In this document: positions 1 to 37,727 of the stretch, in pieces
Numbering within the stretch: position 1 is the first letter of the stretch
Layout of the letters: every line of letters begins with the position of its first letter
Assembly: GCA_031370645.1 (NCBI GenBank)
Contig: JANMQV010000022.1
Span: 1-37,727 of the forward strand
Direction: 5' to 3'
DNA: 37,727 nt
From: Candidatus Eiseniibacteriota bacterium
GTDB taxonomy: Bacteria; Eisenbacteria; RBG-16-71-46; SZUA-252
Translations under genes and position numbers: made by a program
The notes under the pieces: model-generated
Told to the model about the DNA's origin: nothing
The model's database searches: none
Seen by the model: only the letters and a program-made list of their open reading frames with translations

Positions 1-752
1 CGGGCGTCGCGGATCTGCGGGAGATCCGACTTCTTCAACGATCGGAGGTAGTCGAGGAGCGCGCCCGCGGCGCCGAATCCACCACGGATAGCGCGGAGGC
101 CGAACGCATCGAGCCGGCGCACTTCGAATTTCTTCTCCAGCGTGGCGCGGCCCATCGCGGAATCGAACCGGGAGGCGGGAACGCGCGTGATGCAGGCGCC
201 CGGGAAGGCGCCGGCATCGGCCTCCTCGGGGAGCAGCACCTCGCGCGCGGGAAACTCCAGCGCCAAGCCGGCCAGTTCCCCGGGCTCGATGTCGCCGATC
301 CGGAACTCGCCGGTCGAGATCTCCGCGACCGCCACGCCCCAGCGCCCCTCCGAGTCCGCTTCCGGGAGAACCGCCGTGATGTAGTTACTCTCCGTCGCCT
401 CGAGCAATCCGAGCCGCGTCACCGTGCCCGGCGTGACGACCTCGATGACCTGCCGCTCCACGAGCCCCTTCGCCTGGTCCGCCGGCTCCATCTGCTCCGC
501 GATGGCGACGGAGTAGCCGTGGTGAACCAGTTTTCGAAGGTACCCTTCGATCGAGTGGTGCGGGACGCCGGCGAGAGGCGTGGGGTCGCGCTTCTTGTCG
601 CGCGACGTGAGGGCGATGCCGAGCACGCGGGAGGCGACGAGGGCGTCCTCGCCGAACGTCTCGTAGAAGTCGCCCATCCGGAAGAGGAGGAGGCTCCCCG
701 GGTGCTCGGCCTTGAGACGCCGGTACTGAACGAGCATCGGAGTCGTTTCCAA
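1..752 (-). CDS. mutS: DNA mismatch repair protein MutS, 5' part (runs off window start; absent from ORF track)
   Basis: Manual translation from TTG at 752 (SD GGAGGAG upstream): METTPMLVQYRRLKAEHPGSLLLFRMGDFYETFGEDA...LAGVPHH...VAIAEQ...VERQVIEVVTPGT, the MutS domain I motifs. Confidence 0.96.
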   Translation of the reverse strand, partial: METTPMLVQYRRLKAEHPGSLLLFRMGDFYETFGEDALVASRVLGIALTSRDKKRDPTPLAGVPHHSIEGYLRKLVHHGYSVAIAEQMEPADQAKGLVERQVIEVVTPGTVTRLGLLEATESNYITAVLPEADSEGRWGVAVAEISTGEFRIGDIEPGELAGLALEFPAREVLLPEEADAGAFPGACITRVPASRFDSAMGRATLEKKFEVRRLDAFGLRAIRGGFGAAGALLDYLRSLKKSDLPQIRDA

Positions 753-761
753 CGCTCCTCC

Positions 762-1943
762 TTAGTGCGGCACGACGGTGAAGGAGTAGCCGCGTTCGCG
801 GCGAAGCCGCTCGCCCAAGGCGCGTGCTTCGTCGCGCGAGGCGAAGGCGCCGGCGCGCACGCGGTAGATCGACGGTGTTTCGCTTCCCTGCTTCACGGCA
901 ACGTCGGCGACGTTCGCGAGTCTCAGATCGCGAGCCAGCGCATCGGCGAGATCGCGGCGCGAGAAAGCGCCGACCTGAAGGGCGTACCCGCCGCCGATCG
1001 GCAGTCCGCCCGCCACGGCGCCGCCCGGGCGAATGCCGCGATCCCGGACACGAGTCGCCTCGTAGGAGTCGGGAAAGCGCTGCGCCACCTGCCGGAAGAC
1101 GTTCGTCGCGTCGCTGGCGCGCCCGCTCTGCTCGAGCGCCATCCCCATCGCGTAGAGCGCCTGCGGCGCGTAGGCGCCCTGCGCGTGGCGATCCAAAAGC
1201 GCGCGGAGCGCCTCGATCGCGGCTTGCGGCTTACCCCCGCGGAGCGCCGCTTGCGCCGTGGCGAAGTAGTACGCCTCTTCCTCGGCGCTTCCCTTCAAAT
1301 CCCGTTCGCTCGAGGCGAAGAACTGGAGCGCTCCGCCCGCATCGCCACGCGCGATCTGCGAGAGGCCGCGGAGCACGAGCCCTTCCCGTCCGATTCGATC
1401 CTTCTCCACGCCCGGGGAAAAGATGGCGAGAAGCCGATCGGCTTCGACATAGTCGCCCTGGACGTAGTGAAGCCTCGCCAGCGAGAGCGTTGCCTCGCGG
1501 CGGTGGCGTCCGTGGGAGAACTCCTTCAAGTACGCGGTGAAGGCGTTGTCCTGCTTCGCCCCGTCCTCCGTGAGTGTGGCGCCGAGGAACGCGGCGGCGT
1601 CCGACTTCTCCCCGGGGAGACGCGTGCGATCGAGCCCCTCGAGAATCTGGCGCGCGTCCGCGGCGCGTCCCGCCGCCGCCGCCTCCTGCGCTCGCGCCAA
1701 GCGCGCTTCGCTGTCGTTCGCGCTTCGCCGCTGGCTCGACGCTCCCTTGGCGGCCGGATAGTCCTGTGGCGCCACCGCCTCTCCCTTGGAGGAGCGGGTG
1801 GCGCGAGGCTGAACGCGCAACGCGCGCCCCTCCTTCTTCGGCTCCGGCGTCGAGGCGGCGGTCCCCTCCGACGCGGCCGGCACAGACGCGGCCGGCGCGA
1901 GAAGCGATGCGATCAGGGCGACGAACAGAAACAGTCGGGTCAT
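762..1943 (-). CDS. Exported TPR-repeat protein with C-terminal SPOR (peptidoglycan-binding) domain
   Basis: Start re-called at ATG 1943 (MTRLFLFVALIASLLAPA, signal-like; ATGA overlap with lapB stop). TPR-like helices (YAPQALYAMGMALEQ...FRQVAQRFPDS). C-terminal YALQVGAFS...IYRVRAGAFASRDEA SPOR signature. Confidence 0.85.
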   Translation of the reverse strand: MTRLFLFVALIASLLAPAASVPAASEGTAASTPEPKKEGRALRVQPRATRSSKGEAVAPQDYPAAKGASSQRRSANDSEARLARAQEAAAAGRAADARQILEGLDRTRLPGEKSDAAAFLGATLTEDGAKQDNAFTAYLKEFSHGRHRREATLSLARLHYVQGDYVEADRLLAIFSPGVEKDRIGREGLVLRGLSQIARGDAGGALQFFASSERDLKGSAEEEAYYFATAQAALRGGKPQAAIEALRALLDRHAQGAYAPQALYAMGMALEQSGRASDATNVFRQVAQRFPDSYEATRVRDRGIRPGGAVAGGLPIGGGYALQVGAFSRRDLADALARDLRLANVADVAVKQGSETPSIYRVRAGAFASRDEARALGERLRRERGYSFTVVPH

Positions 1944-3085
1944 GCGGGGGGGAGGGGTATCCAGGCGAGGCATTGGGGGCACCGAGACCAGTACTCCTCG
2001 AAATGACGGCCGCAGCGGCCGCACGCGGAAACGGCCCCATCGGCAAGGCCGCGCAGCGCCGTCTCGACTTCGTCGAGGGCGAGCTGCAGGTCGCCGCGCT
2101 GCCGATGCACCTGAACCATCAGGAGCCTCGCCGGCGCGGAATCGGGAGCCAACTCGAGCGCGCCGCGCAACGTCCGCTCCGCTTCGTCGAGCGCCCCCCG
2201 TTTCATGTGAAGTCGCGCGAGAGCGAGCTTCACTCTCACGTCGTTCGGATTGTGGCTCAGGAGCTCCTCGTACGTCTGCTCCATTTCCGAAAATCGGCCT
2301 CGCTCGAACGCCGAGACCTCCAGGCGTTCGAGCACCAGATGGATCCGCTCGGGGTGCGCGGTCGCCAAGCCCCGCCAAAGCAGGATGGCGCGTTCGGCGT
2401 GCCCCGTCTCGTGGTAGATGTCTCCCAGGCGTATGAGGGCGACCGGCTGGTCGCGCTCCAGTTTCAGGGCCGACTTGAAGTGGCGCTTCGCCTCCTCCAT
2501 CGACCCGGCGCGTAACGCGATCTCCCCGATCGAAGCCCGGTAGCGGGCCAAGGCGCTCGCGTCGCGTCCGCCGTTTTGCCGGAGCATCTCGTCGCGGATT
2601 TCATACGCCCGTTCCCATTCTCCCGCGGACTCATAGGCTTTGAGTATCACGCGAAGCGAGTGGCCGCTCTTCCGTTCGCTTTGCCGAAGCAGGAGCGCCT
2701 CTTCGACGGCCTCCTTGGGACGCTTCAGCGCCACCAAGTCGAGAACGATCGCCTCCCGGATGAGGCGCGCCCGCGACGGGCCATGCCCCGCCCGCACGGT
2801 CAGTTCGCGGTGGATGCGGTAGGCCCGTTCGGCTTCGCCTTTCTCTCGAAGAAGATTCCCCAAGTGTATGTAAGCATCCACGTTGTCGCTGTCCTGCCGG
2901 ACCGCGTCCAGGAGCGCGCGGATCGCTTCGTCGCGGTCGCCGCTCAGGAGCGCCCCGAGCGCGCGCTCGTAAGGCGGATCGGGGATCGGCTTCGGTCCCG
3001 CCGCGTCGCGAGAGAGGATCCACGCGGCGTACCCGATCGCGCCCAAGAACCCCGCCGCGGCGAGGACCGCGAGGAGCGGCGGCAT
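1940..3085 (-). CDS. lapB: LapB/YciM-like lipopolysaccharide assembly TPR protein
   Basis: Start re-called at ATG 3085 (TGATG overlap with lapA stop). N-terminal TM helix, LGNLLREKGEAERAYRIH motif, TPRs, and C-terminal CGRCG...WSRCPQC rubredoxin-like motif. Confidence 0.85.
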   Translation of the reverse strand: MPPLLAVLAAAGFLGAIGYAAWILSRDAAGPKPIPDPPYERALGALLSGDRDEAIRALLDAVRQDSDNVDAYIHLGNLLREKGEAERAYRIHRELTVRAGHGPSRARLIREAIVLDLVALKRPKEAVEEALLLRQSERKSGHSLRVILKAYESAGEWERAYEIRDEMLRQNGGRDASALARYRASIGEIALRAGSMEEAKRHFKSALKLERDQPVALIRLGDIYHETGHAERAILLWRGLATAHPERIHLVLERLEVSAFERGRFSEMEQTYEELLSHNPNDVRVKLALARLHMKRGALDEAERTLRGALELAPDSAPARLLMVQVHRQRGDLQLALDEVETALRGLADGAVSACGRCGRHFEEYWSRCPQCLAWIPLPPA

Positions 3086-3411
3086 CAGCGGGGCTCTCGC
3101 TCCTCGGCCGGCGGGAAGCCCTCGATCGGGAGGTTCCGGAGTTGCCCCAACTCCTTCCGCAGATCGGCCGTCTCCCGCGCGGAGCGGGACCGGTCGGCAT
3201 GGAGCCGGATCACGTGAATCAGATTCGCGAGGAGCGTGGCGAGCATCCCCACCACGAACGCCCCGAACATGGCGCCGACCAGGTGTATCTCCTTGAAGAC
3301 GAGGCCCCCGGGAAGGGTAAGCAGGGGCACCGTCTGGTCCCAATTCAGATAGGAAAACCAGAAGACCAGGCAGAGCACGACGAGCCAAATGATGTTCCGC
3401 AGAAACCACAT
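3085..3411 (-). CDS. lapA: LapA-family (DUF1049) small membrane protein
   Basis: Start at ATG 3411 (MWFLRNIIW). Two TM segments, FSYLN motif, C-terminal coiled coil ending LRNLP. Directly upstream of the lapB-like gene. Confidence 0.8.
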   Translation of the reverse strand: MWFLRNIIWLVVLCLVFWFSYLNWDQTVPLLTLPGGLVFKEIHLVGAMFGAFVVGMLATLLANLIHVIRLHADRSRSARETADLRKELGQLRNLPIEGFPPAEEREPR

Positions 3412-3457
3412 GGGGACGATCCTCCCCGGCCGTTGGACCGTCGGCCGGCAGGGGGCG

Positions 3458-3486
3458 AGAATAGCCACCCCCGGAGGGTGGGTCAA
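3458..3486 (-). promoter_or_regulatory. Putative sigma-70 promoter for lapA-lapB-SPOR-mutS
   Basis: TTGACC-N17-TATTCT just downstream of the rpsA terminator. The spacer holds the dyad CCACCC-N5-GGGTGG. Confidence 0.65.
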
Positions 3487-3511
3487 CCGGCAGGGCCCGC
3501 TCCGGGGCGAT

Positions 3512-3550
3512 GAAAAAGAAACCCGAGGGGCCGGACGGCACCCCTCGGGC
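3512..3550 (-). terminator. Rho-independent terminator after rpsA
   Basis: Stem GCCCGAGGGG/CCCCTCGGGT followed by TTCTTTTTC on the minus strand. Confidence 0.9.
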
Positions 3551-3580
3551 GATGTTCCATCTCCGATGACCGAACCGCGA

Positions 3581-5443
3581 CTAGGCCGGAAGGTCCTCGC
3601 CCATGTCCGCCGCCGGAGCGTCGGACGGGGTTTCGGACGTGGTGTCCTCTTCCGCGGAGGGGTTCGGCTTGTACTTCTCGGCGTACGCGTCCTGCGTGCC
3701 GCGGTCCTGATCGGCGAGCCAGGCCCGCGCGCTCAGGATGATGCGGTGCGCCTGGGCGTCCACGCGCGTCACCTTCAGATCGAGTTCGTCGCCCGGCTTG
3801 AAGCTGTCGGACGGCTTCTTCAACCCTTCGATGCCGAGCTGCGAGAGCGGAATGAAGCCCTCGATGCCGTCTTCCAAATCGACGATCGCGCCGCGATCGA
3901 GGAGGCGGACCACCTTCCCCTTCACCAGCATATCGGGGAGGTAGCGCTCCGCGAGGGTCGGCCACGGGTCGTCGGATACCTGCTTGAGTCCGAGAGAGAT
4001 GCGGCGCGCGTCCTTGTCGATCGCCAGGACGACCACGTCGATCTTGTCCCCCTTCTTCAAGATTTCGCTCGGGTGGGAGACGCGGCGCGTCCACGACATG
4101 TCGCTGATGTGGACGAGACCGTCGATCCCTTCCTCGATTTCGACGAATGCGCCGAAGTTGGTCAGGTTGCGGACCTTCCCCTGGAGCTTCGTGCCGATCG
4201 GGAACCGGTTGTCGAGCGTGAGCCACGGATCGGGCTCGATTTGCTTGAGACCGAGGGAGATCTTTTCGTTCTCCTTGTCGATCTTGAGGATCATCGTTTC
4301 GACTTCGTCTCCGATGGCAACGACCTTGCTCGGATGGCGGACATGCCGCGTCCAGGACATCTCGGAGATGTGAATGAGCCCTTCAATCCCCTTCTCCAGC
4401 TCCACGAACGCGCCGTAGTCGGTGATGCTGACCACGCGTCCCTTCACGCGGGACGTGACTGTGTAGCGCTTGTCGACGTCTTCCCACGGGTAGGGCGTGA
4501 GCTGCTTCATGCCGAGGGAGATGCGCTCCTTCTCGGGATCGAACGAGAGAACCTTCACCTTGATCTTCTCGCCGATGGAGACCAGCTCGGAGGGATGGCT
4601 GACGCGGCCCCACGACATGTCGGTGATGTGGAGGAGTCCGTCGATGCCGCCCAAGTCCACGAAGGCGCCGAAGTCGGTGATGTTCTTGACCTGGCCCTCG
4701 CGAATTTGATCCTTCGCCAGCTCCTGGATGATCTCGCTCTTCTGCTTGGCGCGATGCTCTTCCAGAACCGACCGGCGCGACACCACGATGTTCCGGCGCC
4801 GCTTGTTCAGCTTGATGATCTTGAAGTCCATCGACTGGTTGATCAGGGCGTCCACGTTCTGGACCTGGCGAAGCGCGATCTGCGAGCCCGGAAGGAACGC
4901 TTCCACGCCGTAGAGATCGACGACCACTCCTCCCTTGATCTTCCGAACCAGGCGGCCCTCCACGAGCTCGCCCTTGTCGGCCGCGCTCTTCACGCGGTCC
5001 CAGACCTTCACGAAGTCGGCCCGCTGCTTCGAGAGGACGACCAAGCCGTCCTGGTTCTCGGTCTTCTCGAGGAAGACTTCGATCTCGTCGCCGACCTTCA
5101 CGCCTTCCAAGTCGGGGAACTCCTCGACCGGGATGACGCCTTCGGATTTGAATCCGACGTCTACCGTGACTTCTTTATCGTCGATCTTGAGGACGCGGCC
5201 TTTGACGATTTCGCCTTCCTCGAGATCCTGCAGCGACTGTTCGTACAGCTGCAGCCACTGGCCCATGGCGCTCGGTTCCTCGCCGGGCTCGAGCGTGGCG
5301 ACCGCCATGCCACTCTCGACATCCTCCTCATCCACATTTACGAAACGGGTGGTGGTGCGTCGCTTCCTGGGCTTCGCCTCGGAATCCGCATCGTCTCCCG
5401 CGTCGTCCCGAATGTCCGGTTCTTCGTCGTGCCTTCGAACCAT
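3581..5443 (-). CDS. rpsA: 30S ribosomal protein S1
   Basis: Six S1 repeats (DVGFKSEG, AFLPGSQI, VKNITDFGAFVDLGGIDGLLHITDMSW, etc.); SD AGGAGG. Confidence 0.99.
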   Translation of the reverse strand: MVRRHDEEPDIRDDAGDDADSEAKPRKRRTTTRFVNVDEEDVESGMAVATLEPGEEPSAMGQWLQLYEQSLQDLEEGEIVKGRVLKIDDKEVTVDVGFKSEGVIPVEEFPDLEGVKVGDEIEVFLEKTENQDGLVVLSKQRADFVKVWDRVKSAADKGELVEGRLVRKIKGGVVVDLYGVEAFLPGSQIALRQVQNVDALINQSMDFKIIKLNKRRRNIVVSRRSVLEEHRAKQKSEIIQELAKDQIREGQVKNITDFGAFVDLGGIDGLLHITDMSWGRVSHPSELVSIGEKIKVKVLSFDPEKERISLGMKQLTPYPWEDVDKRYTVTSRVKGRVVSITDYGAFVELEKGIEGLIHISEMSWTRHVRHPSKVVAIGDEVETMILKIDKENEKISLGLKQIEPDPWLTLDNRFPIGTKLQGKVRNLTNFGAFVEIEEGIDGLVHISDMSWTRRVSHPSEILKKGDKIDVVVLAIDKDARRISLGLKQVSDDPWPTLAERYLPDMLVKGKVVRLLDRGAIVDLEDGIEGFIPLSQLGIEGLKKPSDSFKPGDELDLKVTRVDAQAHRIILSARAWLADQDRGTQDAYAEKYKPNPSAEEDTTSETPSDAPAADMGEDLPA

Positions 5444-5505
5444 TCTTTTTGTTGCCTCCTGCTTCTATGAAATATGGCCCGCGGTGCGGACCGGTGCTGC
5501 CGTCG

Positions 5506-6363
5506 TCAAGCGGCGGTGGGAGCGGGCTCCATCTGCGTGAGCCGGTCCACGACCTCCGCGATCACCTCGTCCGGCGTGGAAGCGCCGGCCGAGACGCCCA
5601 CGCGCTGGATGCCGGCAAACCACTCCGGCGTCAGCTCCGCGGCGGATTCGATCATGAGCACGCGGGGATTCACCTTCCGGCAAACCTCCGCGAGCTGCGC
5701 CGTATTGGCGCTCTGACGGCCGCCGACGATCACCATCGCGTCGACTTCGGGGGCGAGCTCTACCGCCGTCTTCTGCATCGCCGTCGTGGCGCCGCAAAGC
5801 GTATTGAAGACCCGAACTTCCTTCCCCCGCTTCAGGAGCGCGCCCACGACCTCCTGCACGTGCATGATCGAGTGCGTCGTCTGAAACACCACGCCCATCC
5901 GGGGAATGAACTTGAGCGCCTCGGCCTCAGCGGTCGTGTTGAGAACGATCGCTTTCCCGGCCGTGTGCGCCACGATGCCGACCACTTCCGGGTGATGCTC
6001 GTCGCCGATGACGACGACCTTGTAGCCGTCGGCGATGAGCCGTCCCGCGTACTCCTGCGCTTTCGTCACGAAAGGACAGGTCGTGTCGACGACGCGTAGC
6101 CCCTTCTCCTCGGCGCCCTTCTTTACCTCGGGACCGACGCCATGAGACCGGATGACGATCGTCGCCCCGGCCGTGAGTTCCTCCAGCGAACCCGCGACGT
6201 GGAGTCCGCGGCGCTGGAACGCCGCGACAACCTGGGGATTGTGGATCAGCGGTCCGAGCGCCTGCACTTCCCCCGACGCCTGATCCAGCGTCTCGTTCGC
6301 CATCTTGATCGCGCGCTTCACGCCGAAGCAGAAGCCCGCGTTGTCGGCTACGACCACATCCAT
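5506..6363 (-). CDS. ispH: 4-hydroxy-3-methylbut-2-enyl diphosphate reductase
   Basis: Start re-called at ATG 6363. Motifs AGFCFGVKRA, LIHN, SHG, DTTCPFV, HPEV, QTT, NTLC, SANT, AGASTP. Confidence 0.97.
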   Translation of the reverse strand: MDVVVADNAGFCFGVKRAIKMANETLDQASGEVQALGPLIHNPQVVAAFQRRGLHVAGSLEELTAGATIVIRSHGVGPEVKKGAEEKGLRVVDTTCPFVTKAQEYAGRLIADGYKVVVIGDEHHPEVVGIVAHTAGKAIVLNTTAEAEALKFIPRMGVVFQTTHSIMHVQEVVGALLKRGKEVRVFNTLCGATTAMQKTAVELAPEVDAMVIVGGRQSANTAQLAEVCRKVNPRVLMIESAAELTPEWFAGIQRVGVSAGASTPDEVIAEVVDRLTQMEPAPTAA

Positions 6364-6400
6364 GGGATCGCTTGTCTCCTCGTACCAGGGATACCAGGGG

Positions 6401-7660
6401 TTACAACGCTCCGATCGCGTCCATGACGCGCCGGGCGAAGGCCCGTCCACCCTCCGCGGTCAGTTCCTCGCCCCTCGGAGGCATCATCGGCGCGCCAAAG
6501 GCGATCCGCACCAGTACTTGCCTCAGCATCGAGCGGCGAATCTGGCGTGAACCGGAGATCCGGGCGGGCACGATGGGCGACCGGGTCGCTGCCGCGAGCC
6601 GCGTAATTCCGGCTTTGGGCGGCAGAAAGTCGGGGCCCCTGCTCCGGGTCCCTTCGGGAAAGATCAGGACGGCCCCACCGTTTGTCAGGACGTCCTCGGC
6701 GCCGCGAAGCCCACCGCGGGCGCGCGCCCCCCTGTGAATCGGGATGGCATTATACCTGCTAATAAGCCCTCCGAGTAGGCGATTCTCGAACAGTTCCGCC
6801 TTCGCCACAAAGTGGATCACTCTCGGAACCGACGACCCCACCAGGGGGGGATCCCAGAAGGAGATGTGGTTGGAAGCCACGATCAGGGGCCCCGATCGAG
6901 GAAGGTGCTCCAACCCCTCGATTCTCGACCGAAGCCCGATCACCCCGAACCAGTGGGCGAAGTCGTGGCCGAAGCGGAAGACGGCGGTCATCTTCCCCGG
7001 CCCGGAGATCCCCAGGCGTGCCCAATGGGTCGCCAGATCGATCTGCTCTTCCAGCGTCATCGAGGTCGTATCGAACGGGATCGCGTCGGGAGCCGCCTTG
7101 AGGGGGCTCGCCTCGCGCTCCTCGTCCCGCCGGTCTCGATCGCGGAGCATCGCCTCGATCGCGCCCACGTCGGCCGCTTCCCCGCGCGCTTCCAATTCCG
7201 CATGGCGGCGCCTCGCTCTGGCTTCGACGCTCGCCGTGAGAAAGAGTTTCAGGTCGGCTTTCGGGAAGACCACCGTCCCGATGTCCCGCCCTTCCATCAC
7301 GAGGCCGGGCGGCAAGGCGAGGGAACGCTGCAGCTGCACCAGTCGCCGGCGGAGTTTCAGGTGAATGGCGACGCGGGAGGCCGCTTCGCCCGCCTCGGCG
7401 CTTCGGATGTGGGGCTCCACCAGCTCGCCGTCGGCGCGGAGTCCGTCCGACGCCGCTTCGAGCCTGACGCGGTCTAAGAGCGACAAAATCCCGCGTTCGT
7501 CGTCGAGCGCCACGCCCTTCGAGCGCGCAAGCCAGCCGACCGCCCGATACATCGCACCCGAATCGACGTGGCGAAGTCCGAGGCGCTCGGCCACGGCCCT
7601 CGCCGTGACGCTCTTCCCCGCGCCCGCGGGGCCATCGATCGCGAGAACGAACGGCTTCAC
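6401..7660 (-). CDS. cmk: Bifunctional cytidylate kinase / 1-acyl-sn-glycerol-3-phosphate acyltransferase (Cmk-PlsC fusion)
   Basis: N-terminal AIDGPAGAGKS, DSGAMYR, MEGRDIGTVVFP and RDRRD. In the same frame, C-terminal ASNHISFWD, AKAELF and IFPEGTRS. Confidence 0.93.
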   Translation of the reverse strand: MKPFVLAIDGPAGAGKSVTARAVAERLGLRHVDSGAMYRAVGWLARSKGVALDDERGILSLLDRVRLEAASDGLRADGELVEPHIRSAEAGEAASRVAIHLKLRRRLVQLQRSLALPPGLVMEGRDIGTVVFPKADLKLFLTASVEARARRRHAELEARGEAADVGAIEAMLRDRDRRDEEREASPLKAAPDAIPFDTTSMTLEEQIDLATHWARLGISGPGKMTAVFRFGHDFAHWFGVIGLRSRIEGLEHLPRSGPLIVASNHISFWDPPLVGSSVPRVIHFVAKAELFENRLLGGLISRYNAIPIHRGARARGGLRGAEDVLTNGGAVLIFPEGTRSRGPDFLPPKAGITRLAAATRSPIVPARISGSRQIRRSMLRQVLVRIAFGAPMMPPRGEELTAEGGRAFARRVMDAIGAL

Positions 7661-8937
7661 TTCGATAGTTTCCGAAGGCGCGGCAGAAAGCCGGGATCGG
7701 AGACGGCCGCGGCGGAGGCATCGTCGACCGTGATCCCTTCCGTCGCGCGAAGCCCCGCGACCAGGAACGCCATGGCAATTCGATGATCGCCCCGTGTCTC
7801 CACGGAGCCGCCGCGAAGTCGCCCGCTTCCGACGATGTTCCAGCCGTCTTCGTGCTCTTCGATCGTGCCCCCGATCGCCTGGAACGCGGCCGCGATCGCC
7901 GCGATTCGATCCGACTCCTTCACGCGGAGTTCCCGCGCGCCGCGCACGGAGGAAGTGCCGCGCGCGAACGCGGCGAGGATGGCGACAAGCGGAAGTTCAT
8001 CGATCAAGCCTGGAATCTCCGCCGCGGTGACTTCGAGCGGACGAAGCGCGCGGTGGCAAACCCTGACGTCGGCCACCGGTTCTTCCCCCGCCTTTCGCGC
8101 GTCGAGGAACGTCACCTCGGCACCGGCCCGCAGCAGGAGATCGAAGAAGGCGCGCCTCGTGGGGTTTACCCCGACGCCGCGAAGCAGGACGTCGGAGCCG
8201 GGCACGAGTGCCGCGGCGGTGGCAAGAAAGGCCGCGGCCGAGGGATCGCCCGGAATATCGATCTCGGCGCCGTGGAGCGGCGCGCCACCCGTGACGGAGA
8301 CAGCGAGTCCATCGCGACGAAGCGGAACGCCGAAGAGCGGAAGCATCCGCTCGGTGTGATCGCGCGTTTCGGCCGGCTCGTGGACCACGGTCGTCCCTTC
8401 CGCCTGAATCGCGGCGAAGAGGATCGCGCTCTTCACCTGCGCGCTCGGAACTCCCGTTTCGATTTCAGCGCCGCGAAGGCTCCGCCCGCGAACCACCACC
8501 GGCGGCAGGCGATCGCCGGCACGCGCGGACACGTCCGCGCCGAGCGCGCGAAGCGGAACGAGGATGCGCGCCACGGGGCGTCCCCGAAGCGACGCATCAC
8601 CGGTCAAGATCGAGAGGAAGGGTTGCGCGGAGAGAAGGCCGGTGGAGAGCCGGAGGGCCGTTCCGGAGTTCTTCGCGTCGAGCACGCGATCGGGCTCGCG
8701 AAAGGTGCCACCCCGGAGAACGAGTTCTCCCGTCTTCCCGCGGCGAACGACGGTACCGAGCGCGCGAGCCACGCCGATCGCGGCGGCGGCGTCGGCGCCG
8801 GGGTTCGCCCCGCGGATCACGGTCACGCCCGGCGCGAGCGCCCCGAGGAGAACCGCCCGTTGCGTGATCGACTTGTCGCCAGGGAGGGTGGCCTCGCCGC
8901 GAAGCGGCCGGCCGGGGCGGACGGTGGCGCGGCTCAC
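7657..8937 (-). CDS. aroA: 3-phosphoshikimate 1-carboxyvinyltransferase
   Basis: LPGDKSITQR, NSGT, SAQVKSA, RDHTERM, IDELP, ELRVKESDR, DHRIAM. Confidence 0.98.
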   Translation of the reverse strand: MSRATVRPGRPLRGEATLPGDKSITQRAVLLGALAPGVTVIRGANPGADAAAAIGVARALGTVVRRGKTGELVLRGGTFREPDRVLDAKNSGTALRLSTGLLSAQPFLSILTGDASLRGRPVARILVPLRALGADVSARAGDRLPPVVVRGRSLRGAEIETGVPSAQVKSAILFAAIQAEGTTVVHEPAETRDHTERMLPLFGVPLRRDGLAVSVTGGAPLHGAEIDIPGDPSAAAFLATAAALVPGSDVLLRGVGVNPTRRAFFDLLLRAGAEVTFLDARKAGEEPVADVRVCHRALRPLEVTAAEIPGLIDELPLVAILAAFARGTSSVRGARELRVKESDRIAAIAAAFQAIGGTIEEHEDGWNIVGSGRLRGGSVETRGDHRIAMAFLVAGLRATEGITVDDASAAAVSDPGFLPRLRKLSK

Positions 8938-10034
8938 GCGATCCGGCGCAGGGCTTCGATCAGCCGCTCGTTCTCGAGGCGCGACCCGATGCTGATACGC
9001 GCGTACTGGGACGAGAGGCCGAAGGAAGTCATGGGCCGGATGATGACGCCCATGCGTTCGAGGGAGCGCCCGGCGTCGATGGCCGAATCCCGGAACTTCG
9101 CGAGGACGAAGTTGGCCCAGGAGGGGGTCAGCTCGATGCCGAAGGCCGGGAGTTCCCGCTGAAAGAGGGCGAGTCCTTCCCGCACCAGTTCGCGGCTCCG
9201 GAGCACTTGTTCGGGATCCTCGAGGCTCGCGCGCGCCGCCGCCTGCGCCACGCTCGTCACGTTGAATGGGAGCCGCACGCGATGGACGAGCCCCGCGAGA
9301 TCCCCCGGGAAGAATCCGTAGCCGACGCGTAGCCCCGCCAGCGCGTAGATCTTCGAAAACGTCCGCAAAACCGCCACGCGATGCCCGAGTCGAAGATAGT
9401 CGAGCCCGTTCGGATATTCGTGGTCCTCCACGTACTCGAAGTAGGCCTCGTCGAGAATCGTCGTGATGTGGGGAGGAACGTGACGGAAGTACTCGTCCAT
9501 CTGGCGGCGCCGGACGATCGTCCCGGTCGGATTATCGGGATTGGAGAAGTAGACGAGCCGCGTGCGATCGTTGATGGCGGCGAGCATCGCTTCGGGATCG
9601 TGGAAGAGCGCCTTCCCCGGCACGCGGACGAGCGTGCCGCCCGAAACGTTCACCGCAACCGCGTACATGACGAACGCCGGGTTCGACATGATCGCCTCGT
9701 CCCCCGGCCCAAGATGGATGCGGCAGAGGACGTCGATGAGATCGTTCGACCCCGATCCGACGGCGATCTGGTCGAACGGCATCTCGAATCTCGTGGAGAG
9801 CGCTTCGCGGAGATAGTAGGAGCCGCCGTCGGGATAGCGGTTCACGCTGTGGACCGCGGCCTGCATGGCCGCGATCGCCAGGGGTGAAGGCCCGAGCGGG
9901 TTCTCGTTCGAGGCGAGTTTCACGGCGCCGGAGATGCCGAGTTCCCGCTCCAGCTCCTCCACCGGTTTTCCCGGAATGTAGGGCTGCAGGGATCGGATCT
10001 CGGGGCGGACGCTGTCGGTCACGCGCACACTCAT
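8934..10034 (-). CDS. hisC: Histidinol-phosphate aminotransferase
   Basis: Start re-called at ATG 10034. YIPGKP, KLASNENPLG, RYPD, NPDNPTG, DEAY, RTFSKIYALAGLRVGY. Confidence 0.95.
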   Translation of the reverse strand: MSVRVTDSVRPEIRSLQPYIPGKPVEELERELGISGAVKLASNENPLGPSPLAIAAMQAAVHSVNRYPDGGSYYLREALSTRFEMPFDQIAVGSGSNDLIDVLCRIHLGPGDEAIMSNPAFVMYAVAVNVSGGTLVRVPGKALFHDPEAMLAAINDRTRLVYFSNPDNPTGTIVRRRQMDEYFRHVPPHITTILDEAYFEYVEDHEYPNGLDYLRLGHRVAVLRTFSKIYALAGLRVGYGFFPGDLAGLVHRVRLPFNVTSVAQAAARASLEDPEQVLRSRELVREGLALFQRELPAFGIELTPSWANFVLAKFRDSAIDAGRSLERMGVIIRPMTSFGLSSQYARISIGSRLENERLIEALRRIA

Positions 10035-10080
10035 GGGTTCGTCGTTCCGCGTTCGAAAATCGTCGAGCCGGGCGAGTCTA

Positions 10081-10830
10081 TCACCGTGGACCCCGGCGCG
10101 GAAGGCGCGCCCCGCGCGGAACCGCCATGCGGCGAAGCGCCCCGAGTTCGGCCGAGGTGAGCGGGCGAACCGCGCCCCGCCGGAGGATGCCGAGATGGAC
10201 GGGGCCGAACTCGATGCGGAGGAGGCGTCGAACGTTGAGTCCGGCGTTCTTCGCGAGTTCGCGAATCTCCCGCTTCTTCCCCTCTCGAAGGTCAATGCGG
10301 AGAATCCCGAGACCGCGCTCGATCCCCTCGAGCAGTGCCGACTCCGGCGCGACCATGAAGCCTTCGACCTTGGTCCCCGCCAAGAGGCGGCGCATCCGGT
10401 CCGCATCGGGCACCGGGGTCACCCAGACGCGGTAGCGGCGAAGGAATTCCGAACGCGGATGAAGGATCGCTTCCGCGAGGGTGCCGTCGTCGGTCAGGAG
10501 GAGAAGCCCCTCGGAGTCGTAGTCGAGACGGCCGATGGCGTGGAGCCCCTGCGCGCGGGGGCCGAGCCGCTGGTAGATCGTGATCTTCCCGCCCTGGGAG
10601 CGGCGGCTGACGAGCGTCTCGGGCGGCTTGTTATAGGCGAGGTATCGGGAGGCCTCCGGAAGCCGAACGGGATGGCCGTCGAGGGTCACGTGGTCGCGGT
10701 CGGGGTCGATCGGCTCGCCGAAGCCCTGCGGCGTGACGCCGTTCACCTGAACGCGCCCGTCTCGGATCCACTCGTCCGCCTCGCGCCGCGATCCGCGGCC
10801 GGCCCGCGCGAGGTAGAGGTTAAGCCTCAC
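10081..10830 (-). CDS. rluB: RsuA/RluB-family pseudouridine synthase
   Basis: N-terminal S4 domain (RLNLYLARAG..SRREAD), GRLDYDSEGLLLLT, EGKKREIR; scpA-scpB-rluB synteny. Confidence 0.88.
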   Translation of the reverse strand: MRLNLYLARAGRGSRREADEWIRDGRVQVNGVTPQGFGEPIDPDRDHVTLDGHPVRLPEASRYLAYNKPPETLVSRRSQGGKITIYQRLGPRAQGLHAIGRLDYDSEGLLLLTDDGTLAEAILHPRSEFLRRYRVWVTPVPDADRMRRLLAGTKVEGFMVAPESALLEGIERGLGILRIDLREGKKREIRELAKNAGLNVRRLLRIEFGPVHLGILRRGAVRPLTSAELGALRRMAVPRGARLPRRGPR

Positions 10831-11443
10831 CCTCGGTCGCGCCCGCTTCGACCGACGCCGGTTCTTCCGCCGCGGTCGCCGCGTCTTCGTCGGCGAGTTC
10901 CATCTGCGCGCGCTCGCGCTCCTCCAACACGCTCCCCAGCTCCTTCAATTCCGGAAGGTCGGAGAGATCGTTGATCCCCATGTACTGGAAGAACTCCTGC
11001 GACGTGGCGTAAAGAAGCGGCCGGCCGACGGCTTTCGAGCGGCCCGCGATCAGCACCAGGTTCCGTTCGAGGAGCGTGTGAAGCGATCCGCTCGAGTCGA
11101 CGCCGCGAATGCCGTCGATCTCGGTCTTCGTGATCGGCTGCTTGTAGGCGACGATCGCGAGCGTCTCGAGGCCCGCGCGGGAGAGTCGCACCTTTCGCCG
11201 CGACCGAAGCATCTTCTCGATCCAGGGCGAGCACTCCTTCCGCGACAGGAGTTGGTAGCCGCCGGCGATCTCCACGAGCGCAACCCCTCTCCGCGATTCG
11301 TCGAATTCCACGGCCATCTCGTCGAGGAGCGCGCGGATCTCATCCTTGTCGGGGCCGGCCATCACTTCCACGAGCGTCACGAGACCGATCGGGGCGTCGC
11401 TCGCGAAGAGAAGCGACTCGATAATCTGTTTGGGGCTCGGCAT
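10820..11443 (-). CDS. scpB: SMC-Scp complex subunit ScpB
   Basis: IESLLFAS, EIAGGYQ, LETLAIVAYKQPIT..EIDGIRGV, GRPLLYATS.EF, DLP. Confidence 0.97.
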   Translation of the reverse strand: MPSPKQIIESLLFASDAPIGLVTLVEVMAGPDKDEIRALLDEMAVEFDESRRGVALVEIAGGYQLLSRKECSPWIEKMLRSRRKVRLSRAGLETLAIVAYKQPITKTEIDGIRGVDSSGSLHTLLERNLVLIAGRSKAVGRPLLYATSQEFFQYMGINDLSDLPELKELGSVLEERERAQMELADEDAATAAEEPASVEAGATEGEA

Positions 11444-11446
11444 CGG

Positions 11447-12244
11447 CTACTCCTCGTTCGCCGGCGCGGCCGGCTGGTATTCCAGGAAGATCGGCCCGAA
11501 GAGATCCTCCTGGGCGGCGCGCAACTCGCCCAGTTTCAGGAGCTCCAGAAGCCCGAGGAACGCGGTGATCTTCTCGATCCGCGTCACGAAGAGGTCGAGC
11601 ATCTCGGCGAAGAGGAGCCGCCCGCGCGCTTTTAGATTTTCGCGCAGGAGCGACATCGCTTCGTCGATCCGCATCGGCTCGGCATTGATCGTGTGGACAA
11701 CGGGCGGCACCTGACGCTGGAGCGCACCTTTGAGCGCCTCCAAGAGTCGGAAGAGGCTAACCGGCAGGAGTTCGCTCGCTTCCGGATCCTCCAACTGCGC
11801 CGGGGCGCCGCGCTCGAACTGCTGGCGGCGTTCCGCCTCGAGCCGCTCCAGATCCTTCGCGGCGTCTTTGAACCGCCGGTACTCGAGAAGTTGGCGGACC
11901 AGCGTTTCGCGCGGATCGAGTTCCTCCTGCTCCTCGATGATCGGCGGCAGGAGCATGCGCGACTTGATGCGCATAAGAGTCGCGGCCATCACCAGGAACT
12001 CCCCCGCCACTTCGAGATCGAGCTCGCGCATGAGGGCCAGCATCTCAAGGTATTGGCGCGTGATTTTGGAGATCGGAATGTCGGTGATGTCGATCTCGTC
12101 CTGCTGGATCAGGTGGAGGAGGAGATCGAGCGGCCCTTCGAACGCAGGGAGATTGACGCGCATGGCGGTGCTGGCCGATGCGGACTCCGCCTCGGCGGCA
12201 GTTCCGCTCAACAGACTGGTGTTCCTGGCGCTCTCGTCGGTCAT
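11447..12244 (-). CDS. scpA: Segregation and condensation protein ScpA
   Basis: Start re-called at ATG 12244 (overlaps trpS stop). FEGPLDLLLHLI, EFLVMAATLMRIKSRMLLP, FLGLLEL. Confidence 0.97.
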   Translation of the reverse strand: MTDESARNTSLLSGTAAEAESASASTAMRVNLPAFEGPLDLLLHLIQQDEIDITDIPISKITRQYLEMLALMRELDLEVAGEFLVMAATLMRIKSRMLLPPIIEEQEELDPRETLVRQLLEYRRFKDAAKDLERLEAERRQQFERGAPAQLEDPEASELLPVSLFRLLEALKGALQRQVPPVVHTINAEPMRIDEAMSLLRENLKARGRLLFAEMLDLFVTRIEKITAFLGLLELLKLGELRAAQEDLFGPIFLEYQPAAPANEE

Positions 12245-13239
12245 GGCAGTTTCATCGCCTCGCGGACCTGCCGCATCGTGTCCACCGCCACGGCGCGAGC
12301 CTTCTCCTCGCCGTAACGGAGCGCCTCGCGCACCCTCTCGGGGTGCGCCTCCAGTTCCTTCCGCTTCTCGCGAATCGGTTCGAGCGAACGGGCCACGATA
12401 CCGGCTAGATCTCGCTTGTCCGCCACGCACCCGAGCGCGCCCGCCCGGCAGTCGCGCTCGATCTGCGCGGCCCCCGCCGGGTGGAAGGCCCGATGATACG
12501 CGAAGACGACGCATCCGTCTGGATTTCCCGGATCGTCCTTTCGAAGTTTTTTGGGATCGGTGTAGGCGGTTCGAACCTTCGCGTCAATCTCCTCGGGCGA
12601 ATCGGCGAGCAGGATCGTGTTTCCCATCGATTTGCTCATCCGCCGACCGTCGAGGCCCGGGAGGCGCGGAAAGTGCGTCAGCTTGGCGTCGGGGACCGGG
12701 AAGACTTCCCCGTAGAGCGCGTTGAAGCGCCGCGCGATCTCCCGCGTCACCTCCACGTGCGGCACCTGGTCCTCCCCCACCGGCACGAACGTCGCGCGGT
12801 AGAGGAGAATGTCGGCCGCCTGCAAGACGGGATAGCCGAGATGTCCGTAGGTGACCGTCTCCTCCAGGGCGAGATCGCGCACCTGCTCCTTCACCGTCGG
12901 ATTCCGCTCCAGGCGCGCCACGGTCACGAGCATGGAGAGGAGAAGGTGGAGTTCCGCGTGTTCCTTCACGCGGGATTGGATGAAGACGGGGCTCTTCTCT
13001 GGATCGATTCCCGCCGCCAGCCAGTCGATCACCATCTCGTGCGTGTTCGACGCGAGCTGATCGGTGTGCTCCTGGTCGGTCGTCAGGGCGTGCCAGTCGG
13101 CCACCATGAAGAAGGCATCGCACTGGTGCTGCATGACGACCCAGTTCTGGAGCGCGCCGAGGTAGTTCCCCAAATGGAGCCGACCCGTCGGCCTCATCCC
13201 CGAGAGGACGCGCGGGCGCTTCGCCCCGGCGCCGCTCAC
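12241..13239 (-). CDS. trpS: Tryptophan--tRNA ligase
   Basis: Start re-called at GTG 13239 (GTGA overlap). SGMRPTGRLHLGNY, ADWHALT, YPVLQAADIL, VPVGEDQ, RMSKS. Confidence 0.97.
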   Translation of the reverse strand: MSGAGAKRPRVLSGMRPTGRLHLGNYLGALQNWVVMQHQCDAFFMVADWHALTTDQEHTDQLASNTHEMVIDWLAAGIDPEKSPVFIQSRVKEHAELHLLLSMLVTVARLERNPTVKEQVRDLALEETVTYGHLGYPVLQAADILLYRATFVPVGEDQVPHVEVTREIARRFNALYGEVFPVPDAKLTHFPRLPGLDGRRMSKSMGNTILLADSPEEIDAKVRTAYTDPKKLRKDDPGNPDGCVVFAYHRAFHPAGAAQIERDCRAGALGCVADKRDLAGIVARSLEPIREKRKELEAHPERVREALRYGEEKARAVAVDTMRQVREAMKLP

Positions 13240-13883
13240 AGGATTCCCCCCGTCATGAGCGCACCGACCGTCCGGACGAAGGGAGAGATGATCATGCCGA
13301 TGACGCTCACCCCTCCGAGCGACCCGAGAAGGACGATTCCAAGGAGGAGCATCGGGCCATAGGCGTCGAAGGCGCGGTAGCGCTCGGCTTGCGCCGCCGG
13401 CAGCAGACCCGTCAGGACGCGCGAGCCGTCGAGCGGAAAGATCGGAATCATGTTGAAGGCCGCGAGGCTCAGGTTCAAAACAACGCTCCAGCCGATCATG
13501 CGGACGATGGCGTTCGCCGCGGCACCGCTGAACTCCATCGGTACGGCAGCCAGGACACGAAGAACCGTTCCGAAGACGAGCGCGAGCACGATGTTCGAGA
13601 CCGGCCCCGCCAGCGCGATCCACATCATGTCGCGCCGCGGATGGTTCAGGTAGCGCTCATCGACCGGCACCGGCTTCGCCCACCCGATATGGGGCGGGAG
13701 GAGAAAGACAATCGAGCCGAGCGGGTCGAGATGCGCGAGCGGATTCAGCGTGAGCCGGCCGAGGAGCCGCGCCGTCGGATCGCCGAGGCGCATGGCGGCA
13801 TAACCGTGGCTCCACTCATGCACGGTGAGCGCGAAGAGGAGCGGTGGGATGAGGAGAAGGAATTCGGCCGGGTTGCTAAGCAC
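13236..13883 (-). CDS. Site-2 protease family (M50) membrane metalloprotease
   Basis: HEWSH (HExxH), GDPT, GRLTLNP..HLDP.G, WAKPVP, AGP.SN, FNMIPIFPLDG. Confidence 0.95.
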   Translation of the reverse strand: MLSNPAEFLLLIPPLLFALTVHEWSHGYAAMRLGDPTARLLGRLTLNPLAHLDPLGSIVFLLPPHIGWAKPVPVDERYLNHPRRDMMWIALAGPVSNIVLALVFGTVLRVLAAVPMEFSGAAANAIVRMIGWSVVLNLSLAAFNMIPIFPLDGSRVLTGLLPAAQAERYRAFDAYGPMLLLGIVLLGSLGGVSVIGMIISPFVRTVGALMTGGIL

Positions 13884-13933
13884 CGGGCCGGCCTCCGCGG
13901 CGGCCGCAGCGCTCCGCGCGACCCGCGCCGCGG

Positions 13934-15367
13934 TTACGGCTTGGCGTCACCGGATGGAGCGGGCGAGGGGCCCAGCGTCACCTGGCAGGAATGCGTGAAC
14001 CAGCGCTCCGCGGCCAGGCGCACGTCCTCGGGCTTCAGTTTCAGGAGCGCGCTCTCGAAGCGGCTCGGATAGTCGAGCGGCAATCCCTGCGCGGCGTAGT
14101 TCGCGAGCATCCGCGCCCGCACGACCGGCTCGCCCTGCTTGAAGAAGTAGCCGTCCTGAACGCGCTTCAACTGAACGGTCCATTCCCCCTTCTCGAGCGG
14201 TTCGGTGCGAAGGCGCTGCAGCACGGCGAGCGTCGTGTCGCGCGCGGCGGGGAGTTTCTCCGTGGTCGCGCCGAAGAAGACGGCGATCGAACCGCGGGTC
14301 GGAAAGAGCGACCAGACGACTCCCGGCGATACCGCGTCTTCGCGTGTCGCCATCCAATAGACGATTGGCGAGCGATCTTCGGAGCTGAGATAGGAGTGGA
14401 TCATGGCGAAGGCGGCGTAGTCGGCGTCCTTGTAGCCCGGCGCCGGGTAGCCGACGACGAACGCATGCGCGAGCCAGGGACGCTCGAGCGTCACGACCAT
14501 GTCGGACGCGAGCGGAGTCGGCTCGGGGCCCGTCGGCTCGAGCGGCGGTCCGGGCGTCGCGGCGGCGAATGCCTTCTCCAACTGTTCCATCAGCCGCTTC
14601 CCGTCCAGATTTCCCACGAAGACGATCGTCACATTGCTCCCGGCCGTGAGCCGCTTGTGCATCGCGACGAGATCCGAACGCCGCGCCTGCGCGATCGAAG
14701 CGACCAGGCCCTGCGGAATGCGCTCGTACGGCGTCCCCTTGTACATCGTCCCGAGGAACGTACCGAAAGCCGACTGAAGCGGGCTCTGCGCGGCGAAGTT
14801 GGCTTCTCCGGTGGCGCGAACGCGCACCGCTTCGAACGTCGTATCGGGGAGCGACGGGAAGAGCGTGATGTCGGTCAGGAGCGCCGCCGCTCCGGCCGCA
14901 TGCTCGCGGTCGGTCTGAATGACGATCTGCCCCACGTCGGCGCCGACGCTCGTCTCGAACTTGGAATTCGTTCCACGGAGCCGCACGAGGAAGTCGGAAG
15001 CGGACGACTTCGCCGTCCCTCCGATCATCGTCTGAAGGAGCACCCCACCGAGGCCCGCAGTCTCTTCCGTCTCGTAGCGGACGCCCATGCGGAATGCGGC
15101 GACTCCTGCCACGTTTTGGCTCGTGCGCTGCTCCTGCACGAGGATGCGGACACCGTTCTTCAAGGTCTTCTCGAGCACCGGCTGGCCCGGATCGTAGATC
15201 GGCACGCGCGGGCGTTCGGGAAGGCTGTCGGGGACAACCCGCTCCTGGGCCTGGGCGGAGACGGCGCCGAGGAGCGCGGTCAGGCAAACGAGGCCCCGTA
15301 GAAAGAAGTGCGACGAGAGGTTCTTGGGGGTCGTGATCGGGCGCGGAAAGGATCGGTTCATTTGCAT
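13934..15367 (-). CDS. Exported M16 (pitrilysin/insulinase) family protein, catalytically degenerate
   Basis: Signal-like LTALLGAVSAQA. M16 scaffold (TLKNGVRILV, ETAGL, IVFVGN, LKPEDVRLAAERWF), but HxxEH is replaced by GVLLQ. Confidence 0.85.
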   Translation of the reverse strand: MQMNRSFPRPITTPKNLSSHFFLRGLVCLTALLGAVSAQAQERVVPDSLPERPRVPIYDPGQPVLEKTLKNGVRILVQEQRTSQNVAGVAAFRMGVRYETEETAGLGGVLLQTMIGGTAKSSASDFLVRLRGTNSKFETSVGADVGQIVIQTDREHAAGAAALLTDITLFPSLPDTTFEAVRVRATGEANFAAQSPLQSAFGTFLGTMYKGTPYERIPQGLVASIAQARRSDLVAMHKRLTAGSNVTIVFVGNLDGKRLMEQLEKAFAAATPGPPLEPTGPEPTPLASDMVVTLERPWLAHAFVVGYPAPGYKDADYAAFAMIHSYLSSEDRSPIVYWMATREDAVSPGVVWSLFPTRGSIAVFFGATTEKLPAARDTTLAVLQRLRTEPLEKGEWTVQLKRVQDGYFFKQGEPVVRARMLANYAAQGLPLDYPSRFESALLKLKPEDVRLAAERWFTHSCQVTLGPSPAPSGDAKP

Positions 15368-15376
15368 GGCTAACCC

Positions 15377-15406
15377 AGGCTAGCAGAAGTTGTTACAACG
15401 CGTCAA
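15377..15406 (-). promoter_or_regulatory. Putative sigma-70 promoter with extended -10, heading the long minus-strand gene run
   Basis: TTGACG-N18-TAGCCT with TG-n before the -10. Palindrome GTTGT-T-ACAAC (15389-15399) lies in the spacer. Confidence 0.55.
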
Positions 15407-15557
15407 CGGCGGCCCCCGCGGGAGGGCCATCCGTGGCCCGGGCGTTCCATTTGGGACACCCTCAAAAAGTAGCCTCTCCCCTATAAAGCTGCACGGGGGA
15501 AGGCCGATGCATTTTGTAGAGGCCGGGGGGCCTCCGTTCGAACCAGAGGGTTCGTCT

Positions 15558-16055
15558 ATGTATCCGTACCCCGATCGCGCCGGGCGTCTCCGCCCCGGTG
15601 CCAAAATCGCGCTTTTGGGCGGTCTGCTCGCCCTGGAGCTCGCCTTCGCGGCTCCGGCCGACGCGGGCAAGCCCGAGGCCGTGGATGTGCCCGCGATCGT
15701 TTCCGACTTCCAGCGCATTTGCGGCGAGCTCGACCAGGCCCGCACCGGGCTTCGAAACGGCACGCTTTCGAACGAGGAATTCGCCGACCGCGTTCTCGAT
15801 CTCTTCGTCCGGGCCGACAGCCTGCACCAGTTGGTGCCCCGCGGCGGATGGATCAAGGGCGGCGCGAACGCAACCGGCGCCTTCGCCTTGTCGCGAGCGC
15901 TACGCTACCTGATCGAGTCGTTGCGGGAGAATTACGTCGGGATCGCGGCGGGGAGCGGAGTCAATTTCGTGGAGGCCGACCGGGCGTATCAGGCCGCGGT
16001 CGCGTGGCGCCCGGATATCCAGGCCGCCGGCGCCACCGCGGCTCGTTATAGGTAA
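15558..16055 (+). CDS. Hypothetical exported helical protein
   Basis: ATG 15558 with GAGGG SD; signal-like KIALLGGLLALELAFAAPADA; normal coding composition; fills the gap before the tRNA. Confidence 0.7.
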   Translation: MYPYPDRAGRLRPGAKIALLGGLLALELAFAAPADAGKPEAVDVPAIVSDFQRICGELDQARTGLRNGTLSNEEFADRVLDLFVRADSLHQLVPRGGWIKGGANATGAFALSRALRYLIESLRENYVGIAAGSGVNFVEADRAYQAAVAWRPDIQAAGATAARYR

Positions 16056-16056
16056 G

Positions 16057-16129
16057 TGGAGCTGGTGGGGATCGAACCCACTACCTCTTGACTGCCAGTC
16101 AAGCGCTCTCCCATCTGAGCTACAGCCCC
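16057..16129 (-). tRNA. tRNA-Ala (anticodon GGC), CCA not encoded
   Basis: GGGGCTGTAGCTCAGATGGGAGAGCG CTTGA-CT-GGC-AG-TCAAG AGGTAGTGGGTTCGATCCCCACCAGCTCCA; G3:U70 alanine identity pair. Confidence 0.98.
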
Positions 16130-16146
16130 GTCTGGAACGGACGAAA

Positions 16147-16176
16147 AAGGTACGACGAGCCGTGCTTCTCCGTCAA
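16147..16176 (-). promoter_or_regulatory. Putative sigma-70 promoter of tRNA-Ala
   Basis: TTGACG-N18-TACCTT, ending 17 nt upstream of the tRNA 5' end. Confidence 0.6.
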
Positions 16177-16212
16177 CCGCCAAGCGGCTCGATCCTTGCG
16201 ACGACCCGCGAC

Positions 16213-16241
16213 TTGACCCGCCGCGCTTGCGCGGCGAGACT
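16213..16241 (+). promoter_or_regulatory. Putative sigma-70 promoter of the Mur ligase gene
   Basis: TTGACC-N17-GAGACT; spacer dyad CGCCGCGC-TT-GCGCGGCG. Confidence 0.4.
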
Positions 16242-16304
16242 TCGCCCCGCGCACCATTGTCGCCGCACCTCGCGGCCCAACGCCGTCCATTCGGGAGCCT
16301 ACAC

Positions 16305-17744
16305 GTGACCACGCCGCCGCTGCCCTTCTCGAATCGCCGATACCACTTCAGCGGCGTCGGTGGGAGCGGCATGGCGCCCCTCGCCCTCCTCGCCTCATCG
16401 CTCGGCGCCGACGTGACCGGTTCAGATCGCAATCACGACCGGGGCGTCGCGCTTCCTATCTTCGAGCATCTCGCGCGCGGCGGAGTCCACCTCGTCCCGC
16501 AGAACGGCTCCTCGGTACACGCCGGGCTCGACGCCGTCGTCTATTCCACCGCGGTCGAACGCTCGAATCCTGATTTCCGCATGGCCGAGGATCTCGGCGT
16601 TACGCTCGTCCGACGCGGGTCGTTCCTCGCCTCGATCGCGGCGGCGCGACGCGCGGTGGCGGTGGCGGGCACGAGCGGGAAGTCGACCGTGACCGCGATG
16701 ATCGCGCACCTGTTTCAGCGCGCCGGGCTCGATCCGTCGTTCCTGGGCGGCGGTGCCGCGGTCGATCTTCCCGGCGCCACCCCCCCCGGGAGCCTCCGCC
16801 TCGGTACCAGCGATTGGTTCGTGGTCGAGACGGACGAGAGCGACGGCAGCGTCGCCGAATTCGCCCCGTCCGTCTCCGTCCTCACGAATCTGAGCCGCGA
16901 CCACAAGGAGGTCGAGGAGACGGCTCGGAACTTCAGCCGCCTTCTCTCGCAAACGCGCGACGCCGTTGTGCTCCACGTCGGTGATCCCCCGCTTCAGACG
17001 GTCACGATTCCCCCGACGCTTCGCGTGATCCGCGTCGCGGTGGAGGGACACGCGACGTGGGCCTCGCCCGACCTCGTGGCTCGCCGGATCGCGCTTACTA
17101 GCACCGGCGTCTCCTTCGACGTCGAAGGAGTTCGCGTCACAGTCCCCTTCCCGGGCCGCCTCACGGTGGAAAATGCGCTCCACGCCGTCGCCGCGGGCGT
17201 GGCCGCCGGAATTCCGCTCGAACGCGCCGCCGCCTCCCTGGCCGATTTCGCCGGGGTGCGTCGCCGGCTGGAGCGAGTCGGCGAGGCGAACGGCGTCGAC
17301 GTCTTCGACGACTTCGCGCACAACCCCGTGAAGATCGCCGCGGCGCTCGAGGCGCTTCGTCCCTCGGGCGCTCTCTGGGTCTACTACCAGCCGCACGGCT
17401 ACGGCCCCACGCGCTTCTTCGCCGACGCGCTGGTGGCGACCTTTCAGCAGGGACTCCGCCCCGGAGATCACCTCCTCCTCGCGCCGATCTACGACGCGGG
17501 CGGAACCGCCGATCGATCGATTCGCTCGGAAGACTTGGTCGCGCGCCTCGTTGCCCCCGGCGTTCACGCATCCGTTCCGCCGACACGGGAGGATGTCGCC
17601 GCCGCGATGACCGAAGCGAAGCGGGGCGACCGCATCGTGGTCATGGGGGCGCGGGACGACACCCTTCCTCTCTTCGCTCGCCGCCTCGCGTCGGACCTAG
17701 CCGCGAGGACCGCGTCGGCGGGCTCCCAGACAGAATCCCGCTAG
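16305..17744 (+). CDS. Mur ligase family protein (MurC/Mpl-like)
   Basis: Start re-called at GTG 16305 (SD GGGAG). HFSGVGGSGM, GSD, VAGTSGKSTVT, ETDESDGS, NLSRDH, GVRRRLE, DDFAHNP, QPH. Confidence 0.9.
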   Translation: MTTPPLPFSNRRYHFSGVGGSGMAPLALLASSLGADVTGSDRNHDRGVALPIFEHLARGGVHLVPQNGSSVHAGLDAVVYSTAVERSNPDFRMAEDLGVTLVRRGSFLASIAAARRAVAVAGTSGKSTVTAMIAHLFQRAGLDPSFLGGGAAVDLPGATPPGSLRLGTSDWFVVETDESDGSVAEFAPSVSVLTNLSRDHKEVEETARNFSRLLSQTRDAVVLHVGDPPLQTVTIPPTLRVIRVAVEGHATWASPDLVARRIALTSTGVSFDVEGVRVTVPFPGRLTVENALHAVAAGVAAGIPLERAAASLADFAGVRRRLERVGEANGVDVFDDFAHNPVKIAAALEALRPSGALWVYYQPHGYGPTRFFADALVATFQQGLRPGDHLLLAPIYDAGGTADRSIRSEDLVARLVAPGVHASVPPTREDVAAAMTEAKRGDRIVVMGARDDTLPLFARRLASDLAARTASAGSQTESR

Positions 17745-18536
17745 CGCGCCGACCCAGGCGAAGACCGCCTGCGGCTCCGGCACGCCGCTCGTCGACGATC
17801 CCGGCGGAGGCGGCTCCGGTCTCGCTTCGACGAAGGAACCGGTCCACGCTCCGCTCGTAACCGAGACACCACCGCTCGAGAAGGTCGGCAGATCGAATCC
17901 GAACGCGATCTTCGCCCCCTCGGCGCTTCGCCCGAACGCGGCGATCCGGATGAAGTCCGGCACGTCGACCGATTCGCCGGGCGCGAGCCGAAGACCCGCC
18001 AGGAACACCGCCAGTTCCGACCCCGAGGCTCCGGTCACCGAGATCCAGCAATCGGCGACACCGGTCGCGGCGCCGCCCCCTCCGCCATGGGAGCCGACGA
18101 CCGCGCTCGCGACGGCATCGAGCGGGACCGTGAGATCGAGCACGCTCCGGCTCACCGCGCCCGCCGTCCCGGTTCCGCCCGACTTCGCGGCACCTCCCGC
18201 CGCGACGTTCGTCTTCGTCGCGTAACCGGTGATCCCGGTAATCGAGGTCAGCACCGAAACACCGGGGAGTACGTCGGAGAACGTGATCGCCTTGTCCGAT
18301 GTGTTTGTGATTCGGACCGTGAGCCCGAGGAGTTCCCCGCTCGCCGGATCGACGAGCCCGGGCGATCCCATCTGCGCGAGCGTGGAGCCGGAGAGCGACT
18401 CCTGCGCTAGCGGATCGGCGATGATCGTCGCACCGTCGACGGCCGAGACGCCCGACACGATGGTGAACGTGAGTAGCCCCGCGGATGCCGGACCGGCGGC
18501 CGCGAGCAAGGCGATGACGAGCAACGAACGAGGCAT
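17697..18536 (-). CDS. Exported protein with PEP-CTERM-like sorting signal
   Basis: Start re-called at ATG 18536 (signal MPRSLLVIALLAAAGPASA; SD GGGAGG). Gly/Ser/Thr-rich body. C-terminus is VPEP + hydrophobic helix + RRR. Confidence 0.8.
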   Translation of the reverse strand: MPRSLLVIALLAAAGPASAGLLTFTIVSGVSAVDGATIIADPLAQESLSGSTLAQMGSPGLVDPASGELLGLTVRITNTSDKAITFSDVLPGVSVLTSITGITGYATKTNVAAGGAAKSGGTGTAGAVSRSVLDLTVPLDAVASAVVGSHGGGGGAATGVADCWISVTGASGSELAVFLAGLRLAPGESVDVPDFIRIAAFGRSAEGAKIAFGFDLPTFSSGGVSVTSGAWTGSFVEARPEPPPPGSSTSGVPEPQAVFAWVGALAGFCLGARRRGPRG

Positions 18537-18599
18537 GAATCGCGGCACGACTTCCTCCCTTCCCATGGGAACTCGGAGACGTGGGGACGAGAGGGATTC

Positions 18600-18615
18600 A
18601 GCGAGAGGCGTGCCA
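18600..18615 (-). promoter_or_regulatory. Sigma-54 (-24/-12) promoter of the PEP-CTERM gene
   Basis: TGGCACG-CCTC-TCGCT with exact GG-N10-GC spacing, 64 nt upstream of the ATG. Confidence 0.75.
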
Positions 18616-18706
18616 GACGAAGCGCCGCGTGTTGCGATGTCGTCGGAGGCGATACGGACGCGGAAAACGGCTCTCCCGGCAGAAAGGGCGTCAAAGTGAG
18701 ATGCCC

Positions 18707-18746
18707 GAAAACGCAAACCGGCGTCGACGTGAGGTCGACGCCGGTT
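18707..18746 (-). terminator. Probable terminator after pruA
   Basis: Perfect 13-bp inverted repeat AACCGGCGTCGAC-N5-GTCGACGCCGGTT (18716-18746) followed by TGCGTTTT on the minus strand. Confidence 0.75.
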
Positions 18747-18776
18747 GACGCGGTTCGTTGAAGCAGGGGTTCCCTC

Positions 18777-20327
18777 TTACCCGACGTACTCCGTGATCGT
18801 CTTTCCCTGCATGAAGAGGCCGAGGTAGTCGCGACCACCCGCCTTCGAATCGGTGCCGCTCATGTTGAACCCACCAAACGGGTGAATGCCGACGAGCGCC
18901 CCGGTGCACCTCCGGTTCAAATAGAGATTCCCGACGTGGAGCCGCCGCTTCGCCTCCGCCACCTTCGCCCGGTCGCGGGAGTAGTAGGCGCCGGTCAATC
19001 CGTACATGGTCCCATTCGCGATCCCGACCGACTGTTCGAATGACGACGCCTTCAAGACCGCCAGGACCGGCCCGAAGATCTCCTCCTGGCTGATGCGCGC
19101 CGGGGGGGCGATGTCGGCGATGACGGTCGGCTGCAGGAAAAACCCGGGACCGCTGTGCTTTCCGCCGCCAGAGATGAGACGCCCTTCCTTCTTCCCGATT
19201 TCCATGTACTCGAGAATCGTCTTCTCGGCGCCCGCGTTCACTACCGGTCCGAGATAATTCTCCTTCTTCTCGGTCGGCCCGATCGTCATCGTCTTGACCT
19301 TCGCTGCCAAGCGATCGAGGAACTCGTCGTAGAGCTTCGTGTGCACGATGGCGCGCGAACAGGCCGAGCACTTCTGCCCCTGGAATCCGAACGCCGCCGC
19401 ATAGACGCCGGCGACCGCCGCGTCGAGATCCGCTTCCTCGTCGACGATCGTGAAATCCTTCCCGCCCATTTCGAGAATCGCGCGCTTGAGCCAGATCTGA
19501 CCCTTCTGCACCTTCGCCGCTTTCTCGTTGATGCCGATGCCGACCGGCATGGAGCCCGTGAAGGCGATGAAGCGCACACCGGGATGCTCGACCAGCCCGT
19601 CCCCAATGACACCGCCGGGACCGGGAAGGAAGTTCACGACACCCGGAGGAACGCCTGCCTCTTCCATGATTTCAAAGAGCTTCCAGGCGATGAGTGGCGC
19701 ATCGCTCGACGGCTTCAAGATGCAGGTGTTCCCGGTCACGATGGTCGCCAGGGTCATGCCGAGCGTGATCGCGCAGGGGAAGTTCCAAGGCGGGATGACC
19801 ACGCCGACGCCGAGCGGAATGTAGACCAGCGCGTTGTTCTCGCCCGGGTAGGGCGTGATCGGCTGGCGCTCGGCGTAACGGAGCATCTCCCGCGCATAGA
19901 ATTCGGCGAAGTCGATCGCCTCCGCGGTGTCGCCGTCCGCCTCGCCCCAACTCTTCCCGACTTCGAGCACCATCGTCGCGCTCATCTCGTGGCGCCGCTT
20001 CCGGAGAGTGCCCGCCACGCGGAGGAGGACGTTGGCGCGCTCGTCGGGCGCCGTCGCGGCCCAGGCCGGGAACGCCTTCGTGGCCGCATCGACCGCCATC
20101 GCGACATGCTCCGCGGCGCCCTTCGCGAACGTGCCGAGACTCTCCGTGGGATTCGCGGGATTGAAACTCTGAAAGGTCGCGGAAGTCTGAATGCGCTTCC
20201 CCCCGATGACGATCGGGTGCGACGCGGCCGCTTGCGAGCGGACGAGCGCGAGCGCCTCGCGCATCCCGGTGTCGTGCTCGGGACGCGAGTAGTCGAGATA
20301 GGTGGTGCTCCGATACTCCGGAAGCAT
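18777..20327 (-). CDS. pruA: L-glutamate gamma-semialdehyde (P5C) dehydrogenase
   Basis: Start re-called at ATG 20327 (SD AAAGGAG). EAIDFAEFY, IPPWNFP, FTGS, LEMGGK, FQGQKCSACSR, QEEIFGP, PFGGFNMSGTDSKAGG. Confidence 0.95.
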   Translation of the reverse strand: MLPEYRSTTYLDYSRPEHDTGMREALALVRSQAAASHPIVIGGKRIQTSATFQSFNPANPTESLGTFAKGAAEHVAMAVDAATKAFPAWAATAPDERANVLLRVAGTLRKRRHEMSATMVLEVGKSWGEADGDTAEAIDFAEFYAREMLRYAERQPITPYPGENNALVYIPLGVGVVIPPWNFPCAITLGMTLATIVTGNTCILKPSSDAPLIAWKLFEIMEEAGVPPGVVNFLPGPGGVIGDGLVEHPGVRFIAFTGSMPVGIGINEKAAKVQKGQIWLKRAILEMGGKDFTIVDEEADLDAAVAGVYAAAFGFQGQKCSACSRAIVHTKLYDEFLDRLAAKVKTMTIGPTEKKENYLGPVVNAGAEKTILEYMEIGKKEGRLISGGGKHSGPGFFLQPTVIADIAPPARISQEEIFGPVLAVLKASSFEQSVGIANGTMYGLTGAYYSRDRAKVAEAKRRLHVGNLYLNRRCTGALVGIHPFGGFNMSGTDSKAGGRDYLGLFMQGKTITEYVG

Positions 20328-20376
20328 GACTTCTCCTTTGGGTTCGGGGCCGTGCGGGTTACGATTGCGAGCGAAT

Positions 20377-21132
20377 ATGATATCCGCTCTCCTGATCGCT
20401 GTCATCCCGGCCCTCATTCTCCCTTGGGCGCTCCTTCCGCTCCATTCCCCGCCCCTCTTTGCCCTCCTTCCGATGCTCCCGCTCGCATGGGTCTACATCC
20501 GGGCGGTGCGCGAGGGCCGGGCGCGGGAGGCCGCCTTCCTGGCCATCGCGTGGGCGGCCGCGCTGACGGTCACGACGATCGCCGCCTCGGCGCGGAGTCC
20601 TCAATCGGCGCTTCAGACCATCTGGCACGCATCGGCGTTTCGAGACGAAATGGTGGGATGGATTTCGACCGGGCGCGGACCGGAGGGATCGATCGCGCTT
20701 TTTCTCCCGCGTGTGCTTCTCGAATACGCGGCGGTCTGGATTCTCTCGGCGGCCACCCTTGGCGTGGCGGCGCTCGTGCTCGGTTCGCTCCTGCTCGGCT
20801 TCATGAACGGATACGTCGGCTGGGTCGTGGCGAACGCCGACCCCACCGTCTCCGGACTCGCCACCGCGCTTGTCGCCTGGCCCCCCTGGTCCGTCGCTCG
20901 CGTGCTCTCGTTCATCCTAGCGGGAACGGCGGGTGCTCTATGGGGTGCGGAACGATTCTACGGAAGGCGCGACAACGGAGCGGGGGCGATGATCGCGAGG
21001 CTCGCGCTCTTCTCCGCGCTGCTTCTGGCATTCGACATCGGATTGAAGTGGTGGTTGGCGCCGATCTGGCGGGAGTGGCTCCACGCGCTCCTCGGCGCGA
21101 GCGCGGGGCTCGAGGCGGGCGGGAGCGTCTAG
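20377..21132 (+). CDS. Hypothetical integral membrane protein
   Basis: About 6-7 hydrophobic segments; ATG at 20377; divergent from pruA. Confidence 0.75.
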   Translation: MISALLIAVIPALILPWALLPLHSPPLFALLPMLPLAWVYIRAVREGRAREAAFLAIAWAAALTVTTIAASARSPQSALQTIWHASAFRDEMVGWISTGRGPEGSIALFLPRVLLEYAAVWILSAATLGVAALVLGSLLLGFMNGYVGWVVANADPTVSGLATALVAWPPWSVARVLSFILAGTAGALWGAERFYGRRDNGAGAMIARLALFSALLLAFDIGLKWWLAPIWREWLHALLGASAGLEAGGSV

Positions 21133-21156
21133 CCCCGCCCGCCCCGCGCGGCGTCG

Positions 21157-23064
21157 TTACGGAAGGATCGTAAGGGGCGTCGAGTCGGGAGCCATCGTCG
21201 ACTCCACGCGAACGTAGTAGCGACCGGCCCGAAGCGTGCGGCCCCGGTCGTCCTTGCCGTTGAAGTGGAGCTCGCGGAGACCCGCCGGCGCGTTCGCTTC
21301 ATTCGCCAGGACACGGACCATGCGGCCATGGACGTCGAACACCATCACGCGAAGGCGTCCCGGCAGCTCGGTCTCGATCGCCACGACGGCTTCCGGATTG
21401 AGCGGGTTCGGGCCACAGCGCTTGATGGCGCGCTTCTTCTCCGGCACCACGCGGACCGTGAAGGACGCGCGAACGTCGCCGCCGTCGAGGAGACGGAACG
21501 AGAGGGTGAGCGTCCCGTCCACCGGCTCCGGAACGTTGGCGAACATCTTCTGCAGGTCCTTCTTCTTGAACGTAAGGCGATATTCGAGTCTTCCGTTCTC
21601 GTTGACGTCCGTCCCCTTCAACACGCCTTCAACGCCGGGCGCCAACTCCGCGCCATCCCCAGCACCTTCCCACGCCTTCAGGCGGAACGACGACGGATCG
21701 ACATCATCGAGCGAGAACGTGCCCAGGTAGGGCTCGACGTAGACACGCTCCCAATCGGAGCCCGTCTCGAGACGAATCTGACGCGGCTGGCACCACGCCA
21801 CGGCTTCCGCCGTGCGGCCGGCGTCGTTCGCGAGGACGGTCAGCACGCGGTCGGCGAAGCGAAGCGCGTCGTTCGCGTCGGTCGCGCGGAGCGTGACATG
21901 GAACGTGCCCGCGCGATTCGCGAGGAGGCGAAGCGAACCGGTGACGAGCGCCAGCGTGAGCGCGTCGCCAGCGTCGGAGCCCGCGACGGAAACCGTCGGA
22001 GCCGCACTGCCGCACGCCTGGTCTGGATCGGACGCGGCGAGATCGACCGCCACTTCCGAGCCGACGACAACGGTGACCGAAGCGCCCTGCGACGGCGCGG
22101 TCCACACCGGCGTCCGCGGCGTGTCGGTGACGTGGATGCTGAAGGTCTCTTGATCGGTGTAGGTTCCGTCGCTCAACAGTACCGTCGCGTTGCGATCGCC
22201 CGCGTCGCAATAGCCGGGCGCAAGGTCGAGGCGAGCCGTGGAAGTGCCGGCCCCGTTCGTGAGCGGCGTCAAGGTGGCGAAACTCGGTAGCGTGCCCGAC
22301 CAGGTGAGCGTGCCACCGTCCGAATCGCTGCCCTGGAGCGTGACGGCGACACTGGCCGCTTCCGCCACGGTCGGCGCGCTGAACGGCACGATGACCGGCG
22401 GATGCTGAGCTGCCGCGCCGGAGACGGTCACCGAGAACGACTGCGACGTCACGTCGATCCCGTCGGTCACGTGGAGGGTCATGGTTGTCGTGCCCGGAGG
22501 CGTGCTCATCGTCGGTGCGAGGATCATCCCCGCGGTGCCGTCGCCGAAGTCGCTGAACTGGCCGTACGCCGGCAAGTTGTCCACGGTGAAGACGAGCGCA
22601 TCGCCGTCATCGTCCGAAGCCCAGAACGAGAGGATGGCGAGCGTGCCGGGATCGATCGTGCGGTCGGTCACGAAGCCGAGCGTCGGCGGCGCGTTCGCAT
22701 TCGCCACCGAGATCGCGACGTTCTTCTGATTGATGCCGCCGAACGTATCGTCCGCCCGGAAGGTGACCGTGTAGTTTCCCGACTGATCGGAAGCGGGCGT
22801 CCAGGAGAAGGAGCCGCTGTTGTTCAAGTTGTCGACGAACGCGGCGCCGACCGGAAGACTGAACGCGCGGAGCTGCACCGTCTGCCCGTCGGCGTCGGTG
22901 GCCGTCACGTCGAACGCGAGGAGCTGCTGTTCGACGGCGACCTGGGGCCCCGGCACGGTGATGACCGGCGCCGCCGCCCAAACGGCCGCGGGTAAAGCCG
23001 CAAGCGCGAGGAGCGAAACGAGGGTTAGGGTTCCGGCGTAGGGAAGGTGAGCCTGGCGAGACAT
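21157..23064 (-). CDS. Secreted Ig-like/cadherin-like repeat protein with C-terminal FlgD-type (T9SS type A-like) domain
   Basis: Start re-called at ATG 23064, with signal peptide. About four repeats with A.D.DG / LP..A / N.PP motifs. C-terminal PNPLNP...VFDVHGRMVRVL...FNGKDDRGRTLRAGRYYVRV. Confidence 0.85.
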   Translation of the reverse strand: MSRQAHLPYAGTLTLVSLLALAALPAAVWAAAPVITVPGPQVAVEQQLLAFDVTATDADGQTVQLRAFSLPVGAAFVDNLNNSGSFSWTPASDQSGNYTVTFRADDTFGGINQKNVAISVANANAPPTLGFVTDRTIDPGTLAILSFWASDDDGDALVFTVDNLPAYGQFSDFGDGTAGMILAPTMSTPPGTTTMTLHVTDGIDVTSQSFSVTVSGAAAQHPPVIVPFSAPTVAEAASVAVTLQGSDSDGGTLTWSGTLPSFATLTPLTNGAGTSTARLDLAPGYCDAGDRNATVLLSDGTYTDQETFSIHVTDTPRTPVWTAPSQGASVTVVVGSEVAVDLAASDPDQACGSAAPTVSVAGSDAGDALTLALVTGSLRLLANRAGTFHVTLRATDANDALRFADRVLTVLANDAGRTAEAVAWCQPRQIRLETGSDWERVYVEPYLGTFSLDDVDPSSFRLKAWEGAGDGAELAPGVEGVLKGTDVNENGRLEYRLTFKKKDLQKMFANVPEPVDGTLTLSFRLLDGGDVRASFTVRVVPEKKRAIKRCGPNPLNPEAVVAIETELPGRLRVMVFDVHGRMVRVLANEANAPAGLRELHFNGKDDRGRTLRAGRYYVRVESTMAPDSTPLTILP

Positions 23065-23137
23065 GATGTACCCCCTCGGGGTGGACCCTGCGATCCCCTT
23101 CCGTGGGAGTGAACCACTATGTTCATGGCTCGATCGG

Positions 23138-23153
23138 TGCAAGACGAGGGCCA
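23138..23153 (-). promoter_or_regulatory. Sigma-54 (-24/-12) promoter of the Ig-repeat gene
   Basis: TGGCCCT-CGTC-TTGCA with exact GG-N10-GC spacing, 74 nt upstream of the ATG. Confidence 0.65.
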
Positions 23154-23232
23154 GCGCGAGGAAATAGCGTTGAACCCGCGCGGCGGCGCGGGGTTAGAGA
23201 CGGAGTGGGGTGGGGTGGCATTTCGGGGCGCA

Positions 23233-23261
23233 TTGCAGGGCGCCTGGAATAGGCGCATACT
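23233..23261 (+). promoter_or_regulatory. Putative sigma-70 promoter of lepB
   Basis: TTGCAG-N17-CATACT; spacer dyad GCGCCT-N5-AGGCGC. Confidence 0.55.
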
Positions 23262-23318
23262 GAGTGCACTTTTTCCGGTCCGCGCGAACCGCGGAAACCA
23301 CCGACGAGGAGCCTACGG

Positions 23319-23990
23319 ATGCCGAAGGATGTGAAACATTCGCCCAAGACGGTGAGAGCCCCGAAGCGGGGCGACTCGATCGCCGATTGGGTCAAGACCG
23401 CTGCCATCTCTCTTGCGATCGTCGTCACGTTCCGCGGCGTCGTCGCGCAGGCGTATCAAATTCCGAGCGGCTCGATGGAGCGCACGCTCCTGGTCGGCGA
23501 TTTCCTTTACATCAACAAGATGCTCTACGGCTCCGAGATCGACATCGGCTTCCGAGGGCGCCGCTTCTTCTATCATCGCTTCCCCGCCTTCCGTCAGCCG
23601 AAGCCGGGCGACATCATCGTTTTCCGCTACCCGCCGAACCCGCGCCAGGATTTCATCAAGCGCTGCGTCGCCGTGGCCGGCCAGACCGTCGAGATCAAGA
23701 ACAAGGTCGTCTACGTGGACGGCGTGAAACGGACGGAGCCGTTCACCCACCACGATGACCAGCGTATCTATCCTCGGGAGCTCTCCGCGCGCGACAATTT
23801 CGGCCCCTACGTCGTACCCGCCGGAGACATCTTTATGATGGGCGACAACCGCGACAACAGTCTCGACAGTCGCTTCTGGGGGCCGCTCCCCTTGGCGAAC
23901 ATCAAGGGAAAGGCGATGTTCCTCTACTGGTCATGGGACGGCGAGAAGTTCCGCCCGCGCATGGAGCGGATGTTCCACGGGATTACGTAG
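23319..23990 (+). CDS. lepB: Signal peptidase I
   Basis: IPSGSMERTLLVGD (catalytic Ser), GDIIVF, FIKRC (Lys), MGDNRDNSLDSRFWG; SD GAGGAG. Confidence 0.97.
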   Translation: MPKDVKHSPKTVRAPKRGDSIADWVKTAAISLAIVVTFRGVVAQAYQIPSGSMERTLLVGDFLYINKMLYGSEIDIGFRGRRFFYHRFPAFRQPKPGDIIVFRYPPNPRQDFIKRCVAVAGQTVEIKNKVVYVDGVKRTEPFTHHDDQRIYPRELSARDNFGPYVVPAGDIFMMGDNRDNSLDSRFWGPLPLANIKGKAMFLYWSWDGEKFRPRMERMFHGIT

Positions 23991-23992
23991 GG

Positions 23993-24238
23993 TAACAGCG
24001 GGCCGCCGATACCGTGCTGCTTGCGATACTCACAAACCGCCTGACTGATGGCGAGAACATGCCATTCGTTGAACGTGCGGGCGAGCGCCGAGCCACGATG
24101 TCCCGAGGTGCCGAACACGACGCGCTGCGCGGGCACGGAGGGGTCGGGCACGTCGGCGTGAGAGGCCGCGATCAGTGTCAGTACGTCGACGAGCATCCCG
24201 GGCGTGGCCGGCTTGCCGGCGAGTGGACTCGTTTTCAT
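23993..24238 (-). pseudogene. pgm: Phosphoglucomutase N-terminal fragment (about 80 codons), truncated
   Basis: MKTSPLAGKPA...PDPSVPAQRVVFGTSGHRGSA...FNEWHVLAISQAVCEYR...GPL matches the Pgm N-terminus. Similarity ends abruptly and the frame runs on antisense into lepB (stop at 23924). Confidence 0.9.
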
Positions 24239-24297
24239 TGCCATATCCCGTGCACGATGAAGACTCCGTCCCATGGCACCTCTCACGTCCCGATCGT

Positions 24298-26805
24298 CTA
24301 GGATGGGGCTGCCGGTGCGGCAGGCGCCTTGGCTGGCTCCGGGGGTGCGGGTCCGTCGGGCGCCTCGGACTTCGCTGCCTTGCCAGGCCGACGGATGCCC
24401 GCGAGCTTGGTGCGCTTCAGCATCAGCGCATTGATCGCCACGATCAGGGTGCTGCCGGACATCGACATCGCTGCGACCTCCGGGCTCAGCACGAACGGGT
24501 ACAAGACGCCCGCCGCGAGCGGGAACGCGACTAGGTTGTAGCCCACCGCCCACCAGAGGTTCTGGTGCATCTTTCGCAATGTCGCGCGCGATAGCTCGAT
24601 CGCGGCGACGATGTCGTACGGGTCGCTCCTCATCAATACGACATCGGCGCTTTCCATCGCGACGTCGGTGCCGGCGCCAATGGCGAACCCCACGTTCGCT
24701 TGAGTGAGCGCTGGCGCGTCGTTGACGCCGTCGCCCACCATCCCGACTCTCTTTCCCGCGGCCTGCAGCTCCTTCACCTTCTCGGCCTTCTTTCCCGGCA
24801 GCACGTCGGCCAACACGCTGTCGATGCCGAGATCCGCGGCGATGCGTTTGGCCGTCGCCGCGTTGTCGCCGGTGAGCATCACCACTTCAATCTTTCGTTC
24901 GCGCAGCTTGGCCACCGCCGCCTTGGAGGTCGGCCTGATCGCATCGGCGATGGCAATGAGCCCGATCACGCGGGCGGCCTGAGACACATGGACGACGGTG
25001 CGGCCGTCCCCCTGCAGGCGGGTGGCATCGGCCTCCAAGCGACCGAGCGCGAGCTTTTGCGTATCCATCAGCAGGCGGTTTCCGAGGAATACTGTTCCGC
25101 CAGCGGTCTCGGCGCGCGCGCCCATACCGTCGAGACTCTCGAAACCTGTCGGCGTTACGATCGTGAGCTTGGCCGCGCGGCGTACGATGGCCTGGGCCAG
25201 AGGATGGCCGGACCCCTGCTCGACGGCCGCGGCGGCCGCGAGCACCACGTCCTCGGTGACCCCGTCCGCAGGCACGATCGCCACGACTTCCGGCTGGCCG
25301 ACGGTGAGCGTACCGGTCTTGTCGAAGATGATCACATCGAGCTTGGTGGCGTCCTCGAGCGCCGAGGCGTTCTTGAACAGAATGCCGTTCATCGCGCCGA
25401 GGCCGGTTCCCACCATCACCGCCATGGGCGTGGCCAGTCCCAGCGCGTCCGGGCAGGCGATCACGAAGACCGTGATGGTTAGCGTTACCGCGAACAGCAG
25501 CGGCTCTCCAATCCACCAGAACCACACCGCGAAGGTCGTAAGACCGATGGCAATCGCGGCGATCACCAGCCATTGCGCGGCTTTGTCGGCAAGGAGTTGT
25601 GACGGGGCCTTTGAGTTCTGCGCCTCCTGAACCAGTTTTACGATCTGCGCCAGCGCCGTGTCGGCCCCGACCTTCGTCGCCTTGTAACGAAAACTCCCGC
25701 TCTTGTTGATCGTCGCCCCGATCACCGTGGCGCCCGGTCCCTTTTGGACTGGCATCGACTCGCCGGTGAGCATGGACTCGTCGACCATTGATTCGCCGGT
25801 CTCCACCGTGCCGTCGACGGGAATCTTTCCCCCCGGCCGCATCACGACGATCTCGCCCGCCAACACCTCCGCCGTCGGAACTTCCACTTCGACGCCGTTG
25901 CGGATCACCGAGGCCATCGCGGGGGTAAGCTTCATCAGCGCCTTGATGGCGGACGATGCACCCGCGCGAGCGCGCATTTCGAGCCAGTGGCCGAGCAAGA
26001 TAAAAACCAGCAGGACGGCGGCGGCTTCGAAGAACTGCCCGCCCCCCTTGAAAAAGAATGTGCTGCCGACACTGAACAGATAGCCGGTGCCGACGCTCAA
26101 CACCACCAGCACCGCCATGCTCAGGGTGCCGGTCTTGAGCGCGCGCCAGGCGGAGACGACGAACGGCCAGACCGGATAAAGTATCGCGGTGCTCGCCAGG
26201 AGGAACAGCCAGAGGTTGAGCTCCAGTCCAAACGGCGGAGCGGGCGGCTTGAAGAAACCTCCCATCGGGGCGTAGACGAAGATCGGCACGGTGAAGATCA
26301 GGCAAATCCAGAAACGGTTGCGCATGTCTCGGACCATGGCCGCCAGGTCCGTGCCGCCATGGCCCATCTCATGCGCCATCCCTGCAGGCATTCCCGCCTG
26401 CGTGTCCCGCGCCAGATGGCCTTTGTGGCCGTAGCCCGCGGGAGCCGCCGGCTCGGGCGCGGCGGCGGGCGCGACCGGGGCAGCATTCGGCACAGCGGCC
26501 AGTGGCGTTGAAGCGGAGGCTCGCGCCGCTTCCGGCGTTGGCACTACAGCACGCTCGAGAACGGGCTTGTGTTCGCTCACCTGCTTGGGTGGGGATTCGC
26601 CTGCGGTGTGATGTCCGATTTGGTGCACGGCAGCCTTGATATCGGCGACGTCGAGTTGAGTCTCATCGTAGCGCACGGTGGCGCTTCCCGCGGCGTAATT
26701 CACGGTAGCACTTTCCACACCCGGCACCTCGCCCAGCCGCTTTTCCACCTCGTCCACGCTCAGTGCTGAGAGCATGTCACGCACTTCAATGACGCTCGTT
26801 TGCAT
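24298..26805 (-). CDS. Heavy-metal (probably copper) translocating P1B-type ATPase
   Basis: Degenerate HMA domain, His/Met linker, [31 protein letters not shown] and MSxS TM motifs; SD GGGAGG. Confidence 0.95.
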
Positions 26806-26929
26806 CGTGCCTCCCTAACGGTCTTCGTATTCAACCTGTCTTGCTACATCGACGTCCACGAGACGCGGCGGCCGTTCTGGATCCAGTCGGTGCCGGGCCA
26901 GCTGTCCGACGGCTTGCTGGCTTGTCCAT

Positions 26930-27535
26930 TCATTGGACGGCCACGATGGTCTTGCCGCGGTCATTCCAGACATGGATGACAGGCTCGGTGAGATCGTGAT
27001 CGTATCCAAGAACGCTCAAGGACGCCGTGGCAAGGAGCAGGCGAGAACCTTCGATCGGCGCCAGCCCGATCCAACGAATGGCCAGAACGCGCAGGATGTC
27101 ACGATGACCAAAGACGAGCACGTTGCCGCCGCCCGCGCGAATGCGGCCGACAACACGGTCAGCACGCGCACCCACGGCATCGCTCGTTTCGCCGCCGGGG
27201 CTGCCGTCGCGGAGAAGGCGCCAGCCGGGGCGCTCCGCTCGGATATCGACGGTGCGTCTACCTTCGTAGGCGCCGTAATCCCACTCCTTCAGATCATCGT
27301 CCGCTTCGACCACAGAGCCCGGCATCGCGAGCTCGGCAGTGCGGCGGGCGCGCTGCAGCGGACTTGACAGAATGTGATCGAAATGGAGGCGGGTGAGGCG
27401 CGCCCCGACCTCGCCCGCGTGGCGTTCGCCTTGCTCGCTCAGCGGAAGATCGGTACGGCCGGTATGCTGTCCCGTCATCGTCCACGCGGTATCGCCGTGG
27501 CGCACGAGGCAGATTATCGGCAGCGCCTGGCTCAT
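26930..27535 (-). CDS. Histidine phosphatase (phosphoglycerate mutase-like) family protein
   Basis: LVRHG.T.W, HTGRTDLPL, SSPLQRARRT, EWDYG.YEG, GH. Confidence 0.93.
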   Translation of the reverse strand: MSQALPIICLVRHGDTAWTMTGQHTGRTDLPLSEQGERHAGEVGARLTRLHFDHILSSPLQRARRTAELAMPGSVVEADDDLKEWDYGAYEGRRTVDIRAERPGWRLLRDGSPGGETSDAVGARADRVVGRIRAGGGNVLVFGHRDILRVLAIRWIGLAPIEGSRLLLATASLSVLGYDHDLTEPVIHVWNDRGKTIVAVQ

Positions 27536-27942
27536 CTTGTTGCGCCGCTTGCGGCTCGTTGTGCGCCCCAGCGCCAGTCGCGTATTTCCGGCATGTCCTG
27601 GCCGTATTGCTCGATGTACCGCCTATGCTCGGTCAGCTTGTCCTTCAGCTCGCGCTTCAGGGCGATGCCCTTCTCGCCGGTCTGCGGCAGACGATCGACC
27701 ACGTCAGTCACCCCGTGCGGGTGCTCCGATGGCGGTTGGAGCCTCATGAGATCGATGGTGTTGACCACCCGAATGTTCAGGTCTGGCAGATGCTCGCGCA
27801 TGATCGAAACGGCGGCGAGCGTCTCCAATGTAGGTACGTCGCCGCAGCAGGCCATCACCACGTCTGGTGCCCCGCCCTCGTCGTTGCTGGCCCACCGCCA
27901 GATGCCTACAACTTCGATGCAGTGCTTCATGGCGGCATCCAG
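27532..27942 (-). pseudogene. xfp: Phosphoketolase C-terminal remnant with internal deletion (in frame with the upstream membrane gene)
   Basis: GIW.WASND..PDVVMACCGDVPTLETLAAV...RVVN..DLM.LQ...EHPHG is joined directly to DVVDRLP...EH..YI...GQDMPEIRDW.W. Confidence 0.9.
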
Positions 27943-28680
27943 CCGTGACGAAGCCGTTGAACCGGCCTCAATCGGGGGGAGAGAGGACACCTTCGTGGAC
28001 GTGGACCACGTCAGGTGCTCGTAGACGGCGGACCAGTACGCACCGAAGGCCGCCGCGAACAGCAGCTCCTCGACAGGCAGGCCAGCCACCAAGAGCCCGG
28101 AGAGTGCGGAAAGGTTCCAGACTCGTCCAATGTAGCCGGGGACGGTCGTTTCAAGGCCGAGCAGAAGGACGGTGTAGAACGCGACGAAGAGGGCGGCGCC
28201 CACCCACGATCTCGCTCTCAAGTCGGGCCGGCAGGCAATCGCCGCGAGCGAACCTGTTCCCATCGCCACGATCGCCGCGTAAATTGGATTCCATCGTAAG
28301 AAGAATAGCGGGAGGAAAACGAGTACCGGCACCACCAGTGCGATCCGGTGGAGGCGGTGGCGACGGTGGTCATGCTCCTCCGCCGGCAGTCGCATGGTCA
28401 CGCGGCGGGTGAGCACGTCGTAGAGCACGAGGCCCACGCCCCCAATGGCGAAGCTGAAAATCAGGCTTTCGATATCGAACCCCGTGCGCTGAGCGAGCTC
28501 GAACAAACTGGGCGGGGACCAGTAGGCGGGCACGAACAGCGGCTCGGTCAGCCCGAACGGCATCGTGAGCAAGCTCGCCCGAAGCATGATCCGCCGCCGG
28601 GCGGGAACGCCCCAGTAGAGAGCGAGCCACGGAAGGAGGAACCCGCTCGACCAGACCAGCCACACGTAGTGATCGCGCAT
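27532..28680 (-). CDS. Lycopene-cyclase-domain-like membrane protein carrying a fused Xfp tail
   Basis: Hydrophobic N-terminal ~230 aa with TEPLFVP.YW.PPS, DIES.IF, WN and LPVEELLFA motifs; SD GGAGAGG; open frame continues through the xfp remnant. Confidence 0.75.
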   Translation of the reverse strand: MRDHYVWLVWSSGFLLPWLALYWGVPARRRIMLRASLLTMPFGLTEPLFVPAYWSPPSLFELAQRTGFDIESLIFSFAIGGVGLVLYDVLTRRVTMRLPAEEHDHRRHRLHRIALVVPVLVFLPLFFLRWNPIYAAIVAMGTGSLAAIACRPDLRARSWVGAALFVAFYTVLLLGLETTVPGYIGRVWNLSALSGLLVAGLPVEELLFAAAFGAYWSAVYEHLTWSTSTKVSSLPPIEAGSTASSRLDAAMKHCIEVVGIWRWASNDEGGAPDVVMACCGDVPTLETLAAVSIMREHLPDLNIRVVNTIDLMRLQPPSEHPHGVTDVVDRLPQTGEKGIALKRELKDKLTEHRRYIEQYGQDMPEIRDWRWGAQRAASGATR

Positions 28681-28707
28681 CGTCGGACCCTCTCCGCTTG
28701 CCGCCTT

Positions 28708-28854
28708 CTACCGGCTTTCGGTATTCATTCGGCTTGCGGGAGCGCTCGTGCGCGGCTCGAGCGTCATCCCGCACTTGGGACAAACGCCCGGACCTTTCTG
28801 GCGAACTTCAGGATGCATCGGACAGGTGTAGATCGCTTCTGCCTTGGCTTCCAT
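28708..28854 (-). CDS. Stand-alone heavy-metal-binding domain mini-protein (48 aa)
   Basis: [24 protein letters not shown] motif; SD GGGAGG 6 nt before ATG 28854. Confidence 0.85.
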
Positions 28855-28909
28855 GGTCATCCTCCCGAACCCGAATCGGCAAGCCGTTATCGGACCGACT
28901 CCCACACAC

Positions 28910-29413
28910 TCACCGCCCGTCGGTCATCGCCTTCAGAGCCACGAGCGTCTTTTCGAGCCTTGCGTGCTCCGCCTGGGTGCCGTCCAGGTTGCCCGCATCT
29001 CCGAGCTCGTCGAGCTTCGTCGCGGACGCCTTCACTTGGTCGACCATGCCGTTGATTTGAGGAGCCCTAGCCGGCGAAGCCGCGTTCGCTTTGTCCGCCA
29101 GCGCGACGGTAAGATCGCGGATCCCAAAGGCGATAAGGTGAACGCCCTTCAGTTCGCCGTTCTGGATCGCGGCGGACAGCCTGGCCTGCTCGTTACCGAT
29201 CTGCGCCCAGATCTCCCCGATCGTGGCCGCCGGAACCACGCCGGCGGAGGCGGCGCCTTCTTCGGCTTCACCAGCCGGTGTGGCGGCCGGGGGGGTGCCC
29301 TGGGTTGACGCCGCGGGCGTCTCGGACTGGCTTCCCTTCGACGAACATCCCATGATGACGAGAACACCGGCGACGACCGCGAATAGGCTCCACCGCTTCG
29401 CGAACTGATTCAT
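28910..29413 (-). CDS. Putative lipoprotein, helical bundle, efflux-operon associated
   Basis: Start re-called at ATG 29413 (SD GGGAG). Signal with IMG-C lipobox-like site, Ala/Pro linker, then a helical domain ([11 protein letters not shown]...LDELGDAG). Confidence 0.75.
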
Positions 29414-29472
29414 TCTGCACTCCCTTCTTTGGGGTTGTACTGCGATGACCGGCTCGCGTTTCGAGCGCGGTC

Positions 29473-32400
29473 TCACGACTCCTCCGAACTACTAGCCAAG
29501 TATTTCTCCGCCGACTTCCGCCCGAAGCGATAGAAGACCGCCGGCGTGACGATCGTGTTGAGCAATGTCGAACTGACGAGGCCGCCCACGATGACGGTCG
29601 CGACCGGATAGAGTATTTCCTTGCCCGATTCGCCCTTCGACATGATGAGCGGGATGAGCGCCATCCCGGCGGTGAGGGCCGTCATCATGACCGGCACCAA
29701 GCGCTCAAGCGAGCCTCGGACAACCATTTTGGCGTCGAATACCTCCCCCTCTTCCTTCATCAAGTGCAGGTAGTGGGAAATCATCATGATGGTGTTACGC
29801 GAGGCGATGCCGGTCAGAGTGATGAAGCCGACCATCGAGGCTACCGAAAGCGTGCCGCCGGTCAAGAAAATCGCCACCACGCTGCCAATCAGCGCGAGCG
29901 GTATGTTGAGCAAGATCTGGAGCACGATCGCCACCTGACGGAAGTGGGCGTACAGCACGAGGAACATCGCCGCCAGCGAGAAAAGGCTGAGGATCCCGAT
30001 TAACCGGGTCGCCGACTGCTGGCTCTCGAACTGTCCTCCATAGGTGATGAAATAGCCGGTTGGAAGCGTGACCTTGGCGCCCACCGCCTTCTGAATTTCT
30101 TCGACGACTCGGCCCAAGTCTCTCCCGCTGACGTTCGCCGAGACCACGATGCGGCGCTGCACGTTCTCGTGCTGGATGACGTTGGGGCCGCGCGACTCTT
30201 CGACGGCCGCGATCGCGGCGAGCGGTACTTTCGCCCCGGACGGCGTGTCGATGAGGGCGTTTCGAATCGCCTCCAGGCTCCCTCGCGATTCATCGTCGAA
30301 TCGGACCACGAGGTCGAACGTCCGCTGGCCCTCGAGGACCTGCGACACGACGCGGCCGTTCAGCGCCGTCTCCAGCGCCCGGTTCAGCGTGCCGACATTG
30401 AGGCCGTACCGGGCGAGGGCGACGCGGTCGCCCTCAATGCGGATCTGTGGCACCAGCACCTGTTTCTCGGTCTGCAGGTCGACCACGCCCGGCACGGTTC
30501 CCATGGCCGCTTGAATCTCGGATGCCTTGGCGCGCAATTGATCGAGGTCGCTCCCGAATAGCTTGACCGCGATCTGCGCCCGGACCCCCGAGAGCAGGTG
30601 GTCGAGACGGTGAGAGATCGGCTGGCCGATGTTGACGAACACGCCCGGAATCTCGGCCATCCGTGCGCGAATCTCGCCCAACACCACCTCGCGGCTCCGT
30701 TTCGAAGGCCGGAAATCGACATCGATCTCCGTATAGTGGACACCCTCGGCGTGTTCATCGAGTTCGGCGCGTCCCGTGCGCCGGCCGGTTGAGATGACCT
30801 CCGGAACCCGGAGGAGCTGCTGCTCGGCGATGGTGCCGATCCGATTCGATTCGCTCAGGGACGTCCCGGGAGCTGCGACGACGTTGACGGTCGCCGTGCC
30901 CTCGTTGAACGGCGGCAGGAACTCCCGGCCCATCAGGGGGACCAACGCCCCCGCGGCCAGAACGAGCGCGACGGCTCCGCCGATGACGAAATTCGGGTGC
31001 GGTAGCGTGACGTCGAGAAGCCGCCGGTCCCACTGCTTCAGGTGCCGAACGACGAACGAGTCCTTTTCCGCAGCCATGACCTTGGCGCGCGGGAGGAGAT
31101 AGAGACAGAGCGCCGGCGATATCGTGAGGGAAACCACGAACGAGGCGAGGATCGAGACGATGTAGGCGACGCCCAGCGGCGCGAAGAGCCGGCCCTCGAT
31201 ACCGCTCAGGGCGAAGAGCGGCATGAAGACGAGCACGACCAGGATCGTGGCGTAGACGATGGAGTTCCGGACTTCGGACGACGCCCGATAGACCACTTCG
31301 AGCGCCGGGCGCGGTACCGCGGCATGGCGATTTTCCCGCAGGCGGCGAAATACGTTCTCGACGTTCACGATCGCGTCGTCCACCAGCTCGCCGATCGCGA
31401 TCGCGAGACCGCCGAGGGTCATGGTGTTGATCGAGATATTGAAAAGTCGGAACACGACCGCGGCCGTGACGAAGGAGAGCGGGATCGCGGTCAGCGTGAT
31501 CGCGGTCGTCCGGAAGTTGAGCAAAAAGAGGAACAGAACGATCAGCACGAGAATGGCGCCGTCTCGGAGCGCCTCCTCGACGTTTCGAATCGAGGCTTCG
31601 ATGAAATTGGCCTGCTGGAACAGAGGACGCATTCGCACATCCTTCGGCAGCGACGGTCGAAGTTCCTCCAGCGATGCCTCGATCCGCCGGGTCAAATCGA
31701 TCGTGCTGGCGCCCGGCTGCTTTTGGATCGAAAGGATTACCGATGGCTTCCCATCCACGCTGCCATCGCCCCGCTTGACCAGCGCTCCAACACCGACGCT
31801 TCCAACCTGCTTGAGGAGCACCGGCACGCCGTTTCGGGTCGCGACGACGGTGTTAAGAAGCTGCTCGGGGTTCCGCAGGCGGCCCACGTTTCGAATTAAA
31901 TACTCCTGCGACTGGGCTTCGAGGTATCCGCCGGTGCTGTTTTCGTTACTGGACGCCACCGCCTTCTCGACATCTTCGAGCGACAGCCCCAGCGCCGCCA
32001 GGCGCTGGGGGTTGACGCGCACCTGGTACTGTTTCACGCCGCCGCCGATCGGAATCACCTGCGAGACTCCCGGAATGGTCAGGAGCCGCTGACGCACGAC
32101 CCAGTCCGCGAGCGTGCGCATCTCCATCGGCGACGTGGCGCCGTTCGAACTCTCCAGCCCGAGGAGCATGATCTCGCCCATGATCGAAGAGACCGGCCCC
32201 ATCGCTGGAGCAACGCCCTGCGGCAGATGTTCGGCCGCGAGTTGGAGCTTTTCGCCCACCAACTGGCGGTCGCGGTAAATGTCCGTGCCCCAGGCAAACT
32301 CGACGGTCACGACCGAGAGACCGATCCCCGACGTCGATCGCACGCGCTCGACGCCGGGCGCGCCGTTCAGGGTCGTCTCGATCGGCAGGCTGACGAGCGT

Positions 32401-32586
32401 TTCGACCTCCTCCGGCGCCAGCCCCGGCGACTCGCTGAGGATCGTCACGGTCGGGCGGTTGAGGTCGGGAAATACGTCCACGGGAAGCTGAAAGATGACC
32501 GCCATGCCGTAAATGAGCAGCAGCACGGCCGCCGCCACGACGAATAGCCTGTTTCTCAGCGCGAACAAAATGATTCGATCGAACAT
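29473..32586 (-). CDS. CusA/CzcA-family heavy-metal efflux RND permease
   Basis: 1037 aa. PVDVFPDL, PEEVE.LVS.PIE, NTMTLGGLAIAIGELVDDAIV, EGRLFAPL, EFLPPFNEG, ERLVPVMMTAL. Confidence 0.96.
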   Translation of the reverse strand: MFDRIILFALRNRLFVVAAAVLLLIYGMAVIFQLPVDVFPDLNRPTVTILSESPGLAPEEVETLVSLPIETTLNGAPGVERVRSTSGIGLSVVTVEFAWGTDIYRDRQLVGEKLQLAAEHLPQGVAPAMGPVSSIMGEIMLLGLESSNGATSPMEMRTLADWVVRQRLLTIPGVSQVIPIGGGVKQYQVRVNPQRLAALGLSLEDVEKAVASSNENSTGGYLEAQSQEYLIRNVGRLRNPEQLLNTVVATRNGVPVLLKQVGSVGVGALVKRGDGSVDGKPSVILSIQKQPGASTIDLTRRIEASLEELRPSLPKDVRMRPLFQQANFIEASIRNVEEALRDGAILVLIVLFLFLLNFRTTAITLTAIPLSFVTAAVVFRLFNISINTMTLGGLAIAIGELVDDAIVNVENVFRRLRENRHAAVPRPALEVVYRASSEVRNSIVYATILVVLVFMPLFALSGIEGRLFAPLGVAYIVSILASFVVSLTISPALCLYLLPRAKVMAAEKDSFVVRHLKQWDRRLLDVTLPHPNFVIGGAVALVLAAGALVPLMGREFLPPFNEGTATVNVVAAPGTSLSESNRIGTIAEQQLLRVPEVISTGRRTGRAELDEHAEGVHYTEIDVDFRPSKRSREVVLGEIRARMAEIPGVFVNIGQPISHRLDHLLSGVRAQIAVKLFGSDLDQLRAKASEIQAAMGTVPGVVDLQTEKQVLVPQIRIEGDRVALARYGLNVGTLNRALETALNGRVVSQVLEGQRTFDLVVRFDDESRGSLEAIRNALIDTPSGAKVPLAAIAAVEESRGPNVIQHENVQRRIVVSANVSGRDLGRVVEEIQKAVGAKVTLPTGYFITYGGQFESQQSATRLIGILSLFSLAAMFLVLYAHFRQVAIVLQILLNIPLALIGSVVAIFLTGGTLSVASMVGFITLTGIASRNTIMMISHYLHLMKEEGEVFDAKMVVRGSLERLVPVMMTALTAGMALIPLIMSKGESGKEILYPVATVIVGGLVSSTLLNTIVTPAVFYRFGRKSAEKYLASSSEES

Positions 32587-32598
32587 GGCCGCGCCTCG

Positions 32599-34089
32599 TC
32601 AGTTTCCGACGCCGACGACCGGCGCCGTGAGCAAGGGATAGCCGCCCGTGACGACCACACGATCGCCCGGATTCACTTCGCCGGTGACCGCCACCCGTGC
32701 GCCGAGGCTGGTTCCCAAAATCACCTCGCGCGCGGTGAAGCGCTCCGGGGCGGTGTGGACAAAGACGAGCTTCCGTCCCTCCTTCTCGAACACCGCGCTC
32801 CGGGGGACGACGAGCGACGATTCCACCCCCCCCTGTTCGATGCCGACGTCGACCAGCGCCCCGATCCTCAAACGGCCGCCGGCATTCGGCACTTCGAACC
32901 AGGCTTCGATGGCGCCCGGAACCTCACCCTGTGTCACTCCCAGCGCGACCCGCCGCCCCGTCAACGCGAGATCCGGCATGCTCTCCGTCGAAATGACGGC
33001 ACGGGTCGAGCGCTGCACGCTCGCGATGTCAGCCTCGTAGACGTCGGCATGCACCCAGACGACGGACGGGTCGAGCAGGGTCATGATCTTTTGCCCCGCT
33101 TCAACGAGCTGGCCGTTCACCACGAAGACGCCGGTCAGGACACCCGTCAGCGGGGCGCGCAGAACGAGATCGTCGACGACGGTGAGGCGTGCAACCGGCG
33201 CACCCCTGGTCACGCTCTGCCCCATCATCGGCGCTCGCGCATTGGCGAAAAAGATTCGACCCGACTGGGGCGCCACGATTTCGATCTCGCCACCACCTCG
33301 GGGAGCGACACGCCCGAGCACACGGAGTCGACTCTGTACCGGCTCACGCCGCAGCGGCGCGGTGATGACACCCAGCAGGAACTGCGACTCCTTGGCGACG
33401 TAGACTTGCGCCCCCGGGCCGACCGGCGCACCGGATGCGGCCGGGGCGTTGTCATGGCCTTCGTGAGCCGTCGCCCGAGGCGCGAGGACGAGAACAATCA
33501 GCAGGAGCGCCCGCGCCGCCGTGGCTCGGCGCCGGACCATCAAGAGCGATGCGCCAAGGAGCGCCACGAGGCCGCCCAGCAGCCACATCCAAAGGGGTCC
33601 GGTTGGCGCGGGGCCGGCGGCGGTGGCGAGGCGTTCCCGACTCACTTGGAGTCCCGCCAGGGCGAAGCGCCCCTCTCCTCCCGGGCCGGCGATGGTCAAC
33701 AGGACCGTGTAGGAACCCGTATCCGCCGGCGCCTGAAAGGGAAGCTGGTAGACGCCCGCTCGCTTCGTCGCGATACCCGTGCCCGTCGAGAGTTCCCGAC
33801 CTCCGGAACGAAGACTCCACGAGACCGTGGCGTGGGCGCTCGAAACATTCGTCTGAAAATCGCTGACGTAAATATCCAGCGCCGACTTGATTCCCGGCCG
33901 CAACGGGTCGCTCTTGAGCACGACTTCATAGCGGTCCGACACAGCCGTGAGAACTTGCCGGCTCGGGATCGCCGCGTCGCTCGCCCCGGGCGCGGCATCG
34001 CTCCCCGCGCGCGCCGCGACCCGCGGCGCCGTGCCGCCGACAAGCAGAAGCACCAGAAACGGAGTCAACAGCCGCGCCAAGCGGATCAT
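32599..34089 (-). CDS. RND periplasmic adaptor subunit with extra N-terminal domain and internal TM segments
   Basis: Start re-called at ATG 34089 (ATGA overlap with tolC). Lipoyl halves (APQSGRI...GQSVTRG; RAPLTG...GQLVEAG), VWVHADVYE, VPRSAV, GDRVVVTG. Confidence 0.9.
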   Translation of the reverse strand: MIRLARLLTPFLVLLLVGGTAPRVAARAGSDAAPGASDAAIPSRQVLTAVSDRYEVVLKSDPLRPGIKSALDIYVSDFQTNVSSAHATVSWSLRSGGRELSTGTGIATKRAGVYQLPFQAPADTGSYTVLLTIAGPGGEGRFALAGLQVSRERLATAAGPAPTGPLWMWLLGGLVALLGASLLMVRRRATAARALLLIVLVLAPRATAHEGHDNAPAASGAPVGPGAQVYVAKESQFLLGVITAPLRREPVQSRLRVLGRVAPRGGGEIEIVAPQSGRIFFANARAPMMGQSVTRGAPVARLTVVDDLVLRAPLTGVLTGVFVVNGQLVEAGQKIMTLLDPSVVWVHADVYEADIASVQRSTRAVISTESMPDLALTGRRVALGVTQGEVPGAIEAWFEVPNAGGRLRIGALVDVGIEQGGVESSLVVPRSAVFEKEGRKLVFVHTAPERFTAREVILGTSLGARVAVTGEVNPGDRVVVTGGYPLLTAPVVGVGN

Positions 34090-35486
34090 CGGGCGCTTCC
34101 CCCTTCGAGACGAGCGAGATCGACTCCGACACTGGATTCCAGGTCGCTGCGGGCGTCCCAGTAGGCTTCCCCCGCTTCGAGTTGTCCGAGGAGCGTTTCC
34201 ACAAGTCGCCCTTTCTGCGTGAGATAAGAGTCGAGCGAGATGCGCCCGTCGGCGTAAGCATCTCGGATCAGAACGAGGTCCTGCCGCGTGCGAGAGGACC
34301 GCGCGAGATAGAGTCGGTAGATGCCGGTAGCGTCCTGAAATCGCCGTAACCGGCCCTGAACTTCCATTTGGGTTCGCAGGCGAAAGCGGGCGTACTCGGC
34401 CTCGCGTCGCAGGACCTCCGCGGAAGCACGGGCTCGGCCCGCTTGATTCCTCTGCCAAAGCGGAAGCGGCGCGCTGAACCGAATGTTCCAAAGTTTGTCG
34501 GTGGATTGGACTCCCCCGATCCCCCCGACGATCGCGGGCTCGCCGGTGAAGTCGTCGGCCGAGAATGAACGACGCTCGCGCGTCAGGCCCGCCCCCACGG
34601 TCAGGTTGGGCCGGGCTTCGCGATCCGCCAGCGCGAGTTCCGCCCGTCCTTCCGCGATCCGGCGGCGGAGAACCTCTCCCGTTCCCCGCACGCGCAGCGC
34701 GACGACGACGACCGAGTCCTCCGGCGCCCGGAGCGTGTCCGCCTGAATGTCTCCGCTCAGCAGCGTCGACTCCGGCAGATCCCGCCCCATGGCGAGCCCG
34801 AGGGCGACGATCGCTTGGCGGAGTCCGGCGCGCGCGCGGAACACTTGGACTTCCAACCGAAGAAGGTCCAGTTCCGTCAACCGGCCCGTGACGGGTGTCA
34901 TGGAGCCGTCGCGCACTCGCGCCTGCGTCGCCACGACGACCCGGCGATCGAGCCCGGCCAACTCATCAACGATTTGCAATCGATCCTGAAGGAAGAGCGT
35001 GTGAGCGAAACGGGCGCGGACGTCGAATTCGATTTCCTGCAACGCGGCTCCCCACTCGGCCGCGCTGGCTTGCGAACGCGCGGTCGCAACCGCCTGCCTT
35101 GCCCCTCGCTTGCCCCATAATTCCAGTTCCTGGCTGATCCCCAGTTCGATCGAGCCCTCGCTGCCCGATCCCAGCGAGCCCCCGCCCCGCGCGGCCCGAA
35201 CCTCCAATTCCGGGTTGAAGGAGGGAACCTTCGCGAACATGGATTCGGCGCGTGCCACGGAGAGATTCGCCTCCGCAATCGGCAAATCGGGATGGCTCCG
35301 GCGCGCGATCTCGATCGCCGACGACAGTGTCAGCGGGCGAGGGATCGCAGACGACCCGCTGGCCGACAGCTCCGGCCCCGCCGCATCGGGGGGGCGAGAC
35401 TGAGCCCCGGAATCATTCGGAAGTGCGGCCATGAGGAGTGTCGTGCATGCGATCGCCCAGAGGCGATCTCTCAGCCGAAATACCAT
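34086..35486 (-). CDS. TolC-family outer membrane efflux protein (CzcC-like)
   Basis: LTLSSAIEIA...HPDL, NPEL, SQELELWGKR..R, PLPLWQRNQ, AY..G.IS; first structural gene of the RND operon. Confidence 0.92.
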   Translation of the reverse strand: MVFRLRDRLWAIACTTLLMAALPNDSGAQSRPPDAAGPELSASGSSAIPRPLTLSSAIEIARRSHPDLPIAEANLSVARAESMFAKVPSFNPELEVRAARGGGSLGSGSEGSIELGISQELELWGKRGARQAVATARSQASAAEWGAALQEIEFDVRARFAHTLFLQDRLQIVDELAGLDRRVVVATQARVRDGSMTPVTGRLTELDLLRLEVQVFRARAGLRQAIVALGLAMGRDLPESTLLSGDIQADTLRAPEDSVVVVALRVRGTGEVLRRRIAEGRAELALADREARPNLTVGAGLTRERRSFSADDFTGEPAIVGGIGGVQSTDKLWNIRFSAPLPLWQRNQAGRARASAEVLRREAEYARFRLRTQMEVQGRLRRFQDATGIYRLYLARSSRTRQDLVLIRDAYADGRISLDSYLTQKGRLVETLLGQLEAGEAYWDARSDLESSVGVDLARLEGGSAR

Positions 35487-35587
35487 TCCGTTCCCACCTT
35501 TCCGTCAGGTCGACAGGCGGCCTGACATGCATCCCGCGCACCATCGCAACGGCGCGCGCGCTTCCACTGAAGGAGGAGGCTAGGAAG

Positions 35588-36010
35588 CTAGGCGGAGTAC
35601 GGCGGACTGCGGGGAGATTGCGGAGCAACTGATGGACCGGGTGGAGAAGCCGACCGTGAGTCCGACGCGATTCCACGGAACACGCTGCTCACGTCGAGTG
35701 CGCGAGCTGGAGGGGTGGATATCGCGAGAAGCACGTAGGTGGATGCCGGGGCGGCCAGCGAGGGGATTGGTGGTGCCGTTGCGGCGGGGAGCTCAATGCA
35801 AGCGCAGCCGCAATCGTCCTTCGGCGAGACGGGAACGTGCGCCGGCGAGGACTCAGGATGAACGTGGTGTTCATCCACGGCATGGTGATCGCCTTCTACC
35901 GTGACGGTCGAATCATGGTCCGGCATGCTCGCGCACTGCCCCTGCTCAAACGGCAGCAGGACCGCGACGAGAAGCGCAAACACGACGCGAAGCCTCAACA
36001 AGAACTTCAT
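35588..36010 (-). CDS. DUF2946/CruR-like His/Cys-rich leader protein ending in RSPP
   Basis: ATG 36010 with SD GAGGTG. Hydrophobic N-terminus, DHHAVDEHHVH, CGCAC, Pro-rich tail PQSPRSPPYSA*. Confidence 0.75.
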   Translation of the reverse strand: MKFLLRLRVVFALLVAVLLPFEQGQCASMPDHDSTVTVEGDHHAVDEHHVHPESSPAHVPVSPKDDCGCACIELPAATAPPIPSLAAPASTYVLLAISTPPARALDVSSVFRGIASDSRSASPPGPSVAPQSPRSPPYSA

Positions 36011-36133
36011 CCGATCGACACCTCGTGCACTCACAATTTCGAGGATCAGTTCAAGCCCGTCCGCCTGTCAACTACCTTGTTTACACCTAGCGCTGTCGCC
36101 AGTTCCCAAGAGCCAAGGCATCCTCTTGCGCTC

Positions 36134-36331
36134 CTACCGATCCTCGTGTCGTTCCAGTAGCTCGTCTCGAGTGCTGAATCCGTTCGAGAAATCTTCGGCC
36201 GCTTCCCAGAACTCGCGGTGAGCGCTAATTTCGTCATTGCTGAATGTCGGCCGGTCCTTCGCAGGTTCAAGGTAATACCAATCCATCTCCTCGATGGCCG
36301 CCGACATTTGAGGACGCATCCAATGGCGCAT
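36134..36331 (-). CDS. Small acidic hypothetical protein (65 aa)
   Basis: Strong SD GGGAGGT before ATG 36331; sigma-54 motif upstream; no recognisable family. Confidence 0.45.
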   Translation of the reverse strand: MRHWMRPQMSAAIEEMDWYYLEPAKDRPTFSNDEISAHREFWEAAEDFSNGFSTRDELLERHEDR

Positions 36332-36427
36332 GGTCCACCTCCCAAGTAGTCGTGTGCCCTTCATCGCCTCATGGCACAGGCTGGAACTCGATGTGCCCTA
36401 CCTGCTCCATACCGTGTCGGAACAGAG

Positions 36428-36443
36428 GGCGATATTCGTGCCA
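36428..36443 (-). promoter_or_regulatory. Sigma-54 (-24/-12) promoter
   Basis: TGGCACG-AATA-TCGCC with exact spacing. IHF-like CATCAA-N4-TTG at 36472-36484 upstream. Confidence 0.65.
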
Positions 36444-36614
36444 CTGCTCTCGAACCCAGCGGGGACCAGCCCAAGGCATTGATGTGACGCGCGATGCGGG
36501 GTGAGGTGGAACCTTTCGTCGTGCGACCGTGCTCCCGGAAGCGAGGACCTAACGGAGGACTTTACGACCGAGAAGGCAGAAACTTCAAAGGGACGATCGC
36601 ACCCGACAACTGAC

Positions 36615-37727
36615 TTACGCCGGCCCCGCAGCGCGTGTCGGCTCGGTGCAGCGGAGCATCTCTCGTAGGATGGCCAATTCCTCACGCGCACGAACGACGA
36701 GGACTCGCACGCTCGAGTCGCGTTGCGCGATGTCGACGTCGGGGACGGCGGCTCGATTCTTCTCTTCCTCCAGTCGCACGCCGGCGAACGACAGCGCCGA
36801 CGCCACATCTCGACGAACCTGGCTGCTGTTCTCTCCGATTCCTCCGGTGAACACCAAGACATCCAGCCCGCCGAGAACGCTCGCCATCGCGCCGACGGCG
36901 CGGCGCACCGACAACACGAAGCGGTCGTACGCGAGGGCCGCCCGCGGCGAGCCCCCTTCCGCGGCACGGAGCACGTCGCGGAGATCCCCCGATACGCCCG
37001 AAACGCCGAGCAAGCCGGAGCGCGTGGTAAGCGTTTCGAACAATTCGGCGGCGGTCACCCCGTGCTGCATCTGGAGGTAGAGGAGCAGCCCCGGATCGAC
37101 AGAACCGGAGCGCGTCCCCATCATCAGCCCCTCGAGCGTGCTGAATCCCATGGTCGTATCGACGGAGCGTCCTTCTGCTACGGCCGATACCGAGCATCCG
37201 CTCCCCAGATGGCAGACGACAAGGCGCCCTACCGATCCTCCCGTCAATTCCCCGGCGCGCTGCGCCGCATAGGCGACACTGATTCCATGGAACCCGAACC
37301 GCCGGAGATCCCATTTCTCAGTCCACTCGAAGGGCAGCGCGTAGCCGGCGGCTGCCGCGGGAATGGACGCGTGGAACGCCGTGTCGAACGCCGCGAACTG
37401 CGGGACGGTCGGATCGAGCGCCTGAACGGCGTCGATGGCATCGAGCGCGGGGCGCATATGGAGCGGGTCACGGGCCACGAGGGTCTCGAGTTCCGCGCGA
37501 ACCGTCGCATCCACGACGATCGTCTCGCGAAACCGGGTCCCGCCGTGAACGATGCGATGCCCCACGGCGTCGTAACCCGGAACGTCGCGAAGCACGGCCT
37601 CGATCCTAGTGACGTGGTCCGCGTCCCCCGGGTCGGCCCATGCCACGGTATCTCCCGCCAGGCTCGACTCGTCCTTCGCGTCGAACAGAGCCCATTTGAG
37701 CGTGCTCGACCCGCAGTTGAGAACAAG
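36615..37727 (-). CDS. ackA: Acetate/propionate kinase (5' end lies just beyond the window)
   Basis: Frame is open to the window edge: LVLNCGSSTLKW, GHRIVHGG, PLH, FDTAFH, RRFGFHGIS, HLGSGCS, DTTMGF..LEGLMMGTRSG, FTGGIGENS, EE. Confidence 0.96.
   Translation of the reverse strand, partial: LVLNCGSSTLKWALFDAKDESSLAGDTVAWADPGDADHVTRIEAVLRDVPGYDAVGHRIVHGGTRFRETIVVDATVRAELETLVARDPLHMRPALDAIDAVQALDPTVPQFAAFDTAFHASIPAAAAGYALPFEWTEKWDLRRFGFHGISVAYAAQRAGELTGGSVGRLVVCHLGSGCSVSAVAEGRSVDTTMGFSTLEGLMMGTRSGSVDPGLLLYLQMQHGVTAAELFETLTTRSGLLGVSGVSGDLRDVLRAAEGGSPRAALAYDRFVLSVRRAVGAMASVLGGLDVLVFTGGIGENSSQVRRDVASALSFAGVRLEEEKNRAAVPDVDIAQRDSSVRVLVVRAREELAILREMLRCTEPTRAAGPA

Follow-up and report, generated by a model that had tools for sequence, protein, structure and literature searches.

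A conserved open reading frame (ORF) of 140 codons precedes the genes of a heavy-metal RND efflux pump in a Candidatus Eiseniibacteriota bacterium. Judged by comparison with related loci, it probably encodes a peptide that senses metal as a nascent chain, like CutF and CruR, and the stalling of which would unmask the pump's ribosome-binding site. The DNA analyzed, hereafter the window, is the whole stretch of 37,727 nucleotides of contig JANMQV010000022.1 (assembly GCA_031370645.1). A similar role had been proposed in an earlier sequence-only reading, and overall the comparative evidence supports that interpretation.

Conservation of the leader ORF and its linkage to the pump operon

The leader ORF is a real, conserved gene. 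In the window it has the following parts.

35588..36010, minus strand: leader ORF, 140 codons plus TAG (ATG at 36010, TAG at 35588-35590)
35930..36007, minus strand: residues 2-27, hydrophobic, predicted signal peptide or signal-anchor helix (AlphaFold2 helix, pLDDT about 95)
35858..35890, minus strand: His cluster DHHAVDEHHVH, residues 41-51, read from the sequence; most relatives have HH..DHDCC at the same place
35798..35812, minus strand: Cys cluster C67-G-C69-A-C71 (CGCAC); family consensus (D)PCCC, then ..LP
35565..35880, minus strand: mRNA region with C over G, possible Rho loading (78-nt windows, C minus G reaching +33%)
35600..35611, minus strand: RSPP, candidate arrest motif (R134 35609-35611, S135 35606-35608, P136 35603-35605, P137 35600-35602)
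35588..35599, minus strand: Y138, S139, A140 and TAG; distance from motif to stop fixed at three codons

The 140-aa ORF, the gap of 101 nt to a tolC-like gene, the His cluster and CGCAC had all been described from the letters alone and were confirmed base for base, as was the position of RSPP three codons before the stop (RSPP-YSA-stop). M1 is nearly invariant among relatives, and ATG 36010 was therefore taken as the start codon. The N-terminus, previously suggested to be a signal or transmembrane segment, is indeed hydrophobic and was modelled as a helix, while the rest of the peptide is predicted to be disordered (AlphaFold2, pLDDT 46-65). The helix ends in a conserved LLP(L/F)E..(H/Q)C, of which P20 and C26 (codon 35933-35935) were invariant in the family alignment. 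C26 as a lipoprotein signal was set aside, since the preceding E-Q-G-Q or E-L-G-H seems unlike a lipobox. The copy in the window lacks a CC pair at residues 49-50 that is present in most relatives. The CxCxC arrangement, which had been put forward as the variant form of the sensor, is present in the window but restricted to its genus; the family consensus is CC...CCC.

Scans against Pfam and NCBIfam assigned the leader to no family, and wherever ORFs of this type carry a name they are annotated as "hypothetical". No match to Rfam was found in 35300-36200 at E<=1, and no sigma-70 promoter consensus in 35350-36650. The one terminator-like site, at 36283-36297, is weak and inside chance expectation. 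Among 9 runs listed, none was an RNA run containing the locus. C over G composition of the leader is also expected from its Pro/Ala/Ser-rich coding.

Database searches yielded 22 relatives at E<=0.01 from a set of 5.8 billion proteins; from 1.84 billion representatives, 24 were obtained at E<=0.001. Conservation of R[AGS]PP in orthologues had been named as a check on the proposal, and the motif was found to be kept at a fixed distance from the stop: without any selection for it, RxPP, three residues and the stop formed the C-terminus in 41 of 44 database relatives, with S, G or A at the second position. The three exceptions were two truncated fragments (P0034 and P0042) and an unrelated repeat protein (P0044) that was a spurious match. 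When 206 genomes from the phylum were searched in all six frames, 29 of 30 loci had the same ending, the remaining one being cut by a contig end. R134, P136 and P137 were invariant in an alignment of 32 sequences with identity down to 21%, RAPP and RGPP paralogues included. The second motif position was S in 47, G in 18 and A in 6 of 71 sequences, and exactly three residues followed PP in 71/71 complete motif-bearing sequences; a distant leader, L091, has two (RGPP+2). The spacer from the Cys cluster to R134 is 62-65 residues across the leader family.

Comparison of codons separated two kinds of selection. P133, R134, P136 and P137 are each encoded by 3-4 synonymous codons, and this free variation shows that selection there acts on the peptide. 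Ser139, on the other hand, is TCC in 21/21 sequences, Ala140 is GCC in 20 and GCT in 4, and the stop is TAG in 23/24; for these near-frozen codons selection acts on the RNA.

The leader is followed by three genes.

34086..35486, minus strand: OEP/TolC/CusC-CzcC-like outer-membrane efflux protein, 466 aa (PF02321, E 1.2e-29)
32599..34089, minus strand: periplasmic adaptor, CzcB/CusB-like, 496 aa (TIGR00999/TIGR01730/HlyD_D23); its ATG overlaps the OEP stop (ATGA)
29473..32586, minus strand: heavy-metal RND pump of the CusA/CzcA family, 1037 aa (TIGR00914 at 844.6 bits, cut-off 701.45), beginning 12 nt past the adaptor stop; TM4 is AIGELVDDAIVNVEN

The distance from the leader to the OEP ATG (35486) is 101 nt in the window and 97-104 nt in 24 loci, and the frame downstream of the leader was an OEP in 12 of 18 tested. 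A survey upstream of homologous tolC genes, also suggested earlier, placed the leader directly before the OEP orthologue at 17 of 21 places in the 206 genomes. The other four consisted of the family-like leader L091, two contig ends and one place (G191, L087) where a different small Cys/His ORF, lacking RxPP, lies before the OEP orthologue. A copper-type P1B ATPase is located about 3 kb from the locus, and one RAPP paralogue precedes a cupredoxin-like gene.

RNA structure around the Shine-Dalgarno sequence of the pump operon

The RNA from the last leader codons to the OEP start codon has a conserved structure, in which the OEP Shine-Dalgarno (SD) sequence is paired with the end of the leader ORF.

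35590..35596, minus strand: P1 5' strand (anti-SD), UCC GCC U, comprising Ser139, Ala140 and the first stop base (RNAalifold)
35493..35499, minus strand: P1 3' strand, the OEP SD; AGGUGGG here, AGGCGGA in most sequences; 6 nt before the ATG
35582-35588 with 35529-35535, minus strand: junction helix J, enclosing P2 and P3; 89.9% paired, 2 pairs changed on both sides
35571-35575 / 35561-35565, minus strand: hairpin P2; 83.2% paired, 1 pair changed on both sides
35550-35557 / 35536-35543, minus strand: hairpin P3; 91.7% paired, 4 pairs changed on both sides
35504..35526, minus strand: hairpin P4 (GUCAGG...CCUGAC), directly 5' of the SD; 85.3% paired

P1 is a helix of 7 bp in which 98.2% of cells were paired across 24 sequences, and RNAalifold recovered this anti-SD:SD helix in both alignments. 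For the whole structure 89.9% of cells were paired in the same 24 sequences, compared to 29-47% with slid partners. Changes on both sides of a pair were found in 30 cells, a number reached by 0/500 shuffles, and affected 11 pairs, reached by 10/500. P4 contributed 3 pairs with compensatory changes (U-A to C-G, A-U to G-C). In P1 no compensatory change was found among the 24 sequences, only one-sided changes compatible with G-U pairing, and the support for P1 is therefore conservation and codon bias, not covariation. In L031 and L036, the third base of the Tyr codon and the base next to the SD on its 3' side seemed to extend P1 by a compensatory pair; these bases are unpaired in most sequences, and the pair was dropped. 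The stability of the single-sequence fold was not above that of shuffles (z = 0.53), and we therefore relied on the comparative analysis.

The 5' strand of P1 occupies +10 to +16, counted from the start of the codon predicted to be in the P site. When the footprint of a ribosome stalled there was masked, the modelled probability of an unpaired SD increased from a mean of 0.04 to 0.26 in the 24 sequences, so that the SD was still mostly paired; an upstream mask of equal length left it at 0.04. The gain was at least 0.10 in 22 of the 24 sequences, while L003 and L037 showed no response. The alignments thus hold a conserved helix that is predicted both to occlude the downstream SD and to overlap the footprint of the arrested ribosome. 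For the distant RAPP/RGPP paralogues (L039-L047), stretches complementary to the SD exist, as judged by eye and without statistics.

Comparison with CruR, CutF and RAPP-class arrest peptides

The leader had been read as a variant of the DUF2946 proteins CruR and CutF. As a functional analogue or variant it fits them, judging by its sequence, whereas membership of DUF2946 is not demonstrable. PF11162 takes members at a gathering score of 23.7 bits for the family HMM, and the search against it was the sole computational check run that went against the earlier reading: the window protein and 32 diverse members of the leader family gave 0/32 matches at E<=1, and a six-frame search of the own genome at E<=10 gave no match at the leader locus. 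As a positive control, 9/9 other small ORFs from the same phylum matched. Alignment of the leader-family alignments with DUF2946-like ORFs by hhalign gave probabilities of 10.3% over 16 columns and 4.4% over 17, with only the tail aligned. An Atlas embedding search returned, as a lead only, a cluster with 23% PF11162-bearing members at rank 13 with a score of 0.95. C67-G-C69-A-C71 formally contains CxxxC, which is not conserved in the family (consensus DHDCC and (D)PCCC).

CruR (Bp2923) of Bordetella pertussis, the DUF2946 prototype, resembles the leader in that it is predicted to be disordered, heads a metal operon and has a C>G region in the 3' half of the ORF (PMC9426467). It differs in having a CXXC 45 residues, within one or two, before RAPP, where the leader family has a CC/CCC or CxCxC cluster at 62-65 residues. 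In nine DUF2946-like ORFs from the same phylum the Cys-to-Arg spacer is 44-46 residues. CruR controls an importer and acts through Rho, its stalling being relieved by copper, whereas the leader precedes an exporter; the CruR signal peptide is dispensable and the cruR intergenic region is 162 nt, against 101 nt for the leader.

CutF of Rhodobacter capsulatus (cutFOG; PMC9973294; bioRxiv 10.1101/2025.02.05.636593) is likewise a small exported Cys-containing ORF just before a metal-detoxification gene. When CutF stalls at its C-terminal Pro motif, RNA structure that covers the following ribosome-binding site is melted, as predicted here, and cooperation between the metal motif and Cys residues upstream has been proposed, similar to what we propose. 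Metal prolongs the stalling of CutF, an ON logic that fits detoxification; the inversion relative to CruR suggested in the sequence-only reading is simply this published logic. CutF differs from the leader in stalling at a PPP repeat, dependent on EF-P and without RxPP, in its CXXXC metal motif, in its multicopper oxidase target and in belonging to DUF2946. In the leader, moreover, the final codons of the ORF themselves contain the masking strand, which closes a multi-helix junction.

RxPP is established as an arrest core when its second residue is A or G, and Arg is irreplaceable in it; Ser at the second position is partially permissive, as seen for RSPP in ApdA and ApdP contexts, and RSPP was recovered in random arrest screens (PMC12992588). 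RAPP-class peptides keep the Arg and both Pro on either side of a small residue (A/G, partly S) invariant, a description that fits the leader family as well. ApdA, ApdP, ApcA and SecM are also small exported proteins upstream of a regulated gene, with R-x-P-P near the C terminus and Arg and both Pro invariant (PMC12992588, PMC10951233, PMC7897499). These peptides are described there as monitors of Sec/YidC activity, unlike the metal-pump context of the leader. Ser at the second position, which for ApdA-type peptides is known only as a partially permissive mutant and from random screens, is the commonest natural form in the leader family (47/71).

Placement before an exporter had been regarded as a departure. 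The OEP and RND genes are indeed downstream, but this is not unusual, since such genes are the commonest neighbors of CutF-like proteins (Ozturk et al., 2023; PMC9973294); exporter gating by CutF-like leaders is thus not new. The leader passes the filters that this paper gives for CutF-like proteins (length <150 aa, PP in the last 15 residues, a neighbor on the same strand at <1000 nt) with 140 aa, PP at 136-137 and 101 nt, and its neighbors are of the class listed first (OEP PF02321, with ACR_tran and HlyD_D23). CutF-like nodes beside OEP/RND include ones labelled SilD and CusD. Three supplementary text files of that paper gave no match to "Eisenbacteria", "RSPP", "SilD" or "CusD". Literature searches for the leader family specifically gave general CruR, CutF and RAPP papers only.

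A model for the leader and its alternatives

We propose that the leader is a regulatory rather than a structural gene, encoding an exported, intrinsically disordered, Cys/His-rich peptide. In the free mRNA, UCCGCCU would pair with the OEP SD, stabilized by the junction helix and the three hairpins, and the pump would be translated poorly. Translation would be arrested at R134-S135-P136 | P137, the P site being occupied by Pro136 and the A site by Pro137; this geometry is borrowed from the toeprint of CruR, which arrests with two Pro codons in these sites (PMC12992588). The ribosome arrested at RSPP would cover or unwind the anti-SD strand, leaving the SD free for another ribosome to initiate on OEP, and the adaptor (ATGA overlap) and RND gene (12-nt gap) would follow by translational coupling. 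When arrest occurs, the Cys cluster would be about 64 residues away from the peptidyl-transferase center. Such a length would span the ribosomal tunnel and the Sec translocon, and the Cys cluster would therefore be at the periplasmic face beside the invariant C26. Metal bound there may remove a pulling or folding force that normally frees the arrest. Cu(I)/Ag(I) is the probable metal or, for the His-rich variant of this genus, a softer divalent ion. As published for CutF, a high metal level in the periplasm would lengthen the stall and thereby turn on the exporter.

It is conceivable, although we consider it rather doubtful, that the leaders are unrelated to DUF2946 and evolved independently as a family of transmembrane arrest peptides that sense metal, so far found mainly in Candidatus Eisenbacteria. 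If so, the weaker natural RSPP core would act as a tunable brake. The 62-65-residue spacer would be a molecular ruler for tunnel plus translocon that sets the Cys cluster beside Cys26 at the periplasmic face, whereas a CruR-type spacer of 44-46 residues would leave the sensor in the cytoplasm just beyond the ribosome. A few shared codons would then have three roles, as stall register, stop context and anti-SD.

Attenuation of the CruR type could instead be the main mechanism, with the helices secondary: the ribosome stalled at RSPP would keep Rho from loading on the C-rich region within the 3' half of the leader, and its release would allow Rho termination before OEP. The C>G region (35880-35565, C minus G up to +33%) resembles the C>G bubble of cruR (PMC9426467), and the motif register, three residues before the end, is that of CruR. 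We nevertheless find this unlikely. The intergenic region is highly structured and conserved, as opposed to the long unstructured region of cruR, the frozen Ser139, Ala140 and stop codons indicate SD pairing, and C-richness also results from Pro, Ala and Ser codons; with the polarity of CruR, where metal relieves stalling, the exporter would be switched off by its own substrate. Rho attenuation and SD unmasking are compatible, stalling being the ON state in both.

That the product instead functions as a metal-binding protein of the periplasm, such as a chaperone or buffer similar to CusF or CzcI, translationally coupled to OEP via P1, with the RxPP tail serving the mature protein or its turnover, seems quite improbable. 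The product is Cys/His-rich and predicted to be exported, small periplasmic proteins of the CzcI type precede czcCBA and are without a Pro motif (PMC9973294), and P1 would be opened by any terminating ribosome as well. However, only the signal helix, Cys cluster and tail of the leader are conserved, the remainder being predicted to be disordered. Its invariant residues are exactly those of the arrest core, in the register of CruR, and RxPP is strongly avoided in ordinary proteins (PMC12992588). A SecM- or ApdP-like monitor of Sec, YidC or outer-membrane assembly capacity would share the RxPP tail and the signal sequence with Sec/YidC-linked arrest peptides (PMC7897499, PMC10987492), but is very unlikely with a metal RND pump downstream instead of sec or yidC and with Cys/His clusters conserved at a fixed distance from the arrest site.

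In the model preferred here, metal-dependent arrest that unmasks the SD, the design would be unusually clean: stall site, stop codon and anti-SD all lie within 22 nt, and compared with leaders that sense in the cytoplasm, the distance from sensor to stall is different by about 19 residues. To our knowledge, nascent-chain metal sensing with ribosome arrest has experimental proof for CruR and CutF only, both of them proteobacterial members of DUF2946 and neither known to us to control an efflux pump. If the leader family is a sensor, the principle would reach an uncultured phylum and a sequence family that Pfam does not recognize, with RSPP as the prevailing natural core. For annotation, pumps located behind such ORFs would be predicted to be inducible by metal without a two-component system.

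The proposed leader gene and the efflux operon behind it

The proposed arrest leader and the genes behind it in the window are as follows.

36010 (ATG) to 35588-35590 (TAG), minus strand: leader ORF, 140 codons
35486 (start), minus strand: outer-membrane efflux protein (OEP; PF02321, E 1.2e-29)
32599-34089, minus strand: CzcB/CusB-like adaptor, 496 aa, its ATG overlapping the OEP stop as ATGA
29473-32586, minus strand, after a 12-nt gap: CusA/CzcA-family RND pump (TIGR00914; score 844.6 bits, cut-off 701.45)

The leader peptide starts with the hydrophobic segment MKFLLRLRVVFALLVAVLLPFEQGQC, carries one cluster of His (residues 41-51) and one of Cys (C67-G-C69-A-C71), and ends R134-S135-P136-P137-Y-S-A-stop. 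The RSPP motif was found at 35600-35611, exactly where the sequence-only reading had placed it near the stop. AlphaFold2 gave an N-terminal helix at residues 2-27 (pLDDT ~95), while the remaining residues had a pLDDT of 46-65 with only a short helix at 107-112. Upstream of the leader there was no match to a sigma-70-type promoter. A 76-aa acidic ORF (36134-36364, minus strand), a possible gene, separates the leader from the acetate kinase gene; at E<=1e-5 it matched nothing in NCBIfam.

Searched with a word index, a set of 5.8 billion proteins yielded 22 relatives (E<=0.01), almost all of 139-142 aa and 38-58% identity, and an exhaustive phmmer search of 1.84 billion representatives returned 24 at E<=0.001. 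R-x-P-P followed by exactly three residues ended 41 of the 44 database relatives; the exceptions were two truncated or frameshifted fragments (P0034 and P0042) and an unrelated repeat protein (P0044). Relatives with named records were mostly Candidatus Eisenbacteria MAGs. By six-frame search the family was found in 28 of 206 genomes of the phylum, and in only one of seven other genomes of the window's own genus. The motif was in the same register in 29 of the 30 loci returned, a count that leaves out six further six-frame places that had no locus; the remaining locus was cut by a contig end. The expectation that orthologues would keep R-x-P-P was thus borne out, and judged by these comparisons the leader ORF is a real, conserved gene. 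Adding locus-derived sequences, a biased sample since they were chosen by a pattern demanding the motif, gave 71 unique motif-bearing sequences with Ser (47), Gly (18) or Ala (6) as the second residue. In a 32-sequence alignment that included distant paralogues down to 21% identity, only P20, C26, R134, P136 and P137 were invariant.

Contig C32 of genome G161 carries two leader-OEP units about 8 kb apart (L018 and L046), one leader ending RSPP-YSA and the other RAPP-ASA; the two look like paralogous sensors, which may respond to different metals. The leader region of L002, from a record titled Betaproteobacteria MAG, hardly differs from that of L010 and is similar to those of the other main-clade loci, which, where they have record titles, are mostly Candidatus Eisenbacteria MAGs. 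The L002 contig could be the result of mis-binning or of a recent transfer.

The position before a tolC-type efflux operon, also claimed from the sequence, holds: the OEP gene follows after 101 nt, with adaptor and RND genes behind it, and the gap was 97-104 nt across 24 distinct loci. Among 18 open frames scanned downstream of leaders, 12 encoded an OEP, one (L040) a cupredoxin-like protein, one had a sub-threshold BNR match and four had no match, of which L038 was a truncated OEP by orthologue search. Conversely, a search of the 206 genomes with the window OEP matched 21 places, spread over 20 genomes, at E<=1e-30, and comparison of coordinates with the six-frame loci put a leader directly upstream of 17. 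Two of the others were at contig ends, one (G107) had a family-like leader ending RGPP plus two residues, and one (G191), with an OEP 58% identical to the window's, was preceded by another kind of small Cys/His-rich ORF that has no RxPP and could be an alternative leader or a degenerate one.

L040, 1483-1920 and 1968-2462: RAPP-type leader paralogue, then cupredoxin-like gene (PF13473, E 2.6e-15)
L087 (G191), 3087-3548, minus strand: Cys/His-rich ORF, 153 aa, putatively exported, with KPP and GPP and no RxPP tail
L091, 718-1248, plus strand: distant family-like leader ending RGPP plus QV, the OEP behind it only 31% identical

In front of its CzcB-like part the adaptor carries some 190 extra N-terminal residues, which comprise a signal-like start of their own, a beta-rich region that weakly matches Invasin_D3 (E 0.0053), another hydrophobic segment and the motif HEGHD; the G191 orthologue (L087, 11-1558) has an equivalent extension. 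A 382-aa ORF (27532-28680, minus strand) matched phosphoketolase models of ~800 positions, best over residues ~247-326 (model positions ~600-680), with total scores far under the cut-offs, and may be a fragment or remnant.

Predicted pairing of the leader tail with the OEP Shine-Dalgarno

RNAalifold paired the end of the leader with the OEP Shine-Dalgarno (SD), on 14 as well as on 24 sequences, with a junction helix and three hairpins between the two strands.

35590-35596, minus strand: UCCGCCU (anti-SD), comprising Ser139, Ala140 and the first stop base
35493-35499, minus strand: the OEP SD, AGGCGGA in most sequences and AGGUGGG in the window, 6 nt before the ATG

In the fixed structure 89.9% of cells were paired over the 24 sequences, compared to 29-47% when partners were slid by 1-3 columns. 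Both-side changes were seen in 30 cells, a number reached by none of 500 shuffles, and in 11 pairs, reached by 10 of 500. These compensatory changes sit in hairpins P3 and P4 and the junction helix. The anti-SD:SD helix itself (P1) was 98.2% paired, and because it varies only by one-sided, G-U-compatible changes, its support comes from conservation and codon freezing, not from covariation. The single-sequence fold was no more stable than shuffles (z = 0.53), and the leader RNA region matched no Rfam family.

In the DNA alignment of 24 sequences, P133, R134, P136 and P137 each used three or four synonymous codons, so that selection there acts on the amino acids. Ser139 was TCC in all 21 Ser codons, while Ser132 used TCT, TCG and TCC about equally; Ala140 was GCC in 20 and GCT in four with no others, and the stop was TAG in 23 of 24. 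Column identity was 79-87% for the leader 3' end and intergenic region compared to ~50% for the protein. Peptide-level and RNA-level selection on the tail can, on this alignment, be separated.

In the CruR toeprint RAPP's two Pro codons lie in the P and A sites (PMC12992588). Transferred to the leader, this geometry would put the P site at 35603-35605 and the anti-SD strand at +10 to +16 from the first base of the P-site codon, either within the mRNA channel or at its entry. The 24 mRNAs were each folded with the footprint of a stalled ribosome, of the generally known size, forced single-stranded. The modelled mean SD-unpaired probability rose from 0.04 to 0.26, and 22 of the 24 sequences gained 0.10 or more; with an equal-length mask further upstream the mean stayed at 0.04. 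The effect was modest, and two sequences (L003 and L037) did not respond.

Relation to DUF2946, CruR and CutF

The leader had been proposed as a variant of the DUF2946-type leaders, and the Pfam search suggested along with this came out negative: PF11162 matched neither the window protein nor any of 32 members of the leader family at E<=1, and a six-frame search of the own genome at E<=10 gave no match at the leader locus. Nine of nine tested small ORFs from the same phylum did match (best E 2.9e-5).

L049, L050, L052, L057, L060, L065, L066, L067 and L070: CruR-like DUF2946 small ORFs, ~90-110 aa

These nine have HHH...CXXC, then 44-46 residues, in agreement with the published CruR-type spacing of 45 (PMC9426467), and, close to the C terminus, RAPP or RGPP, with two or three residues before the stop in seven. 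In the leader family, the distance from Cys cluster to Arg is instead 62-65 residues. Profile-profile comparison of the two sets aligned only the last 16-17 columns, with probabilities of 10% and 4%, and a language-model search gave, as a lead only, a cluster with partial DUF2946 annotation, ranked 13th. The leader family may be very divergent from DUF2946 or convergent.

CruR is reported to carry RAPP three residues before its end; copper sensed via CXXC relieves the arrest, and Rho then terminates before the importer gene (PMC9426467). For CutF, periplasm-bound copper is described as lengthening the stall at a PPP motif, and the longer stall as melting the stem-loop that covers the cutO ribosome-binding site (PMC9973294; bioRxiv 10.1101/2025.02.05.636593). 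The commonest neighbours of CutF-like proteins are reported to be OEP/RND genes; the same work labels SilD and CusD nodes and describes CzcI as being without the Pro motif (PMC9973294). Taken together, the comparisons suggest a family that would work like CruR and CutF, with DUF2946 membership not demonstrable.

A CruR-like Rho component may also act on the leader, since its mRNA is C-rich over G from ~35880 to 35565; its direction would be the same as that of SD unmasking, stalling being ON.

Metal specificity and significance

TM4 of the RND pump reads AIGELVDDAIVNVEN, which we take to resemble the CusA-type motif. It is without DFG-DGA-VEN, the signature of divalent HME1/2 pumps (PMC3637150). 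A copper-type ATPase lies on the same strand, about 3 kb beyond the RND gene.

24298-26805, minus strand: copper-type P1B ATPase (CopA-like) with an N-terminal CopZ-like metal-binding domain (TIGR01511, E 1.2e-176)

Our inference is that the family most likely binds Cu(I)/Ag(I). In the window's genus, His stands in place of the CC pair and CxCxC in place of CCC, replacements that may shift metal specificity.

In RxPP arrest, Arg is reported to be irreplaceable, Gly to enhance and Ser to be partially permissive; RSPP was recovered in random arrest screens, proteomes are poor in RxPP, and small ORFs with RAPP or RGPP stand before metal genes (PMC12992588). The main text of that paper does not contain the word 'efflux', and our literature searches turned up no paper dealing with the Eisenbacteria family or with an RSPP leader that occurs naturally. 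The observation made in the sequence-only reading is confirmed, and its interpretation as an arrest leader is supported as far as sequence comparison goes. The principle and the efflux context of such leaders are already published; the interest of this one lies in its clean predicted stall/stop/anti-SD design, its natural RSPP core and its long spacer.
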